Source: a virus. From it: a stretch of DNA of 64,000 nucleotides. The notes beneath the pieces are model-generated. The model made no database searches. It worked only from the letters and a program-made list of their open reading frames with translations, and had not been told where the DNA came from. Below are positions 1 to 64,000 of this stretch, in pieces; position 1 is the first letter of the stretch, and every line of letters starts with the position of its first letter. The stretch is taken from the IMG/VR virus record IMGVR_UViG_3300037069_002364, positions 5,500 through 69,499 of that record. One strand, 5' to 3'. A program made the translations under genes and the position numbers.

Positions 1-969
1 TGCGCGCAGTTTGTTGACGCGATTCTTCTCCCCGGTCGCTAGTCGTCCAACCAGCCGGGGGGAAATCCCATCAGCCATGACACCCACACTGCCGACAGGC
101 TCCCGCTCCCAGATGGCGGCGAGGGGCTGCCGTCCGTCCCATCCGAGCCACGGGTGATCGCCGTCTGCAAGTCCATCCCGCCCCGTCCATGCAGGCCCGG
201 ACTGTTCGCGTTTTGCGCTTTCGGCGTCGGGAACATCTGTACATGCCGTCCCAACAGGCTGTTCACCGGCACCGTCCCGTTCACCACTGACACACCCGTA
301 TCCTTGTGATCCCTGCTGGTCGGCGTGGGTATCATGCGCGACGATGAAGACTCTTTCCCTTTTGTGCCACGCGCCGACGCCGCAAGCCGGAAATACAACC
401 GGCCAGACTTCGTAACCTGCGGCTTCCAAGTCAAGGCACACATCATCGAGTGCCATTGCGATGAAGCCACTAACGTTTTCACCACAAATCCAAGTGGGCC
501 GGAGTTCCGCAATAAGTCGAGACATTTCAGGCCAGAGGTGGCGGTCGTCCGCCGTGCCGCGTTGCTGTCCCGCGATAGAAAATGGTTGGCACGGGAATCC
601 TCCGGTGAGGAGATCAACACTTGTACGTGGAGCGGATCGGCAAAGCGCACCTTCCCCGCCGCTACGCGAGCTCGCTGACGCTTCTCCCATGTCTCTGGCT
701 TCACCGTCCCGCGTCCCTCGTACCAACTCGCTGCTGGCGTACTGAACATCTGCGGTGGAGTCGCGGGCGAGGTGGGCGCGAACAATCTCGCCTGTGAGAG
801 TGTGGATGTCGCCATGTATCGGCACGTCCCTCCAGTGCTTCTCCAGCACCTTGCGGCAGTACGGGTCGATCTCGCAGTGCAGGGCCGTGGTGAAGCCCGC
901 CCACTGTGCCGCCAAACTGAAACCGCCAATGCCACTAAAGAGATCGACGTGGATAGGGCGTTTATTCAC
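1..969 (-). CDS. DNA (cytosine-5) methyltransferase, large (alpha) polypeptide; truncated by window edge; not in ORF track
   Basis: Manual translation from GTG at 969 is open to position 1: motif I HVDLFSGIGGFSLA, CEIDPYC, GDI, motif IV LLTGGFPCQPFSIAG, motif VI GENVSG, motif VIII HKRERVFIVAH, and motif X start RVNKLRA at the edge. Confidence 0.9.
   Translation of the reverse strand, partial: MNKRPIHVDLFSGIGGFSLAAQWAGFTTALHCEIDPYCRKVLEKHWRDVPIHGDIHTLTGEIVRAHLARDSTADVQYASSELVRGTRDGEARDMGEASASSRSGGEGALCRSAPRTSVDLLTGGFPCQPFSIAGQQRGTADDRHLWPEMSRLIAELRPTWICGENVSGFIAMALDDVCLDLEAAGYEVWPVVFPACGVGAWHKRERVFIVAHDTHADQQGSQGYGCVSGERDGAGEQPVGTACTDVPDAESAKREQSGPAWTGRDGLADGDHPWLGWDGRQPLAAIWEREPVGSVGVMADGISPRLVGRLATGEKNRVNKLRA
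39..815 (-). CDS. Nested alternative-frame ORF, probable beta polypeptide of the C5 methyltransferase carrying motif IX
   Basis: ATG at 815 (MATSTLSQARLF), three (F/I)(P/S)TP repeat units, and C-terminal WVSWLMGFPPGWLD resembling motif IX. Lies wholly inside the alpha gene in another frame. Confidence 0.65.
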   Translation of the reverse strand: MATSTLSQARLFAPTSPATPPQMFSTPAASWYEGRGTVKPETWEKRQRARVAAGKVRFADPLHVQVLISSPEDSRANHFLSRDSNAARRTTATSGLKCLDLLRNSGPLGFVVKTLVASSQWHSMMCALTWKPQVTKSGRLYFRLAASARGTKGKESSSSRMIPTPTSRDHKDTGVSVVNGTVPVNSLLGRHVQMFPTPKAQNANSPGLHGRGGMDLQTAITRGSDGTDGSPSPPSGSGSLSAVWVSWLMGFPPGWLDD

Positions 970-1169
970 GGCGCAACCGCGAAGCCGTGGTCGTCCAGCG
1001 TCAGTTCTTCGTCGGCGGTGACGGTGATCTGTACAAAGCGCGCACCCTTCACAACACGAAAGACGCGCCGCTCTTCGTGGACAACCAGATGATCGGGGAA
1101 CATGTCAGGCAGCATGTAATCGAGCGCATTCTCGACGTACTCAACTGCCTTCGTCGTGTCGTATGGCAT
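966..1169 (-). CDS. Hypothetical protein
   Basis: MPYDTTKAVEYVEN..., RBS upstream, stop overlaps the GTG of the methyltransferase. Confidence 0.6.
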   Translation of the reverse strand: MPYDTTKAVEYVENALDYMLPDMFPDHLVVHEERRVFRVVKGARFVQITVTADEELTLDDHGFAVAP

Positions 1170-1209
1170 CTCTCGTTTCTCCCACCTACACGTCATTGCC
1201 CATCCCCTC

Positions 1210-2052
1210 TCAATACACGGCCTTGCCTTGTGCCGGAATATCCGGGCTGAGTGGACGCTTCGGCTTCTCCGGGTCTTTGTTCATCGGGGGCGCTTCCCAC
1301 ATGTGCGCCGCGATGTACTTCGCCATCCCCGGCACGAAGCGCCCACCGTCCCGCATCCACTCCGAGGACTCCTTGTGTGCGTTCAGGGCGCGGAGCGTCG
1401 TTACCATGTCGGGGAGGTCGCCACTGCGAAAGGCTGCTGCCCACTCGCGCTTCGCCTCGTTGATATTCGTACGCCGTGCTGCCGGGTACGCCCGCTGGAA
1501 CGCCTCGAAGTCACGCACCACCGCTTTGGGGATCGCCGCGCTCTGTGTCTGCGTCTGGTCTGTCTCTGTGTCTGGTCTGTTCTGTATCTGGTCGGTTTCA
1601 GAAACGTTACTGAAACGTTTCATCGCCGTTTCGGAAACAATGGTCGGTAACGTTTCCGAAACAATGGGCCGTGGTGTTTCGGTAACAGTGAGGGGTGCTG
1701 TTTCGGAAACGTCCTCCACCGTTTCACCCCGCTTGGCGGCACGGTGTTTCTGCACCCGATTGGTGGAGGTCTGGTACTGGTGGGCGTCCCACTCGTGGGG
1801 GGAGAGTACGCCGTCCTCGTCGTCAAGGAGGCCACAGGCGGTGAGGGCGGTGAGGGAGGCGGTCACAGCGGACACGTCCTCGCGCAGTGTCCAGGCAAGG
1901 TCAGCAGCGGGGGGCAGGACGCCCCCCGGCTGATTCTCCATCGAGGCGATGCAGAGCAGGTTCACCCAGAACTTGAAAAGGTCGCCACTGAGCGCCTGCA
2001 CCTTGCGGTTATTGATTGTGGCGTTATGAAAGCGGAACCAAGTCATCGCCAT
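1210..2052 (-). CDS. Phage replication initiator protein
   Basis: N-terminal WFRFHNATINNRKVQALSGDLFKFWVNLLCIAS initiator-type domain, central VSET repeats (iterons), C-terminal FEAFQRAYP...GRFVPGMAKYIAAHMWE domain. Confidence 0.85.
   Translation of the reverse strand: MAMTWFRFHNATINNRKVQALSGDLFKFWVNLLCIASMENQPGGVLPPAADLAWTLREDVSAVTASLTALTACGLLDDEDGVLSPHEWDAHQYQTSTNRVQKHRAAKRGETVEDVSETAPLTVTETPRPIVSETLPTIVSETAMKRFSNVSETDQIQNRPDTETDQTQTQSAAIPKAVVRDFEAFQRAYPAARRTNINEAKREWAAAFRSGDLPDMVTTLRALNAHKESSEWMRDGGRFVPGMAKYIAAHMWEAPPMNKDPEKPKRPLSPDIPAQGKAVY
1545..1730. repeat. Iteron array / probable replication origin inside the initiator gene
   Basis: Repeated GTTTC(G/A)GAAAC, GAAACGTT(T/A)C and GTAAC units next to a strand-biased TCTG(T/G) tract. 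Confidence 0.75.
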
Positions 2053-2065
2053 GCCTCACCCCCGG

Positions 2066-2971
2066 CTAAAATGGTACGGCTTCGTCGTTGATGTGGACGC
2101 CGCCGTTCATGCCCGTGATCACTGCCGCCGCCTCATCGGGCACGTCACACTGCGAAATGAAATGGATGGCGTAATTGAGAATGTCCTTCGGCAGCGTGCC
2201 GGGGCCGTACTGCGGCTTCTCCGGGTTGACGGGGCCGGTGGGAATGATCTTCTCCTGCGTGTTGAAGGTCTGCGCGACCCACCCCTCCAACTCGCGCACG
2301 CACTGACCGACGTTGCCGCCCGTGAAGCCGTTGGCGGTCAGGTACTCGTTGACTTCCGCCATGCGCGTGCTGTTCCCGTTCGGGGCATGCTCCCCGTAGG
2401 GACTGGCCTGTGGGGGCGCGGTGCGTATCGGTGTCGGCGCTGCCTGTGGTGGACGCGGGCCGTTCGGGGCGTGACTGTCGGGGCGGGCCGCGCCAGTGGC
2501 GGGGGCGGGCGCGCTCGGTGCGGGCCGTGGGGTGGGGGCGGATGCAGCAGGCGGGACGTAATCGGGATACACGTCCTCATCGAACTCCGCATCGACCAGT
2601 TGATCCCAAATATATAGGGCGACTCCGAAGCGCATCGCGCACCGCTTGAGCGCGTCACTGTAGGCGTTCTTGATCTCGTTGGTAAAGCCGTCCTGACGCT
2701 GCGGGCCACCCGATTCGACACGGGAGACGCCACCAATCGTCATCTCCAGCGTCACGCCCGCACAGTGGATGACACCCTGCCCATCGAGGTAGGTGTGGGT
2801 GGCGACATTGCGTACCGACCAGTCGGGCGCGAGTTTGTTCAGGCGCTCCGTGACGATTGCGTGCGAGATGTAGGACATCGCGGGCGCGTTGCCGCGTCCC
2901 GGCTTCTTCTTGACCACTTCATCGGGGAACTTGGACGCCAGTTGCGCCAGTGTCGTTGCGTAGTCGGTCAT
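2066..2971 (-). CDS. Rad52/Rad22-family single-strand annealing protein with Pro/Ala-rich linker
   Basis: MSYISHAIVTERLNKLAPDWS...EIKNAYSDALKRCAMRFGVALYIW is the Rad52/Sak signature. Confidence 0.85.
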   Translation of the reverse strand: MTDYATTLAQLASKFPDEVVKKKPGRGNAPAMSYISHAIVTERLNKLAPDWSVRNVATHTYLDGQGVIHCAGVTLEMTIGGVSRVESGGPQRQDGFTNEIKNAYSDALKRCAMRFGVALYIWDQLVDAEFDEDVYPDYVPPAASAPTPRPAPSAPAPATGAARPDSHAPNGPRPPQAAPTPIRTAPPQASPYGEHAPNGNSTRMAEVNEYLTANGFTGGNVGQCVRELEGWVAQTFNTQEKIIPTGPVNPEKPQYGPGTLPKDILNYAIHFISQCDVPDEAAAVITGMNGGVHINDEAVPF

Positions 2972-3226
2972 CTAACCCTCCGTTGCGATATAGACATTCG
3001 TCAGGCGGGAGAGGCGGTTGAGCCGCACCATGCCGCTCGCCTCCACCACTCCCACCGCCAGCAACCGCGCCAGATGCGCCGCTGCTTCCGCATGCTCAAG
3101 GCCGAGTCCAACCTCGACCTCTTCAAGCGTGGCCCCATTACCGCGTTGCGCCGTGATGTGCGCCAGCACCCGACGCGCGTCAGCACTCAGTCGGGTCGGT
3201 ACTCTGCCATCGCCCGGGTCGTTCAT
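2972..3226 (-). CDS. Small winged-helix DNA-binding protein
   Basis: RRVLAHITAQRGNGATLEEVEVGLGLEHAEAAAHLARLLAVGVVEASG wHTH pattern. Confidence 0.6.
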   Translation of the reverse strand: MNDPGDGRVPTRLSADARRVLAHITAQRGNGATLEEVEVGLGLEHAEAAAHLARLLAVGVVEASGMVRLNRLSRLTNVYIATEG

Positions 3227-3262
3227 GCGTTGCTCCCTCTATGTACTTTTAGAAGAACACCA

Positions 3263-3556
3263 TCAGTCCCCGAGCATCTGGAAGGTGCCGCGCTCATTGA
3301 TGTGATCCGGCGCGTGGCGAAGACCCTCCAGGACGTGCACGGGGCGGCCAAAGGGATAGCGCGGCGTCATCGGGCGTGGCTTCTGCGCCAGCCGGTCGGC
3401 GATGGGCTGGATGAAGGCGAGGGAGGCGGCGACGGCATCGAGTTCTTCGGGCGCATCGAGTACGCGCTCATCATCGAGTATGGTCAATACGTCCTTGAGG
3501 ACGGCGATCAGTTCACGGCGGCGCTCGTTGCGGTGTTCGCCAACAGTCATACGCAT
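3263..3556 (-). CDS. Hypothetical protein
   Basis: Fits operon spacing between xis and the wHTH gene. Confidence 0.55.
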   Translation of the reverse strand: MRMTVGEHRNERRRELIAVLKDVLTILDDERVLDAPEELDAVAASLAFIQPIADRLAQKPRPMTPRYPFGRPVHVLEGLRHAPDHINERGTFQMLGD

Positions 3557-3888
3557 GATGCGACCCTCTTTCGTGTCTCGTGTGTGACCAGCCAGTGTTC
3601 CAGTGCCTCGCGGCGAATGAGGCGAATCTTCTCTCCCAGTGACACGCTCGGCAGTTCGCCACTGACGACGAAGCGCATCAGGAAACTGCGACTGACGCCG
3701 ATCAGCGCCGCCGCCTCGGTGACATTGAGGGCGATGCGGTTGTGCAGGGCTTCCGTTGACCGCGCCGCGTCGAGCAGTTCCGCCACCATCGTCTGCATAC
3801 GCCCCTCGGTGTACTCCACGAGTTCATTTGCCAGTCCGTCGAGGGCCGACGCGGGCTTGCCAACCGGGGTGATTCGTGCGATACTCAC
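3547..3888 (-). CDS. xis: Excisionase-like HTH_17 protein
   Basis: LNVTEAAALIGVSRSFLMRFVVSGELPSVSLGEKIRLIRREALEHWL; located next to cro/cI/int. Confidence 0.8.
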   Translation of the reverse strand: MSIARITPVGKPASALDGLANELVEYTEGRMQTMVAELLDAARSTEALHNRIALNVTEAAALIGVSRSFLMRFVVSGELPSVSLGEKIRLIRREALEHWLVTHETRKRVASCV

Positions 3889-3946
3889 GATATTCTCCTT
3901 TCCCTCTCGTTACCTGCGGGGATTACCCCTCCTCGCAGGCTGTCCA

Positions 3947-4213
3947 TCAGTCGGCAACGGCGGACATCACCTCCCTTCCACATGATTGATGATAGGCGGC
4001 GATCCGGTCGCGCGCCCGGGCTTGGAGCCAGGTGTGTAGATCATCGGGACACTGGTAATACGCGGCCAGTCGTTCGAGGAGGCGGAAGGTCGGCAGCATG
4101 ACGCCCCGTTCCGCTTTGGAGATACTGGAGTGGGGAATGTGTGATTCCCGTTCGACCTGATAGATCGAGCGAGAGGCGCGTGCCTCCCGCAGCAGTGCAC
4201 CAATCTCGGTCAC
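3947..4213 (-). CDS. Cro-like XRE HTH regulator
   Basis: IGALLREARASRSIYQVERESHIPHSSISKAERGVMLPTFRLLERLAAYY; divergent from the repressor. Confidence 0.85.
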   Translation of the reverse strand: MTEIGALLREARASRSIYQVERESHIPHSSISKAERGVMLPTFRLLERLAAYYQCPDDLHTWLQARARDRIAAYHQSCGREVMSAVAD

Positions 4214-4263
4214 GTTTTCCCCTTTCCTGTTCCCCCGATGCGTACTTATACAAGTACGTAACC

Positions 4264-4292
4264 ATCGTACAGGATGCCCCGAGGGGCGTCAA
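4264..4292 (-). promoter_or_regulatory. sigma70-type promoter for the cro-xis-rep operon
   Basis: TTGACG-N17-TACGAT on the minus strand; operator box at 4242-4257 just downstream. Confidence 0.7.
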
Positions 4293-4345
4293 GGGGGACG
4301 GGAAGTGGTATGCATACGGTCAACGATATTCGTCCCGCCACCCCC

Positions 4346-4374
4346 TAGTACGTTCCGAAAAAAGAACGTATACT
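4346..4374 (+). promoter_or_regulatory. Probable repressor promoter with an operator in its spacer
   Basis: TAGTAC-N17-TATACT; the spacer contains GTTCCG-AAAA-AAGAAC (4352-4367). Confidence 0.5.
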
Positions 4375-4434
4375 GACGCGTGACAGGAGCGACGCGAAGC
4401 CAGAATGGTTTCGGATGCGGAAGGTGTGACGGTC

Positions 4435-5199
4435 ATGACGAAAGGGATTCACCCACTGGCGCTCGGGACGATCCTCTTGGAGTTGCGCCGCAAGTACGAG
4501 GTTTCCAAGTATGCGATTGCCCACAGCACGGGCGGTATCCGCCCCCTCAATCACGGGCTGATCAGTCGCATCGAGTTGGGCGACTGCATTGCCCCGACGT
4601 ACGAGACCTTGCAGCGGATCATGGACGGCATGGATGCGGCGTCGCAGCGCGGCGCATTGGGGGCAGGAACGCGCAAGATGCTCTTTGAAACGGCCTTCGC
4701 CGACCGTATCACCTATGAGGCAGGGAAGTTTGCCGTCTATTACCTCTACCTGCTCGATGACACCGACGCGCCATTGCACCCGGCGCTCGAACGGCTGCGC
4801 GCCATGATGCTCGAAGAGTTCCCGTACATGGGAGAAGACAACCCCGACGCGCCACGCCCGATTCCCGGCACGGCACAGGGGAAGGGACGCACAGCGATTC
4901 GCGGCGTCCGTCACGAGCACGTCAACCTGCGCACCGCGACGGGATTCGAGGCGGTGCGGGTGATGGCGGAGACGCAGGAGGCCCACCACTTGCGTATGGG
5001 CCTGCTCGTGGATGTCGTGCCGTGGCTCACAATGGACTGGGAGGGGGAGCAACTTCGTTTGGGTCAAGGAGACCTTGTGCGCGCAACCATACGGAAATCC
5101 GGGGGCGACGTGTCAAGGGGGGCAGCGGCACCGAGCGATACGACCGATACCCGCATCGTGCAATTGTTTGCGGACCAAGAAGATGAACAGCCGCAATGA
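4435..5199 (+). CDS. CI-like XRE-family repressor, no recognisable intact S24 peptidase domain
   Basis: LGTILLELRRKYEVSKYAIAHSTGG...LISRIELGDCIAPTYETLQRIMDGM HTH; divergent from cro, upstream of int. Start 4435 preferred over 4405. Confidence 0.8.
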   Translation: MTKGIHPLALGTILLELRRKYEVSKYAIAHSTGGIRPLNHGLISRIELGDCIAPTYETLQRIMDGMDAASQRGALGAGTRKMLFETAFADRITYEAGKFAVYYLYLLDDTDAPLHPALERLRAMMLEEFPYMGEDNPDAPRPIPGTAQGKGRTAIRGVRHEHVNLRTATGFEAVRVMAETQEAHHLRMGLLVDVVPWLTMDWEGEQLRLGQGDLVRATIRKSGGDVSRGAAAPSDTTDTRIVQLFADQEDEQPQ

Positions 5200-5410
5200 C
5201 ACGCTTGGTCGTCTCGGTGTCCAGTTCGTCAAACGCATGTTCTAATCCCACGTCCCCATTTCCCTTCGTGCGAGAAAGCCACCGCAGGCTCTCACCCCAT
5301 CTCGCGTACTCTCGGATACACCACGCAGTATATATGGCGGAACAATTCTTGGCAATACCTTTATTATACAATCGGTGGGATTGTCGCAGGACAGGAGGCG
5401 CAGCAAGGCG

Positions 5411-6556
5411 ATGGGGACGATCAAGCGACATGAGGGGAAGCGGGGTGTCGTCTGGCGGGTACGGGAGGAGTTGCCGCGTGACCCGCTGACCGGAGCGCGC
5501 AAGTGGCAATGGGTGACGGGGCCGACGAAGCGGGCGGTGCAGGAGGAAGTGACGGCGATCCGCCACCGGATTGCCACCGGCACGCAGATCACGGCCAACC
5601 GCCTGACGCTCGGTGACTACCTCATCCAGTGGTTGCGCGCCAACCATGCAGATGTGCGTGGCTCGACATGGGAGCGCAACGAGCGCGATGTGCGCCTCCA
5701 CCTCATCCCGACGCTCGGCGCGCTGAAACTGGCCGATGTCACTCCCCTCCACATTCAGGCGCTCTACGACCGACTGAACACCCGGCTGGCCCCGGCCTCG
5801 GTGCGCCGCGTCCATGCCGTCCTCGCGGCCTCGCTCGATCAGGCGGTGGCGTGGCAGTTGATGCTCCGCAACCCGGCGAAGGGAGTCGTGCTGCCGCGTG
5901 ACGCCCACCGCGAGATGCAGGTCTGGGACGAGCGGGAGGTGGCGACCTTCCTCACGGCGACGCACGCCCATCCCTATGCCGCGCTCTGGCGGCTGGCAGT
6001 GCTCGTTGGCCTGCGCCGTGGCGAACTGCTCGCCCTCCAGTGGGACGATCTCGACACCGCACGCGCCACACTGACGGTGCGCCGCACGCTGACCGTGGAT
6101 GATCAGCGCCGCCTGATCGTCGGCACGCCCAAGACCCGCAAGGGGAGCCGCACGCTCACCCTGCCCGCGTCCTGCGTCACCGCGCTGCACGCCCACCGTC
6201 GCCAGCAGAATAGTGAGCGATTACGCATCGGCAGCGCATGGCAGGACAAGAACCTCGTCTTCCCGGCCAGTGACGGCGACCTCCTCTGGCCCTCGTATCC
6301 GGGCCACTGGCTCGACACCATCGCCAAGCACGCCAAACTCCCGCGTCTGCGCTTCCATGACCTGCGCCACACCGCCGCCACCCTCGCGCTCCTCCAGGGC
6401 ATCTCGCCCCGCGTCGTGCAGGAGCGGCTTGGTCACGCCTCGCTGGAGATGACGCTCGGACTCTACTCGCATGTCACCCTGACGATGCAGACGGATGCTG
6501 CGGCGAAGATGGACGCGATGTTCGCCGATCTACCGGCGCGTTTGACCTCCATGTGA
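5411..6556 (+). CDS. int: Tyrosine recombinase (phage integrase)
   Basis: GLRRGELLAL, KT, RFHDLRHTAAT, RLGH, YSH catalytic motifs; N-terminal arm-binding region. AGGAGG upstream of ATG 5411. Confidence 0.97.
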   Translation: MGTIKRHEGKRGVVWRVREELPRDPLTGARKWQWVTGPTKRAVQEEVTAIRHRIATGTQITANRLTLGDYLIQWLRANHADVRGSTWERNERDVRLHLIPTLGALKLADVTPLHIQALYDRLNTRLAPASVRRVHAVLAASLDQAVAWQLMLRNPAKGVVLPRDAHREMQVWDEREVATFLTATHAHPYAALWRLAVLVGLRRGELLALQWDDLDTARATLTVRRTLTVDDQRRLIVGTPKTRKGSRTLTLPASCVTALHAHRRQQNSERLRIGSAWQDKNLVFPASDGDLLWPSYPGHWLDTIAKHAKLPRLRFHDLRHTAATLALLQGISPRVVQERLGHASLEMTLGLYSHVTLTMQTDAAAKMDAMFADLPARLTSM

Positions 6557-6830
6557 TACCAATGTGAAAAATATGCCTCAATCCGTTTTCCATTTCTTGC
6601 CCCACAAGGGCAAATGGCCCGCTCTTCTGGCAACATGAATGCCACGGGCCGCTGCTTTTACCGCTCACAGCGGTCATTTTCGGCATTGTGAGCGTCATTG
6701 TACTTGTATTAGCACGTAATCGTCGGTGGTGGCGTGTGAGGGACGTGATACGATTTGTGATACGTGATGTGTTGAGCATTCTTTGGCTCTGGAGCCACGA
6801 GGAAAGGAACAATCATCATCGTGAGTAACA
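6553..6830. other. Probable attP region
   Basis: AT-richer non-coding gap after int; direct repeats GTGATAC at 6553, 6745 and 6757; inverted repeats CGCTCACA/TGTGAGCG (6662/6687) and TTGCCC/GGGCAA. Core sequence not identified. Confidence 0.55.
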
Positions 6831-6897
6831 TCGTCCCGGTGCCCGCACTTCCAGCAGCGCGTACCCTGCTCACCTCCGTCCACGCAGCACCGCCCGC

Positions 6898-7353
6898 TCA
6901 TGCGTCGTCCCCGTCGTCTGTCGCGGCGAGGGCGTCCATCCACTCATCGAACGCCGCCATCGGTACTGAGTGGGTGTGCCGCATCGCATCGTGCAGCGCC
7001 GCCCGCAGCACCCGCACGCGCTCCCGTTCGGCAGAGACGTCCCGATAGAGTCGCGCCCGCTCGCGGCGCAAATCTGCAATCTTCGGACTGTAAGAATACC
7101 GCGCGCATCGCTCATCGAGTTCCGCCCAAATTTGCTCGTTGGATGCGCGACGCAGCGGGTTAAGATCGAACATTTCGTCCAATTCCTCATTTGCTGCGCG
7201 TATCTCGGCGTTCTCTGTTTCGAGCACCTTCACCCGCTCCCGTTCGGCGGTGAGCGCGTCGCAGAGGGCGATGATCTGATGGCCCGTCAGTAGGGCATAG
7301 TTATCGCCCCACAGCCTCCCGGATGCCCGAATCGCCTCCACGTCTATCGTCAT
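6898..7353 (-). CDS. Hypothetical coiled-coil protein
   Basis: MTIDVEAIRAS..., internal repeat AERERVKVL/AERERVRVL. Confidence 0.65.
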   Translation of the reverse strand: MTIDVEAIRASGRLWGDNYALLTGHQIIALCDALTAERERVKVLETENAEIRAANEELDEMFDLNPLRRASNEQIWAELDERCARYSYSPKIADLRRERARLYRDVSAERERVRVLRAALHDAMRHTHSVPMAAFDEWMDALAATDDGDDA

Positions 7354-7564
7354 CCCGCATCCCCCTTCGCTCTCGTAACATGGCATTGAGTTCACGGTTC
7401 GCGCAGTTGTCGCCCCTCATAAGCCATTCCTTCGCCCGCTCCGTAATCATGTAAATAGGGCCGTCAGCGGTGTCCAGACGCACGATGCCATTCCGCACAT
7501 AATCGGGCATCTCCTCGATGTCGAGTCCCAATGCCGCGCCTTCATTGTGTTGCTCAATCGTCAT
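7301..7564 (-). CDS. Hypothetical protein
   Basis: MTIEQHNEG... with GGAGG RBS. Confidence 0.55.
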   Translation of the reverse strand: MTIEQHNEGAALGLDIEEMPDYVRNGIVRLDTADGPIYMITERAKEWLMRGDNCANRELNAMLRERRGMRDDDRRGGDSGIREAVGR

Positions 7565-7809
7565 CCCGCACCTCCTTCGCGTTGTACGCCCCCGTACGGC
7601 CCCTCTGTCCGTACATGTGGCAAATGCATCCTGTCCGCCCCGTTCGTCGCTTCTGCGCGATCTGAGCGGCACGCACGGGCCTGATCCGTACGTTCGGGCC
7701 AGAGCGCATTCACCTCATCGGCGGTCTCGAACCACGCGGGCGTCACGGTGCGGCTGCCGAGCAGCGGGCCGGAGCAGACGACGCGGACGATCAGCGGTTC
7801 ATCGGTCAT
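7561..7809 (-). CDS. Hypothetical protein
   Basis: Coupled start/stop overlaps with both neighbours. Confidence 0.55.
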   Translation of the reverse strand: MTDEPLIVRVVCSGPLLGSRTVTPAWFETADEVNALWPERTDQARACRSDRAEATNGADRMHLPHVRTEGPYGGVQREGGAG

Positions 7810-8003
7810 GGTTGCCGCCCTGATTCTGTCGCGTTCGGCGAGGCGAGACGGCGATTGGGATTCTCATTGAGGGCCATACACGTCAGGCACGTCTCAGGAC
7901 ACGGCACATCGCGTGTGCCGCAATCCATCCGCAGTCGCCGTTGATGAAACCGTAAGTGCGCCTCTAACTCCGCCATCCGCAGAGAGACATCAGCCTCGTT
8001 CAT
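7806..8003 (-). CDS. Hypothetical Cys-rich protein
   Basis: DCGTRDVPCPETCLTC; RBS present. Confidence 0.55.
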   Translation of the reverse strand: MNEADVSLRMAELEAHLRFHQRRLRMDCGTRDVPCPETCLTCMALNENPNRRLASPNATESGRQP

Positions 8004-8017
8004 ACCCCGCCCCCTTC

Positions 8018-8227
8018 CTACATGCCCGCCCCATACTTGTTCGGCGCGGTCAGTCGGCGATGCGAGCGATACGTCGGATCGTACCGTTCGCGGTGAAACT
8101 CAATAATCTCGTCCATCATACGGCTCCGTGAGAGTTCGCGGTGTGTGCACTGGCGCACAACGTATTCGGCGTTCTCCGGCTTGAGCGTGTAACTTTTCGG
8201 TGGCTTGTTGCGTGGATGATCGGGCAT
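8018..8227 (-). CDS. Ribbon-helix-helix DNA-binding protein
   Basis: PKSYTLKPENAEYVVRQCTHRELSRSRMMDEII RHH pattern; operator box at 8248-8263 upstream. Confidence 0.6.
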   Translation of the reverse strand: MPDHPRNKPPKSYTLKPENAEYVVRQCTHRELSRSRMMDEIIEFHRERYDPTYRSHRRLTAPNKYGAGM

Positions 8228-8301
8228 GCACTCCCCTTTCCATCAATGTTCTTCTATAAGTACATATCACGAAAGGAGAAATTGCACAAGGGGTACGACC
8301 G

Positions 8302-8556
8302 TTATGGCGTCTTCGTCTCCACCCCGCCCGCGCCATCGAGCGCGGCCCGCAGCCGGTCTATCGCCTCGATGATCTCGCCCGTCTGGTCGGCGTCCCGCAG
8401 CGCGTCCATCGCGGCGGGGTCGAGGTCGAGGGTGGTCAGCAACTCCTCGGCGGCGGCGACAAGGCGGGCGCAGAGATCATCAGTCGCATGTGCGGACGCC
8501 CCTGCCTCGCGCGGGTACATGAAGAGATCATCGTGCGGCTCGTCAGTGTGTGCCAT
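8302..8556 (-). CDS. Hypothetical protein
   Basis: Acidic helical ORF with RBS. Confidence 0.6.
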   Translation of the reverse strand: MAHTDEPHDDLFMYPREAGASAHATDDLCARLVAAAEELLTTLDLDPAAMDALRDADQTGEIIEAIDRLRAALDGAGGVETKTP

Positions 8557-8624
8557 CTACCACCGCCTCCTTCGTCGCATCGCCCGGAACAGATAATGAA
8601 ACGCCACGGCCCGCCAGAGCCACA

Positions 8625-8837
8625 TCACGCTTGCTCCTTCTCAACTATCTCAACGAGAGCGCGGATCGCCGCCTCACGCCGCTCCATTGCGTCATCAAGG
8701 GGCGCGGAGCCAGGATACGGCCCCGCGTCGCCCTCGAAGGCAACCATCGCGTTCTCCGCCTCTTGCACTGCCATCTGCGCCTCATAGAGGTCGCGCAGTA
8801 GTCGCTCATAGGTCGCGAGCCTTCCCTGTCGCACCAT
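8625..8837 (-). CDS. Hypothetical protein
   Basis: MVRQGRLATYERLLRDLYEAQ...; GAGGGG RBS. Start uncertain (8867 alternative). Confidence 0.5.
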   Translation of the reverse strand: MVRQGRLATYERLLRDLYEAQMAVQEAENAMVAFEGDAGPYPGSAPLDDAMERREAAIRALVEIVEKEQA

Positions 8838-8850
8838 CCCCTCATCCCCC

Positions 8851-9216
8851 TCAATACGGCCCGTCATCGCCGTCACACGCGGCGAACAGCGCCCGCCGCT
8901 CCGCTTCCCGCTCCTGCTCGATACGCTGCTGCTTGGCCTGCCACAACGCCTCGTCGCGCCGTTCGTCGGCGGCTTCGGCATCGAGGGCGGCGTGGAAGGC
9001 GGCGATGGCTTCCTCCGCTTCCCGCTCACGCTCTTTCGCCTCCTGAGCCACTGCTTCCGCTTCGGACTCTGTTGCAAATCGTCCGATTTCTGTGCGGGTG
9101 TAGCCATGCACATAGTCTACTCGCCAACGCTCATGCCACGGCGCATAAGGCCACTGAAAGACGACCTCGCAGTAAACACCTGCTTGTTGCATGTCAAACT
9201 GCTTCCCCTGAAACAT
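8851..9216 (-). CDS. Hypothetical protein with coiled-coil C-terminus
   Basis: ORF track; consistent codon usage and spacing. Confidence 0.6.
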   Translation of the reverse strand: MFQGKQFDMQQAGVYCEVVFQWPYAPWHERWRVDYVHGYTRTEIGRFATESEAEAVAQEAKEREREAEEAIAAFHAALDAEAADERRDEALWQAKQQRIEQEREAERRALFAACDGDDGPY

Positions 9217-9231
9217 CGCCCTGCTCCCATC

Positions 9232-9567
9232 CTACGTCACGTCCTCGTCGTACGGCGTGTCATCAATCGGCACGACATCGGCGAGGTCTACGCGCTCATC
9301 TTCCCCGAGGAAGTCTGCCGCCTGCGACTCCGCGAGGTCGGTGCACAGTGCCGCGTTGAATCGGAGTGCATCCAGCAGATAGGTCGGCGCATCGGTGGGT
9401 GCGGTCAGAAGGACGTGCTCCATTGCCCGGGCTGCCCCCTCGTACCAGTTACCCTCCCCGACCATCGGTGGCGTCCAACCCTCCGGCTTGCTTGTCCCCT
9501 GTGCCTGCTCGATGGCCTCGCGCAGCACCAGCGCGTCAATCGTCAGGGGAAGCGTGATCAGTGTCAT
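9232..9567 (-). CDS. Hypothetical protein
   Basis: ORF track; RBS. Confidence 0.6.
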   Translation of the reverse strand: MTLITLPLTIDALVLREAIEQAQGTSKPEGWTPPMVGEGNWYEGAARAMEHVLLTAPTDAPTYLLDALRFNAALCTDLAESQAADFLGEDERVDLADVVPIDDTPYDEDVT

Positions 9568-9836
9568 TGGGTGCGCTCCTTGCGTGGCCTACCGCGTGGT
9601 CGGCCCGTGCTATGTAGCAGGCGATACCGTTTCAGGCGTTCCCGCTCCTTCTTGCGGTGTCGGGCAAGCGCGACGGGATCAGCGGCCATCTCTTGTCGGT
9701 AGCGCGCCACCCGTGCGGCGGAACAGGACAGGCACTCGCCATAGATATACCCCTTCGTGCTGCGCGGAAACTCCTCGGGCGGCAGGTTCTCGCGCCCACA
9801 GGTCGAGCAGCGCGTGGGCTGTTTCGTCCAGACCAT
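9564..9836 (-). CDS. Zinc-finger protein with C-terminal AT-hook
   Basis: CSTC...CLSC, basic helix, then GRPRGRPRK; ATG overlaps the upstream stop. Confidence 0.65.
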   Translation of the reverse strand: MVWTKQPTRCSTCGRENLPPEEFPRSTKGYIYGECLSCSAARVARYRQEMAADPVALARHRKKERERLKRYRLLHSTGRPRGRPRKERTQ

Positions 9837-10198
9837 CAGCGCGCCGCCTCCAGTTGCGCCGCCACGACGAAGGGGCCGAGCGCGTCTATCGCCTCTGCCG
9901 CCGTGATCGCAGTGGAGGCGTTGTGGAAACAGCGACCGAAGAGCGTGACCTGGTATTCCAGCGTCCAGTGCGGCATGGTGGCTTCGCCGTCGTTCCACTT
10001 CGCCTGGGCAACGCCGATAACAAATCCCTGAGCGCCATAGCGCGCCGTGAAGTAGTTGTGAAAGACGCATTTCCTCGCGTCCATTGACTCGCAGACGTGA
10101 TCCTCGGGGTTGAAGGTACTGAGCCATTGATAGAGTTCCTGTGGCGTCACCCGCTCAATATCCTGCGGCCTGACGATTGCCGTTGGATGCATGTTCAT
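9836..10198 (-). CDS. Hypothetical protein, distant member of the intragenomic Cys-motif paralogue family
   Basis: VCESMDARKCVFHNYF...TMPHW...ITAAEAIDAL. Confidence 0.6.
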   Translation of the reverse strand: MNMHPTAIVRPQDIERVTPQELYQWLSTFNPEDHVCESMDARKCVFHNYFTARYGAQGFVIGVAQAKWNDGEATMPHWTLEYQVTLFGRCFHNASTAITAAEAIDALGPFVVAAQLEAAR

Positions 10199-10204
10199 CT
10201 CCTG

Positions 10205-10543
10205 TCAGTCAGTCTCTTTTGCCCGTAGCCACGCCTCGGCAGCCTCCCAGGAGTCGAACCGACGCGTGCAGACAAAGCCATCGTACTCCGACTCAAAGCG
10301 GTGATCGCCGCGCCCCCTCGCAACATAGTAGGCACGCAGGGCGGGGAGGTCGCGCCACTGGCATCCCGCGATGCGGTTGACCTCCTGGCCCAATCGGTTG
10401 TGTGTGAACGCGAATATCTCCTTGCCCCCGCGTATCGCATGGCGCTCGAACCACGGGTGGCCCGTCTCGATGCCCGGTTCAATCAGTCGGCATGCGGAGG
10501 CGTCGTCAATGGCGCGACACGCGTGGTCGAGGATGGAATCCAT
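10205..10543 (-). CDS. Hypothetical protein
   Basis: ORF track; RBS GGAGG. Confidence 0.6.
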   Translation of the reverse strand: MDSILDHACRAIDDASACRLIEPGIETGHPWFERHAIRGGKEIFAFTHNRLGQEVNRIAGCQWRDLPALRAYYVARGRGDHRFESEYDGFVCTRRFDSWEAAEAWLRAKETD

Positions 10544-10845
10544 TCGGTTGCCTCCATAATCTGTGCTGCTTTCAGGATGGTGACTGCGCCATTCGTGCGG
10601 CGCACCTTCGCCTCAACGGGTGACGAGGGATAGACGGCGATGATCTCCACGCGATCACGCCAGACGAGCGGCTTACCGGGGCGGGTGTCATCGGCGGCGT
10701 CGGCACCGAGCGTGGCGATGCGATTGCTGTTGCGCGCATAGAGGATGGCGAGGCGCATCGCACGCGCCTTCGCCAGCATGAGCATCGCCGCTTGATTCGG
10801 TCCCGTCATCCCCACATGCCATGCAAAGCGGGGTGGCAGGCTCAT
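10483..10845 (-). CDS. Hypothetical protein
   Basis: ORF track; start uncertain. Confidence 0.45.
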   Translation of the reverse strand: MSLPPRFAWHVGMTGPNQAAMLMLAKARAMRLAILYARNSNRIATLGADAADDTRPGKPLVWRDRVEIIAVYPSSPVEAKVRRTNGAVTILKAAQIMEATEWIPSSTTRVAPLTTPPHAD

Positions 10846-11649
10846 CTATGCCGCCTCACGCTTGCTGATGCCGAGGACGCGAACGGCGCGCTGCCAGATC
10901 GGGAACATCTTCGTCAGTTGTCCCGGCACGATTGCGACCACGACCTCGCCCGAGGGATCGGCGGTCATCGTCGCGCCCGCAAACGCATCGGTGAAGTCGA
11001 GCAGGACGCTCTCGGCCTCCGACTTGACTTCACGCACGGGGACGACCGGCGAGGCAATCGTGGGCGTGATCGTTGCGACCTCACGCATCTGACGCATCTC
11101 TTCCTGTACCGTGTTGCGCTCGCGCTCGATGCGCAGGATGTCGGCGCGCATCGCTTGGATCGTGCGCTCGTGCTCCGTGACCTTCGCGATGCGATTGGCG
11201 AGCAGGGCGTGTGCGTCCACGAGCCGCCTGACCGCTTCCAGTTGACTCGGCAGGTTGTGCTTCTGCTGGAAGGCGGCGAGGATGTTCGCTGCTTCCGCCG
11301 TGATGGGGCTGGTGCTGACTGGCTTGGCCTGCCGCTGCTCGTAGGCGTCCAGCAACGCGGCAAGAAAGGTGACGCGGGGCATCGTCCCTTGCATGGCAAT
11401 GAAGCGATTATGCAACTCCTCGCTCATGCTCGTATTGAGTTGTCGGGCCGTGCCGAATGTCCGACGCTTCGGCTTGTTCGCCTCAATGACCACCTGTGCC
11501 ATCGGATTGTCCTCCATCGCGGTCAGTGCCGCATACTGCTTTGTGCGGCTGCCGTTGCCGCCCCGGGTCATGCGTCGTGCGGTTTTCGGGTCGGTGTGCC
11601 GCAACTGGTCGAGTTTCCAGACGCTTTTCGGACTCATGCGCTCGGTCAT
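10846..11649 (-). CDS. Putative DNA-binding protein with RHH-like segments and coiled coil
   Basis: RQLNTSMSEELHNRF...TFLAALLDAY and EAANILAAFQQKHNLPSQLEAVRRLV, followed by heptads. Confidence 0.55.
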   Translation of the reverse strand: MTERMSPKSVWKLDQLRHTDPKTARRMTRGGNGSRTKQYAALTAMEDNPMAQVVIEANKPKRRTFGTARQLNTSMSEELHNRFIAMQGTMPRVTFLAALLDAYEQRQAKPVSTSPITAEAANILAAFQQKHNLPSQLEAVRRLVDAHALLANRIAKVTEHERTIQAMRADILRIERERNTVQEEMRQMREVATITPTIASPVVPVREVKSEAESVLLDFTDAFAGATMTADPSGEVVVAIVPGQLTKMFPIWQRAVRVLGISKREAA

Positions 11650-11657
11650 CGCACTCC

Positions 11658-12068
11658 TTACTGCGCGCTGTGCGCTTCGAGTAACCGGGAAGCGACCGCG
11701 TAATCCATTCTTCTTCGCATGAGCGACATCGTGCCGCGTGCGAGTTCCAGCCTCCCCTCAAGGCGTCCTGCCTCAGTTTCATCGTCACGCTGGTGCAGGA
11801 GTTCAGTCTGATATTCTGAGTCGCCCTTCTTTTTCAGGGCGAGAATGGCGTCACGCTCTTGCACGTTTTTGCAGGCGGCATACAGATTTTCTGCATAAAC
11901 CCATGCCGCCTCTATCTCGACAAACACACCCTTGCGGTAGGCAATCGCCTGCTTGAGGGCGCTCAGGGTCGTCGTCAGTTCCGCGACCGTCTCATTGGCG
12001 CGCTCGAATCGCTCACTGGCGTCACCAAAGACCCGATTGAGCGCGTCCGTCATCGTCATTGCTGCCAT
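11658..12068 (-). CDS. Hypothetical coiled-coil protein
   Basis: Long helical ORF; RBS. Confidence 0.6.
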   Translation of the reverse strand: MAAMTMTDALNRVFGDASERFERANETVAELTTTLSALKQAIAYRKGVFVEIEAAWVYAENLYAACKNVQERDAILALKKKGDSEYQTELLHQRDDETEAGRLEGRLELARGTMSLMRRRMDYAVASRLLEAHSAQ

Positions 12069-12281
12069 TCATTCCTCCCGGTACGCCTCGACGCAGCCAA
12101 CGGTGCGGCAGTGCGCATCAAAACAGTGCCATTTCAGGGGGCCGTCACACTGTAGCGGCTCCTCCTCCTCCTCGTCCTCCTCGACAGCGTAGAAGCCGCA
12201 CGCGCCGGAGCAGACCTCACGCAGCACGAGTGCATCCATCGCCATGCCACAGTGCGGGCAGAGCGGGGCGAGGCAGTTCAC
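12069..12281 (-). CDS. Small Cys-rich acidic protein
   Basis: CPHC, CSGAC, CFDAHC and an EEDEEEEE tract. Confidence 0.55.
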   Translation of the reverse strand: MNCLAPLCPHCGMAMDALVLREVCSGACGFYAVEEDEEEEEPLQCDGPLKWHCFDAHCRTVGCVEAYREE

Positions 12282-12565
12282 AGGCCAATCTCGCGCAGGA
12301 TGTCCCGCAACTCGGTGGCGATGGTGTGCGCCCGCTCCAGTTTGTCGAGTCCGGGCATGACGAGCGGGACTTCAACGGCATTGACGGGGCGGTAGATGTG
12401 CTCGAACTGGTCCGCCGCGAGGAAGAACGATGTCATCGTGGTGTAGTTGACGAGGTAATCACCCGGCTTGCCCGTGTCGGACAAGACGTTTCTTGTGATC
12501 ATCATTGGTTCGACAATTTGCATCGCCTCGACCACCTCACCGCTCGTGCGTGCCTGATATTTCAT
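12278..12565 (-). CDS. Conserved phage protein (PGDY-type motif)
   Basis: EVVEAMQI...GKPGDYLV...ADQFEHIYRPV. Confidence 0.6.
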   Translation of the reverse strand: MKYQARTSGEVVEAMQIVEPMMITRNVLSDTGKPGDYLVNYTTMTSFFLAADQFEHIYRPVNAVEVPLVMPGLDKLERAHTIATELRDILREIGL

Positions 12566-12840
12566 CGCCGCTCCCTCCACTGTGGCATCTCTGCCGCCAT
12601 GCGCTCACGCACCCGTTGTGCGGAGACACCCGTGATCGGGTGATGGATGCCGTGGGTCGTGATCTTCGCGATCGGGATACCCGCCTCGTCCATCGCCCGC
12701 CACCAGCCTTCGTCGTACGTGGCGACCGTGAAAAAGCGGCGCGGCGGTGGCGGGACGGGCTTCGGGCGGATCGTTGGTCGCAAGCCCGTACTCGGTGGCG
12801 CGGGTCGGGCGGCGCGGCGGGTCGGTGGCGGCATCGGCAT
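12562..12840 (-). CDS. Hypothetical protein with Pro/Arg-rich N-terminus
   Basis: RBS AAGGAG; first gene after the promoter at 12853-12881. Confidence 0.55.
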   Translation of the reverse strand: MPMPPPTRRAARPAPPSTGLRPTIRPKPVPPPPRRFFTVATYDEGWWRAMDEAGIPIAKITTHGIHHPITGVSAQRVRERMAAEMPQWRERR

Positions 12841-12852
12841 CTCCTTCTCCCT

Positions 12853-12881
12853 ATCGTATACGTTCTTGTATAAGTACGCAA
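12853..12881 (-). promoter_or_regulatory. sigma70-type promoter with an operator across its spacer
   Basis: TTGCGT-N17-TACGAT; box at 12862-12877. Confidence 0.7.
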
Positions 12882-12921
12882 TAGGGGAAAACAAAATCGG
12901 CGGGGGCGCTCGTGTTAAGTG

Positions 12922-13140
12922 TCATACTCGGTCATGCGTGTCCCCGCCGACGTACCGTTCCCAACCAGCGTGATAGGGCACGAGCGCGAGATAGCCATCG
13001 CCCTGGTCATACTCAATGAAGGCCAGCGGATTGACCGCATTGCCCTCGGCGTCACTGAGCATGAATACGGGCGCGTTGCCGGGTTGTTCGCGAAGTAGGG
13101 CGATCAGGTCGTTGACGGTAACAAAGGTGATTTCGGTCAT
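12922..13140 (-). CDS. Conserved small phage protein
   Basis: TVNDLIALLREQPGNAPVFMLSDAEGN pattern. Confidence 0.65.
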   Translation of the reverse strand: MTEITFVTVNDLIALLREQPGNAPVFMLSDAEGNAVNPLAFIEYDQGDGYLALVPYHAGWERYVGGDTHDRV

Positions 13141-13505
13141 CGCGTTCCCTCCTTCGTCGCTTCCAACCATGCGGGCACGACAGGCAGGAGCGGTGCCCAG
13201 TTTTCCTGTGCGAACGGAACCAGCCCTCCCTGTGACACGGACCACATCACCTTGAGTCGTGCGCCCTCACGCCCATCGAGATTTTCCGCCAGCCACGTCT
13301 CGCCCTCGACGCTCGGATCATCGAGTGTGGTGGGGAGCGAGAATACGGCGGGACGCTTGACCCAGGTGATTCTCCAGACCCCCTCCCCTCGATACGCGAG
13401 ATAGATGTTGTGGCTTTGGCTAACGGGCGACCATGCTTGTCGAATGATCACCTCATACATCTCGACCTCAAACGAGGTGGAAGGGGTGTGCTTGACAATC
13501 TCCAT
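13137..13505 (-). CDS. Hypothetical protein
   Basis: ORF track; coupled overlap. Confidence 0.55.
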   Translation of the reverse strand: MEIVKHTPSTSFEVEMYEVIIRQAWSPVSQSHNIYLAYRGEGVWRITWVKRPAVFSLPTTLDDPSVEGETWLAENLDGREGARLKVMWSVSQGGLVPFAQENWAPLLPVVPAWLEATKEGTR

Positions 13506-13522
13506 CGGTGATCTCCCTCTCC

Positions 13523-14020
13523 TTACCAGATTGTGCCATCCTCCGCCAGCAACTCGGGCAGCAGATGGTTCATGTTCGCGCTGTTCCGCTCGTCATTCGA
13601 CTGGGAGAGGGCGATGCGCTCCGCGACCGACATCTCCCCGAGCCATTCGCGATAGAGCGCGCAGAGCGCGTCGTAGTCGGGGCGTCCCTGCTGGTCAAGG
13701 TTGTACAGTATCTCGTCATCCAGAAAGGCGTAGAAGCGGCCAATCGGCCCCATCGTCGGCCCGATCTCTTTGAGTCGGGTGATGTACAACACGGTCACGC
13801 GCTCCTCGTCAATGTATTCGTCAAAGAACTGCTCGGGCGTCACGGTGGAGATGGAGCCGAGGCCGAACGAGAGTCGTGTGTAGCCTGCGGGCTGGTCGTT
13901 GAGCCAGATGACGATCTTGCCCGAATCCTCGTTGACCTTGTACGATTCCTCCCCGGAAAAGCCGTTACCCATCGCCTCCGCGACCCATTGCATCGCCGCT
14001 TTCGTACGTTCGTCACTCAT
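13523..14020 (-). CDS. Hypothetical protein
   Basis: ORF track; GGAGG RBS. Confidence 0.65.
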   Translation of the reverse strand: MSDERTKAAMQWVAEAMGNGFSGEESYKVNEDSGKIVIWLNDQPAGYTRLSFGLGSISTVTPEQFFDEYIDEERVTVLYITRLKEIGPTMGPIGRFYAFLDDEILYNLDQQGRPDYDALCALYREWLGEMSVAERIALSQSNDERNSANMNHLLPELLAEDGTIW

Positions 14021-14077
14021 TCTGCCCTCCTTTTGGCGCAGTATACGACAGGCAAGGCGAACGCATTGCTTCCCCTC

Positions 14078-15493
14078 TTAGCCGAGATATTCCAGGTACT
14101 TGATCTCGCTCATCGCCTCGGGCGTGACGGTGCCGTTGATGCCCATCAGGAAGGCGTCACCGTCAATCGCAATCGGCGTCGCAGCGACCAGCGCGCCGTT
14201 GTGCTTGGCGACTTTCGCGTAGCGCACCTCGGCACCCTGCTTCATCGCCCGCTGAAAGAACTTCTCAATCGTCGGTGGCGTGTAGCCGAAGCGCAGTTTC
14301 GTCGCCTTCGGTGGGCGCGACGGCTTGCTGGTGGCGGCGATTGCCGCTTTCGTTGCCTTCGCCACCATCTCGGCACGGGCGTCATGCTGCAACTGCTCTT
14401 GCTGCTGGATGGGATACTCATGAGGTGATGACGGCGAGAACGTCACGGGAATGTCACTGAAATGTCCGCCTGTAACCGCGCACGTCGCTTCTGCCTCGCA
14501 GAATGCAGGCGCATCACAATCGTTACACGGGATGCCGGGCGGTGGGCCAATGCGCTCAGTGCTCCATGTCTGCCCGTCGAGTGCGATGGAGTGACGCGCT
14601 TCCTTTGCCGCCGCCATCCCTGCGAGGGTGTACGCATCGAAGGCCACGGCCTCGTTATACCCCTCGACATCGCCCTCCCGAGCCGCGTGGTTCATCAGGA
14701 AGTCGGCGGTGAGTTCGTCTGCGCCATCATCCGTATCTTCCTCCGCGTTGCAGTCGCCGCACGAGGGATTGCCTTCGCCATCAAGGTGGGTCGCCGTATC
14801 GTCGCAATGCACACAGCGCGTTGCTCCTTTCGCCATGTACGCGTTGTACAGTGTGCGCATCTCCTCGACATTCGCCACCACGACTTTGCCGCGCTTGATG
14901 TCCTTGATCCAGTAGCCGTTACCGTTCCCCTCGCTGTCGTCGGTGGCCCATGCGGTCAGGGCGTCCTCAAGCGTGTCGAAATGCTCGGAGCCGGTGCCGC
15001 GTTCACCGTTGCGCATCCGGTAATACTCGAAGTCCTCGGGCAGCGCGGCAAGCCGTTCCTCTTCCTCCTTCTCAAGCGCGCCCCTCTCTTGCTCGCGCAC
15101 TTCCTCGTATATCTTACTGTCGAACACGCCGGGAAGCACGGGATAGTCGGCGGCATGCATGCAGCGGATCGTGGCGCGACTGCTGCCAAAGGTGATCGTC
15201 AGGCTCTCGCGCCGCCAGTCCCGTTCCAATGCCACCGGCACGCCCTTCGGCACCAGTTTCAGGTAATCGGCAAACTCCTTCGCGGGTACGCAGGTCGCGC
15301 CGTACGCGTCAATACCGCTACCGACGAAGCGGTGCGCCGTCTGTTCGAGGTTCGTTCCGGCGATGAGGAAGCCGCCCGCTTTCGCTTCGAGGACAAAGGT
15401 ATTGAGGATCGGCAGATGGGTTCGCTTGGCGATGCTCGGCTTGACCACCGCCAGCGCGTCGTTCAGGTCGTTGCTCATTGCGGTCAGTTTCAT
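14078..15493 (-). CDS. Beta sliding clamp domain I fused to ~350 aa unknown extension (Cys-rich and acidic segments)
   Basis: MKLTAMSNDLNDALAVVKPSIAKRTHLPILNTFVLEA...IAGTNLE...GATCVPAKEFADYLKLVP...LTITFGSSRATIRCMHAADYPVLP matches DnaN domain I; AAGGAGG RBS before ATG 15493. Confidence 0.8.
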   Translation of the reverse strand: MKLTAMSNDLNDALAVVKPSIAKRTHLPILNTFVLEAKAGGFLIAGTNLEQTAHRFVGSGIDAYGATCVPAKEFADYLKLVPKGVPVALERDWRRESLTITFGSSRATIRCMHAADYPVLPGVFDSKIYEEVREQERGALEKEEEERLAALPEDFEYYRMRNGERGTGSEHFDTLEDALTAWATDDSEGNGNGYWIKDIKRGKVVVANVEEMRTLYNAYMAKGATRCVHCDDTATHLDGEGNPSCGDCNAEEDTDDGADELTADFLMNHAAREGDVEGYNEAVAFDAYTLAGMAAAKEARHSIALDGQTWSTERIGPPPGIPCNDCDAPAFCEAEATCAVTGGHFSDIPVTFSPSSPHEYPIQQQEQLQHDARAEMVAKATKAAIAATSKPSRPPKATKLRFGYTPPTIEKFFQRAMKQGAEVRYAKVAKHNGALVAATPIAIDGDAFLMGINGTVTPEAMSEIKYLEYLG

Positions 15494-15503
15494 GGGTTCC
15501 TCC

Positions 15504-16340
15504 TTATGCGGCGAGATGCATCGGCATGATAACGGCGGCGACATCGCAGCCATCCTCAGTCTGCGGGAGAAAGACGCCGGGATTGTTGCGCCCCTGCATG
15601 CGGAAGATCACGTCGCGGGCCTTGTAACTGTTCAGGAGGTCGTGGACATAGCGCCAGTTGAAGGCAATCACGTTGCCATCGCCATCAAAGATACCCTCGT
15701 TGATCGTTTCCACGGCGTCACCGATCTCGGCGGCGTTCGCGCTCACGGTCAGGAAGCGTTCGTACTCGCCCTGGTCGGAGTTGATTTCCAGTTTCAGCAC
15801 GTCGTTGTTCTCTTTGGCGAAGATCGCGCACCGCTTGACGGCGGCAAGCAAGGCTTCACGGCGCACGCCAATCTCGGTAACGTGCTTCGTGGGAATGAGT
15901 TTCGCGCAGTCGGGGTACGTGCCTTCGATCAGGTGGCTCGTCAGCGAGAGATGGGCACTTTCCGCGCTGATCTGGATGGGCTTGGCGACGGTCGGCATTC
16001 CTTGCGACTCGACCGCTTCCACGTCGGGGTTGAGGTCGCGCCAGCGTTTCGTCGTCAGCGTGATTGGCTCGTCATACTTGCCGATCTGCTTGATCAGCGA
16101 CTTGACGAACTCGATGGGTACAATGGCACTATCCCACTCCTCATACTCAATGGTCGCATTCGCTACGGACAGGCGGAAGCCATCGGTCGCCTCGGCAAAG
16201 AGGCGTGCGCCATCCTGTCCCGAAACCGCCCGCAGATGGACAGCGTGCAGCACGGGCCGGGAATCGTCGGTCGCCGCCGCATAGACGGTGTGGGTGAGCA
16301 GGGATTTCAAAACTTGTGAATTGACCGTCAATTGGCTCAT
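15504..16340 (-). CDS. dnaN: Beta sliding clamp domains II+III only
   Basis: YAAATDDSRPVLHAVHL...ATDGFRL...LIEGTYPDCAKLIP...LLAAVKR...IAFNWRYVHDLL...VIMPMHL; domain I absent. Confidence 0.9.
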   Translation of the reverse strand: MSQLTVNSQVLKSLLTHTVYAAATDDSRPVLHAVHLRAVSGQDGARLFAEATDGFRLSVANATIEYEEWDSAIVPIEFVKSLIKQIGKYDEPITLTTKRWRDLNPDVEAVESQGMPTVAKPIQISAESAHLSLTSHLIEGTYPDCAKLIPTKHVTEIGVRREALLAAVKRCAIFAKENNDVLKLEINSDQGEYERFLTVSANAAEIGDAVETINEGIFDGDGNVIAFNWRYVHDLLNSYKARDVIFRMQGRNNPGVFLPQTEDGCDVAAVIMPMHLAA

Positions 16341-17242
16341 TGCGCTTTCCCTTCTTTCGCGTAGACATAGAGGACGCCCGCCACATCACACAACAGGCAG
16401 TATCCTTTCTGCCAAACGTTCCAGCGTGCTCGTACGTGGTCGCGGTGCGTTTGCGCGAGGGTCAGGCCGTCGCAGACAAGCATGCGGGCATACAGTTCCG
16501 CATCCGCCGCCGCAGCCCACGCCGCATCCCACGCCGCATCCCACGCCGCATCCCTCGCCGCAGCCCTCGCCGCATCCGCCGCCGCATCCGCCGCCGCAGC
16601 CCGCGCCGCAGCCCACGCCGCATCCCACGCCGCATCCCTCGCCGCAGCCCTCGCCGCAGCCCTCGCCGCATCCCACGCCGCAGCCCTCGCCGCATCCCAC
16701 GCCGCATCCCTCGCCGCAGCCCTCGCCGCAGCCCTCGCCGCATCCCACACCGCAGCCCGCGCCGCATCCCTCGCCGCAGCCCTCGCCGCAGCCCTCGCCG
16801 CATCCGCCGCCGCAGCCCGCGCCGCAGTGAGCGTCGGCGCGGTAAAGAGTCGCCACGCGGGATCGGGTTGACCATCCGGCTTGCCGAATGGCGTTGCCGG
16901 TATCTCCTCGGTGACGAACCGCTCGACGGCGTGCCACCAGTCAGGAACGGCCTCTGGAGCGGGCCGCAAGAGGCGGCAGCGATTGGTCACGATCTTGTCT
17001 GTTTGCGTGTCGTGAATGATGTCTGGCTCGGCGGCGTAGACCTCCATGCCAACGACCGGCCACTGCATCGGGTCAGTCGTCAGGTGGTATCCGCGCTCGC
17101 AGATGACGGGGCGTGTGATGGTCGGCGTCCAATCGCCGGGCGTCACACCGCCGCCACTCACAGTTGGCAGCGACCACGTATACCTGCCGCCGTGCGTGGA
17201 TTGGCCCGCTTTGAGTACCTTGTAGTATGTCGGTGCGCTCAT
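16337..17242 (-). CDS. Phage protein with AA(R/W)(D/A) tetrapeptide repeat region
   Basis: Globular N-terminus YYKVLK...VICERGYHL, then ~27 repeats such as [12 protein letters not shown]. Confidence 0.75.
16500..16826. repeat. 12-bp degenerate tandem repeat (GCCGCA-TCC/GCC-CAC/CTC/CGC), coding
   Basis: Directly visible; encodes the Ala-rich repeats on the minus strand. Confidence 0.9.
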
Positions 17243-17643
17243 TGTGCCTCCCATTTCTCCAAAAACTCGCCAGCGGTCACCATGCTTGCCTCGCCGCCCT
17301 CATCCAAGCGTCTTAAGTCCACCATGTCATCGAACTTGAGCGCCAAGCGATTGAGTGCCGGTGGCAGCGGCTCCATTGTCCCGTATTTCGCCGCAAGGCG
17401 GTGCTCGGCATAGTGTGGCTCCGAGTGATGGGTGTCGAACGCCTCCTTTGTGACGGAAGTCACGGTGCCCCCACCGGTCTGCGGCAGGACGAAGAAGTAA
17501 TAGTCGGGGTGCTGCTCGGTAAGGTATTCCGCGATGACGCACGCCGAGGGTTCCTGGCATTGCCCGACCACAGCGGTCGGCTTCATGCCCCGCACCCATG
17601 CGATGATCGGCTCAACACTTTCGGGAATAACGACTTCGCTCAT
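17239..17643 (-). CDS. Hypothetical protein, Cys-motif paralogue family
   Basis: VVGQCQEPSACVIAEYL...PDYYFFVLP...LPPALNRLALKFD. Confidence 0.7.
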   Translation of the reverse strand: MSEVVIPESVEPIIAWVRGMKPTAVVGQCQEPSACVIAEYLTEQHPDYYFFVLPQTGGGTVTSVTKEAFDTHHSEPHYAEHRLAAKYGTMEPLPPALNRLALKFDDMVDLRRLDEGGEASMVTAGEFLEKWEAQ

Positions 17644-17876
17644 GACTCCCCCTCCTCGTCGTGGTGTTCAGCGTGGTGCTCGTCCATGTATTCCGCCACC
17701 AATGGCGCAACGGCCTCGGTGACGCCGAGCATCTGCGTGAGACGGCGCAGGCCATCACCAATCGCGGAGGAGCGGTCGGAGAAATCGGGGTTTTCGTTGT
17801 CCTCGGCGTCCTGGTCACAACTGGCAATGCAGCAGGCGAGTTCGGCAATCGCCTCGTTACTGATGGTCGCGCTCAT
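17640..17876 (-). CDS. Hypothetical acidic protein
   Basis: MSATISNEAIAELAC...; GAGG RBS. Confidence 0.6.
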   Translation of the reverse strand: MSATISNEAIAELACCIASCDQDAEDNENPDFSDRSSAIGDGLRRLTQMLGVTEAVAPLVAEYMDEHHAEHHDEEGES

Positions 17877-18139
17877 GCCGCCTCCTCTTTGTGGTTGAAT
17901 AGCCCGATTGCGATCATTTTCCACTGGTGGATACTCAGTTCGCAGAGCGCCGCCCGTAGAAGGTCGTAGTCAACCGGGCCGAGCGTGTCGTCGGGTGCAA
18001 TCTCGTGAAGCCGTCGCTGAACGACGGTGGAGAGATGGTCAAAGCCCGCGTTATAGCGGTCGTTCGCCTGCGGTGCCTCCGAGTGGCGCACGCCATAGCC
18101 AAACTCTCTCGTGATAAGTTCGTTGGTCTCGCTGTTCAC
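17873..18139 (-). CDS. Hypothetical protein
   Basis: GTG start coupled to the upstream stop; GAGG RBS. Confidence 0.55.
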   Translation of the reverse strand: MNSETNELITREFGYGVRHSEAPQANDRYNAGFDHLSTVVQRRLHEIAPDDTLGPVDYDLLRAALCELSIHQWKMIAIGLFNHKEEAA

Positions 18140-18435
18140 GCCGCCTCCTCTTTCTTGTCCGTGGCTTCCGCCTTGCCCAACGCGGCCACCTCTCGCAAGA
18201 TGACACGGCGACACTCCAACAACTGCTCTGCGATGGCGGGCAGGTCAACGTGATCGCCATTGAGAAGCAGGGCGAGGGGTCGTTGCAACTCCCGCGTGGC
18301 GTCGAGCGTGTTCATATGCGCGATATAGGCGTTCGCGTACTCCTTGTTCGGACAGGTCGCTACCGCTTTCCAGCCCTTCGGGGTTGGCGTCAATACGACC
18401 GTCGTTTCGTTGTCCGAGATCGTCTTGTAGATCAT
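18136..18435 (-). CDS. Hypothetical protein
   Basis: ORF track; coupled. Confidence 0.6.
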   Translation of the reverse strand: MIYKTISDNETTVVLTPTPKGWKAVATCPNKEYANAYIAHMNTLDATRELQRPLALLLNGDHVDLPAIAEQLLECRRVILREVAALGKAEATDKKEEAA

Positions 18436-18767
18436 GCATTCCTCCGAAACTGTGACGACGAGTAGCCAAGCATGCCGAGGCAGTACCGCAGGACGCCAAT
18501 CGTGATACGGCTCTCGTAGCCGCCGTCAAGGACACGCACAACGTCCTCCGCCCACCGTGGCAGCGCGATGAGCGATATACCCGACATACTGGCAACGTCC
18601 CACTTGCGAATCTTCACGCGCTCGCCCGTGACTTCCGCCGCGAAGGTGTGCAGGGGACAGGCGATGCTGCTGTTCGAGTAGCCAACGAAGTCGTGTTCCT
18701 CCTGCTTCTTTACCCACGTCAGGAACGGCCCCGCGTCGTCAGTGAATATCTCAGCGAGTGTTGTCAT
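18432..18767 (-). CDS. Hypothetical protein, distant Cys-motif paralogue
   Basis: FVGYSNSSIACPLHTF...IALPRWAEDVVRVLD. Confidence 0.6.
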   Translation of the reverse strand: MTTLAEIFTDDAGPFLTWVKKQEEHDFVGYSNSSIACPLHTFAAEVTGERVKIRKWDVASMSGISLIALPRWAEDVVRVLDGGYESRITIGVLRYCLGMLGYSSSQFRRNA

Positions 18768-19465
18768 GCCGCCTCCATATCGAGCAAATCGCTCTCTCGT
18801 AAATCCTCGCCCTCGTCCACATCTTCCGCGCGGCATCGTGCACGATACTCGCTCATCGTCAGTACTTCGACGCCATCACCCCATCGGCTTTTGCCCCACG
18901 CCATATGCTCAGTGCGGCGATCATTCGCATAGACGAGCGTGAGTGGCCTTTCGTCAGGCAAGGCTTCCTGTACCGCTTCGCGTAGGGAGTCAAGGCCGAT
19001 AAATCCCCAACACGAATCGTCATAGGCGAAGTCGAGTCCGGTGAGCGCGTAGCCGTAACACTCGCCGTTGGCCCATCGCTCATATTCCGCAAGCGTGCTG
19101 CGGGCATCGCGTCTGCGACCTTCTTTGGTCGTGCTTCCCATATCGCTTGGGTCGTGCTCCCACACCAGCAGTCCACATATACGGTCGCTCGGGTCGTACT
19201 CCTGCACGTAGACACTGATCCCCTGTGAGCCACCGTCGAGATAGCCGCCCACCGTCCACGCGAGGCCATTGCGCAGTTTCCAGAAGAGGTCGAGGGTGTC
19301 CGGTATCCATCGGTATTCGCGCCAACTGCCACTGCGGTCGGTCATGCGCTCTTCGAGGTCGCGCCCGGTATACAGCGTCCACATGCCATCGCAACTGGTG
19401 AGGGGATTGTCACAATCCTGGTCGTAGTCAATCATCAACTCGACGGCGTGCGTAATCGCGGTCAT
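18764..19465 (-). CDS. Conserved hypothetical phage protein
   Basis: DQDCDNPL...EYERWANGECYGY...DSCWGFIG pattern. Confidence 0.65.
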   Translation of the reverse strand: MTAITHAVELMIDYDQDCDNPLTSCDGMWTLYTGRDLEERMTDRSGSWREYRWIPDTLDLFWKLRNGLAWTVGGYLDGGSQGISVYVQEYDPSDRICGLLVWEHDPSDMGSTTKEGRRRDARSTLAEYERWANGECYGYALTGLDFAYDDSCWGFIGLDSLREAVQEALPDERPLTLVYANDRRTEHMAWGKSRWGDGVEVLTMSEYRARCRAEDVDEGEDLRESDLLDMEAA

Positions 19466-19752
19466 GCTGCCCTCCGTTTTGCCGTATGCTCGTACTGGTA
19501 GTCAGGGCCAAAGAGCGCCTTGCCGCACTGCTCGTCGGCGTTCTCCCACGCACCGACAATCGCATCCTCGAACGAGGCGAAGCGCCCAACGAGCGCGCCA
19601 TCCAGTGTCACGGTGTAGCCGCGTTTGACCTTGCTGATCGTGTGCGGGCAGGTGAGATGCGGAAAGATATTCGCCATGTTCAGCGACCAATGTGTAGGCG
19701 AACCGTGAACAAACCAACTCGCCCTGCGCGTCACCTCAAGTGCGGTTGGCAT
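19462..19752 (-). CDS. Hypothetical protein
   Basis: ORF track; start trimmed to MPTALEV. Confidence 0.5.
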   Translation of the reverse strand: MPTALEVTRRASWFVHGSPTHWSLNMANIFPHLTCPHTISKVKRGYTVTLDGALVGRFASFEDAIVGAWENADEQCGKALFGPDYQYEHTAKRRAA

Positions 19753-20119
19753 GGCGTCGCTCCTTGAATGCACGGATGAAGGTGACGCAATCCTCGGCGC
19801 GAATCAGACGCAGTTCGGATGAGCCAACGTCGTCGTCATCGTCATTGTTGTCCTCGTCGCGTCCGAGGAGATGGTCGAAATCTACCGCAAGGGCGTTGAG
19901 GTCGTCGGGTAGCGCGATGGAGTCAGCCCCGCTCATCACATCGACCATTCCCCACACACCTGATGGGTCAGGGCTGACAATGAATATAACATCGGGATAG
20001 CGATCCCGAAGCGGCATGGCGATCAGGCAAGCGGTGTCGTCACAGGTCGTGGCAAATGCATCGGGATGCTCGACGTAGAATCGTTCCAACTCGTCAATGC
20101 TCGGCAGTTCAATGCTCAC
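19736..20119 (-). CDS. Hypothetical protein, Cys-motif paralogue family
   Basis: ATTCDDTACLIAMPL...YPDVIFIVSP...IALPDDLNALAVDFD. Confidence 0.7.
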   Translation of the reverse strand: MSIELPSIDELERFYVEHPDAFATTCDDTACLIAMPLRDRYPDVIFIVSPDPSGVWGMVDVMSGADSIALPDDLNALAVDFDHLLGRDEDNNDDDDDVGSSELRLIRAEDCVTFIRAFKERRHANRT

Positions 20120-20352
20120 TCGTACACCTCCTGCACATCCTCGGGTGGCGCGACCTTCGTCAGTAGATCGGGGTCAATGAGCGCAAAGGGCAGCGCGATA
20201 GCCTGTCCGTTCTCCTGCGGTTCCAGTACCACCAGCGCGGTCGCCCATGCGCCGGTCGCGAGCACCTGGCACTCGATCATGCCGAGCCGCCCTTCCGCGC
20301 CTGCCGTGCAGACCTCCTTGAAAAACTCCTTGTGCGCATCGGGAATCGTCAT
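20116..20352 (-). CDS. Hypothetical protein
   Basis: MTIPDAHKEFF...IALPFALIDP...KVAPP. Confidence 0.6.
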   Translation of the reverse strand: MTIPDAHKEFFKEVCTAGAEGRLGMIECQVLATGAWATALVVLEPQENGQAIALPFALIDPDLLTKVAPPEDVQEVYE

Positions 20353-20353
20353 G

Positions 20354-20593
20354 TCACTCGCCCTCCTGAAACTCACGAAACGAATCGAGGGAGACAAAGC
20401 CGACTTCGCCGCGTGAGTAGCCTGCCCCGGCATCGAGAAAGCAGACTTCGACGCATTCCTGCACCGTATCCCCGTCGTCCGTGACTTCTGTCTCGCTGCT
20501 CACGACGCTACATTCGAGATCGTGTTCACTGGGGTATGCGTCAAGGGACGCAAAGTGCAGGATCATTCCACGTTCCAGTTCATCGGTTGTCAT
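20354..20593 (-). CDS. Small acidic protein
   Basis: First gene after the promoter at 20627-20655; D/E-rich. Confidence 0.65.
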   Translation of the reverse strand: MTTDELERGMILHFASLDAYPSEHDLECSVVSSETEVTDDGDTVQECVEVCFLDAGAGYSRGEVGFVSLDSFREFQEGE

Positions 20594-20626
20594 ACCGCCC
20601 CCTTTGTCGTACGTTCTTTCATAAGT

Positions 20627-20655
20627 ACATTATCAGGCGCAGGAATCGCATGCAA
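20627..20655 (-). promoter_or_regulatory. sigma70-type promoter (extended -10) overlapped by operator
   Basis: TTGCAT-N17-TAATGT preceded by TG; box at 20613-20628. Confidence 0.65.
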
Positions 20656-20717
20656 GCGTCAGCGCGCAGGCAATGAGAAAGAGCGAGAGGAGCACGCCGA
20701 CCAGAATCGCAGCGAGG

Positions 20718-20873
20718 TTATGCATCGTCTTCTCCGTCGCTATTGGCTCCGCACTTCGGGCAGTAGTCATCAGGAGTTTCGTTGTAGAGTTTTCCGCAGC
20801 GCGGACACTCGTACTCGTATTCGATGTGGCCGTAGTCTTCGCTGTCGTCGTAATACTCGTCGCCGCTATACAT
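20718..20873 (-). CDS. Acidic zinc-ribbon protein, 51 aa; not in ORF track
   Basis: MYSGDEYYDDSEDYGHIEYEYECPRCGKLYNETPDDYCPKCGANSDGEDDA; GAGG RBS. Confidence 0.7.
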   Translation of the reverse strand: MYSGDEYYDDSEDYGHIEYEYECPRCGKLYNETPDDYCPKCGANSDGEDDA

Positions 20874-21099
20874 CGGTAGCCTCTTTCGTCAGCGATTGGA
20901 AGTATTCAGGGCCATCGCTCCATCCCCAATAGGTCGCGAGTGCGAGCATTTCCTCGCGCACATCATCGTCCAGATTCTCGAAGCCGAGGACGCCGACAGA
21001 TTCGCAGATTTCGCCTGTCCCCTCGTGCTCCGCGCCACGGACCGCACGGGAGAGTGAGAACATCAGGGCTTGCATGAGCATGTTTTCGCGCTCAGTCAT
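20866..21099 (-). CDS. Hypothetical protein
   Basis: ORF track; GGAGG RBS. Confidence 0.6.
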   Translation of the reverse strand: MTERENMLMQALMFSLSRAVRGAEHEGTGEICESVGVLGFENLDDDVREEMLALATYWGWSDGPEYFQSLTKEATDV

Positions 21100-21256
21100 C
21101 GTCGCCCTCCTCGGTCATCGTCGCGGTGAGCCATGCGGGATACTCGGAACCGGCGAGGCGATCAGCGACGATTTCGGCGCAGAGTTCGTTGATGCGACTT
21201 TCCAGTTCCGGCCCGTCCGCATCGGCCTCGATGACCAGCGTGATTTGTACTGTCAT
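21092..21256 (-). CDS. Hypothetical protein, 54 aa; not in ORF track
   Basis: MTVQITLVIEADADGPELESRINELC...; ATG overlaps the upstream TAA. Confidence 0.55.
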   Translation of the reverse strand: MTVQITLVIEADADGPELESRINELCAEIVADRLAGSEYPAWLTATMTEEGDDD

Positions 21257-21561
21257 TACTCGTCCTCCTCCTCGTCCTCGCCCGCTTCGTCTCCGGGTTC
21301 GATGGCGAGTGATTCATAGGTATCACCCGTTTGCTCGTCCACGAGCGAATCCATCTCGACCTCGGCGCTCTCGACGGTGGTGCCGGGAGGCATGCGATGG
21401 CCGATGTCACCGTGGAAAAACTCACCGACCTCCGCTGCGTGGCATTCCTGCTCGGCTTGACGCTTGGCGTCTGCAAGCGACTCCGCCTCGATCTGAAAGG
21501 TCTTGCTCCACGGGATCGTGACGGTGTACTCGATGTCGTAGTGAAACGTGTACTCTTTCAT
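21256..21561 (-). CDS. Hypothetical acidic protein
   Basis: MKEYTFHYDIEYTV...EAGEDEEEDE. Confidence 0.6.
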   Translation of the reverse strand: MKEYTFHYDIEYTVTIPWSKTFQIEAESLADAKRQAEQECHAAEVGEFFHGDIGHRMPPGTTVESAEVEMDSLVDEQTGDTYESLAIEPGDEAGEDEEEDE

Positions 21562-22136
21562 ATGGCGCTCTCCTCGCGTTGTGGGCCAATCGGCGCATCG
21601 TTCCGCACGGCAGCAATAAGATCGTCGGAGGAGAGCCACTGGCAGGCGGTGATAGGAACGCGCATGTCGCCGTGTCGGGTCGCAAAGCAGAGTGTCTTGC
21701 GATTGACTTTGGTCACAATCACGTAGCCGCCCCCCAGTGGGGAGTAGATACGATCACCGACACGCACACACGTCGTCGCCGCGAAGCGGTTACTCCGGCC
21801 CGCGATGGAGAGTCGCTGTGAGTAATCGGCTTCCTCGCGGTCGCGCTGGTAGTGGAAGATGGCGGTTTTCGTCTCACTCGTCACGCCCTCGTCGGTCAGG
21901 GCGAAGTCGCCACGCTCGAAGGCTTCCACGATGAGTCGGAGCCACGTCCGCTTGATGGCGAAAGAGGCAGACCACTCCTGTCGCCGCGTAGCGTCGTATC
22001 GCGCTTGCGCCTGCTTGCCCAAAGTGCTGTACTGCCACGGGCTAATCTCTGCGATATAGGGCTGGTGGACACCCATCATCGCCTGATACTCGCTCGCGGT
22101 CTGTTGCCACACGGGGCGCGTGATCGTCGTGGTCAT
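21558..22136 (-). CDS. Hypothetical protein
   Basis: Start trimmed to MTTTITRPVW (coupled to upstream stop); SH3-like C-terminus VRVGDRIY...VTKVNRKT. Confidence 0.6.
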   Translation of the reverse strand: MTTTITRPVWQQTASEYQAMMGVHQPYIAEISPWQYSTLGKQAQARYDATRRQEWSASFAIKRTWLRLIVEAFERGDFALTDEGVTSETKTAIFHYQRDREEADYSQRLSIAGRSNRFAATTCVRVGDRIYSPLGGGYVIVTKVNRKTLCFATRHGDMRVPITACQWLSSDDLIAAVRNDAPIGPQREESAI

Positions 22137-22489
22137 CGTTCCCCCATCTCTTCGGCGCGGGCCAGAATGCCACGGTGCGCCCGGATCGCCTCGATTGCGA
22201 AGCGTACGTGGTCGTGCATCTCGCGCTTGCTGTACGATTGCAGGCCGTAGGGTCGGTGGACTTTGAGGATGCGCGCACCGACCGGCGCGAAATCCTGCTC
22301 CTTGGTCGTGTACCGATAGATGCCGAAGTAGTAGCGCCCGTTGCGCACGGCGTGACTTTCGAGTGTCAGATCGCCCGGTCGTGGCGTCAGTTTGTGCGCC
22401 TGCCCTTCGGGGATATACGCGACGCCCAGTGTGTCCGCGAGGTATTCCATCGCGTTGTGCAGGGCGAGATTCGTCACGCGCTCGCTCAT
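22133..22489 (-). CDS. Hypothetical protein
   Basis: ORF track; GGAGG RBS. Confidence 0.6.
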   Translation of the reverse strand: MSERVTNLALHNAMEYLADTLGVAYIPEGQAHKLTPRPGDLTLESHAVRNGRYYFGIYRYTTKEQDFAPVGARILKVHRPYGLQSYSKREMHDHVRFAIEAIRAHRGILARAEEMGER

Positions 22490-22740
22490 TGGTCTTCTCC
22501 TCCTGTTTCGCCTGCATAGAGGAAGATGCAGGGCCGGTGGATAATGTCGCCGCGCTGATTCGGGAAGGCGCGGAAGCCACTGCGATACGTTGTCACGGGC
22601 CGCGTCGTGCCGTCCTCCAACTCGACATAGACCTCGACACGATGCGGCATCGCATGGGTGCCACCATTCGGATAGCGGAAGCCGTGCGCGACCTCCTCAA
22701 TCGCATTCATCACCTGTCGCCCGTTGTATGGCTCGATCAT
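22486..22740 (-). CDS. Hypothetical protein
   Basis: ORF track; coupled. Confidence 0.55.
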   Translation of the reverse strand: MIEPYNGRQVMNAIEEVAHGFRYPNGGTHAMPHRVEVYVELEDGTTRPVTTYRSGFRAFPNQRGDIIHRPCIFLYAGETGGEDQ

Positions 22741-22940
22741 CAGTCCCGTCCCTTCCGGTTGAGGCGGGCGGTGTATCGCCGCTCGATCTGCGTGATGCGC
22801 ATCCGCTCCGCCTTGTTGCCATCGCGCCAGAGTGGGCCGAGGGCGTCCAAGTCCTGCCAGTGTTTGTATTGCGCATCAGGCGCATGCTGGCGCAGGTGGT
22901 TACGTGTATGCAACCAGCGGCGTAGAAGGTCCGTCGTCAT
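22740..22940 (-). CDS. Hypothetical protein
   Basis: ORF track; coupled. Confidence 0.55.
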   Translation of the reverse strand: MTTDLLRRWLHTRNHLRQHAPDAQYKHWQDLDALGPLWRDGNKAERMRITQIERRYTARLNRKGRD

Positions 22941-23137
22941 CAGTCGCCTCCCTCATAGTCATCGCTGATAAACTCCACCGCGTCATAGAGTGATTCCGCC
23001 TTGTAGCGGCACGCGCCACCAACAAGGACGGCGAATCGCCCGCTGTACAGTTCGCGCACGCGGTACTCGACGCCGCGATACACTGTGCCAAGCACACGGC
23101 TCGATAGCCGCGTGAAGTGCAAGCCAGAGAGTGTCAT
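22940..23137 (-). CDS. Hypothetical protein
   Basis: ORF track; coupled. Confidence 0.55.
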   Translation of the reverse strand: MTLSGLHFTRLSSRVLGTVYRGVEYRVRELYSGRFAVLVGGACRYKAESLYDAVEFISDDYEGGD

Positions 23138-23149
23138 GGGATTGTCCTT

Positions 23150-23536
23150 TCAGAGATAGAGCGTGGGGTCTTCGTCACTGTTCATCAGCGAGGAGAGCGC
23201 GTGGCCGTACCCCTCGTCGCTCAGGGTCGGCTTACCCGTACCCTTGCACGTTTCGCAGGGCCAGCGTTCCTTGCCCGTGCCCGCACAGGCGATGCATTCC
23301 GTCGCCTCGGAATAGTGGGGGCGGATGTACTTCATCCAGTACCCCTTGCCGCGGCACGACTCGCATTCCCGATGGCCGGTGCCGCGACACTGCGGGCATT
23401 TCGTTCCCATCCCGCAGCACTCGCAGCCCTGCCCGCTGAGAAATGCGATGCGCTCGGCCTCGTCCATCTCGTGATAGACAAAATAGACATCGGCGGGTTC
23501 GCCACATTTTCTGCAACAGATGTCAGCCAATGCCAC
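23150..23536 (-). CDS. DnaJ-type CxxCxGxG zinc-finger protein
   Basis: CPQCRGTG, CESCRGKG, CIACAGTG, CETCKGTG, plus N-terminal CRKCG and CECCG. Confidence 0.75.
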   Translation of the reverse strand: MALADICCRKCGEPADVYFVYHEMDEAERIAFLSGQGCECCGMGTKCPQCRGTGHRECESCRGKGYWMKYIRPHYSEATECIACAGTGKERWPCETCKGTGKPTLSDEGYGHALSSLMNSDEDPTLYL

Positions 23537-23708
23537 GCTCCTTCTCGTATGCCATCAGGTCGCAATAGCATTGGAGGTAGTAGATGGCGCGGGCGATGAG
23601 GCCGCGATCCGCGCCAAAGATTTCGAGGCCGTTGATGCACTCCTCCACTTCTCGAATCTCCGCGTCGTCATCAAACTCCTGCTCATCCACCACGGGTAGG
23701 TCGCTCAC
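23523..23708 (-). CDS. Hypothetical acidic protein
   Basis: GTG start coupled to the upstream stop. Confidence 0.5.
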   Translation of the reverse strand: MSDLPVVDEQEFDDDAEIREVEECINGLEIFGADRGLIARAIYYLQCYCDLMAYEKERGIG

Positions 23709-23953
23709 GCTGGCACCCCTTCCGCGCACGGCATCGCCGCAATGTAGTTCGCGTGTATGTACGCTATCGGCCCCAGATCGATCATGCGCTCCCCGACACG
23801 CACCTCAAAGTCGAGGTCGGGTCGTTGCGCCTGCATGTGCATGCCGATCAGACAATCGGACGGCGAGCCGCAGACACCGACAATCGCATTGTCCGGTAGA
23901 CGCGATACGCGCTCGAATATCTCCTGCACAGTCGGGATCGTTGGCTCGTTCAC
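23705..23953 (-). CDS. Shortened member of the Cys-motif paralogue family
   Basis: IPTVQEIFERV...IVGVCGSPSDCLIGMHM...PDLDFEV; lacks the C-terminal LP..FD part. Confidence 0.6.
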   Translation of the reverse strand: MNEPTIPTVQEIFERVSRLPDNAIVGVCGSPSDCLIGMHMQAQRPDLDFEVRVGERMIDLGPIAYIHANYIAAMPCAEGVPA

Positions 23954-24054
23954 TTCGCCTCCTCCTTCGCTTTCTTCGCCTTCACCTGTAGTGCCCGCAG
24001 TTCCGCATCCACTTTGCGCAGATACGGCCAGACGGGTGTGCCGCCCTTCTTCAT
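23950..24054 (-). CDS. Small basic peptide, 34 aa; not in ORF track
   Basis: MKKGGTPVWPYLRKVDAELRALQVKAKKAKEEAK; GGAGG RBS; box at 24093-24108 upstream. Confidence 0.5.
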   Translation of the reverse strand: MKKGGTPVWPYLRKVDAELRALQVKAKKAKEEAK

Positions 24055-24096
24055 CACGATGCCTCCATTTCTGCGTGAGCGCCCCGGAGAGCGTTC

Positions 24097-24411
24097 TTAC
24101 ACAAGAACAGCACTCCGCACGCCTTTTGCGTAGCAACGCGCCTCGTGCGCGACCACAGCGCGTACCGCGTCCTCGATAGAGTCGAACCAGCCCCAGAAGC
24201 CACGCTCGGTGTCGTACGTGTTGTCGCCGCAGCAGACCTGCCCGTTATCGAGGAAGAGTTCAAAATCGTAGAAGCGATCAGGATTCCAGAGGCTTTTGGT
24301 GTAGAAGCGCACGGGTCGGCCCATGCTCGTCGGCACGGTATGGGGAATGCGCTGCATGCGAAAGCCGTCAACGACCGTCCATCCGGCATTGTTTTCCACC
24401 AGTTCGTACAT
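24097..24411 (-). CDS. Hypothetical protein
   Basis: ORF track; stop codon lies inside an operator box. Confidence 0.6.
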   Translation of the reverse strand: MYELVENNAGWTVVDGFRMQRIPHTVPTSMGRPVRFYTKSLWNPDRFYDFELFLDNGQVCCGDNTYDTERGFWGWFDSIEDAVRAVVAHEARCYAKGVRSAVLV

Positions 24412-24599
24412 TACGACACCTCCCGCGCCAGCATCGCCGCCAGTTCGTCGTCGGTGTGGATTTCAGCCAACACCGCGATCTCTGGATGGGCACACTCCAT
24501 CTCGCGCATCGCCGCATCGAGCGCAAAGGCGAGTTCGGGTTGCTCGTTACGCATGTAGGACAAGGCCAGTTCACAATAGGCACGTTCCTCGCTTGTCAT
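24411..24599 (-). CDS. Hypothetical protein
   Basis: ORF track; coupled. Confidence 0.55.
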   Translation of the reverse strand: MTSEERAYCELALSYMRNEQPELAFALDAAMREMECAHPEIAVLAEIHTDDELAAMLAREVS

Positions 24600-24775
24600 G
24601 ACACCTCCCGCCCATCCACGGACTGCTCATGCGTGGGATGGGTGTACTTCGCCATATGCTCGCGGTATTTCTCCCACTCGTACTGTGAGTAGACGGTGCC
24701 GGGTTGCTCAGGCGCGGCAGTGCGCCGCTCGTCCTGCTCGATGAGAATGGCGAGGTCGTCCCAGAGTTTACTCAT
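24596..24775 (-). CDS. Hypothetical protein
   Basis: MSKLWDDLAILIEQ...; preceded by two coupled micro-ORFs at 24772-24867 and 24864-24947. Confidence 0.5.
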   Translation of the reverse strand: MSKLWDDLAILIEQDERRTAAPEQPGTVYSQYEWEKYREHMAKYTHPTHEQSVDGREVS

Positions 24776-25047
24776 GGCGTGATCTCCTCTCGATGGATCA
24801 TCGTCTGCGCCACCGCTCGATAGCGCCGCCTGGTGAGATAGGCGCGAAAGGCCGCGAAGATCGTCATGGGGTCGCCTCCACTGCTTCGATGACTTCGACA
24901 ATCTCTCCGCTGCGATAGGTCGCCAGGAGCGCGCGCTCGATGTCCATGACTCGTTCCTCCCGTTCGTGCGTCCATCGCACCATGCTGCCGACAACGGCTC
25001 GTCATCGGCAGACAGGTGAGAGCGGCGCTCAGGCGTAGCCCATCGCG

Positions 25048-25170
25048 TTAGATAATGCCGCGCTTCCTGGCGATCTCGCGTGCCTGCGCCGCGCTACTGG
25101 CGTAGATGTAGACAAAGCGCCATTTGCCGTGGGGGATGACGTAGATCGCCATCCCTGTATCGCTTTTCAT
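25048..25170 (-). CDS. Hypothetical protein, 40 aa
   Basis: MKSDTGMAIYVIPHGKWRFVYIYASSAAQAREIARKRGII. Confidence 0.45.
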   Translation of the reverse strand: MKSDTGMAIYVIPHGKWRFVYIYASSAAQAREIARKRGII

Positions 25171-25180
25171 GGCTCGTTTC

Positions 25181-25492
25181 TCATTTCTTGAACCGATGGA
25201 CGATGCTCGATACGCGCCGCTTGATCGCGGAGCCAACATGCCGCGCGCCGCTCGATAGACGGTGCACATGGCTCGTTACATGGGGCAGTGAAACGTGCCG
25301 CACGCTCGATACATGCCGCACGCTCGATGTGTGCACGCTCGATGTACGCACGCTCGCTCGATGGGTCGTGGTCGTTGAGCGGTGCGTGGTCGTCGTGCGG
25401 TGCGTGGTCGTGACATGCGTAGCAGCGTCCACGGTCGGTGCGCCGAGGATCAGGGAGAGCGCGAGCGCCGCGCCTGCGATCTGCTTCTTCAT
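25181..25492 (-). CDS. Predicted exported His/Thr/Ser/Arg/Val-rich low-complexity protein
   Basis: Signal peptide MKKQIAGAALALSLILGAPTVDA, then TTTHR/SSVRHV repeats. Confidence 0.65.
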   Translation of the reverse strand: MKKQIAGAALALSLILGAPTVDAATHVTTTHRTTTTHRSTTTTHRASVRTSSVHTSSVRHVSSVRHVSLPHVTSHVHRLSSGARHVGSAIKRRVSSIVHRFKK

Positions 25493-25824
25493 GCCAGTAA
25501 CCACAACAGCCATTGCGCCGCGCGCCGTTCTGCCGCGATCTCCTCATGGTGCTCCCATGTCCGGGGATGCGTGTCCATGAGCCGGGTTTGGTAGTGTGAC
25601 GCATAGAGCGCCAGCGCCCCGCGTGCAAACGCCGGTTCCACCATGCCGAGCGCGGTCGTCGCGCCCTCCAGTACCGTCAGGTAGCCGCGTGCGCCCGTGA
25701 TCGCGAAGCCGTTCCGCTCCGCCAGTGCGCCCCGGAGTTCCTGTTCCTTCATCTCCCGTTTCACGCTGATCGCGTCTCTGAGTGTCGTCGGGATCACGAT
25801 GTGGGTTTCTGCCTGTGCGCTCAT
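25489..25824 (-). CDS. Hypothetical protein
   Basis: ORF track; coupled. Confidence 0.6.
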   Translation of the reverse strand: MSAQAETHIVIPTTLRDAISVKREMKEQELRGALAERNGFAITGARGYLTVLEGATTALGMVEPAFARGALALYASHYQTRLMDTHPRTWEHHEEIAAERRAAQWLLWLLA

Positions 25825-26066
25825 GCCTGGTTTCCCTTCGCACCTTGCAATTTCGCGATCTGGCGCTCAATCGCGGCCAGCCGTTGCTGCTCTTCCCGTG
25901 TCTCTTGCTGGTACGTGTACAGGAGGCCAACACCAATCGCGTCTGAGGCGTATCCCTCGTGCGCCTGCGCGTATTTGAGGTTTCGGGCGATCGCCGCTGA
26001 TTCCTGTTTCAACCGGCGAATATCCGTGATGCCCTGAATGTCGCGTGCGTCCCACATCACCTGCAT
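25821..26066 (-). CDS. Hypothetical coiled-coil protein
   Basis: AAAGGAG RBS; box at 26100-26115 upstream. Confidence 0.6.
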   Translation of the reverse strand: MQVMWDARDIQGITDIRRLKQESAAIARNLKYAQAHEGYASDAIGVGLLYTYQQETREEQQRLAAIERQIAKLQGAKGNQA

Positions 26067-26147
26067 CGCCCTGCTCCTTTCATCCTACGCCATCCATCTG
26101 TACTTACACAAGTACATGGCGTGGCGCTCTCTCGCGTGTGTGTGCGC

Positions 26148-26345
26148 GTCTGGTCTGGTCTGTGTCTGTTCTGTGTCTGTTCTGTATCTGTATCTGTTCT
26201 GGTGCGTTTCAGAAACGTTTCACCCGATTGTTCCCGAAACGTTTCAGTAACGTTCCATGAAACGGCATGAAACGTTACATCGTGTTACCGTAACGTTTCT
26301 GAAACGTTTCATCATCGTTTCAGAAACACGCATGAAACGGGCATG
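26148..26345. repeat. Non-coding second iteron-like block homologous to the rep-gene origin
   Basis: Exact shared strings with 1576-1624: TCTGTTCTGTATCTG, GTTTCAGAAACGTT, CTGAAACGTTTCATC. Confidence 0.8.
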
Positions 26346-26451
26346 GAAAAACGGGCATGAAAAATCAACCTCGGCCACCTGGGGCGCACGCCGAAACGCC
26401 GGTGCCACGCGCACGCGGGCGCACGGGGGAACCGGCGGGCACACGAAAGCA

Positions 26452-26483
26452 CCAGAGGGCCACCCTTACGGGCAGCCCTCTGG
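26452..26483 (-). terminator. Hairpin / possible terminator after the 26503 gene
   Basis: CCAGAGGGC...GCCCTCTGG stem with an inner CCC-GTAA-GGG hairpin; weak U tract. Confidence 0.45.
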
Positions 26484-26502
26484 CTTAGGATTGTACTAGG
26501 GG

Positions 26503-27234
26503 TTAGTTGGTCGCGATCTCCCGCATTTTGGCAACGATGCCAGCGGGCGTTGTGCCAGCGTCTAACGCGGCATGGTTGACCAATTCAATCAAACTACCCA
26601 GAGACGATTCGGAATCGTCCATCGGCTTGGCTTGGATGACGCCATCATTGACGCGTCCTTCGGTGGGCGTAGATGCCGCGCGGATCACGGTCGCGTCCGG
26701 CTTGCCGCTCATCATTGCCGCTCCCGCAATGGCAACGCTATCGGCAGCTGCCTTGCGTGCGGCGGCATGTGCTTCGAAGCGCGTACGGTGTTCTGATTCC
26801 GTGATTCCCCATGCCTTGACCAGAGAGAGGTACTCTGCATACCGCGCATTAGCACGCGCCACCACGCCAAGTCCCGTCAACAGGATGGGCACACGCCGTC
26901 CGTCTACCATTGCGCTTACGGACAGATTGCCCTTGTTGTCTGGCGCGCAAAACCGGAACGGGCCTGCCAGTAGGAATGGGGCATGCGTATCGGGTGATTG
27001 CGATGCATACCAACCGAACACCTCAGGCACTTCCCCTTGTGCCTGTTCGTCCACAATCTTCTGAAAGAATGCCAGCATGCCAACGCGGTTCTTACACACC
27101 AGCATCTCATCTTGCGGTCGCGTAGTTTCGGGCAGTTTGCCCGTTTTCGCGATGCGTGCCATCTGTGCGGCTACCGCGGGATCGTACCCCGCAACGCGGT
27201 TCTTGAGCGTGCTAACGGAAAATGTGTTACCCAT
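26503..27234 (-). CDS. Hypothetical protein with atypical codon usage
   Basis: Start trimmed to MGNTFSVSTLKN; more A/T-ending codons than neighbours. Confidence 0.65.
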   Translation of the reverse strand: MGNTFSVSTLKNRVAGYDPAVAAQMARIAKTGKLPETTRPQDEMLVCKNRVGMLAFFQKIVDEQAQGEVPEVFGWYASQSPDTHAPFLLAGPFRFCAPDNKGNLSVSAMVDGRRVPILLTGLGVVARANARYAEYLSLVKAWGITESEHRTRFEAHAAARKAAADSVAIAGAAMMSGKPDATVIRAASTPTEGRVNDGVIQAKPMDDSESSLGSLIELVNHAALDAGTTPAGIVAKMREIATN

Positions 27235-27236
27235 GG

Positions 27237-27488
27237 CTAATCCCAACCTTTCACGCGCCGAATGCGTTCTAGAATACTGCCACCTGCCACATTGACAGGT
27301 GATGCTAACCCGCCGTACACGTCGTCTACTGTCCACCTGTCCAACTGTGATGTGTACCCCTGCGTCCGTACCGCGTTGACTTGACGGATCACTGCATGTT
27401 GTACATCGTGCCGCTGTGTTGCGAAGCGGCTGTCCGAAGCGACTCCCGCCAATACTTGTCGCCGCAATGCACGCCCCGTACGGTTCAT
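27237..27488 (-). CDS. Hypothetical protein
   Basis: MNRTGRALRRQ..., GAGGGG RBS, ends just before the 27234 start. Confidence 0.45.
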   Translation of the reverse strand: MNRTGRALRRQVLAGVASDSRFATQRHDVQHAVIRQVNAVRTQGYTSQLDRWTVDDVYGGLASPVNVAGGSILERIRRVKGWD

Positions 27489-27772
27489 ACACGCCCCTCT
27501 CTGTTCAGGCATAGCGGTACTGAATACCTGCCATGCCCTGCCTGTTCACCGTGCCGCCGATCTCTGACGACAACCACAGCATGCGCCAGCCGCAGCAAGG
27601 TCGAAACGCCCAAAGGTACAGACTGCGTGGGAAGCACCGGCACCTGGCGGTTTTGGCAGTGGTGGCAAGGCTGCGGGGGGTGGCAATCTTGGGCGCGGGT
27701 CGGGAAAGCGAGTCCCCTCGCCCAGAAAACAAATCTCCACAGCGTATGACCGAGTACGACAATCCGGCCCAC
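27485..27772 (-). CDS. Possible hypothetical protein
   Basis: Stop overlaps the next ATG (ATGA), but no clear RBS; start uncertain. Confidence 0.25.
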   Translation of the reverse strand: MGRIVVLGHTLWRFVFWARGLAFPTRAQDCHPPQPCHHCQNRQVPVLPTQSVPLGVSTLLRLAHAVVVVRDRRHGEQAGHGRYSVPLCLNREGRV

Positions 27773-27845
27773 AGGGGAATGAGCGAGAAAGACGCAATAC
27801 GGCGCGGGCCTCAGTACAATATTACTTAGAGAACTGGGTACGAGA

Positions 27846-27874
27846 AAGATAGCAAAAGTGCCGTTCTTTTACAA
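27846..27874 (-). promoter_or_regulatory. sigma70-type promoter heading the long leftward arm, overlapped by operator
   Basis: TTGTAA-N17-TATCTT with TGn extension; box at 27863-27878 covers the -35. Confidence 0.6.
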
Positions 27875-27986
27875 GTACGTCAAGTGGGGACAACTCCTAT
27901 GGCTGTGATAGACAAAACCTATCATCGCATGGGGATGCGGTAAAATGGAGGCATATTCAATGAAGATCAATTTCGATCAGTGAAAA

Positions 27987-28556
27987 TCAGCGGTTATTGA
28001 GGCCGAGGAGGGTATTGAAGGCACGATCATCAGCGAGTGCCTGCACCTCACTGCGGCGGATCACCCAGATGTCCTCAAAAGAGAGGCGGTGCAACCGCTT
28101 GTGGCGCTGACGGCACATATGCTCGATGCGTGTCCGACTGAGCGAGAGCATCTTCGCCGCCTCGGTGATCGTCACAAATCCCTCGTTGTGGGCACGCTCG
28201 ACCGTCTGGCGATACCCGGCACTGACGCCCCGCTTCTGAGTCATCGCGGCAAAGCGATCCACCTCACTACGGCGCACGCGCCAGTTCCGGTGACTGGGCG
28301 GCGTTTCCGGGGGATGGAAGGGGATGGCGACGAGCCTGCCCGAGCGGATCGCGTGGCGGATCGCATTCTCCGTCACGCCCCGGTAGGCAGCGGCCTCGGC
28401 CACCGTCCACAAGGGATCGGTGAGCGACGCCTCCTTGATCGCTTCCTGATCGGCCAGCCACCGCTCTTCTGCCCGCCGAATCGCCTCCACCACCGCCATA
28501 CGCGTATTCTGCACCGTTCGCTCCATTCTTGACACCCACACCATATCACTCAGCAT
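27987..28556 (-). CDS. Regulator with two excisionase-type (HTH_17) domains
   Basis: LWTVAEAAAYRGVTENAIRHAIRSGRL and FVTITEAAKMLSLSRTRIEHMCRQ. Confidence 0.8.
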   Translation of the reverse strand: MLSDMVWVSRMERTVQNTRMAVVEAIRRAEERWLADQEAIKEASLTDPLWTVAEAAAYRGVTENAIRHAIRSGRLVAIPFHPPETPPSHRNWRVRRSEVDRFAAMTQKRGVSAGYRQTVERAHNEGFVTITEAAKMLSLSRTRIEHMCRQRHKRLHRLSFEDIWVIRRSEVQALADDRAFNTLLGLNNR

Positions 28557-28583
28557 ACCCCATCCACGGCGCGTAACAAGGGG

Positions 28584-28964
28584 CTACCGATGATGGGCGG
28601 CGCGATGGTGATTGGGGCAGAGGGTGACGAGATTGGACGGGGCGTTCGTGCCGCCTCGGGAGCGTGGCACGATGTGGTGGACATCGAGCGATCCACCGCA
28701 GCCACACACCGTGCAGCGATGCCCGTCCCGTTCCAGCACCGCGCGCCGCATCCGGCGAAACTCATCCTCGTAGGACTTGCTCGTATAGTGGGCGCTCCCC
28801 GTACCGAGAATGGCCCGCTTGAATGCCCAGACGAAATAGCATGTGACTAGCGTCACCACGATGATCCAGAGGGCGATCCCGTAGGCGATCATCCCCCGGG
28901 AGGCAATCGCGTGACACGTCTTGTCCAATCCGTCGTTGAGGCACATCTGCTCCATCGGGTCCAT
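28584..28964 (-). CDS. HNH endonuclease with N-terminal transmembrane helix
   Basis: IAYGIALWIIVVTLVTCYFVWAF, then VLERDGHRCTVCG...VHHIVPRSRGGTNAPSNLVTLCPNHH. Confidence 0.85.
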   Translation of the reverse strand: MDPMEQMCLNDGLDKTCHAIASRGMIAYGIALWIIVVTLVTCYFVWAFKRAILGTGSAHYTSKSYEDEFRRMRRAVLERDGHRCTVCGCGGSLDVHHIVPRSRGGTNAPSNLVTLCPNHHRAAHHR

Positions 28965-29095
28965 CGCGCTTCTCCTTGTAAAACATCACAATTTCCCACA
29001 CCATCATACACGATGGTCGTACCGGGTCATAGGTTTTCTGCACGGATTTCCCTGACCAAAATCGTGAATCGCATGGGGATGCGCCAAACACCCGC

Positions 29096-29124
29096 TTGAC
29101 AACCGGGCGTTCCTTGTGTACTTT
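29096..29124 (+). promoter_or_regulatory. Probable late-operon promoter overlapped by operator
   Basis: TTGACA-N17-TACTTT; box at 29118-29133 covers the -10. Confidence 0.7.
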
Positions 29125-29148
29125 GATAAGTACGTAGGAGTATATCCA

Positions 29149-29421
29149 ATGGAGTGGGACGACGAACGCGGCGTATCGGTAGTGATGGTGACGAGCCACC
29201 TCCGGGCGCGGATCGCGCTCCTCCTCATTGCGGTGGTTGCCCCACTCTCGCGTCTCTCGGCAGACCTCGCCAACACGCTCTTGTGGCTGGCATGGCGATG
29301 TGGTCAGGGCCAGTACCGCATCAATGGCGGCGCGCTCCGGCCCCTCTCCCGCGAAGTGATCGAGCCATATCTGCTCTGCGCCGATGGCGTCAATACCGAA
29401 GTTTGGATACCGAGCGCATGA
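29149..29421 (+). CDS. Hypothetical protein with hydrophobic segment
   Basis: AGGAG RBS, MEWDDERGVSVV... Confidence 0.55.
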   Translation: MEWDDERGVSVVMVTSHLRARIALLLIAVVAPLSRLSADLANTLLWLAWRCGQGQYRINGGALRPLSREVIEPYLLCADGVNTEVWIPSA

Positions 29422-29609
29422 CGACTGCAAACTACCGTGGCACCTGGCTGAACGAGAACCGCGCCGACCTCTGTGCAGCGGCGGGGCGTGGTGATGACGC
29501 CTATGGCCTGCGCCGTGACTGGCATCCGCAGGTCAGGATGGCGCAACGCCACTTCCTCCCCCCCGGCGGCCGGTTGGTCGAACGCCTGAAAGCGAGGCAG
29601 ACCCGATGA
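29418..29609 (+). CDS. Hypothetical protein
   Basis: ATGA coupling at both ends. Confidence 0.5.
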   Translation: MTTANYRGTWLNENRADLCAAAGRGDDAYGLRRDWHPQVRMAQRHFLPPGGRLVERLKARQTR

Positions 29610-29761
29610 TGACGCTCCCCACGCCGACCGCCGAGCAGGTGCGTTTCCATAAGAGCATCACGATTGCCTTCGCCAACGTCATCCTCCAGCAGGACATGGC
29701 GATGCGCGCGGCGATCTTCTCGCGCCAGTTGGCCCTCTTCCCGAAGGGCAATCAGATATGA
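29606..29761 (+). CDS. Hypothetical protein, 51 aa; not in ORF track
   Basis: MMTLPTPTAEQVRFH...SRQLALFPKGNQI; coupled at both ends. Confidence 0.5.
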   Translation: MMTLPTPTAEQVRFHKSITIAFANVILQQDMAMRAAIFSRQLALFPKGNQI

Positions 29762-29970
29762 CGGCCCGCAACGGCTCGTCACCGCCGAGTATCCATCGCC
29801 CCAAGCCCGATGACCGCGAGGCGTACTTCAACGGCGCGATGCGGCAAGTCGTTGACGCACTCAAAGTGCAGCAGGGCTTCTCCGAGAAGGACGAGGCGCG
29901 TCTGCAAGAGGCCCGCGACCTGAAACGTGACGCATTGCGCGGCGTCGCATGGCGACGGCAACACGCATGA
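29758..29970 (+). CDS. Hypothetical protein
   Basis: ORF track; coupled. Confidence 0.5.
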   Translation: MTARNGSSPPSIHRPKPDDREAYFNGAMRQVVDALKVQQGFSEKDEARLQEARDLKRDALRGVAWRRQHA

Positions 29971-30581
29971 GCGATGAACTCTCCATCGAATACATCCCCC
30001 TTTCTCAACTCCGCAAATATGCCCGCAATGCCAAGGACCATGACATCGGCCTCCTGGATGCATCGGTGGCGCGCTTCGGCTTCCTCGACCCGATGGCGAT
30101 TGACGAAGCCTCGGGCGAACTGGTGGAGGGGCACGGGCGCATCGAGACGCTGGAGCAACAGCAGCGCGCGGGCGAACCGCTGCCAAAGCACATCATCCTC
30201 AAGGATGGCGAGTGGGCAGCCCCCGTCATTCGCGGCATCCGTTTTGACGACGATTTTGAACGACGCGCCTACACCATCGCCGCCAACCGGCTCACCGAGA
30301 TGGGTGGCTGGCACGACGAACTGCTGCTGGACGAACTCAAACAACTGGCGGAGGCCGCAGTACCGCTCGATGGCGTCGGCTACGACCTCGATGACCTCGA
30401 CCAGATGCTTAGTGACGAGGCGTTCCGTGACGCGCCCCTGCCGGAGCCATTACCCACGGGGGACGTGACGCACTCGACCCGCTATGGCGTGCACGTGGAT
30501 GCCAAGAGTCTTGACGCGGAAAACGACCTCGTTGACCTCCTCGCCGCGCATGGCTACGAGGCGAAGCGCCTTTCCGAGTAA
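29967..30581 (+). CDS. ParB/Srx-like N-terminal domain protein
   Basis: IEYIPLSQLRKYARNAKDH...FGFLDPMAID...VEGHGRIE...YTIAANRLTEMGGW. Confidence 0.8.
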   Translation: MSDELSIEYIPLSQLRKYARNAKDHDIGLLDASVARFGFLDPMAIDEASGELVEGHGRIETLEQQQRAGEPLPKHIILKDGEWAAPVIRGIRFDDDFERRAYTIAANRLTEMGGWHDELLLDELKQLAEAAVPLDGVGYDLDDLDQMLSDEAFRDAPLPEPLPTGDVTHSTRYGVHVDAKSLDAENDLVDLLAAHGYEAKRLSE

Positions 30582-30592
30582 GCGAGGCCACG

Positions 30593-30913
30593 ATGACCAC
30601 ACGCACCGCGACCCGCATCGTCGGGGATCGCGAACCGTTCACGCTCGCCGAAGTGCCCGTGACGCCGAAGTGCCAGATGCGGAGCACGCGGATCATTGCC
30701 GCCCATTCGCCCCTCGACGCGCTGGTGCGCTACTGCGACCGCCATGCATGGCACACGGGGGCGACGACCCCGGAACGCAACGGGGCGATGCGCGCCGAGA
30801 TTTACGCGAGCGACGATGTGCCGGAAACACTGACCATCGCTGTCCGCCCCATCGCGTGTGGCGCGCCCCTCTCCCATCGCGGCATGCGCACCTACGACAT
30901 CGTAATCGAGTGA
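30593..30913 (+). CDS. Hypothetical protein
   Basis: ORF track; GAGG RBS. Confidence 0.55.
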   Translation: MTTRTATRIVGDREPFTLAEVPVTPKCQMRSTRIIAAHSPLDALVRYCDRHAWHTGATTPERNGAMRAEIYASDDVPETLTIAVRPIACGAPLSHRGMRTYDIVIE

Positions 30914-31732
30914 GTGATGGACAAACCAACGCATAATTGGGCGGGATACGAGCACGTCGCCAAGGAGAACCCGCGCCCCCTGCCGGAGGGGTATGTCCTC
31001 GATGGGCTTTCGGCCCTGCCGGGGGAGAGCAAGGAAGCATACGAGGCGTATCGCTTCTACCTCGAACTGGGGCCGGGTCGCACCTTCGCACAGGTCGCGG
31101 TACATTGCGGCACATCGAACCCCGCCGTCGTTGATCGCGCGTTCCGAGAACGCTGGAAGCAGCGCGCCGCGCTCTTTGACCGCTTCATGGTCGAGGAGGA
31201 GCAGGCGGCGATCCGCGCCCAGATGGAGAAGAAGGCCGCCGTGATGGTTGAGCGGCGCATGAAACTCCAGGACGAGGAGTGGGAAGACCACCTCAAAATC
31301 CAGAAGAAGACTGACCTGATGCTGACGTGGCCGACCTTCATTCAGGAAGTGCAGCGCGACGGCAAGACGATCAAGTACATCCCCTACAAATGGTCGGCGA
31401 CCTCCCTCGCCCAACTGCTTGAACAGAAGTCGATTCTCGCGCGCCGGAGTGCCGAACTGCCGACGACCTACACGCAGATGGACATCAACGCGGGCACCTC
31501 GCAGGAAATCTCCACGGCGCACATGACACCCGAGGAGAAGGCACGGCACGAGAACGCGCAGCGGATCGCCGCCGAAGCCTATCTCGCCGCGATGCAGGCC
31601 GAGGAAATCCCCGCCCTGACGGCGCGTGTCACCCCCATGCCGGAGCCACCTGCCTGGTACGCGGCCACGGGCGAGACGAAGGAAGCCGCCGATGTCCCTG
31701 ACGCCGAACACAGCGAACCCAATCGCGAGTAA
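30914..31732 (+). CDS. terS: Terminase small subunit (probable)
   Basis: GESKEAYEAYRFYLELGPGRTFAQVA...WKQRAALFD N-terminus; immediately precedes and overlaps terL. Confidence 0.7.
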   Translation: MMDKPTHNWAGYEHVAKENPRPLPEGYVLDGLSALPGESKEAYEAYRFYLELGPGRTFAQVAVHCGTSNPAVVDRAFRERWKQRAALFDRFMVEEEQAAIRAQMEKKAAVMVERRMKLQDEEWEDHLKIQKKTDLMLTWPTFIQEVQRDGKTIKYIPYKWSATSLAQLLEQKSILARRSAELPTTYTQMDINAGTSQEISTAHMTPEEKARHENAQRIAAEAYLAAMQAEEIPALTARVTPMPEPPAWYAATGETKEAADVPDAEHSEPNRE

Positions 31733-33071
31733 CATCGCCGTCCGCATCGCGGCGGAAGCCTCGATCATTCACCCGACACGCGGGCGCATCAAGTTCATCC
31801 CCTACCCCTATCAACTGGCGTTCTGGATGGACACCTCCCGCTTCCGCCTGATCCTCAAGGCGCGGCAGATCGGGTTCTCGCAGGCGGTCGCGGCGGAAGC
31901 CCTCTACAAGGCGATGCTCACGCCGCACCGCACGATCCTCTTCATCTCGAAGAACGGCCCGGACGCGATCCGCCTGCTCAAGCAGGCGCGGGACATCTAC
32001 AGCGCGCTGGAGACGCCGCCCTGCAAGGCGACGAAAGACATCCAGCAGGAGATGCAGTTCGCCAACGGCTCCTCGATCACCTCGATTCCGTCGCAGCGGC
32101 ACGCGGGCCGTGGCTATCCGGCCTCGGACATCTACCTCGATGAAGCGGCCTACCTGCAATACGCCGAGGATATTTACGTCTCGGTGATGCCCGCGATTGC
32201 CAATGGCGGCACGATCACCATTCTCTCGACACCGAACGGCCAGCAAGGACTCTTCTACGATCTCTGGCGCGGCATCATGGGCAATGAGTGGTCGAAGCAC
32301 GAAATCCCCTTCTGGATGTGCCCGGAGCGCGACCAGAAGTGGTATGAGGAGAACCGCCCACCCAAGATGGCGATCTCCAAGTTCGCGGCGGAACATGAGT
32401 GCTCCTTTCAGGGATCGGGCGATCCGGTCTTCCGCGAGGACGGCATTCTCGCCTGCGCCGAGGGGTGGAACGGCCCGACCTTCGCGATGGCGGGGCGCTT
32501 CTATGTCACCAGTTGGGACATCGCCCGCAAGCGCGACTGGACGGTGGGCACGACGATTGATGCCACGGAGCGTGTCCATCAGGTCGTCGCGTGGCAGCGC
32601 GAGCAGGGGATGAAGATTCCCGTGCAGCAGCAGTTGATCGCCGAGCGATGGGCGATGTACCCGGGGCTGCATATCATCGAAGGTAACAACATGGGCGATA
32701 GCGTCCTTGACGCGATCCCCGGGCCTGCGGGCGCGCACGTCATTCAGGAGATGCACCTGACGCAGATGATCAACGCGGGCATCCCCCTGCCGATGGGCGC
32801 GATCATCGCCTTCCAGACACAGACGCGCAGTAAAGAGAACATCATCACGGCGCTGCAACTCGCCGTCGAGTCCCAGACCTACAAGGTCGGCATCCCCGAT
32901 GTCCTGAGCGAGATGCGCGCCTACACCCGCAACGACAAAAAACTCGTGCAGGACACGATCATGTCCGCCGCGATTGGCGAGTGGGCGGCAACGCACGTCC
33001 CGGTGATCGAGAAGATGGACTTCGAGGAACGCGCCGATGTCTCCCAATGGGAGCGGGACTACCTGGGTTAG
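31692..33071 (+). CDS. terL: Terminase large subunit
   Basis: Walker A LKARQIGFS, Walker B IYLDEAAY, STPNG, nuclease SWDIARKRDWT, EGNN, DTIMS. Confidence 0.95.
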   Translation: MSLTPNTANPIASNIAVRIAAEASIIHPTRGRIKFIPYPYQLAFWMDTSRFRLILKARQIGFSQAVAAEALYKAMLTPHRTILFISKNGPDAIRLLKQARDIYSALETPPCKATKDIQQEMQFANGSSITSIPSQRHAGRGYPASDIYLDEAAYLQYAEDIYVSVMPAIANGGTITILSTPNGQQGLFYDLWRGIMGNEWSKHEIPFWMCPERDQKWYEENRPPKMAISKFAAEHECSFQGSGDPVFREDGILACAEGWNGPTFAMAGRFYVTSWDIARKRDWTVGTTIDATERVHQVVAWQREQGMKIPVQQQLIAERWAMYPGLHIIEGNNMGDSVLDAIPGPAGAHVIQEMHLTQMINAGIPLPMGAIIAFQTQTRSKENIITALQLAVESQTYKVGIPDVLSEMRAYTRNDKKLVQDTIMSAAIGEWAATHVPVIEKMDFEERADVSQWERDYLG

Positions 33072-33106
33072 GTTCGGACACTCGCCACATACGACGGAGG
33101 ACACTA

Positions 33107-33427
33107 ATGACCCGTTACAAGCGACGTGCGACACGCAACGAAACGATGCAGGAATTGATCGCGGAAGTGCGGGCCTTGCGCGCGGACGTGGCGATGCTGC
33201 GTGCTGAGCGCGTGCAGGTTGTGCCGATGCCCTATCCGCAGCCGTACCCCGTCTATCCACACCCCGTGCAGCCGTATCGTCCGTGGAATCCATCCCTTTG
33301 GACGTCCACGATCATCGGCAGCGCGCAAGGCTTGACAAATGTCCTCAGCAGCACGAGCACCGACCTGACCTTCGGAAGCGGCGCGAGCGATGCGACAACC
33401 GTGATCGCCTACAACGCAGGCGACTGA
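33107..33427 (+). CDS. Hypothetical protein with Pro/Tyr-rich segment
   Basis: GGAGG RBS; PMPYPQPYPVYP. Confidence 0.55.
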   Translation: MTRYKRRATRNETMQELIAEVRALRADVAMLRAERVQVVPMPYPQPYPVYPHPVQPYRPWNPSLWTSTIIGSAQGLTNVLSSTSTDLTFGSGASDATTVIAYNAGD

Positions 33428-33443
33428 CGATGAGGAGCGACGC

Positions 33444-33632
33444 ATGAGCGAACTCGACCATCCACGTTACACCCCCGTCAATCCCTCCGACGAGATTCAG
33501 GTCGGCATTCTCCGCGAGATGCAGGCGATCCATGCCGACATCGAGGCAATCAAGGCGGCCTTCGATACGGCGGTCAAGCAGTTCCGCGCCACCGAGCCGG
33601 AAGCGAAGAAGACCACCGCCACCAAGAAATAG
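33444..33632 (+). CDS. Hypothetical protein
   Basis: GAGGAG RBS. Confidence 0.6.
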   Translation: MSELDHPRYTPVNPSDEIQVGILREMQAIHADIEAIKAAFDTAVKQFRATEPEAKKTTATKK

Positions 33633-33642
33633 CCCACCATCC

Positions 33643-33797
33643 GCAGACAGAGGCGAAAGCATCGACGCGACCCGACAAGGGACAGTTAGCGGGTGTGAGT
33701 CCCGCCTGCCTGCACTCTCCCTCGACTCCCCGCGCTGGACTCGTCCCAGGCAATACCGCGCCCCAATAGCAGCCGTAAGGCGAACGCGGGGGGCCGA
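33643..33797 (+). ncRNA. Candidate structured RNA: tRNA-like element plus multi-stem domain upstream of portal
   Basis: Acceptor-like GCAGACAG/CTGCCTGC, T-arm-like GCGGG-TGTGAGT-CCCGC, then a 13-bp stem (33722-33734/33785-33797) enclosing CTGG/CCAG and GCC-GTAA-GGC hairpins. Confidence 0.4.
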
Positions 33798-33817
33798 CTT
33801 CACACAAAGGACATGCG

Positions 33818-35575
33818 ATGACGACACTGCTCGACAACATCGTGGATCGGGCGGCGAACTTCGTCACGCGCGGCGAATATCAACGCTTTCGGGAAGCCCT
33901 GCCCGGGGTGGAAGCGCAACTCGCCATTGAGGATGCGGGGTGGGCGCGCTGGAACTCCCCCACGGGACGTGACGCGAACGATCTCCCCGATCAGGCGCGC
34001 GGTGAACTTGTCCGCCGCTCACGCAAATACTTCATCTATGATCCCTTGTGCCGTCAGGCGATCCGCCTCTTCGTCGGCTATTGCATCGGGCGTGGCCTCT
34101 CCATTCAGGCGAGCGACGCGACGGTGCCGAACCCGCCCGCCGAGGCACTTGACCCCCATGCGAACCCGAACCCCGTCACGCCGAGCGCCCACACCTTGCA
34201 GCAGGACGCCGATGAGTTCTGGGAGCACCCGGATAACGCCGTCGTCTTCTCCGTCCTCGGCCAGCACAAGAGCGCCGAGAAACTGAACATCGACGGCGAA
34301 CTCTTCTTCGTCGCCTTCCCGGGCGCGAGTCCGAGCGACGTGACGCGCGTGCGCACGCTGATGGACTGCCTCGAAGTGACGAAGATCATCACCAACCCCG
34401 ACGACTATTCGGAGGTCTGGTATTACCTGCGTCAGTGGAACGACATCGCGGGCGGGCGGCAATCGCTCCTCTACCCCGATATTGCCCTCCACGACCGCGA
34501 GGGTGGTCTGCCGCCGATCACCGACGCGATGTTCCGCGCCTACCAGTTGCCGGAAAGTGTCAAGATTGCCTCCTGCAACGACGACATGGACACGCCCTAC
34601 ATCCTGCACATCCCGCTCAATACGGTCGGCTTGCGCGGCTATCCGACGCTCACCCCGGCGATGGACTGGGCGAAGATGCAGCGGAAGTTCCTTGAGGACC
34701 GCGCGACGATCAGCGCCGCACATGCCCGCTTCGCGTGGGAGCGGAAGATCAGCGGGCCGCAGAGCGCCCTCGCGAATCTGCCGCAGGGAGCCAACGCGGG
34801 CAGTCCGACCGGCCCCTTCATGCCGGGGACGACCTACCCGGGGATGGCCTACCCCGCAGCGGCGACCCTCAGTACGAACGGCGGCGCGTCGTGGACACCC
34901 GTCAACGCGCAGGCGGGCGGTCAGAACGCCTACATCGAGAGCCGCAACTTCACCTTGCAGTTCTGCCGCGCGGTCGGCCTGCCCGAGCACTATTTCGCCG
35001 ATGGCAGTATGGGGACGCGGGCGACCTCGAAGACGATGGAGCGCCCGGTCGAACTGCTCTTCACCGACTTCCAGACCGTTTTCAAGAGCATCTACGGTCG
35101 CCTCTTTGCCTTCGCGATGGCGGTCAAGGGACGCACCTACGACGCGCACGCCGTCCGGGTGGATGCGCCGAAGATTCTCGAAGCGGACACCGAGACGATC
35201 ATCGCCTCGCTCGTGGAACTGATCGGTGTCTTGCCGGAGTTCGACATCGAGGAGATGCGCCTGATGGTGCTCAACGTCCTGATGCTCGACAACCCGCAAG
35301 ACCTCCTGCCGAAGATCGCCACGAAGCGCAAGGAACTGGACGACTACCAAATGCAACTGGCCGAACTGATGTCCGGCTCACCCGACCTGATGGAACCCCC
35401 GGACACGAACGATCCCGAGGGGAACGCGCGCAAACTGGCGGCGACACAGCAGTTGATCAAGAACACCTCCCGCGCGGGCCAGTTTGCCCCGGGCGAGGCA
35501 GGCTCCCCATTGACCGCCCGCAAACTCGCTCCGGCGAAAACGAAGATCGCCGACGATCCCACACGCCTCAAATAA
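33818..35575 (+). CDS. Portal protein
   Basis: 585 aa after terL; DGELFF and YFADGSMGTRATSKTMERP portal-type segments. Confidence 0.85.
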   Translation: MTTLLDNIVDRAANFVTRGEYQRFREALPGVEAQLAIEDAGWARWNSPTGRDANDLPDQARGELVRRSRKYFIYDPLCRQAIRLFVGYCIGRGLSIQASDATVPNPPAEALDPHANPNPVTPSAHTLQQDADEFWEHPDNAVVFSVLGQHKSAEKLNIDGELFFVAFPGASPSDVTRVRTLMDCLEVTKIITNPDDYSEVWYYLRQWNDIAGGRQSLLYPDIALHDREGGLPPITDAMFRAYQLPESVKIASCNDDMDTPYILHIPLNTVGLRGYPTLTPAMDWAKMQRKFLEDRATISAAHARFAWERKISGPQSALANLPQGANAGSPTGPFMPGTTYPGMAYPAAATLSTNGGASWTPVNAQAGGQNAYIESRNFTLQFCRAVGLPEHYFADGSMGTRATSKTMERPVELLFTDFQTVFKSIYGRLFAFAMAVKGRTYDAHAVRVDAPKILEADTETIIASLVELIGVLPEFDIEEMRLMVLNVLMLDNPQDLLPKIATKRKELDDYQMQLAELMSGSPDLMEPPDTNDPEGNARKLAATQQLIKNTSRAGQFAPGEAGSPLTARKLAPAKTKIADDPTRLK

Positions 35576-35587
35576 GGAGCCAGCAGT

Positions 35588-35956
35588 ATGGCAGAACTGA
35601 TTGCCGGTCCCGGGGGTATCCCCGAGGACCAGAAGGGCGATGCCTCGGGCGAGGCGTACGTGAATGCGGGGGCGGGGGCGGCGGTCGCCGTCGCCGGGGT
35701 CTCGAACACGAATGTCGGCACCGACACGCCCTACACCTTCGCCTCGACCGTCCACCACATCGCGCTCCAAAACAACACCGCCGCCGCCCTCAACTACAAC
35801 TTCGATGCGACGGCGACGGCGGGCAGTTTCGCACTCGCCGCAGGTGCGCTCGTCCTCTTTGATGTTCCCTGCACCGTCCTCCATCTCCTGACCGCCGCCG
35901 CGCAGAGCGTCAACGGCGCGACGGCAGCGGGCATCGTCCTCAAAGGGTGGGCCTAA
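35588..35956 (+). CDS. Hypothetical, probably structural, protein
   Basis: AAGGAG RBS; Ala/Gly/Thr-rich beta-type composition. Confidence 0.6.
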   Translation: MAELIAGPGGIPEDQKGDASGEAYVNAGAGAAVAVAGVSNTNVGTDTPYTFASTVHHIALQNNTAAALNYNFDATATAGSFALAAGALVLFDVPCTVLHLLTAAAQSVNGATAAGIVLKGWA

Positions 35957-37795
35957 ATGCCAACGAAAGCCAAGGGCAAATATGCCGATGTGCCAGCGGA
36001 GGACTTCGCCGGTCCCCATCGGTCGTTTCCCATTGATTCGCCCGAGCACTTCAAGAGCGCCCTCCATCTCGTCGGCCACGCGGATGACCCGGCAGCGGTG
36101 CGTGCCCGGGCGATTGCCATTGCCAAGCGCAAGGGCTACCCGATGCCTGCGGGGGTCAAGGAATCCGACGCGCCCGCGACCGCCATGCGGGAGTCGGTCA
36201 GTCCGACGATGAACGACGGCGACGTGAAGAGCGCCATCCAGCGGGAGATGGACGCCGAGCACGAAGCGACGAAGCCGCGTAACGACTACAGCGGCCCGGG
36301 TCAGGTCGGGGACGTATACGATACGTTCTTCACCTTCACGAAGGGGTACGACAGCGGCTACGGTACGCCGAAGCACTTCGCACGCGGCTACAAGGTGGAC
36401 GGCACGCACAAGGCGACACTCGGCCCGCACTCGCGCCCCGTCGTCAAGAAGGCCGTCTACATGGATGTCGATCCCGACCATGACGGCGACAACGACCTGA
36501 CGAACCCGGATGAGAGTAAGGAGAGCGCCGCCTTCGATGGCGAGACGCCCCACACGCTCGTCTATCTCGCGGAAGCGGGCAGCCGCCACTCGCAAGACGA
36601 TAAGGCGCGTATCCAGTCGATCCACGACTCGGCGCACTCCATCGTCCATCACGCGGTCGAGATGCTTGGCCCCTCGACGCCGCCCGCCGATGCCTACGGG
36701 AGCGGCTTCCTGCCGATGATGCAGTCCACACGCGAGAGCGACTTGCCCCTCCTGGAGAGCGGCGAGGACGTAGCGATCACCGACATCGGGGTGATCACCT
36801 CCTTCACGGAATCGACGGGTGGCACCAATAAGGGCACCTTCGATATGACGATTATTCGTCCCGGCTTCAACACGAGCGGGAAACGGTACTACACGAAGGG
36901 AGCGATTACCGAAGCAGCCACAAAGAACCTCTTCACGGATCGGAAGATGTACATCGACCATCCGACCGTACGCGAGGAAAAGGAACTCCCCGAACGGAGT
37001 TTTTCCCGCATCGGGGCAGTGATCAAGGAGACGTATCTCGGTACGGAGGGGGAACTGCGGGGTCGGGCGGCAATCGTCAACCCGCAACTCAAAGAGACGC
37101 TGGCGCTCTACAAGGAACAGGGCGTGCTGCATCATGTCGGCGTCTCCATCAACGCCACCGGCACCGTGCGTGAGGGCGAAGTCGAAGGTCGCCAGACGCA
37201 CATTGTCGAGGGCTTTACCTCGGGAAAGAGCGTCGATTTCGTCACCGAGCCAGGTGCCGGTGGGCGAATCGGCCTCTACGAAAGTGATCGCGGGGACGCA
37301 CCCGTGATGGAAACCCATAAGGAGCCACCAGTGAACGAAGAGCAGGCCAAGCAGATTCTCGCGGAACTGGCAGAAGTCAAGGAGTCCAACGCGAAGTTGA
37401 GCGCCCAACTGACCGAGAGCGATAAGCGCGCCACGGACGCGGAAGCCCGCGCCGCAGTACAGGCGAAGGTCGCCACCCGCCTCGCAGCGGTCAGCGAGAC
37501 CGAACTGCCCGCGATTGCCAAGGAGCGGATTGCCCGCATGTTTGAGAGCGCGACGAACGCCGACCGCCTCGAAGAGGCCGTGACGAGCGAGATCGCCTAC
37601 ATCAAGAGTGCCGCCGAAGCGATTGCCCCGAAAGCGGCGGCGCGCGGTGGTGTGACGGGCCTCGGCTCGCGCGTCACGGAGGGCGCGCAGGACGTGATCG
37701 CCCCCTCGGAGAACAAGGAACTCGTGGAAGCGATGTCCTCGATGTTCGGTGGTGCGGAGAGCGCACGCGACCTGATCAAGCAGATGGTCGGCTAA
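35957..37795 (+). CDS. Prohead protease with N-terminal extra domain and C-terminal scaffold
   Basis: IIRPGFNTSGKRYY...MYIDHP...VGVSINA...SVDFVTEPGAGGRI, followed by a helical scaffold region. Confidence 0.85.
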   Translation: MPTKAKGKYADVPAEDFAGPHRSFPIDSPEHFKSALHLVGHADDPAAVRARAIAIAKRKGYPMPAGVKESDAPATAMRESVSPTMNDGDVKSAIQREMDAEHEATKPRNDYSGPGQVGDVYDTFFTFTKGYDSGYGTPKHFARGYKVDGTHKATLGPHSRPVVKKAVYMDVDPDHDGDNDLTNPDESKESAAFDGETPHTLVYLAEAGSRHSQDDKARIQSIHDSAHSIVHHAVEMLGPSTPPADAYGSGFLPMMQSTRESDLPLLESGEDVAITDIGVITSFTESTGGTNKGTFDMTIIRPGFNTSGKRYYTKGAITEAATKNLFTDRKMYIDHPTVREEKELPERSFSRIGAVIKETYLGTEGELRGRAAIVNPQLKETLALYKEQGVLHHVGVSINATGTVREGEVEGRQTHIVEGFTSGKSVDFVTEPGAGGRIGLYESDRGDAPVMETHKEPPVNEEQAKQILAELAEVKESNAKLSAQLTESDKRATDAEARAAVQAKVATRLAAVSETELPAIAKERIARMFESATNADRLEEAVTSEIAYIKSAAEAIAPKAAARGGVTGLGSRVTEGAQDVIAPSENKELVEAMSSMFGGAESARDLIKQMVG

Positions 37796-37845
37796 CCACG
37801 ACCCGAACTGTACTTATATAAGTACGCAGTTGAAAGGAACCTCTA

Positions 37846-38211
37846 GTGGCCCTCAACGAGCAGCAACAGCCCGGTAATGTCTTTGTGGCGACGCTGGCGG
37901 GTATTGCCAGTGGCGCACCGGCGAACGTCGGCCAGTTCACGGGCGTTGCCCCGGTGGGCAGCGTGACGATTGACGGCGTGGCGAACCAGTGCGTGATCGA
38001 CATGTCGCACAAATATTGGAATCTCTCGGTCAAGGGCGTCACGAACGGCGCGGTCAGTGCCGCCGTTGCGGTGGGCGACCAACTCTACATCAATCTCGCG
38101 CACACTCCGGCGATTGACAAGGACACGACGGGCGTCCCCTTCGGCATCGCCGCAGGCGCGGTTGCCTCCGGTGCGACGACGACGATCTCCGTCCGCCACG
38201 GCGCGATTTAG
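37846..38211 (+). CDS. DUF2190-like head decoration protein
   Basis: AVAVGDQLYIN...GVPFGIAAGAVASGATTTISVR; precedes the capsid gene. Confidence 0.75.
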   Translation: MALNEQQQPGNVFVATLAGIASGAPANVGQFTGVAPVGSVTIDGVANQCVIDMSHKYWNLSVKGVTNGAVSAAVAVGDQLYINLAHTPAIDKDTTGVPFGIAAGAVASGATTTISVRHGAI

Positions 38212-38235
38212 TCCCTTCCCCGCTGTCGCTTTTGT

Positions 38236-38256
38236 GCCCCCGCGTGGGGGCTTTTT
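38236..38256 (+). terminator. Intrinsic terminator-like hairpin directly upstream of the capsid gene
   Basis: GCCCCC-GCGT-GGGGGC-TTTTT. Confidence 0.65.
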
Positions 38257-38274
38257 CGTGTGCAGGAGCAACCA

Positions 38275-39486
38275 ATGGACGAGTTTGACCAGAAGCGCGA
38301 TTTCCTCTCGCTCTACGAGTCGGTCGAGAACGAGGAAGACCTTTCCGCGTGGCACCGCACGACCAAAGAGAACATGCGCCGCCGCGTGAAGAACCCCCTC
38401 TACCAGAAGAAACTGGCCGCTGTCGTCCGCTTTGTCGAGGCGGTACGTGATGACCGCCTCAGTGACAACGCGATCCGTGAAGCGATGTCCACGGCGGACT
38501 TCACGACCCTGACGACCAACATCCTCTCCTGGAAACTGGCGCAGGCGTACCAGTCCTACCCGCTCATTCAGGGGCCGTATGTCCGCAAGGGCAAGGTGCA
38601 GGACTTCCGCGTGGCGCGGACGACCCGCCTCGACGGGCTGGATCAGCCCTTCACCGTCGTTCCCGAGTTCGGCGAATACCCCGAGGGGACGCAGAGCGAA
38701 CGCGGCTACGGCTACAAGGTGCAGAAACTCGGCAAGGGCTTCGGCCTCTCGTTCGAGGCGAAGGTCAACGACTTCCTCGGCATCTTCGATGACACCCCGA
38801 CCGATTTGGCCCGGGGCGCGCGGAACACCGAGACCTACCGCACGACGCAGTTGTACATGGGCGCATCCGGCCCGATCAACTCCTACGTCGATTACGCGGG
38901 CGTCACCCGCAAGGTCTTCGATGCCTCGAACAACAACTTCGGCCACGGCGTCCTCAACTTCGCCAACCTCTCTGCCGCGATCACCGCGATGATGAGCCAA
39001 TTGAGCGAGAGCGGCCAGCCGATTGTCAACGTGCCGAAGTTCCTCGAAGTGCCGCCGAACCTCTACCTGCTCGCCAAGCAGTTGATTTCCCCGGGCAACC
39101 TCTTCGCCGCGACGGTTGGGCGCACCGATGCCGCCGCAGCGGGGCCGACCGTGGGTGTGAGCACGAACTACCTCGCCGAGCAGGGCATCCAAGTCGTGAT
39201 GAACCCCTTCCTCCCCGTGGTCGGCTCGACCGCGAACGGGCAGACGAGTTGGTTCCTCTGGGGCGATCCGCAGTTCGGCAGCGCCATCGAGGTCGGCTAT
39301 CTCGCCGGTCACGAGTCGCCGGAACTCTGGATGCGCAAGCCGAACGCGATCATCGTCGCCGGGGGCGAAGTGCCGATGGACGAAGGCTCCTTCGAGAACG
39401 ACACCCTCCAGTGGCGGGCGCGCATGTTCTTCGGCGGGACGATGCTCAATCCCAAATTTGCGTACGCCAGCGATGGCACGGTCTAG
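38275..39486 (+). CDS. Major capsid protein (Mu gpT-like)
   Basis: EAMSTADF, VQDFR...VPEFGEYP, KLGKGFGLSFEAKVND, PKFLEVPPNL, IEVGYLAGHESPEL. Confidence 0.9.
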   Translation: MDEFDQKRDFLSLYESVENEEDLSAWHRTTKENMRRRVKNPLYQKKLAAVVRFVEAVRDDRLSDNAIREAMSTADFTTLTTNILSWKLAQAYQSYPLIQGPYVRKGKVQDFRVARTTRLDGLDQPFTVVPEFGEYPEGTQSERGYGYKVQKLGKGFGLSFEAKVNDFLGIFDDTPTDLARGARNTETYRTTQLYMGASGPINSYVDYAGVTRKVFDASNNNFGHGVLNFANLSAAITAMMSQLSESGQPIVNVPKFLEVPPNLYLLAKQLISPGNLFAATVGRTDAAAAGPTVGVSTNYLAEQGIQVVMNPFLPVVGSTANGQTSWFLWGDPQFGSAIEVGYLAGHESPELWMRKPNAIIVAGGEVPMDEGSFENDTLQWRARMFFGGTMLNPKFAYASDGTV

Positions 39487-39511
39487 GATCACTAATTAGG
39501 GGAGTCGCCTG

Positions 39512-39949
39512 ATGCCACTCGCAAGTTATGTCGCGACGTACACGGGCGGCTCCTCCCAGATCGACACGATCCGCCGCCTGATCATGGACATCGACGTGGA
39601 CACGGTGCCTCCCTCGGGGCCGCCCGCTGCCCGCTCGGACTGGTCGTGCATCTTCGTGGATTCGGAGATCATGGCCGTCGCCGCCAACTATCCCGTCAAC
39701 ACGGCGTATCTGGCGGCGGCGGAACTGCTCGACAACATCGCCGCGAACGCCGCCTTCCTCGCGAAGCGCATTCGCATCGGTGACTACGAGGAGGACACCA
39801 AGACGGTGAGCCGTGAGTTGCATGCGCAGGCAGACGCGCTGCGGCACCTCCTGGACACGGTTCCCGCCGAACTGATCACCAACGAGCCATACACCGATGC
39901 GAACTGGGCGCGGATCGTCATTGCGCCCGGTGCGACGGTCACGGGGTAA
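39512..39949 (+). CDS. Head-tail adaptor (probable)
   Basis: DTIRRLIMDID...IFVDSEI...AAAELLDNIA; position after capsid. Confidence 0.7.
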   Translation: MPLASYVATYTGGSSQIDTIRRLIMDIDVDTVPPSGPPAARSDWSCIFVDSEIMAVAANYPVNTAYLAAAELLDNIAANAAFLAKRIRIGDYEEDTKTVSRELHAQADALRHLLDTVPAELITNEPYTDANWARIVIAPGATVTG

Positions 39950-39952
39950 GCG

Positions 39953-40318
39953 ATGCCGATTCAATCGAACACGCTGCTGCGTGACACCGCGAACCTCGTC
40001 GGCCCGGGGACAACCCTCGCCGACGATGGGTACGGCAACCTCGAAGCGGGGCCGACGACCGATGTCGTCAAGCAGGCGAACATCAAGGTCGGCCTCTTCC
40101 CCATGTCCACGGTGCATGACTGGATTCGCAAACTCGGCGGTGGCCCGGAGAACACCCGCGACTGGCAGGTGGCCCTTCCGGGCCGCTACGAGGTGGTGAC
40201 GGGCTACGCCTTCGTCGTCCCTGCCGGGGCCAATCCCGGCACCTACCGCGTCAAGCAAGTGACCCGGGGGCCGACCCGCGCCTCCCTGACCTTGTGTATC
40301 TGTAATCGAGAGAAGTGA
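39953..40318 (+). CDS. Head closure/stopper protein (probable)
   Basis: Synteny; DDGYG and TYRVKQV beta-rich pattern. Confidence 0.6.
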   Translation: MPIQSNTLLRDTANLVGPGTTLADDGYGNLEAGPTTDVVKQANIKVGLFPMSTVHDWIRKLGGGPENTRDWQVALPGRYEVVTGYAFVVPAGANPGTYRVKQVTRGPTRASLTLCICNREK

Positions 40319-40333
40319 TTGAGGAGTTGATCA

Positions 40334-40615
40334 ATGGATAACCAGAACCTTCCTCCGGGCGCGTTCGTCACGGACGAGGTGGCGCAAGAAGCCGCTCCCG
40401 TCGCCGAACCCGTTGCCGAACCCGCCGACGACGACCTCTATGCCGCTGCGACGCATGACGCCGCCAACGGCCTGATGATCATCTCCTCGCCGGGTGGTCA
40501 GGGCGTGCGCGAGATTACCGCCGCGCAGTGGCCCCGCTATGCGGGCAGTGAGCGCGAGTGGGTGATCAAGCAGAGCAACTATGTCGGCGCGCATCACAGC
40601 GACAACGTGTTCTAA
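40334..40615 (+). CDS. Hypothetical protein in neck module
   Basis: GAGGAG RBS. Confidence 0.6.
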   Translation: MDNQNLPPGAFVTDEVAQEAAPVAEPVAEPADDDLYAAATHDAANGLMIISSPGGQGVREITAAQWPRYAGSEREWVIKQSNYVGAHHSDNVF

Positions 40616-40618
40616 GCG

Positions 40619-41239
40619 ATGTCGTTCCGGGTGACGGGCCAGATCAATACGTCACGCCTCCGCCTCACACGGGGGTTCGTGGAATCGCTCGCGGGCGAGA
40701 TGCGGGACACCCTCGATGTCGTGCGCAAAGAGGGCGAGGATTTTCTCAGGAGCATCGTCCCCGTGGATCAGGGCTTCCTCGTGCAGTCGGCCCACGGCGG
40801 CACGAACCAAGTGGTCGTCTACTGGGCGGTCGCGATTGCGCCCAATCCCGAGCGCGACGCTCCCTATGCCGTCTATCAGAACCGGGGCTGGACGGATCGC
40901 GGCGGCGGCTTCCACGAAGGACACTTCTTCATGGAGCGCACCGAGGCGTTCGGCGCGGCCCTGCTCTACCGGATGACCGGGGACGTGCTGGCCCGTGTGG
41001 GCTTCATCAACGCCGCCCAGAAGGTGCCCGGTGGACTGGCGGGCATCGAGGAAGCCCTCGGCCCCGCCCCAACGATGGGCAAGGGTGTCGCGCGCCAACT
41101 CGCCCACATCGCCCGTGTCCGCAGTGGGACGGGGATTGTCGCCAGTTACGACCGTGTGCGTGAAGCGCAAGGGATTGCCGCCAGTCGGCGGGCGCTGCTA
41201 GGGAGTACCCGCGCCACCCGCGACATCATCAGCCGTTAG
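40619..41239 (+). CDS. Neck/tail completion protein (HK97 gp10-like)
   Basis: IVPVDQGFLVQS...APYAVYQNRG...GHFFMER. Confidence 0.7.
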   Translation: MSFRVTGQINTSRLRLTRGFVESLAGEMRDTLDVVRKEGEDFLRSIVPVDQGFLVQSAHGGTNQVVVYWAVAIAPNPERDAPYAVYQNRGWTDRGGGFHEGHFFMERTEAFGAALLYRMTGDVLARVGFINAAQKVPGGLAGIEEALGPAPTMGKGVARQLAHIARVRSGTGIVASYDRVREAQGIAASRRALLGSTRATRDIISR

Positions 41240-41248
41240 GAGTCCGCT

Positions 41249-41677
41249 ATGGATGATGATGTCGTACGCGCAATCATCACGCAACTGCGCACCATCACGG
41301 GCATTACCGCCCTCGTCGGCACGCGCATCTACCCCGCCGCGCAAGTGCCCCCCGACGCCCCCTTCCCGCGTGGCTATGTCGGTCAGGCAGCGGGGGGCAC
41401 CGATCAATGGTCGGACGGCGGTCAGTATGACACGCGCCTGCCGTGGTTCTCGGTCGAATGGGTGACACGCACCATCGAATCCCCGACCGCGAACAAGGAT
41501 GTCCAGACCCTCGACGCGCTGGCGAACACCGCCCTGCGCGGCACGATCAGCCTGCCCAACCTCACCTACCTGCGCCGCTACCGGACCCTGCGGCCCGAGG
41601 TGCAGGATAACGATAACGTGGAGTACATCTCCGGTGGCGGTCTCTGGATCGCCCTGCGCGAGTACTCCTACTCCTAA
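41249..41677 (+). CDS. Tail terminator protein (DUF3168-like)
   Basis: ITALVGTRIYPAAQVPPDAPFP; position before major tail. Confidence 0.75.
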   Translation: MDDDVVRAIITQLRTITGITALVGTRIYPAAQVPPDAPFPRGYVGQAAGGTDQWSDGGQYDTRLPWFSVEWVTRTIESPTANKDVQTLDALANTALRGTISLPNLTYLRRYRTLRPEVQDNDNVEYISGGGLWIALREYSYS

Positions 41678-41690
41678 GTTTCCGTTGTGC

Positions 41691-41718
41691 GCCGCCTTCG
41701 TGTTGAGGGCGGCTTTTT
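41691..41718 (+). terminator. Intrinsic terminator-like hairpin directly upstream of the major tail gene
   Basis: GCCGCCTTC-GTGTT-GAGGGCGGC-TTTTT. Confidence 0.65.
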
Positions 41719-41745
41719 CGCGTTCCCACGCAAGGAGCACGCCCG

Positions 41746-42792
41746 ATGCCACGTTGGATTGAGACGTTTTCAAAGGCGTATATCGGCTTTGAATTCGAGA
41801 GCCAGCCGTTCACGTCCCTGCCGATGAGCGATCTGGACAGCCCCGCTGCCCGCACGAACTTCTATATCACCGACCGCACGAAGCAGTATTTCGACATCGC
41901 CGCCACGATCACCGTCCTCAACAACGGCGTCGCGGTCACGCAGGCGAGCAATCCCTACACCTTGCAGCGGCTCGGCGGTATCGTCCGCTTCGCCAGCCCG
42001 CTGCCCGTCTTCCTCACTGACCCGGCGACTACCCTCACCCCGACCCCATCGGCCACAGGTGGCACGATCCCGGCAGGCGTCTATCCCGTCTCCTACACCT
42101 ATGTCCAGGTGACGGGCAAGGAGACAAAGCCCGCGCCGGTCGCCAGTGTCACGACCACGGGTGCGACATCGACCATCACCACAGGCGCGGCTCCGGCCCT
42201 GCCAACGGGCGCGACGGCGGTCAACTGGTACGTCGGCACGGCGGGCGGTGGTGCCAGCAGCCTCGTCCTCCAGTCGAGCACGGCGGGCGTCACAGGCGTC
42301 ACCTTCGGCTCCCTCCCGGCAGCGGGCGCGCAGGCCGCACCGACGACGAACGGCACCTCACTGGTGACGATCTCGGGGTCGAGCCTGCCCGTGTACCGCA
42401 TGCTCGGCGCGAAGAACGTCGGTAACACCGCGCAACGCGCCGAGATCGACACGACCGGCTCCGGTGACACCGACATGACAGGCGCACCGGGTCGCCCGAA
42501 GCGTGGCGGCTCCTTCACCTTCATCCCGGGCGCGACGATTGTCAACGCTGCCGGGAAGACGGTCGGCCTCAAGACGATGATCGAGACTGCCGCCAAAGCG
42601 GGCACCGAGGTCGTCACCGTGACGGTCAACGACATTCGTGACGCCATGCAGCCCCGGGACGCTTCCTACAACTTCGTCGGCAACACCGACATGCAACGCA
42701 ACTTGAACGCCGCCATCGACATGCCGGTGACGCTCTATCAGGCCGCGTGCAACGACGCCGACTCGTACAACTTCATAGATTACGTCGCATAG
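41746..42792 (+). CDS. Major tail (tube) protein with inserted Thr/Ala-rich beta domain
   Basis: Position before chaperone/TMP; RAEIDTT...GGSFTF tube-type C-terminal part. Confidence 0.7.
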   Translation: MPRWIETFSKAYIGFEFESQPFTSLPMSDLDSPAARTNFYITDRTKQYFDIAATITVLNNGVAVTQASNPYTLQRLGGIVRFASPLPVFLTDPATTLTPTPSATGGTIPAGVYPVSYTYVQVTGKETKPAPVASVTTTGATSTITTGAAPALPTGATAVNWYVGTAGGGASSLVLQSSTAGVTGVTFGSLPAAGAQAAPTTNGTSLVTISGSSLPVYRMLGAKNVGNTAQRAEIDTTGSGDTDMTGAPGRPKRGGSFTFIPGATIVNAAGKTVGLKTMIETAAKAGTEVVTVTVNDIRDAMQPRDASYNFVGNTDMQRNLNAAIDMPVTLYQAACNDADSYNFIDYVA

Positions 42793-42830
42793 GCAACACG
42801 ACTCGTTCGTGTCTCCCATTGCGTGTGGAT

Positions 42831-42863
42831 GCGGTGAGGGAATTGTCCCTCACCGCTCTTTTT
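42831..42863 (+). terminator. Intrinsic terminator after major tail gene
   Basis: GCGGTGAGGGA-ATTG-TCCCTCACCGC-TCTTTTT. Confidence 0.8.
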
Positions 42864-42882
42864 GATTCAGGAGGTATCCCCG

Positions 42883-43350
42883 ATGGCGAAGACGCTCGAT
42901 TTCTCCGCTGCCAAGGCACACCGCACGAAAGACGTGACGGAATACATCGTTGAACTCAACCCCGAGGACATGGGCCTCGCGCTGACCGCCGAGGAGATGG
43001 GCGTCGATGAGAACGGCAAGCCAAACAAGATGATCGCCGTCAAATTCCGCCCCTTCACGCGCGACGAATATAACGACATTTTGGAAGCAATCAAGGACGA
43101 GAAGGGCACGGCATGGGTGGACGAGAAGGACTTCATGATCGTCCAACTCTGCCTCCTCGAACCCGCCATCCCGCCCACCGCCGAGGGGCGCAAGTTCCTT
43201 GAGGGGTGGCTGCCGGGGACGGTCGCCAATGTGCGCCAGCAGATCGAAGAACATAGCGGCTACCGCCGTAATTACTTTGTCGAAAAAGCAACTGACGCAA
43301 TAAAAAACTTGCCAGCCGGGACGCCGAATCGTACATCCTCCTCAAAGTAA
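42883..43350 (+). CDS. Tail assembly chaperone G
   Basis: GGAGG RBS; between tail tube and TMP; slippery site near 3' end. Confidence 0.8.
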   Translation: MAKTLDFSAAKAHRTKDVTEYIVELNPEDMGLALTAEEMGVDENGKPNKMIAVKFRPFTRDEYNDILEAIKDEKGTAWVDEKDFMIVQLCLLEPAIPPTAEGRKFLEGWLPGTVANVRQQIEEHSGYRRNYFVEKATDAIKNLPAGTPNRTSSSK

Positions 43351-43541
43351 CCGCCGCCTATCGCATGACCTTCGCGCAGTGGGATGCCCTCCCTCGGGGG
43401 GAGCAATGGCTGCGCGCGGTCGAGTGGCTGGAGGTGCGTGAAGCGGAGCAGGAAGCGTCGGAGGAACGGCACGAACAGCAGATGAACGCAATCGCCGCTG
43501 CCGAACTGCAACGCGGGTTCGACAAAGGATTAGGTGGCTAG
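43302..43541 (+). CDS. -1 frameshift extension (GT chaperone)
   Basis: A AAA AAC heptamer at 43302-43308 in frame; -1 frame reads KLASRDAESYILLKVTAAYRMTFAQWDALPRGEQW... to TAG 43541, just before the TMP ATG. Confidence 0.8.
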   Translation, partial: KKLASRDAESYILLKVTAAYRMTFAQWDALPRGEQWLRAVEWLEVREAEQEASEERHEQQMNAIAAAELQRGFDKGLGG

Positions 43542-43542
43542 G

Positions 43543-46500
43543 ATGTCGGCAACGAACAGCGGCGGCGAGATGCAAGTTGGCCTCTCGCTCAACGACCAGA
43601 TGAGCGCGGGGCTGCGCGCCGCAGCGGATAACCTGACCGTCTTTAGCGGTTCCGTCGAGCGGTCGCTGGCGATGCTTGGCCGGATGGGGCCAGCGGCAGC
43701 GGGGATTGCGTCGCTCGGACTGGCGATGAAGGCGAGTGTCGGCGCGGCAGCGGAGTTGCAGCAGCAGACGGCGAACCTCAATGCCGTCCTCGCGGCGACG
43801 CCACAGCAGATGGCGAAGATCACGCAAGCCTCGATGGAGATGTCCCGGCAGACGCAGTTCACGACGGCGCAGATCATCCAGGCGCAAGCGCAACTGGCGA
43901 AAGCGGGTAACAGCCCCGCCGATGTGGGCGGACAGGCCCGCAACGTCCTCGACCTCGCTTCCGCCACCTTTAGCGCCCCGACCGACGCGGCGAACGCCTA
44001 TATCGCCGCGATGAAGGATTTCCGCCTGACGACGGCGGACTCCAAGGATACCGTCAATACCCTCGCGCAGGCGGTGGATTCCTCCACAGGCACCCTCGCC
44101 AACTTCCAGACCGCCTTCAAGCAGATCGGCCCGACCGCGCAAGCCAGCAATCTCTCGCTCAAGGATACGACGGTCGCGATTGCCGACTTGATGCAGGCGG
44201 GGATGAAGGGGGACGCGGGCACCGCGTTCAAGACCTTCCTCACCCGCATCCAGCACGAGACGCCCGCCGCGAAGAAAGCGATGGATGACCTCGGCCTCTC
44301 CTTCTACGACCAGCAGGGGAAGATGCTTCCCCTTGTTGACATCGCCAATCAGTTGCGCTCGGCGACGATTGGCCTCTCGGACGAGCAGAAGAACAGTGAC
44401 CTGACGGCGATCTTCGGCACGCGCGGCGTGCGTGTTGCCGATGTCTTCGCCAACGAGGGCGCGCAGGGGATGGCCGATGTCGCGCAGCACATGGCGGACA
44501 TTGGTGACGCGAGTGACATCGCCAGTAAGAAACTGGACACCCTGCAAGGGCAGGGGCACATCCTTGCCTCGTCGCTGAACATCCTCGCGGTACAGGGCGG
44601 CAATACCCTCCTGCCGATGCTCAAGGGCGTGACGGAGGATGCGAACGCGGCGGCGAAAGCCTTCTCGCTCCTCAACGGCTCGGTCGGCTTCCTGCCCCAA
44701 CTGATCGCCGGTATCGGCGCGCTCGCGGGCGAGCAGAAGATCAATAGCGCCCTCATGCAGCGATCCACGGATCGGAAGGCGTCGCAGACACTCGCCGACA
44801 CTGCCCCAACACAGCATTACTACGACCAGCAGGCGGCGGCCTATCAGCGCGACCTCGCCTCGTACGAGAACTATCAGAAACAGAAAGAGCAGTTTCTTGC
44901 CGAGGAAGATGTGCGCTACCAGCAGCACGTCCTCAAGGTCGAGGAGATGGAGCAGGCACATCAGGCACGTATGGCGCAGATTCAGGCCGAGGGCGCGGCG
45001 AAACTGGACGCCACAATCAAAAATCCATCCGCGCCATTTGGGAATCGGCAAGCGGTCAGGGCGGAAACAGAGGCGCAACTTGCCGCGCAGCAGGCGGCCT
45101 TCGAGAAGCAAAGTGCCTATGTGATGGGGAAGGGGCCGACTCCGGTCAGCAAGCCGCTACCGATTGCGCTGCCCGTGGAGACCGACCTCGTACAGGCAGG
45201 CGACCTCAAGACGGTGGGGTTGATCGCGGGACTCAAAACGAAGGTCGGCGGCGCAATCGCAGCGGTGGGCGCGGGGCTTGGCGAGATTGCCATGCCAGTG
45301 ATTATCGCCCTCACCGTCAAGCAGATGATCATCGACCCGCTCTTTGGCGGCGTGCAGGACGCGATTGCCAAGAAGATGCTCGGCCAGTCGAACGCGGGCA
45401 AGGACAGCGCGACCTTCACGGCAGCACTCGGCTCCCTCTATGACCCCGCCGCGATCCATGCCGCCTCCGCCGATTTCGTCCAGCAGATGCAGGACGACAT
45501 CGACCAGATCGCCAACGCGCAGGCATCCGAGCATTCGGGCGTGAGCGGTTGGCTCAAGGATCGTCTCGGACTCAATGCGGGCCTCGACCGTGAGTACGCC
45601 GCGCAGATGCAGCAAGCGAAGAACGCGCAGTCGCAATACAACTCCGCGAACACCGCCACCGACCCGCAGGTGATCGACGCGGGAGCGATCACGAACCTGA
45701 CTGAGCAGTTCGGCACGCTCCAACAGACGATCACCCTCGGGCGCACGACGACCGATGAGGCGAAGAACTCACTCGCCGCCTATGGCGCGCAACTCGTCTC
45801 ACAGGGCGCGAATGCCTCGGTGGTCAGCGATAACGTTGCTCTCCTGACCAAGAACCTCGATGACCAGGCGACCGCCGCGAAAGTCGCCGCCGACGCACAG
45901 GCCGAGGCAGTCGCGCAGCAGTACGACGATATGGCGAAATTGCAGGCGATGGGTGTCTCGAACGAGGACATCTCGCGCGGCGTCTTTGGCGTCACGGGTG
46001 GGGGCGATGCCGCCTCGAAGCAGCAGCAGAAGGCGGCACAACAGGACGCGAAGGATATTACGAAGGCGTGGAATGACGCCAACAGTGCGGTTAGCAAGGT
46101 GGACATCACCAAGGGGATCGCCAACCTGATCGGCCTCGCCGACCCCCTGCACCGTGCCGTTGCCGATTTGGAGAAGTTCGGTATCAGCAATGCGGCGCTC
46201 AGTAGCCTCGCCGCGACCGCCGATGCCTTCAAGAATATTCAGGACGCGGAAGAGCAGGCACAGGCGTCGTTCAACGGCTACATGCTGACACTCAACCAGA
46301 CGGATGCCGGGATCAAGAAACTCGATGACGTGAAGAAGGCATTTCTCTCCGCCCTCGATGCCGCCGAGCAGCGTCAGGCCCGGGGCACCGCGAATGCCGA
46401 CGATCTGACGATGATCGCCAATGCACCGAACGTCATCAATCAACTCAACAACGGCGTCAACACCTTGCAGCAGCACCAGTCGAAGGACTGGATCGGCATC

Positions 46501-49500
46501 GGTGATAACGTCGGCCAACTCGTGCAGAGCGTCACCGATGCCGACACGAAAATCCGCCAGACGATTGACAGCGAGGGGGGCGGCAAGCAAGTCGCGCTCA
46601 AACTCATCGCCGACACGAAGGACGCGACCGACGCCATCCAAACGGCGCTCGGCCTGATTCCCGACAAGAAGACGATGACCGTCGAGGTCGTCTACACCTA
46701 CCCGAACGGTATGCCCGCTGGCCCCTACCCTGTCATCGGTGGCGGGGCGGCGAGCGCGGCCCTCTCCGTGGGCGGGAGTATTCCCGGTAACGGCAGTGGC
46801 CTCACCGATTACGGTAATCAGAATGTCATGCCGGGAGGCACGGCGACGCCGCGTGGGAACGCCAGCGCGCTCCTGCCCTACAAGGACATGATCGAGAAGG
46901 CGGCGGCAGCCTACGGCGTTCCCGATTGGCTGATCGGCGCGATCATCATGCATGAAAGCGGCGGTCAGGTCGGCGCGCAGCAGCAGGGTGGTCTGGGCGT
47001 CGGTCTGATGCAAGTCGATCTCGGCCAGCACCCCGATATGTATTCCCACAAGGCGGAACTCACGGGCACATCGCCCGCCGATGCCGCCTTCCAGATCAAT
47101 ACGGGCACGAAGATTCTCGCCGACATGCTGGCGACGCGCGGACCCGTTGCGGGCATCCAGGGATACGCTGGCCCCGCGTATCAGTCCGTCGCGGGCGACC
47201 TCGGTGTACCTGCGGGACTGAGCCTACCGACCGAACTTGAGCAATTCTACAAGAACCCTGTGACCAATGCCCTCGCCTACGACACCGCACCCGGTGGCCC
47301 GAACGGGAACGGCACACTCTTCCCCACCGGCTCCGGTGGCCCACTCGCCAATGGTGGGGCAGATGTCTCCGCCGCGACCGTGACCAGTGTCCGCCAACAG
47401 ATCGTGGACAAGGCGCTCCAGAGCGTCAATACCGACCATCTCGCGGGACTGTGCGAACAGTTCGTTGAGGAAACCGTCCAGTCCATCACCGGTCGGCGCG
47501 GCGCGACCGGCACGAATGAGGCGAACGCCACCGCTGGCTTCAATGACGCCGCCAAAGCGGGCCTCGTCACGAAAGACCCGCAAAAGGGCGATCTCGTCTA
47601 CTACCCCGACGCCTCCGGCAACGGGCACGTCGCGATCTATGCCGGGAACGGCATGCAGGTTTCGACTTCCGACGTGGGCGGCAATCTCGTTCACATCGAG
47701 CCAGTCGGCGCGAAAGCGCAGTACGTCCGCGTGCCGGGGCTGCCCGACGACACGAGTGGGGGTCTCGGCGCTGGCACGGGCGGCGCTTCCGCCACCACGG
47801 GTGCGGCGGGTGTCGGCGCGGTCAACACGGCACTCGACAATACGAAGAAGATCATCGTTGATGTCTCGGCGCAAGCGGCGAAGGTGCAGCAGCAGTTCGC
47901 GAACATGAACCCGCAGGACATCGCCGAGGTCAACAAGCAGTTCCAGACGACGCTCCCACTGCTGGAGAAGATCAGCGAAACGGGCTGGAACAAGGGCGCG
48001 GGTCTCCTCACGCCGCAGGACAAGATCGACGCCGACAACGCCGCGCTCAAGCAGGGACTCGATCTCGAAGTCTTGCAGGCACAGGCACTCGACGCGATCC
48101 GCACGAAGAGCGGCGACCTTCCCGCCATCTATGCCAAGATCGCGCAGGCCGGGGGGCCAATCGGCGCGAACCTCGTCCAGCAGTTGACCCTCTACGGCCA
48201 GCAGCAGGACGCGCTCAATCAGGTACTTGCCCTGACCGCGCAGAAGAAACAGGCCGAGGACGGGCAGACGCTCGTGACGGAAGCGCGCCGGGTAGCAGAT
48301 CAGGCCGATCAGCGCGCCCAGACGCAACTCCAATGGACGAACCAGCAAGCGGACGAGGATCGACAGAAGCAGGAAACGGCCTATCAGCGGACCACCGCAG
48401 ACACCCGGCAGGCGATCACGCGCGGCCAGCAAGACGACGCCTACCAACGGCAACTGTCGGCCACCGCGCGCACGAACACGCACACGCAGGAGATGCGGGG
48501 CATCCAGGATCGCATCCAAGCGGAGAACGATGCCTACACGGTGACGAGTCGCCAGCAGCAGGACAAGACGCGCTACCTGCAATTCTACGGCTCGGAGCAG
48601 AAGCGCATCCTCGCTGACAGCCTCTTTGATCAGCAGGAAGCGTTCACGAAGAACCGCAACAGCGAGAATGCCCAGTCTCAACTCCTCACCGCCGACGCGA
48701 AGGGCGCGACGACCAACGCGGGCGCGGAATCGTTCGCCAGTCAGAACGCGATCCTCAAGGATAAGATGGCGACCGAGGACGACGCCCTCAAAAAGGCCGA
48801 GGACAATAACAAGCACCTGCAAATGCTCGAAGACCGCAAGCACGCGCAGGAGCAGTACGATCTCGAAACGATCACCCTCCAGCAGCAGCGTGCCCACGAG
48901 GACGCCTTGCAGCGGCTCGCGAAGGAATCGACGGCGAGTGATCGCGCCTTTCAGGATGAGTCGGCACGCCTCTCCGCCGAGGATCAAATTCGTCAACACG
49001 GGTACATGCTCCAGCAGCGGCAATGGGCGGACGAGGACAAGCAACACCAGCGCAGTTATGATGACCAAACCCTCCAGATTCAGGACACACGCAAGCAGGC
49101 GGACATCAGTCACCAGAAAGACCTCTGGAACATTCAGGACATCCGTGACGCCGAGGACGCCGCCTACAAAGCGAAACTGGCCCAGTTTGACCGGGACATT
49201 GTGACCCAGAACGCCATTGCCAAGGCGCGTGGCGATGAACTGACGGCAGCGCAAGCGGTCGAGCAGCAATGGAGCAATATCTACGCGATGGCGGGCGGCA
49301 CGGCCAGCCTGATCGCGAACGCCTTTGGGCAGAGCGCACAGCAATCCAACGGGAATCAGACGTATATCCGCACCTTGGGTGGCGTCTCCTCCCATGCCGG
49401 GGGTGGCGCGATCACGACCCCCTACGCGCTCGTCGGTGACGGGCCGAACGGGGAAATCCTCCCCACGACGGAACTGATCACTGCCCCCGGCTACAACGTC

Positions 49501-49710
49501 ACCAGTGGCCGTTCACTGGCGGCAATGCTCCGGGCGCGTCCGACCGCCACACCGCAGCCCACGGGCGGGACGACGATTGCCATCACGGTCATTCAACAGC
49601 AGGGCGAAGACGGCGAAGCCCTCGCCCAACGGGTCGCGGCGATCCTGCGACCGCAGTTCGGGGCACACGACGTTTCGGTGCGGCACGCGGCAGTCGGAGG
49701 AGCGCGATGA
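43543..49710 (+). CDS. Tape measure protein with lytic transglycosylase and NlpC/P60-like domains
   Basis: TP901-type N-domain; IEKAAAAYGVPDWLIGAIIMHESGG...GLMQV (SLT); LCEQFVE...GDLVYY...GHVAIYAG (NlpC/P60-CHAP). Confidence 0.95.
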   Translation: MSATNSGGEMQVGLSLNDQMSAGLRAAADNLTVFSGSVERSLAMLGRMGPAAAGIASLGLAMKASVGAAAELQQQTANLNAVLAATPQQMAKITQASMEMSRQTQFTTAQIIQAQAQLAKAGNSPADVGGQARNVLDLASATFSAPTDAANAYIAAMKDFRLTTADSKDTVNTLAQAVDSSTGTLANFQTAFKQIGPTAQASNLSLKDTTVAIADLMQAGMKGDAGTAFKTFLTRIQHETPAAKKAMDDLGLSFYDQQGKMLPLVDIANQLRSATIGLSDEQKNSDLTAIFGTRGVRVADVFANEGAQGMADVAQHMADIGDASDIASKKLDTLQGQGHILASSLNILAVQGGNTLLPMLKGVTEDANAAAKAFSLLNGSVGFLPQLIAGIGALAGEQKINSALMQRSTDRKASQTLADTAPTQHYYDQQAAAYQRDLASYENYQKQKEQFLAEEDVRYQQHVLKVEEMEQAHQARMAQIQAEGAAKLDATIKNPSAPFGNRQAVRAETEAQLAAQQAAFEKQSAYVMGKGPTPVSKPLPIALPVETDLVQAGDLKTVGLIAGLKTKVGGAIAAVGAGLGEIAMPVIIALTVKQMIIDPLFGGVQDAIAKKMLGQSNAGKDSATFTAALGSLYDPAAIHAASADFVQQMQDDIDQIANAQASEHSGVSGWLKDRLGLNAGLDREYAAQMQQAKNAQSQYNSANTATDPQVIDAGAITNLTEQFGTLQQTITLGRTTTDEAKNSLAAYGAQLVSQGANASVVSDNVALLTKNLDDQATAAKVAADAQAEAVAQQYDDMAKLQAMGVSNEDISRGVFGVTGGGDAASKQQQKAAQQDAKDITKAWNDANSAVSKVDITKGIANLIGLADPLHRAVADLEKFGISNAALSSLAATADAFKNIQDAEEQAQASFNGYMLTLNQTDAGIKKLDDVKKAFLSALDAAEQRQARGTANADDLTMIANAPNVINQLNNGVNTLQQHQSKDWIGIGDNVGQLVQSVTDADTKIRQTIDSEGGGKQVALKLIADTKDATDAIQTALGLIPDKKTMTVEVVYTYPNGMPAGPYPVIGGGAASAALSVGGSIPGNGSGLTDYGNQNVMPGGTATPRGNASALLPYKDMIEKAAAAYGVPDWLIGAIIMHESGGQVGAQQQGGLGVGLMQVDLGQHPDMYSHKAELTGTSPADAAFQINTGTKILADMLATRGPVAGIQGYAGPAYQSVAGDLGVPAGLSLPTELEQFYKNPVTNALAYDTAPGGPNGNGTLFPTGSGGPLANGGADVSAATVTSVRQQIVDKALQSVNTDHLAGLCEQFVEETVQSITGRRGATGTNEANATAGFNDAAKAGLVTKDPQKGDLVYYPDASGNGHVAIYAGNGMQVSTSDVGGNLVHIEPVGAKAQYVRVPGLPDDTSGGLGAGTGGASATTGAAGVGAVNTALDNTKKIIVDVSAQAAKVQQQFANMNPQDIAEVNKQFQTTLPLLEKISETGWNKGAGLLTPQDKIDADNAALKQGLDLEVLQAQALDAIRTKSGDLPAIYAKIAQAGGPIGANLVQQLTLYGQQQDALNQVLALTAQKKQAEDGQTLVTEARRVADQADQRAQTQLQWTNQQADEDRQKQETAYQRTTADTRQAITRGQQDDAYQRQLSATARTNTHTQEMRGIQDRIQAENDAYTVTSRQQQDKTRYLQFYGSEQKRILADSLFDQQEAFTKNRNSENAQSQLLTADAKGATTNAGAESFASQNAILKDKMATEDDALKKAEDNNKHLQMLEDRKHAQEQYDLETITLQQQRAHEDALQRLAKESTASDRAFQDESARLSAEDQIRQHGYMLQQRQWADEDKQHQRSYDDQTLQIQDTRKQADISHQKDLWNIQDIRDAEDAAYKAKLAQFDRDIVTQNAIAKARGDELTAAQAVEQQWSNIYAMAGGTASLIANAFGQSAQQSNGNQTYIRTLGGVSSHAGGGAITTPYALVGDGPNGEILPTTELITAPGYNVTSGRSLAAMLRARPTATPQPTGGTTIAITVIQQQGEDGEALAQRVAAILRPQFGAHDVSVRHAAVGGAR

Positions 49711-50609
49711 AACTGGCCCACGCGATCCATCCGATTACCCGTGCCGTCTACGACTTTCCCGCTGTGCAGGACACGCTCTCGGTGCCCAATACCCGCAAGA
49801 ACCCCGTCTTTATCGTACCGGGGGGCGGCGGCCCGATCAATCCGAAAGGGTCGGCCCCCTTCGACCGCGACGTGAATCTGATCTCCTATCACTTTCGTAT
49901 CACGCCGAAGAAGTCGGGACAGAACTTTACACAGGCACGGAGGGCGTTCTTGCAGGCGCTCGACCACGGCCTGCCCCAGATGCTTGAGTTCGTGGACGAT
50001 GACGGGACGACGTGGCTGATGCGCGCGGTGCTCACCCGCGATCCGCTCCAGTACGATGTCAACTCCCCGTACTACGCCGACTTTCAGGTGGAGTGGGTCG
50101 CGCTCTCTGACTTCCTCTCCTCCAATGCGGCCCCCGGTGCCATCGTGTACGGCCACACGACCAAATGGGGCACGGGCGCGAAATGGGGGGCGAGTTTTCC
50201 TTCCACCCCACTCACCACCGCCTCCGTGACGATCCCGCTCGACAACAGCGCCACGAACGCGACCGCCGCCACCACCGATGCCGTCTTCTCGTTGCGCGGC
50301 CAGTGGGGTGCGTCGTCGCCGAGCGGGGCGGGTGCGATCACCATCTCGTGCCTGGAGAGTAACACCAGTTTCTCAATCCCGATCAACCTGCTCGCGGGCG
50401 ACACGCTCCTCGTTGATCTCGCCAGTCGGCGCGTCCTCAAGAACGGTCAGCCGATCTTTGGCCTCCTCACCCGCCCCGCATTGCAGCGTACCTACCTCGA
50501 CCTGCTCCCGAACACGGTCAACCACGTCTCGTTCAGTTTCGTGGGTGCGCCACTCAGCCCGCTGAATGGCAGCGTGCAGATCAAATGGAAGCCGAAAAAG
50601 GGATTCTAA
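49707..50609 (+). CDS. Distal tail (Dit)-like protein
   Basis: Directly after TMP; LLAGDTLLVDLASRRVLKNG...LDLLPNTVNHV C-terminal Dit pattern. Confidence 0.75.
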   Translation: MKLAHAIHPITRAVYDFPAVQDTLSVPNTRKNPVFIVPGGGGPINPKGSAPFDRDVNLISYHFRITPKKSGQNFTQARRAFLQALDHGLPQMLEFVDDDGTTWLMRAVLTRDPLQYDVNSPYYADFQVEWVALSDFLSSNAAPGAIVYGHTTKWGTGAKWGASFPSTPLTTASVTIPLDNSATNATAATTDAVFSLRGQWGASSPSGAGAITISCLESNTSFSIPINLLAGDTLLVDLASRRVLKNGQPIFGLLTRPALQRTYLDLLPNTVNHVSFSFVGAPLSPLNGSVQIKWKPKKGF

Positions 50610-50624
50610 AGGAGGGCTATTCCT

Positions 50625-53552
50625 TTGCCCGTCACACCGCTGGTCATTCCACAGGACAACGTGGACGACATCACCGCTGCGTCCGTCTTCAACGAAATGC
50701 AGAAGCCCGTCAACACGCTCAACGATCACATGGTTGGTGCCACCACCAACGGTGCGACGCGCCATACCGATGAAATGATTGACGCGACGGCGCTGCCGGA
50801 GACGACGACGCCGACGCAATCACCGACCACGCAGCACGATTTCAACGACGGCACCTACCATGCGCTCTCCTCCTTCCTCGGCGCGTTCTCCGGCACGGGA
50901 TTCGTGGCGAAGGCCGCCGCTGCCGCCGCCGCGATGACCTACAAAGCGATGCTCACCCTCCTGCAATCGCACAGCCACGCGGACGCCGCCACGGGCGGGC
51001 AACTGGCGCAGGCGAACACGCATCAGAGCGCGGACACGGACACGGGACCGGCCTCGCTCCACCACACGCTCGGCGTGGGCGCGAATCAGGCAGCGGCGGG
51101 TAATCACCTGCACGCCGGGGTCTATGCGCCCGTTGGCGGCGCGGGCACAAGCGGCACTTGGCCGATCAGTGTCAGCGGCAACGCGGCGACCGCGACAACG
51201 GCGAATACCGCGACAACGGCGGGCAATGTCACCGGCACCGTCGCCGTCGCCAATGGCGGCACGGGCGCGACGACGGCGGCAGCGGCGCAGACCGCACTCG
51301 GCGTGCCGAGTACGACGGGGACAGGCGCGAGCGGCACCTGGCCGATCAGCGTCACGGGTAATGCGGCGACGGCGACGAGCGCGACGAGCGCGACGAGCGC
51401 AGCGGCAGCGACCGACCTCGCAGCGGGCAGCATTCTCAGTGTGGCGAAGGGCGGCACGGGCGCGTCCACGCTCCCGGCAAGCGGCGTCGTGATCGGGAAT
51501 GGCACGAGCGCGGTCACGACGGTCGCGCCGGGCGTCTTGGGCAATGTCCTGATCTCCAACGGCACGGCATGGACGGCGGGCGTCGTCGCGGTGCCGGACT
51601 TCTCACTGACGACAAAGAAGCTCTCCGATGGCGCGGTGATCCCCTACGTGCCCGGCACGCTGCACGTCTACGTCAATGCGATGAAGAAGTTCGACGGCGC
51701 GGGCAACCCCGTCCAGTGGAGCGGCGGCGACCTCGATCTTTCCTCATACGTCCCTGGCACCGGCACAAGCGTCTGGGTGATGATCTACCTCAACGCGACG
51801 GCAGCGGTCTACGCGGCAGCAGGGCAGGCATCGGCCACGCCACAGAAGCCGCAGGCCATCGGCGGGCAGACACCACTCTCCTATGTGCTGATGTACGCGG
51901 GGATGACGCAGATCAACAGTGCCGACATTTACGAGTGGCGCACCGATTTCGCTGCCTTCGCGGTCGGCGGCGGGACGGGCAGCGGTTACTCAGCGGTCGG
52001 CCACCTGCACGGACAGGGCGGCGAGTCGTTTGTCGCTGTTTCCGCCACGGACGAGGGGCGCGTCACGACGCCGAACGTACCGGGCATGACGGTCTATGTC
52101 CAGCCGATGCGCTACAGTGATACGAGCGCGGTCGTGCAGCAGTTCCCCGGTGGGCCGTCCGCGACGATTGCCCGACCGGTCAGTAACCCCTACCTCGTCG
52201 CGGTCGGCCTGTCGCAAGCGGGGAGTGTGACGCTCAGTTACGGGCCGGAGAACGCCAGCCCGGTGCGTGGCCCCTTCCTCAATGCGACGGACGTCCCCCT
52301 CGCCTATGTGCTGGTACGCCCCGCCTCGACGCGCACGATCCTCAACGACGACAATACGAACGCGCTGATTATCGACGCGCGCCGCCCCTACACCTTTTCC
52401 TCGCCCGCCGCCTCCGGCGTCTCCGGCGTCTCGACAGGCGGCACGGGGCAATCGTCCTTCGCCACGGCGGGCATTCTCGTCTCTCCCGGTGGCACCTCCC
52501 CGCTCGCGACCATCCCCGGCGCGGCGAGTGCAACGGTGGGCATGGGCGTCACGCCGACCGTTGCACCCGCTGGACTCGATGCCGACGGCTTCCAGATCGG
52601 CCCGGTGACGGTGGCGACGACCGGGACGAATATCACGAACTTCCGCTCAATGCACCTGCGCCCCCCGACGCTGACCGGCACCGGCACGGTGGCGAACATG
52701 TACGGCGTCTACACCGAGGGGCCGACGACGGCGGGGACGACAACGACGATTGCCGACTACATCAAAACGGGCACGACGGGCAGTATCGGCGTCGTCGTGG
52801 ATACCGTCGCCGCACCGACGGGCAACCTCCAGGAATGGCGCGCAAACGGCACGCCGGTGGCGACGCTTTCGCCCCTCGGCACCTTCGCGCCGACCGGGAT
52901 GCGTGGTGTGACATCATTCCCGGCCTCGCCCACCACCAGCCTGAGCGTCTATCGTGAGGATTTGGGCGCATGGTTCCGCTACGACGGCACGGCATGGCGG
53001 CAGGTGGGCGATGCGTATTTCACGACCGCTGCCCGCCCTGCTGCCCCGCCGACCGACTATCGCTACCGCGACCTGACCGACCGCTTCACCTATCGGTGGA
53101 CGGGCAGCGCCTATATCAAGCAGCAGACGGCGCTCAATCTGCTCAACTATCAAGCCGTCGCCGACATCTTCAATAGTTCAGCGGCGGTGGTGTCAACAAT
53201 GACCGACGTGATCACCAACCAGTCCTTCACGGTGCAGGACGCGAACTCACGCATCCTTGTCGCGACCTCTGGCGCGGCGCAGTATCTGGCAGGCGCAGGG
53301 CAGGCGTCACTGGGAGCGCGTGTCCTGATTGACAGTACAACGGCCTATCAGATGCCCGTCGGTGGCGCAAACGCGGGTCAGTTCACCAATTGGCTCGGCG
53401 CGGCGACGTTCGATGTCGGGCCGCTCTCCGCAGGCTCGCATACCGTCAAAGTCCAATACTACGCGGGCGGGGCAGCGACGCTTTACCTACGGCCCTCCAC
53501 GCAACCGAACTTTGAGGCACTACGTATTCAAGTGACCGAGTTCCTGCCATAA
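50625..53552 (+). CDS. Tail fibre / receptor-binding protein
   Basis: 975 aa, Gly/Thr/Ala-rich; duplicated GTWPISV(S/T)GNAATA; VANGGTGA and VAKGGTGA fibre repeats. Confidence 0.75.
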   Translation: MPVTPLVIPQDNVDDITAASVFNEMQKPVNTLNDHMVGATTNGATRHTDEMIDATALPETTTPTQSPTTQHDFNDGTYHALSSFLGAFSGTGFVAKAAAAAAAMTYKAMLTLLQSHSHADAATGGQLAQANTHQSADTDTGPASLHHTLGVGANQAAAGNHLHAGVYAPVGGAGTSGTWPISVSGNAATATTANTATTAGNVTGTVAVANGGTGATTAAAAQTALGVPSTTGTGASGTWPISVTGNAATATSATSATSAAAATDLAAGSILSVAKGGTGASTLPASGVVIGNGTSAVTTVAPGVLGNVLISNGTAWTAGVVAVPDFSLTTKKLSDGAVIPYVPGTLHVYVNAMKKFDGAGNPVQWSGGDLDLSSYVPGTGTSVWVMIYLNATAAVYAAAGQASATPQKPQAIGGQTPLSYVLMYAGMTQINSADIYEWRTDFAAFAVGGGTGSGYSAVGHLHGQGGESFVAVSATDEGRVTTPNVPGMTVYVQPMRYSDTSAVVQQFPGGPSATIARPVSNPYLVAVGLSQAGSVTLSYGPENASPVRGPFLNATDVPLAYVLVRPASTRTILNDDNTNALIIDARRPYTFSSPAASGVSGVSTGGTGQSSFATAGILVSPGGTSPLATIPGAASATVGMGVTPTVAPAGLDADGFQIGPVTVATTGTNITNFRSMHLRPPTLTGTGTVANMYGVYTEGPTTAGTTTTIADYIKTGTTGSIGVVVDTVAAPTGNLQEWRANGTPVATLSPLGTFAPTGMRGVTSFPASPTTSLSVYREDLGAWFRYDGTAWRQVGDAYFTTAARPAAPPTDYRYRDLTDRFTYRWTGSAYIKQQTALNLLNYQAVADIFNSSAAVVSTMTDVITNQSFTVQDANSRILVATSGAAQYLAGAGQASLGARVLIDSTTAYQMPVGGANAGQFTNWLGAATFDVGPLSAGSHTVKVQYYAGGAATLYLRPSTQPNFEALRIQVTEFLP

Positions 53553-53562
53553 GGGGTGTTAC

Positions 53563-53871
53563 ATGCAGCTGTTGATTGACAAAGCAACTCGGCATGTGCT
53601 GGCGTCTGGCGCATTTCCGACGCCGCCCGCCGATCCGAATGTGCTCTGCGTGGACATCACCGACAAAGAGGCGGCGAAACTGGCGCAGTCGGGGAGCAAG
53701 ACGCTCGGCGCGGGGGGCGGCGTGACGGTGAGCGTGCCGTCCGCGCCCACGCCCGACCCGCAGCAACAGAAGCGGGACACGGCAATCGTCGCTCTCAAGG
53801 GAGCGGCAAAGGGCAAGGACGCGATAGCGACACTTGCACAGGCGATGCTCGATATGCAGGGCATCAGTTAG
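53563..53871 (+). CDS. Small protein after fibre (possible fibre chaperone)
   Basis: Synteny; RBS. Confidence 0.5.
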   Translation: MQLLIDKATRHVLASGAFPTPPADPNVLCVDITDKEAAKLAQSGSKTLGAGGGVTVSVPSAPTPDPQQQKRDTAIVALKGAAKGKDAIATLAQAMLDMQGIS

Positions 53872-53881
53872 GGGGCAAGCA

Positions 53882-54067
53882 ATGCGCGGCACCGTCACGA
53901 ATCTGAGGATGATTGATAACGGATACATCGAGGTGACGATCACCGCCGACCTCCCGCCGACCCCGCCGCCGAACGGGCAGCGCATGACGGCCACCGTGCA
54001 GGTGTCGCAGGGGGCGGAGCCGCGACTGGGCGCATTGGTGGAAGTGACGCTCAGCGTCGTGGGATGA
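53882..54067 (+). CDS. Hypothetical protein
   Basis: MRGTVTNLRMIDNGYIEVTIT...; RBS. Confidence 0.5.
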   Translation: MRGTVTNLRMIDNGYIEVTITADLPPTPPPNGQRMTATVQVSQGAEPRLGALVEVTLSVVG

Positions 54068-54077
54068 GGGGTGGGTG

Positions 54078-56570
54078 ATGGCACAACTTTCGCTCGTCCT
54101 CTGCGATCTGGCGGGCAATGCACTGCCGCAGGAATGGGCGATTGAAGATGTCCTTTCCGCGACGGTGATGATGGAGGAACTGGATCGCTTCTCGCCGCAC
54201 AGTGTGACGACCAGTGCCAGTTTCCGCCGCAACCTCGCCCTCCTCAGTGGCCTCGCCACCGTGAAGATCATCGACGCCGACGTGGGCGTGGTCGCCTGGG
54301 GGATCATCGACAACCCGCAGGAGCAGATCACGCGTGCCGATGCGCACACGATCACCCTCTCCCTGCCGAACATCACCGAGGCATTGCGCTACTCGACCAC
54401 CGGACAAGGGTGGGCGGCGGGATCGAACGCGCAGCCGCTCGCCTTGCAAACCATCGTTCAGCGCCTCGGCGCATTGCATTATGGCTGGTCGGCCCACTGC
54501 CTCGACTACGGCAGTGACCCCTTCATCCTCGCCTATGACGACGCGACGGTACTGGGCGCACTGACCGAGACAGCGGCGGCGACCTTCGGGCATATCCGGC
54601 AGGGACGGGACACGAGCGGCGCACCGAATCAGACGATGGAACTCCTCCAGAACAGCGCCGCGCCGACCTTGCAACTGATCTCCCCTGATGGCGGCAATGC
54701 GAACGATATTGTCAACAGCAATCCGTACGCGCGTCTCGTGGACTCGATTACGCGCAACCCCGCCGACTGCACGAAACTCGTCAACGCGATGACACCCATC
54801 GGCGGTGGGTCGGGGTCGAGTCAGGTGCGATTCCGCCGCCTCTTCAAAATCCTCCACGATCCCGCGTACGAGCATTTCGGGCAGGCGGCGTACTTTCCTG
54901 AGTACGACCCAAACTTCCCGCTGCCCGCGCTCTATAACGCGGCAGCAGGTATCTGGCAACCCGCCCGCCTGATGAAGGGTGACAGCACGCAGTGGGAAGT
55001 GGCGGCGCGACTCGATGGCGGCGCGGACGGCTACGAGTACCACATCGTCAATCTGGCGTCCCTCGCCACCTATAACGCGCGCTTCCCGCATGAGGGGGAG
55101 TTCCGCAGCCAGTTCTCGGACAGCACCTTCTCCTACACGACTGACGCGACGGACATCACCTCGCAGGAGCAGACGGAACGCGCCCTCTATGTCGCGGCGA
55201 AGGCGCAACTCCAGTGGTACGGCTTCCCGCAGCGCACCGTCACGGTGACGACGGTCGGCAGTGGCCGTCCACCCCGCGCGGGCGATCAGGTGACACTCGG
55301 CTACCGGCGCATTGGCGTGGACGAGCAGGGGCCGTTCAGCGAGATGGACGAGAACGGCACCTATACCATTGTCGCAGTGCAGCGCACGTATGATACGAGC
55401 GGCGTGGCGACCGATACGTGGACACTGACGAACAATGGCAAGCAGCCACCGGACGCGGCGAGCAGGGGGATTGACGGGACACGCAAACTGATCGAGGCGA
55501 TACGCTCAGTACCGACGACGGTGAGCGCGCCCTATCAGATCGCGAGCGGCGTCTGGGACATCGACGCCATTCATCCCCTGACGAACTACTGGGAGATTCC
55601 CACCCAGTCCTTCCGGGTGCAATCGGCAAAGATCAGAATCAACCTCTTCCCCTCGCGTGCCAATGTCAGGGTCACGGATGCGCCGCCGCTGGCGGTGAGT
55701 GTGCCGATCCCGGCGCTCAACGTCGTCAGTTTCGGCCTGCCGCTGCATTCACATAGCTCGCCGATCCCGCTGCACGCGCACGGCGGCATCCACAGTACAC
55801 TCGGCACGAGCGGGACCACCGACATCAGCCACGGGCAAGGGACGAGCGTGCCCGCGTCAAAGAGCGGCACGTCGGACAACGCGAACAACGTCGCCGGGGT
55901 GGACACGCACGGTCATTACATCCCTGTTTTCGGCGGATTGACGAACCCGAATGCCGACCAGGATTTGTGGTTCAAGGGTGACTCGCAGGTACTGGCGATG
56001 AAGGCGGGCGGGAACTATCGCGGTCCAGCGACCGGTTCGCAGACGCTCAACTCGAATCACGCTCACGCCGACACGATTGGCGTGGGCGGCGGCGGCACGG
56101 TAAACAACCTCGGACCGACCGGCAAGGGACTGGGGAGCGGCGCAACGCCCATCGGCTTTGACACGAGCAACTACAGCGTACTCACCTCCACCTATGCCGA
56201 CAACGGCGGAACAGTGCTTGGGGTCACAACGCAGGGCACCACGACCGGGACAACGGCGACGCACTCCCACAATCTCCTGCCGGGCATCTTCGAGACCAAC
56301 CTGCCGATGCGCGTCGGCCTCTACATTGACGCCGGGGACGGCAACCTCGTTGACCGCAGCCCCGAACTGGGCGGCCCGTGGACGGCGACGATGACCGCCT
56401 CCGTGGACATCAGCAAATATCTCGTGGCAACGAAGGGCGGCCAGGTTGTGCGCTTCCAAGTCGTCGCGCTGACCGATGCAAACAATCCAACGGGCCTCGG
56501 ACGTGCCGAGGTGTCAGGTGTGGGCGTCTTGGAGATGTCGAGTGCTTCGGCAACCTTCTTCGCCGCGTAA
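54078..56570 (+). CDS. Baseplate hub / Tal-like minor tail protein with HxH-rich C-terminal region
   Basis: RAGDQVTL...YTIVAVQRTY hub-type end, then multiple HxH motifs. Confidence 0.65.
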   Translation: MAQLSLVLCDLAGNALPQEWAIEDVLSATVMMEELDRFSPHSVTTSASFRRNLALLSGLATVKIIDADVGVVAWGIIDNPQEQITRADAHTITLSLPNITEALRYSTTGQGWAAGSNAQPLALQTIVQRLGALHYGWSAHCLDYGSDPFILAYDDATVLGALTETAAATFGHIRQGRDTSGAPNQTMELLQNSAAPTLQLISPDGGNANDIVNSNPYARLVDSITRNPADCTKLVNAMTPIGGGSGSSQVRFRRLFKILHDPAYEHFGQAAYFPEYDPNFPLPALYNAAAGIWQPARLMKGDSTQWEVAARLDGGADGYEYHIVNLASLATYNARFPHEGEFRSQFSDSTFSYTTDATDITSQEQTERALYVAAKAQLQWYGFPQRTVTVTTVGSGRPPRAGDQVTLGYRRIGVDEQGPFSEMDENGTYTIVAVQRTYDTSGVATDTWTLTNNGKQPPDAASRGIDGTRKLIEAIRSVPTTVSAPYQIASGVWDIDAIHPLTNYWEIPTQSFRVQSAKIRINLFPSRANVRVTDAPPLAVSVPIPALNVVSFGLPLHSHSSPIPLHAHGGIHSTLGTSGTTDISHGQGTSVPASKSGTSDNANNVAGVDTHGHYIPVFGGLTNPNADQDLWFKGDSQVLAMKAGGNYRGPATGSQTLNSNHAHADTIGVGGGGTVNNLGPTGKGLGSGATPIGFDTSNYSVLTSTYADNGGTVLGVTTQGTTTGTTATHSHNLLPGIFETNLPMRVGLYIDAGDGNLVDRSPELGGPWTATMTASVDISKYLVATKGGQVVRFQVVALTDANNPTGLGRAEVSGVGVLEMSSASATFFAA

Positions 56571-56581
56571 AGGGGGAAACA

Positions 56582-56914
56582 GTGTTGAGTGACAAGATTC
56601 GTCGGATGCTGGATCAGGGACGCCCGACGACGGCGCTCGTTGATGATGTCAACGAGGCGCGGGAGATCGTGCAGCGGTCGATACTGCTCGATCCGCTGGA
56701 CGGCAAGAAGCGCGTCCTGATCACGGTGGGCGCTGACGGCAACTTCGAGCCGGTGGCGTGGTTCGGCCTGACACACGGATTGGTGGAAGCATCGAATATC
56801 GCCGCGCATGGCGCGCTCATTCTCACCGAGTGCGTCTGGCAGGAGAGCGTCACGGCGGCGGAAGCGGAAGCAAGCCGACAGTCAGCGGCGCGGGCGGCAT
56901 CGCATGGCGAGTAA
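56582..56914 (+). CDS. Hypothetical protein
   Basis: GTG start with AAAGGGG RBS. Confidence 0.55.
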   Translation: MLSDKIRRMLDQGRPTTALVDDVNEAREIVQRSILLDPLDGKKRVLITVGADGNFEPVAWFGLTHGLVEASNIAAHGALILTECVWQESVTAAEAEASRQSAARAASHGE

Positions 56915-57263
56915 TCCACGCGCCCTCGTCGCGCGCCTGGTCACGCATTTCGTCGGTGAAGCGGCGGTCGTGCCCTATGCGCCACGGGCACTGAAACGGC
57001 CCGAACCGATGACAGCGGTGGACTTCCTGCACGATGAGGCGCACCTGCCGTTCGAGTTCGTCTGCGACGTGATGGGCAAGCAGCGCGACCTCCCCTCCAA
57101 CTCCGGCACGATCAGTCTCAGTGATCCGACCGTCAACGGCAAGACCTTCTCCGTAGGTCACAACACGATCACCCTCAACCGCCTGCCAATGGCGATGTAC
57201 CGCCTGATTCCCGAGGAGGCGGTGGTACGCGTGACGATTGAGGTACTAACCGGGGGCGCGTAA
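56904..57263 (+). CDS. Hypothetical protein
   Basis: MASNPRALVARLV...; overlaps neighbours. Confidence 0.55.
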   Translation: MASNPRALVARLVTHFVGEAAVVPYAPRALKRPEPMTAVDFLHDEAHLPFEFVCDVMGKQRDLPSNSGTISLSDPTVNGKTFSVGHNTITLNRLPMAMYRLIPEEAVVRVTIEVLTGGA

Positions 57264-57685
57264 TGCAACAACGACAACAACAGGAATGCTCACCCTCGCT
57301 CCGGCAGCGGGTGACGCGCGTCATTGACCAGTGGGAGACGAGCCTAACCTTCTTCTGTCTGGTCTTTGGCTTCTTCATCGGTTGGGTACTGGTCATCCAG
57401 CCCTTCCATCATCTCCTCCCCCCGGACAGTCCGTACCTCTCCTTCGGCACCGTGGGCATGGTCGTCGTCGGCGCGGCATACATCCTCGCCACGACCTACA
57501 GCGCGCTCTACCCGGAGCGGCACGGTGCCTATGCCGCCATCTCCCTGATCGCGGGCACGGGCCTCTATGCGGGCCTGCGGGCGCACGACATCGTGGCGAC
57601 CGGCTTCTGGACACTCGCCTTGATCACCGTTTCGGTCGGTGTCGCGCGCCTCTTACGTGCGCTCTATCGAGGAGCGCGCCAATGA
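57263..57685 (+). CDS. Membrane protein (about 4 TM), lysis module
   Basis: Four hydrophobic segments. Confidence 0.65.
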   Translation: MQQRQQQECSPSLRQRVTRVIDQWETSLTFFCLVFGFFIGWVLVIQPFHHLLPPDSPYLSFGTVGMVVVGAAYILATTYSALYPERHGAYAAISLIAGTGLYAGLRAHDIVATGFWTLALITVSVGVARLLRALYRGARQ

Positions 57686-58089
57686 TCGCCGTCGTCACCA
57701 GCACACCGGGGGGCGTCATCGGGACCATCGCGCTCATCCTCTCGCTCCTCGGCGTGGGCGAGATCGTCCGCGTCTACGTCGGACGGGCAGCGGGACGCTA
57801 TCGCGAACGGCGCGTGGACCGACGCGAAGAGAATGCCGACGACCGCGCCGAACTGGAAAGTTGGCGCAGCAACAGCAATCAGTGGCAGGGGCAAGTGATG
57901 ACGCTCCAGGGCGAATTAGTCAAACGGGATACACGGATCGCCCAGTTGGAGCGGGATGTCAGCGACCTCCGCGAGGAGATGCGCACCCTCCACGGCGAGA
58001 TGACCGACATCCTCAGAGAGAACCGGCGCTACCGCATCCTCCTCGAAGCACGGGCCGACAATGGCATCGACACCGGAAAGGCGGACTGA
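57682..58089 (+). CDS. N-terminal TM plus coiled-coil protein (holin-like/lysis accessory)
   Basis: GVIGTIALILSLLGVGEIV, then heptad-rich region. Confidence 0.65.
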   Translation: MIAVVTSTPGGVIGTIALILSLLGVGEIVRVYVGRAAGRYRERRVDRREENADDRAELESWRSNSNQWQGQVMTLQGELVKRDTRIAQLERDVSDLREEMRTLHGEMTDILRENRRYRILLEARADNGIDTGKAD

Positions 58090-58090
58090 C

Positions 58091-58240
58091 ATGGACCTCC
58101 TGATCATCCTGATCGTGCTTTTGCTGATCCTGTGGGTCTTCGGACTGGCGACGGCGATTGGTGGGTCGCTGATCCATCTGCTCCTCGTCGTCGTGGTGAT
58201 CGTCCTGATCATTCGCCTCCTGCAAGGGCGGGGGGTGTAG
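58091..58240 (+). CDS. Lmo0937-family small membrane protein, 49 aa; not in ORF track
   Basis: MDLLIILIVLLLILWVFGLATAIGGSLIHLLLVVVVIVLIIRLLQGRGV. Confidence 0.75.
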   Translation: MDLLIILIVLLLILWVFGLATAIGGSLIHLLLVVVVIVLIIRLLQGRGV

Positions 58241-58241
58241 C

Positions 58242-58652
58242 GTGCCGTACCACCGTCACTACATCCATCAGCCACACTCCGTGGGTGAGCGCGCGGCGGA
58301 TCGGGTCGCCACCGCGATGGGGTCGTGGCGCTTCATCATCATTCAGACCGTTTTCGTCGCCCTCTGGATGGCCTGTAATGTCGTCGGCTTCGTCCACCAT
58401 TGGGATATTTTCCCGTTTATCCTCCTCAACCTCCTGTTTAGCACGCAGGCCGCATACGCCGCGCCGATCATCATGATGTCGCAGAACCGGCAGGCCGCGA
58501 AGGATCGACTCCGTGACGACCATGAGGCGGGCGAGGTGTCGCAGATTCTCGCCATCCTCGATCTCGTCCATACCCTGTCCGTCAATCAGATGGCGATCTT
58601 GCAGGAGATGGTGCTGGCACGGCAGGAGCGCGACCGGGCGACCGAGGTATGA
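58242..58652 (+). CDS. DUF1003 family membrane protein
   Basis: ADRVATAMGSWRFIIIQ...DIFPFILLNLLFSTQAAYAAPIIMMSQNRQAAKDR. Confidence 0.9.
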   Translation: MPYHRHYIHQPHSVGERAADRVATAMGSWRFIIIQTVFVALWMACNVVGFVHHWDIFPFILLNLLFSTQAAYAAPIIMMSQNRQAAKDRLRDDHEAGEVSQILAILDLVHTLSVNQMAILQEMVLARQERDRATEV

Positions 58653-58909
58653 GCGCGCCTCTCGCGGTCGTGATCCTCCTCGCCCTCTGGCTCCTCGTCT
58701 ACGTCTCCCGACCACAGCGCCCCGAGGGGCTGAATGAGACGGCGTGGCGCGTCTACGTGCACCTCCAGGGGTCGTGGGAGCGGCTGCGCCTGACCGCGCT
58801 CCTCCTCACGATGTTCGCGTTCTTCCTGATGATCGGCCTCTTCATGCAGGCCGCGTCCCCGCACGCTCCGCACTGCACCGAGCACCAGAGCGCCACCGTT
58901 GACTGTTAG
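58649..58909 (+). CDS. Small 2-TM membrane protein
   Basis: Two hydrophobic helices; directly before endolysin. Confidence 0.6.
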   Translation: MSAPLAVVILLALWLLVYVSRPQRPEGLNETAWRVYVHLQGSWERLRLTALLLTMFAFFLMIGLFMQAASPHAPHCTEHQSATVDC

Positions 58910-58926
58910 TAGTGAGGGAGGGAATC

Positions 58927-60945
58927 ATGCCGAAGAATATCCTCGGCCTCCATGCGCCCGTACAGGGAGCCACGGACGCCTTCAAGCAGTGCCGCGCCAA
59001 CATCGGTGCGTCCTGCGTGTTGTTTACTGCCGCCTGCGGCCCGCAAGACGCGACGGATGGGGTGACGAACCTCGTGCGCCTGCCGTCCCCGCAGCAGGGC
59101 GAGAGCAGCGACGGCTACATTGCCCGCACCCACGATCAGATCGCCCGCTGGTACGCATCGGGTATTGCGGCGCTCTTCATTCCCGGTAACGAACCCGACC
59201 TCGCCGAATCCAGTGGCGATGTACCCACGGCGTATACACAGGCCGCGTGGGAAGCGCAGATGGAGGCCGTGGTGTCTGCGTTACGGAGTGTATGGGGTGG
59301 CATCGTCCTCGCCGCGCCCGCGTATAGCGTCGGTAACATGTCATGGTACACCCCGCGCTACGCGGGACTCTTTGATAGTGTCACCGCACACGCCTACTGG
59401 TGGGCAGACAAAGACGAGATGCACGACACCGCCGCAGGCGCGGCATGGCAGTACGCGACCCCCTTCGGGAAGCCGGTCTACATCACCGAGGCGAACAGCA
59501 ACCCAACGACGCCCGACCAACTGGCGGCATGGGCGGCGGGACTACCGGAGATCGTCAAGGGGGTCTGTTTCTATATCACCGACGATCAGGGGCATGACCC
59601 CCAGTACAACATCACCCCCGCGCAGGCAGCGGCGATCCGGCAGGCATACGACGCGCCCGTGGTTGTCCCTGATCCCGTGCCGACGCCGGAGCCATTGCCG
59701 ACACCACCGCCCGCGCCCACGGGAGGGTACAGCGGCGACAGCGATCCGCGCGGCTTCCGTGCCCTCGATGGTCGCTGGCTTCCGTATCTCACCGCCCACA
59801 ACGCGAGCGAAGCGGCAGCGATCTGCGCGACCTACCATGATGCCTGCCAGACGATTGGCTATGACGCCAACCTTGCCATCGCGCAGGGGTGTGTGGAGAC
59901 GGCCACCTTCACCTCCGCGCGGTGGCAGAACGCGCACGCGGCGGCAGGGGTCGGCATCTACAGTGACGGCACCCCGGACATCATCTGGGGCGAGAGTGAC
60001 GCGACGCCGCACGGCACCGTTGAAGCGGGTATTCGCGCGCAGTGCGAACTCCTCTCCGACTACTACTGTGGCGGCACGGAACCGTGGGGCATTCTCAAGC
60101 CGCATCACTTCGGCGGCATGAACCTCGGCAAGACGAAACTCTCCGACATGGATGGCGTCTGGGCGGCGGATACGCAGTACTCTGCCACGATCAGCGCGCT
60201 TGCAAACGGCGTCCTCGGTGACACCGTGCCCGCACCGACGCCGCCGCCCATCCCTGATCCGGCACCCGCACCGCTCGGGCCGATCACCCTCGCGGACATC
60301 CTGCGGGTCGCAACGGCGCACATCGGCAACACGAAGACCGATGAGGGGCAGCCGGAGTACGAGTGGTGCGAACAGGAAGTCGAGGAGTGGCTGGCGGAGG
60401 CGGGATTGGCCCGCGTGCGCTATCCCTCGGCGGCGGTACATGGCGACGCGGTGGCCGCAGCGGGCCTCTTCCATATGGAGATGCCGCCACCGCCCGGAGC
60501 CGTCCTGATTGGTGGGCGGGCTTTCGATCCAAACGGCCACATCTTCGTCGCGGACACCTACCCGTTCGTGATTACGACCTACCCCGGCACGGTGAGCCGC
60601 ATTGATGCGGTGGCGAATGGTTGGTATGCGTCGGCGGGACTCTTGGGCTGGTACATCCCCGCAGGCGTTCGCACAGAGGAGGACGACATGGCACTCCCCA
60701 TCGAAGGGAAAGCGGACGACGGGTTGTACGAGTATGCGTTCCAACGCTCGGGGCAGGCGCTCAACAAAGAGAGCGGTATCTATACGCGCTGGCTCGGCAT
60801 GGTGAAGGCGGGCGTACCGATTGGTATTCCGACCTCACCCGAATTCTCTTTTCCCGATGGCCGCACCTGCCAGACCTTCTCCTCGGGCGCGGTGATGACC
60901 GCCGTCAAGCAGGAGGACGGCACCTTCCACGTCTATGTGAACTAA
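58927..60945 (+). CDS. Multidomain endolysin: TIM-barrel glycoside hydrolase + glucosaminidase-like + CHAP/NlpC-like + LGFP-like binding repeat
   Basis: GNEPD...AHAYW...KPVYITE; AIAQGCVET...GVWAADTQY; EWCEQEV...GHIFV; IYTRW...IGIPTSPE...QTFSSG; Pro-rich linkers between domains. Confidence 0.8.
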   Translation: MPKNILGLHAPVQGATDAFKQCRANIGASCVLFTAACGPQDATDGVTNLVRLPSPQQGESSDGYIARTHDQIARWYASGIAALFIPGNEPDLAESSGDVPTAYTQAAWEAQMEAVVSALRSVWGGIVLAAPAYSVGNMSWYTPRYAGLFDSVTAHAYWWADKDEMHDTAAGAAWQYATPFGKPVYITEANSNPTTPDQLAAWAAGLPEIVKGVCFYITDDQGHDPQYNITPAQAAAIRQAYDAPVVVPDPVPTPEPLPTPPPAPTGGYSGDSDPRGFRALDGRWLPYLTAHNASEAAAICATYHDACQTIGYDANLAIAQGCVETATFTSARWQNAHAAAGVGIYSDGTPDIIWGESDATPHGTVEAGIRAQCELLSDYYCGGTEPWGILKPHHFGGMNLGKTKLSDMDGVWAADTQYSATISALANGVLGDTVPAPTPPPIPDPAPAPLGPITLADILRVATAHIGNTKTDEGQPEYEWCEQEVEEWLAEAGLARVRYPSAAVHGDAVAAAGLFHMEMPPPPGAVLIGGRAFDPNGHIFVADTYPFVITTYPGTVSRIDAVANGWYASAGLLGWYIPAGVRTEEDDMALPIEGKADDGLYEYAFQRSGQALNKESGIYTRWLGMVKAGVPIGIPTSPEFSFPDGRTCQTFSSGAVMTAVKQEDGTFHVYVN

Positions 60946-61005
60946 TCTGTACTTGTATAAGACCGTAGTGGTAGACAACCGTACCTGTATACGAACGGAG
61001 GCACC

Positions 61006-61410
61006 GTGAATCCCACGACGACCCAGATGATTCTCCAGTCCCTCGCCTCACTCGTGCTGCTCGTTATCCCAGTGGTCGGGGCGTACGGCGTGACGCTACT
61101 CAAGAAGCACGCGACCCAGAACCAGATCGTCATCGGCCTCTCGATTGCGCACATCGTCGTGCGGGCCACGGAGCAGGTAGCGGCGACGACGGGCATGACA
61201 TCGAGCACGAAGTACGCCGAAGCCCTCGACCGGGCGCTCAACCTCGGCAAGCGGCTCGGTGTGGACTTCACGACCGAGCAGTGGCGCGGCTTCATCGAGC
61301 AGGCAGTGCATGAACTCAATCTCTCCTTCGCGCCGATCCTGCCCGCGATTGCCGTCCCCGCCGTGCCCGCCGCGCCGCCTCCGGGTGTGCCCGCCACTCC
61401 CGCCGCCTAA
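61006..61410 (+). CDS. Holin, LL-H family
   Basis: N-terminal TM, then VVRATEQ...KYAEAL...EQWRGFIEQAVHEL. Confidence 0.8.
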   Translation: MNPTTTQMILQSLASLVLLVIPVVGAYGVTLLKKHATQNQIVIGLSIAHIVVRATEQVAATTGMTSSTKYAEALDRALNLGKRLGVDFTTEQWRGFIEQAVHELNLSFAPILPAIAVPAVPAAPPPGVPATPAA

Positions 61411-61688
61411 TGGCGCGCTACGTCCACTTGGCCTCCAAAGCCGAGCAGCCCGACCAGCCTTGCACGGTGGAGGCGCACCGCTTCGCGCACCACGCGCGCT
61501 GGCATCCCCCGGACGCGGAGAAGGTCTCGATTGCCGGGGCGGGCAATGAACCGTGGATCGCCTACGAGCACGTCTCCCCGGGTGACTGGGAAGTGGAGAC
61601 GGGTGCGACTCTGGGAACGAAGAAACTGATCGTCCCCGGCCTCGTCTTCCCCCTGCTCTACGTTCTCGCCGAGGAACCAACCCCCTAA
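61410..61688 (+). CDS. Hypothetical protein
   Basis: Coupled to holin stop. Confidence 0.55.
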   Translation: MARYVHLASKAEQPDQPCTVEAHRFAHHARWHPPDAEKVSIAGAGNEPWIAYEHVSPGDWEVETGATLGTKKLIVPGLVFPLLYVLAEEPTP

Positions 61689-61855
61689 CCAACACGGGCG
61701 GGCAACGGCGAACGAGAGAGAGCGGCTACATACCCTCCAGCGGCCCTCAGAGCGAAAAAAGCCGTCAGGCTGGAGAACGCTCGCCGTCCCGTCACTTTTT
61801 TTGTGGAGGACGCATCTGTACGCTGCCGCGTCTGCGGCACGGAGGGAGCCAGCGC

Positions 61856-62956
61856 GTGAGTTACACCCGGGCCGAACTGGAAGAGTTCGCGACCTTCAAG
61901 CAACGCTTCACGGGCGATCCGCGCCCCAACGCCGAGATACACACCCTCTGGATTGACGCCCGCCGCGCCCGCAAGAACCGGGGGCTGGCGAAGGCGTGGC
62001 CGGAAGCGACGTGGCTGATGTCCAAACGAGAGCGCACCGCCTATCTCCTGGGCACGCAGACCGAGGCCGCACCGCCGCCGCCCCCGCACGCCGCCTTCAC
62101 GAGCGACAAGAAGACGGGCGCGGCCTTCTCGTGGCGCAGTATGAATCGCCTCATCGAGCAGCGGCAGGAGATGAAGCGGGAGTCGGCGTGGTCACAGAAG
62201 ACGGCGCGTATTGACTTCTCCCACCTCGACCACCCGATCTGCGTCATCGCGCTCTCGGACACGCACATTGGCTCATGGGGCACCGACCACACCCTGCTCG
62301 AAAAAGTCGTGGACGAGATCATGGCGGTGCCAAATCTCTACATCGCGTTTCTCGGTGACGTAGCGGAGATGGCAGTCAAGATGCGCTCCGTCGCCGAGGT
62401 GATGGGCAACATGCTCGACATCGAGGAACAGGAGATGTACGCCGAGGATTTCCTCAACGAGATCGCGCCGCGCATCCTGTTCTCGACGTGGGACAACCAC
62501 TCCATCGAGCGCGCCGAGCAGCAGGTGGGAACGAGCGCGATTGCTAAACTCTTCTCGCGCCGCGTCGTCTATCACAGCGGCATCGGCCACCCAGATATTG
62601 TTGTCGGCAACCAGACCTACCGGGTGGCGGCGACGCACCGCTTCCGTGGCTCCTCGATAGATCACCCCTGTCACGGCGGCATGCGCTACCTACTGCGCGA
62701 GGGGAACGACCGCGAGATCGCGCTGGAAGGGGACAAGCATCGCCCCGGCAAAGAGACGGCGGTGCATTCGGGCGTGCCGAAACTGGCGCTCAACAGCGGC
62801 ACCTTCAACGTGAACAGCGGCTACGGCAATCGCTACTTCTCGCTCTACACCTGCCCCGCGTTCCCCTGCTTCACGCTCCATCCCGACAAGCACATGTTCA
62901 ACGATTACTGGTCGGTTGATCATTATCTATCCGCGACCGGCCAGCGCGCCGCATAA
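61856..62956 (+). CDS. Calcineurin-like metallophosphoesterase with N-terminal extension
   Basis: LSDTHIG, LGDVAE, WDNH, THRF, GDKH metal-binding motifs. Confidence 0.85.
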   Translation: MSYTRAELEEFATFKQRFTGDPRPNAEIHTLWIDARRARKNRGLAKAWPEATWLMSKRERTAYLLGTQTEAAPPPPPHAAFTSDKKTGAAFSWRSMNRLIEQRQEMKRESAWSQKTARIDFSHLDHPICVIALSDTHIGSWGTDHTLLEKVVDEIMAVPNLYIAFLGDVAEMAVKMRSVAEVMGNMLDIEEQEMYAEDFLNEIAPRILFSTWDNHSIERAEQQVGTSAIAKLFSRRVVYHSGIGHPDIVVGNQTYRVAATHRFRGSSIDHPCHGGMRYLLREGNDREIALEGDKHRPGKETAVHSGVPKLALNSGTFNVNSGYGNRYFSLYTCPAFPCFTLHPDKHMFNDYWSVDHYLSATGQRAA

Positions 62957-62963
62957 ACGCATC

Positions 62964-63003
62964 GAGGGCGCAGGGGAGAAAATCCCCTGCGCCCTCTTTT
63001 TTT
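62964..63003 (+). terminator. Strong intrinsic terminator ending the late operon, between convergent arms
   Basis: 14-bp stem GAGGGCGCAGGGGA/TCCCCTGCGCCCTC plus T7. Confidence 0.9.
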
Positions 63004-63009
63004 GTTTGC

Positions 63010-63516
63010 CTACTTTTCGGCGGCACCCCTCATCGACATGTCCCGAATGATATTGTGGTATGCCTTCTTTTTCTCCGTTGCCAGCCACTCTCTGAACGTG
63101 ACAGCATTTGCGGCTTCCTGTTGGGCAGCGGGTTCCTTGACGGCAGTATGGTCATGGTCGCGGCAAAAGGAGCATGATTGTTTCGCAAGGGAAGCATTCA
63201 CCTCCGCGAGGGCTAAGGCCGCCCACACATTGCAGGCGAGCGGCGGTACTGGTTGAGGCGTCACGGCATCGCGCGCCTTCTTTTCCGCCAAGAGCGCGTC
63301 GTATTTCCCTGTCATCTCAGCCAACTGTAGCCGTGATCTATCCAATGCCCGCTTGAGGGATTGCGCTTCGATCATCCACTCGGTCGCATGATGGGGAGGG
63401 AGCGCCGTGTCCTTTTCCCGCTCATACATCGTCTTGGGTGCGGCCTTCGGCGGATCGAAGACACTGACAAGGGCAACGACGAGAACGATCCCGAGGAATC
63501 CCAGAAACAGTGCCAT
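63010..63516 (-). CDS. Hypothetical protein with N-terminal TM/signal segment
   Basis: MALFLGFLGIVLVVALVSVF, coiled coil, CSFC. Confidence 0.6.
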   Translation of the reverse strand: MALFLGFLGIVLVVALVSVFDPPKAAPKTMYEREKDTALPPHHATEWMIEAQSLKRALDRSRLQLAEMTGKYDALLAEKKARDAVTPQPVPPLACNVWAALALAEVNASLAKQSCSFCRDHDHTAVKEPAAQQEAANAVTFREWLATEKKKAYHNIIRDMSMRGAAEK

Positions 63517-63735
63517 TTAGTCCCCTCCAATCGTCTCTGCGATCACGCCCTGCAAGGCGAGCAGTTGCGCCCGCGTGAAGGTGTGGCGCACGGACTGGGG
63601 CAACCCCTCGTAGGCCGTGACCTCACTCCAGACCGTCAGGCGGTACTCATCCACGGGCAGGCGTGTCGTTGCATCAATCGCCTGCGCCGCGCGAATCTTG
63701 ACGTGCGGCTTGTCGTGGAAGGCGAGGCTAATCAT
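63517..63735 (-). CDS. Hypothetical protein
   Basis: MISLAFHDKPHVKI...; coupled to the upstream stop. Confidence 0.5.
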   Translation of the reverse strand: MISLAFHDKPHVKIRAAQAIDATTRLPVDEYRLTVWSEVTAYEGLPQSVRHTFTRAQLLALQGVIAETIGGD

Positions 63736-64000
63736 ACGGGCACCACGCTGAACCACTGTGCGAGTGCGCCCGGGCTGACGAGGCGTGCGTCTTCCGGTGG
63801 CGTCTTGCCGACCGTGGCATAGCACGCCGCGACAAAGGCAGAACAGATCACATGCTTGTCCGTGCCCATCACGAAGCGCGTCCTGGTCAGGGTGTCAATG
63901 CCGATGCCGACAATATCGAGCCAGTCGTACAACTCGCCAATGTCGAGCGCGGCTGCTGCACAGACGGCGGCGCGCTGCGTGTCCGTGAGGCCGCTATCGA
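63732..64000 (-). CDS. Permuted papain-like NlpC/P60 (YiiX/YebB-like) protein, C-terminal part; truncated by window edge
   Basis: Open from the edge: IGELYDWLDIVGIG...VICSAFVAACYATVG...VSPGAL. Confidence 0.65.
   Translation of the reverse strand, partial: DSGLTDTQRAAVCAAAALDIGELYDWLDIVGIGIDTLTRTRFVMGTDKHVICSAFVAACYATVGKTPPEDARLVSPGALAQWFSVVPV

What the first reader, a model, noticed from the sequence alone, without database searches (positions are those of the whole stretch)
26148..26345. Second, non-coding copy of the replication-origin iteron block 24.6 kb from the initiator gene
Seen: three exact 14-15-mers are shared with the rep gene (1576-1590/26176-26190, 1595-1608/26206-26219, 1610-1624/26299-26313), with the same order of TCTG tract then GAAACGTTTC-type iterons. 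There is no intact Rep reading frame here, and the block lies just upstream of an operator box and the 26066 gene. Established: lambdoid initiators bind iterons within their own gene, and P1 incA is an extra iteron set that titrates or handcuffs RepA. Inference: this is a secondary origin, a copy-control sink, or a Rep-dependent switch coupling replication to early-arm transcription.
Basis: partly seen in the sequence, partly recalled or inferred. Interest (0 to 1): 0.7.

Follow-up and report, generated by a model that had tools for sequence, protein, structure and literature searches.

The report
Second, non-coding phage replication origin copy
This 71-kb soil phage carries a complete second copy of its replication-origin DNA module in a gene-free gap 24.6 kb from the copy inside its initiator gene. 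Bacillus phage SPP1 has the same two-origin layout, but here it is built on an unrelated and very widespread initiator family.

Summary
The 11-bp palindrome GTTTCNGAAAC occurs 11 times in the window, against about 1 expected. All hits lie in two blocks: six in the rep gene (1595-1710) and five in a non-coding gap (26206-26327). In both blocks a T-free (CAGANN)n tract follows on the minus strand, and this tract also occurs nowhere else.

The genome is a complete 71,463-bp circle with exactly these two blocks. Rep belongs to PHROG 9474 and has a winged-helix N-domain. Its disordered linker is encoded by the origin module, using codons that are rare in this genome.

In 65 distinct relatives (33-70% GC) the same module sits in the rep linker and is read in all three frames, so the DNA itself is conserved. 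A model built from 43 other phages scores block 2 higher than the in-gene copy. No rep-like coding sequence flanks block 2.

None of 40 relatives' whole records has a second cluster. The closest relative found has a non-coding core in its terminase-portal gap instead.

My best reading is an SPP1 oriL/oriR-type second Rep-binding origin, acting as an auxiliary origin or a fork barrier. Binding and function are inferred. SPP1 G38P is not homologous. This scan has reported SPP1-like second origins before, on other DNA. I class it as a new member of a known kind.

The parts
26148..26201 (-). Block 2: T-free (CAGANN)n tract, read as TCTG repeats on the plus strand
   Evidence: Tandem repeat finder reports a period of 5-6/11 with about 9.8 copies. 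The pattern CAGANNCAGANNCAGA occurs only here and in the rep gene. The tract aligns with the tracts of 4 other phages.
26206..26362 (.). Block 2: iteron cluster. Five GTTTCNGAAAC palindromes at 26206, 26230, 26241, 26295 and 26317, with interleaved GAAACGTTTC sites, about 17 G(A/T)AAC half-sites, CATGAAACG repeats and A5 tracts. GC is 37-53%, against 70-80% in the flanks.
26451..26484 (-). Rho-independent terminator-like hairpin (15 pairs) closing the upstream gene. It forms the upstream boundary of the gap that holds block 2.
26100..26115 (.). Exact 16-bp operator palindrome GTACTTACACAAGTAC, one of 14 copies in the window. It lies between the tract and the gene that starts at 26066.
25821..26066 (-). 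First gene downstream of block 2 (81 aa, no known family). An AAAGGAG ribosome-binding site precedes it.
26503..27492 (-). Upstream ORF with low GC3 and no family match. It is moron-like and its real start is probably the internal ATG at 27234.
1210..2052 (-). rep gene, 280 aa: winged-helix N-domain (residues 10-107), disordered linker (114-172) and helical C-domain
   Evidence: PHROG 9474 'replication initiation protein', E 1.8e-15 over the full length. Pfam PF09681 scores 17.6 bits, below its 23.3-bit cut-off. AlphaFold2 model. Foldseek top hits are all winged-helix regulators.
1595..1710 (.). In-gene iterons: six GTTTCNGAAAC sites at start-to-start spacings of 11, 22, 24, 24 and 24 bp, encoding repeated VSET in the linker
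1540..1592 (-). In-gene (CAGANN)n tract encoding DQIQNRPDTETDQTQTQS
2066..2971 (-). Rad52/22-type single-strand annealing protein, immediately upstream of rep in the same operon
   Evidence: Pfam PF04098, E 5.2e-8

Best explanation
Block 26148-26370 is a second, complete, non-coding copy of this phage's replication-origin module. The module is a cluster of 11-bp palindromic sites GTTTCNGAAAC, with extra GAAAC half-sites. On the same strand it is followed by a short spacer and a T-free (CAGANN)n tract. In this initiator family the module is normally written into the codons of the disordered linker of the rep gene, and this phage has that copy too (1540-1710). Both copies point the same way on a 71.46-kb circle. 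I infer that the winged-helix N-domain of Rep binds both. By analogy with SPP1 oriL/oriR, the in-gene copy would fire theta replication. It lies in the same operon as the phage primase-helicase, with the Rad52-type annealing protein encoded next to it. The intergenic copy would then serve either as an auxiliary origin or as a tightly Rep-bound fork barrier that triggers the switch to recombination-dependent concatemer synthesis. What is shown: the anatomy, motif exclusivity, DNA-level conservation across the family, and the absence of pseudogene flanks. What is inferred: Rep binding and everything that follows from it.
For: The motif and the tract are confined to the two blocks, on the same strand and in the same order. 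The genome is a closed circle with only these two clusters. Rep is a replication initiator with a confident winged-helix domain, and the module encodes its disordered linker. In the linker, GTT makes up 5 of 8 Val codons and GAA 6 of 8 Glu codons. Elsewhere in rep these are 0 of 10 and 1 of 11, and in 16 other genes of the window they are 6.5% and 31%. Among 65 distinct family loci with 33-70% GC, the iterons are read in all three phases (54/31/29). In 47 of them a CAGA tract (3 or more repeats) follows on the coding strand. Another phage's in-gene core is 94% identical over 52 nt to block 2, while the Rep proteins are about 24-45% identical. A core HMM built from 43 other phages puts block 2 first in this genome (14.6 bits) and the in-gene copy second (9.3 bits). 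No N- or C-domain remnant flanks block 2. The block exactly fills a gap between a terminator and a promoter/operator and is AT-enriched. Non-coding cores recur in other lineages: L165, the closest relative, has one in its TerL-portal gap, and L046/L160 and L072/L135 have one upstream of the terminase genes. For the SPP1 precedent, gp38 binds oriL inside gene 38 and the intergenic oriR, and oriR is proposed to act as a fork barrier (PMC6316719; PMC3485210).
Against: No binding or replication data exist. None of 40 relatives' whole records, 19 of them at least 90% complete, has a second cluster, so a second copy is not needed by the family. Non-coding copies are missing from close terminase relatives of the phages that carry them, and the window lacks one at the site where L165 has it. 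This patchy pattern also fits neutral gain and loss. There is no strongly AT-rich unwinding stretch like the ones in L046 and L072. Cumulative GC skew shows no inflection at either block. The HMM scores are modest (E 0.003 and 0.18).
Confidence: 0.6

Rival explanations
1. Block 2 is a neutral relic: an origin-only fragment of a rep gene, left by mosaic recombination or by a replaced replication module, with no present function.
For: Extra copies are sporadic. None occurs in 40 relatives' records. They are present or absent between close terminase relatives. An HNH gene lies next to rep in several relatives, and an HNH gene lies 2.2 kb upstream of block 2. The neighbouring ORF has an atypical composition.
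Against: No trace of the N- or C-domain coding sequence remains, yet five near-perfect 11-bp palindromes and an intact tract survive. Similarity to the in-gene copy is limited to about 75 bp at 82% plus the motifs, so this is not a recent duplication. Block 2 matches the family consensus better than the working in-gene copy does. Its boundaries coincide with the functional module and with transcription signals.
Confidence: 0.2
2. Block 2 is a copy-control or handcuffing site, as with P1 incA or plasmid iteron arrays. It would titrate Rep or pair with the in-gene origin to limit initiation.
For: The iterons are the same, lie at a distance and are in direct orientation. The principle is established for iteron plasmids and P1 (own knowledge).
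Against: The phage carries a tyrosine integrase and a cI/cro-like switch, so it is not evidently a plasmid prophage. The block holds the whole origin core including the tract, not iterons alone. Family members generally lack such a site.
Confidence: 0.08
3. Block 2 is a Rep-dependent transcription switch. Rep bound upstream of the operator-bearing promoter of the operon starting at 26066 would couple early-arm transcription to replication.
For: The tract ends about 30 bp from the operator palindrome and about 80 bp from the start codon at 26066.
Against: The other non-coding copies (L165, L046, L072) sit in different contexts, before portal or terminase genes. Nothing in the sequence shows activation or repression. 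This reading does not exclude the best explanation.
Confidence: 0.08
4. The palindromes are sites for a host factor rather than for Rep. TGAAACGTTTCA resembles Cra/FruR-type LacI-family operators.
For: A full-text search found GAAACGTTTC in a paper on E. coli Cra. The resemblance to the Cra operator itself is from my own knowledge.
Against: The motif follows the Rep family across phages with 33-70% GC, and so across very different hosts. It always sits in the rep linker with the tract beside it.
Confidence: 0.03

Closest known systems
Bacillus phage SPP1 oriL / oriR with origin-binding protein gp38 (G38P)
   Same: One origin copy lies inside the initiator's own gene. A second copy with the same repeats lies in an intergenic segment bracketed by transcription signals, next to genes of unknown function (PMC6316719). 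An annealing recombinase is encoded beside the replication genes. The proposed role of the second copy is a Rep-bound fork barrier that triggers the theta-to-sigma switch (PMC3485210).
   Different: The initiator is not detectably related: hhalign probability is 0.1, and G38P matches Pfam Phg_2220_C rather than PF09681. The repeats here are 11-bp palindromes followed by a T-free CAGANN tract, not direct repeats with an AT-rich unwinding element. The second copy lies at the head of the early arm, not among head genes. The helicase is a primase-helicase fusion, not a DnaB type with a separate loader. This phage is temperate.
Lambda O protein and ori-lambda (iterons inside the O gene)
   Same: The iterons lie in the part of the initiator gene that encodes the linker between an N-terminal DNA-binding domain and a C-terminal domain (own knowledge). 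This matches the in-gene copy here.
   Different: Lambda has a single origin. Homology to O was not tested.
Satellite phage P4 ori and crr (cis replication region), bound by the alpha primase-helicase
   Same: Two separated clusters of the same initiator-binding repeats lie on one replicon (own knowledge; no usable paper was found).
   Different: In P4 both regions are required in cis, and the initiator is itself the primase-helicase. Here Rep is a separate organiser-type protein, and most relatives manage with a single block.
P1 incA and plasmid control iterons
   Same: An extra set of initiator-binding repeats lies away from the firing origin (own knowledge).
   Different: Control arrays are iterons only and belong to plasmid-type maintenance. 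Block 2 carries the full origin core, and the phage encodes an integrase.

Membership tests
SPP1-type two-origin phage replicon (design) | Initiator-binding repeats inside the initiator's own gene | tested here: met
   Six GTTTCNGAAAC sites at 1595-1710 inside rep
SPP1-type two-origin phage replicon (design) | Second array of the same repeats in non-coding DNA elsewhere in the genome | tested here: met
   Five sites plus the tract at 26148-26362, with stops in all frames and no rep flanks
SPP1-type two-origin phage replicon (design) | AT-rich DNA unwinding element beside the repeats | tested here: inconclusive
   Both blocks are 37-53% GC in a 62% GC genome, but there is no long AT-rich stretch. 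The CAGANN tract may play this role.
SPP1-type two-origin phage replicon (design) | The initiator binds both copies | not testable with these tools
   Needs EMSA, footprinting or ChIP
SPP1 G38P protein family | Sequence homology of the initiator to G38P | tested here: not met
   hhalign of the family alignment against G38P gives probability 0.1. G38P matches Phg_2220_C, and the window's Rep does not.
Phage replisome organiser, Pfam PF09681 (Phage_rep_org_N) | Score above Pfam's gathering cut-off | tested here: not met
   17.6 bits against a 23.3-bit cut-off. Five of 10 family members match at E up to 0.01, the best at 1.1e-4.
PHROG 9474 replication initiation protein | Full-length profile match | tested here: met
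   E 1.8e-15, residues 3-270 on profile positions 1-263 of 288
Winged-helix origin-binding initiators | Winged helix-turn-helix fold in the DNA-binding domain | tested here: inconclusive
   In the AlphaFold2 model, residues 10-107 have pLDDT about 90, with helix-helix-hairpin topology. The Foldseek top hits are all winged-helix regulators, but weak (E 0.065 or higher, probability about 0.9).
Decaying rep pseudogene | Residual similarity to the Rep N- or C-domain in the flanks of the block | tested here: not met
   tblastn with 75 family proteins at E up to 10 on 25000-28000 gives its best hits (E 2.7e-4 to about 0.01) all inside 26040-26373. Outside this range only chance-level scatter appears (E 0.011 or higher, about 35-aa pieces).
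P1 incA-type control iterons | Iterons only, on a plasmid-maintained replicon | tested here: not met
   Block 2 contains the complete family core including the tract. The phage has an integrase. Partition genes were not specifically searched for.

The most novel reading that the evidence does not exclude
The iteron plus (CAGANN)n module may be a portable origin cassette of a very large, uncharacterised initiator family. It would work equally well inside codons (in any frame) and in non-coding DNA. In this phage the intergenic copy, which is closer to the consensus, would be the origin that fires, or would fire in a different life-cycle phase from the in-gene copy. The T-free hexamer tract would be a new kind of unwinding or helicase-loading element. 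Extra copies placed near early-arm starts or packaging and head genes would set where concatemer synthesis begins.
Probability: 0.2. Interest if true: 0.7.

Novelty: new member of a known kind. Interest (0 to 1): 0.5.

Why it matters
Two-origin phages are few, and the role of the second origin is unsettled even in SPP1. This phage gives an independent example built on an unrelated initiator.

The initiator family is very large: 13,881 cluster representatives match at E up to 1e-3. Its origin can now be recognised directly from sequence as GTTTCNGAAAC sites followed by a CAGANN tract in the rep linker.

That makes origins predictable in thousands of uncultured phages and prophages. It also gives a clear case of DNA-level function overlaid on a disordered protein linker. 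Finally, it provides natural contrasts: relatives with no extra copy, or with the extra copy at different sites, which can be used to test what a second origin is for.

Tried and rejected
- **Phage-collection DNA search.** blastn of both blocks against the phage collection gave no match.
- **Neighbour genes.** Relatives of the two genes flanking block 2 and of TerL, searched by single sequence in viral contigs, gave none.
- **Metagenome scan.** A scan for the 24-nt core junction found one contig, and that was an in-gene core of another phage.
- **Sequencing runs and read laying.** Only assembled contigs of soil metagenomes were available. They hold the same phage and show no divergent relative and no usable depth profile.
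- **GC skew.** It is uniformly negative around the circle, with no inflection at either block.
- **Rfam.** Only a chance-level microRNA hit appeared.
- **DnaA boxes.** None lies near either block.
- **Solved structures.** A sequence search with the family profile found nothing.
- **Apparent extra exact motif hits.** In two relatives' records, extra hits away from the rep cluster were found. In G031 they are isolated VSET codons inside ordinary genes. In G038 they are single sites that I did not inspect further.
- **Literature on the motif.** Searching for the motif strings found no phage-origin paper. The P4 crr search found nothing usable.
- **A corrected assumption.** I had recalled that SPP1 G38P is a PF09681 member. 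I tested this and it is wrong.

Full report
**Observation.** Every 12-mer that 26130-26400 shares with the rest of the window maps to 1500-2000. The 11-bp palindrome GTTTCNGAAAC, allowing 1 mismatch, occurs 11 times against 1.07 expected. Six hits lie at 1595-1710 and five at 26206-26327. GAAACGTTTC and CAGANNCAGANNCAGA are confined to the same two places. Read on the minus strand, both blocks run iterons, a short spacer, then a T-free (CAGANN)n tract. BLAST similarity between the blocks covers only about 75 bp at 82%; beyond that only the motifs are shared.

**Setting.** The window is part of a 71,590-base IMG/VR record. The ends of that record overlap by 127 nt with one mismatch, so it is a closed 71,463-bp circle. 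The circle contains exactly these two clusters. The phage comes from soil metagenomes.

It is temperate, with a tyrosine integrase at 5375-6556 and a Cro-like HTH protein at 3947-4213. The leftward operon that starts at the Cro-like gene encodes a Rad52-type annealing protein, then Rep, a small ORF and a C5 methyltransferase. Just outside the window it also encodes a Toprim/DnaB-like primase-helicase.

Block 2 fills a 437-bp gap. On one side is a 15-pair terminator hairpin that closes a composition-atypical ORF. On the other is an exact copy of a 16-bp palindrome that recurs 14 times in the window, followed by the gene starting at 26066. Both blocks are 37-53% GC, while the flanks of block 2 are 70-80% GC.

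**The initiator.** Rep (1210-2052, minus strand) matches PHROG 9474 'replication initiation protein' over its full length (E 1.8e-15). It matches Pfam PF09681 only below the curated cut-off, and five of ten homologues give weak hits to that family.

The AlphaFold2 model has a confident N-domain (residues 10-107, pLDDT about 90) with helix-helix-hairpin topology. It also has a disordered linker (114-172) and a low-confidence helical C-domain. Foldseek's best matches are all winged-helix regulators, though weak.

The disordered linker is exactly the part encoded by the iterons and the tract. In the linker, GTT supplies 5 of 8 Val codons and GAA 6 of 8 Glu codons. In the rest of rep these are 0 of 10 and 1 of 11, and in 16 other genes of the window they are 6.5% and 31%. 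The DNA motif, not the peptide, dictates these codons.

**The family-wide origin.** Protein homologues share the N-domain followed by 'VSETAP..DTETDTETD'. An exact scan of viral contigs for GAAACGTTTCNGAAAC returned 119 loci. About 70 of them encode a Rep homologue with the motif inside the gene.

Among 65 distinct loci with 33-70% GC, the iterons are read in all three phases (54/31/29). In 47 loci a CAGA tract follows on the coding strand. The consensus core is GAAACGTTTC(A/T)GAAACG-CMCC-(CAGANN)n.

One 52% GC phage has an in-gene core that is 94% identical over 52 nt to the window's non-coding block. The Rep proteins, by contrast, share about 24-45% identity. Bradyrhizobium phage ppBjS10J-1 keeps the tract but has GTTACGTAAC-type repeats.

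A profile search finds 13,881 cluster representatives at E up to 1e-3 and 2,539 at E up to 1e-30. Of the top 147, 132 carry a tract-type linker. I found no paper describing this motif as an origin.

**Is block 2 a working copy or debris?** A core model built from 43 other phages, with the window excluded, ranks block 2 first in this genome (14.6 bits) and the in-gene core second (9.3 bits). Both hits are on the minus strand. tblastn with 75 family proteins at permissive thresholds gives its best hits only inside the block itself. Outside it there is only chance-level scatter and no remnant of the N- or C-domain. Retention of the functional elements alone, bounded by transcription signals, argues for selection. 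Without close relatives I cannot measure this.

**Comparative picture.** Whole-record scans of 40 Rep-bearing relatives, 19 of them at least 90% complete, show one cluster each. Stray exact hits were seen in two records. Those in G031 are single VSET codons in ordinary genes, and those in G038 are single isolated sites. A second copy is therefore unusual in this family.

Non-coding cores do exist elsewhere. L046/L160 and L072/L135 carry one upstream of their terminase genes, and these have long AT-rich spacers. Close terminase relatives of both lack them.

The closest relative of the window's phage that I could find is contig L165. Its TerL is 82% identical in protein, its TerL and portal regions are about 78% and 76% identical in DNA, and it has the same HNH/HTH_17 layout. 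It carries a compact non-coding core in the gap between the small gene after TerL and the portal gene. The window's orthologous gap lacks this core. L165 ends before its equivalent of block 2 could be seen.

Extra copies therefore recur in this lineage, but at different intergenic sites. That pattern fits a dispensable but useful accessory. It also fits neutral gain and loss.

**Comparison with known systems.** SPP1 has oriL inside gene 38 and oriR in an intergenic segment bracketed by transcription signals. gp38 binds both with nanomolar affinity. oriR-bound gp38 is proposed to stall the fork and trigger recombination-dependent concatemer synthesis (PMC6316719; PMC3485210).

The design here is the same, and an annealing protein sits next to rep. 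The initiator, however, is not homologous to G38P. The repeat type and the tract differ, and the second copy lies in the early arm. Lambda O, P4 ori/crr and P1 incA share single aspects of the design; those comparisons rest on my own knowledge.

This scan has already reported SPP1-like second origins on other DNA. I reached the SPP1 comparison before that look-up.

**Verdict.** The feature is real, non-coding and a full origin module. Its most likely role is a second Rep-binding origin or fork barrier (confidence 0.6). A neutral relic is the main rival (0.2).

I class it as a new member of a known kind. The family-wide, frame-independent origin signature is the most useful by-product of this work.

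Noticed in passing
L165:7096-7170 (relative; the orthologous window gap is 33633-33817): The closest relative found (TerL 82% aa identity) has a compact non-coding origin core between the small gene after TerL and the portal gene. This is the position SPP1 uses for oriR.
   Followed up: partly
L046:1990-2330, L160:120-220, L072:2050-2270, L135:35-245: Non-coding origin blocks lie just upstream of the terminase genes in two other phage lineages. Each has two iteron sets around an AT-rich spacer, followed by a CAGATA or CAGAA tract. Close TerL relatives lack these blocks.
   Followed up: partly
whole record G000 (window = bases 5500-69499 of it): The record is flagged linear and 82% complete, but its ends overlap by 127 nt with one mismatch. 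It is therefore a closed circular assembly of 71,463 bp.
   Followed up: yes
window 3243, 4242, 6700, 8248, 12862, 20613, 23327, 24093, 26100, 27863, 29118, 37810, 54890, 60949: The 16-bp palindrome GTACTT-N4-AAGTAC occurs 14 times against 0.26 expected. Most copies lie in intergenic DNA ahead of operons, which suggests a genome-wide operator network.
   Followed up: partly
window 14078-16340: The beta sliding clamp is split over two adjacent genes. Domains II and III come first, and domain I follows at the start of a 491-aa protein.
   Followed up: no
L130:3340-3440 (Bradyrhizobium phage ppBjS10J-1, OP596615.1): This cultured phage's Rep-like gene keeps the CCAGATACAGATACAGATA tract but has GTTACGTAAC-type repeats instead of GTTTCNGAAAC. 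This suggests that iteron specificity varies while the tract stays constant.
   Followed up: no
L046:2330-2380 and L134 (reverse strand, just after the tract): A C-rich motif, CCCCTATAGTCCCC, follows the tract in one non-coding block and one in-gene block. L110 has a similar CCCCCTAGACCCCCC. It may be a further element of the origin in some lineages.
   Followed up: no
L162:490-1035 and L162:3556-5331 (genome bases left of the window): The stretch just outside the window encodes an ECF-sigma-like protein and a Toprim plus DnaB-like primase-helicase. The primase-helicase is in the same leftward operon as rep.
   Followed up: partly
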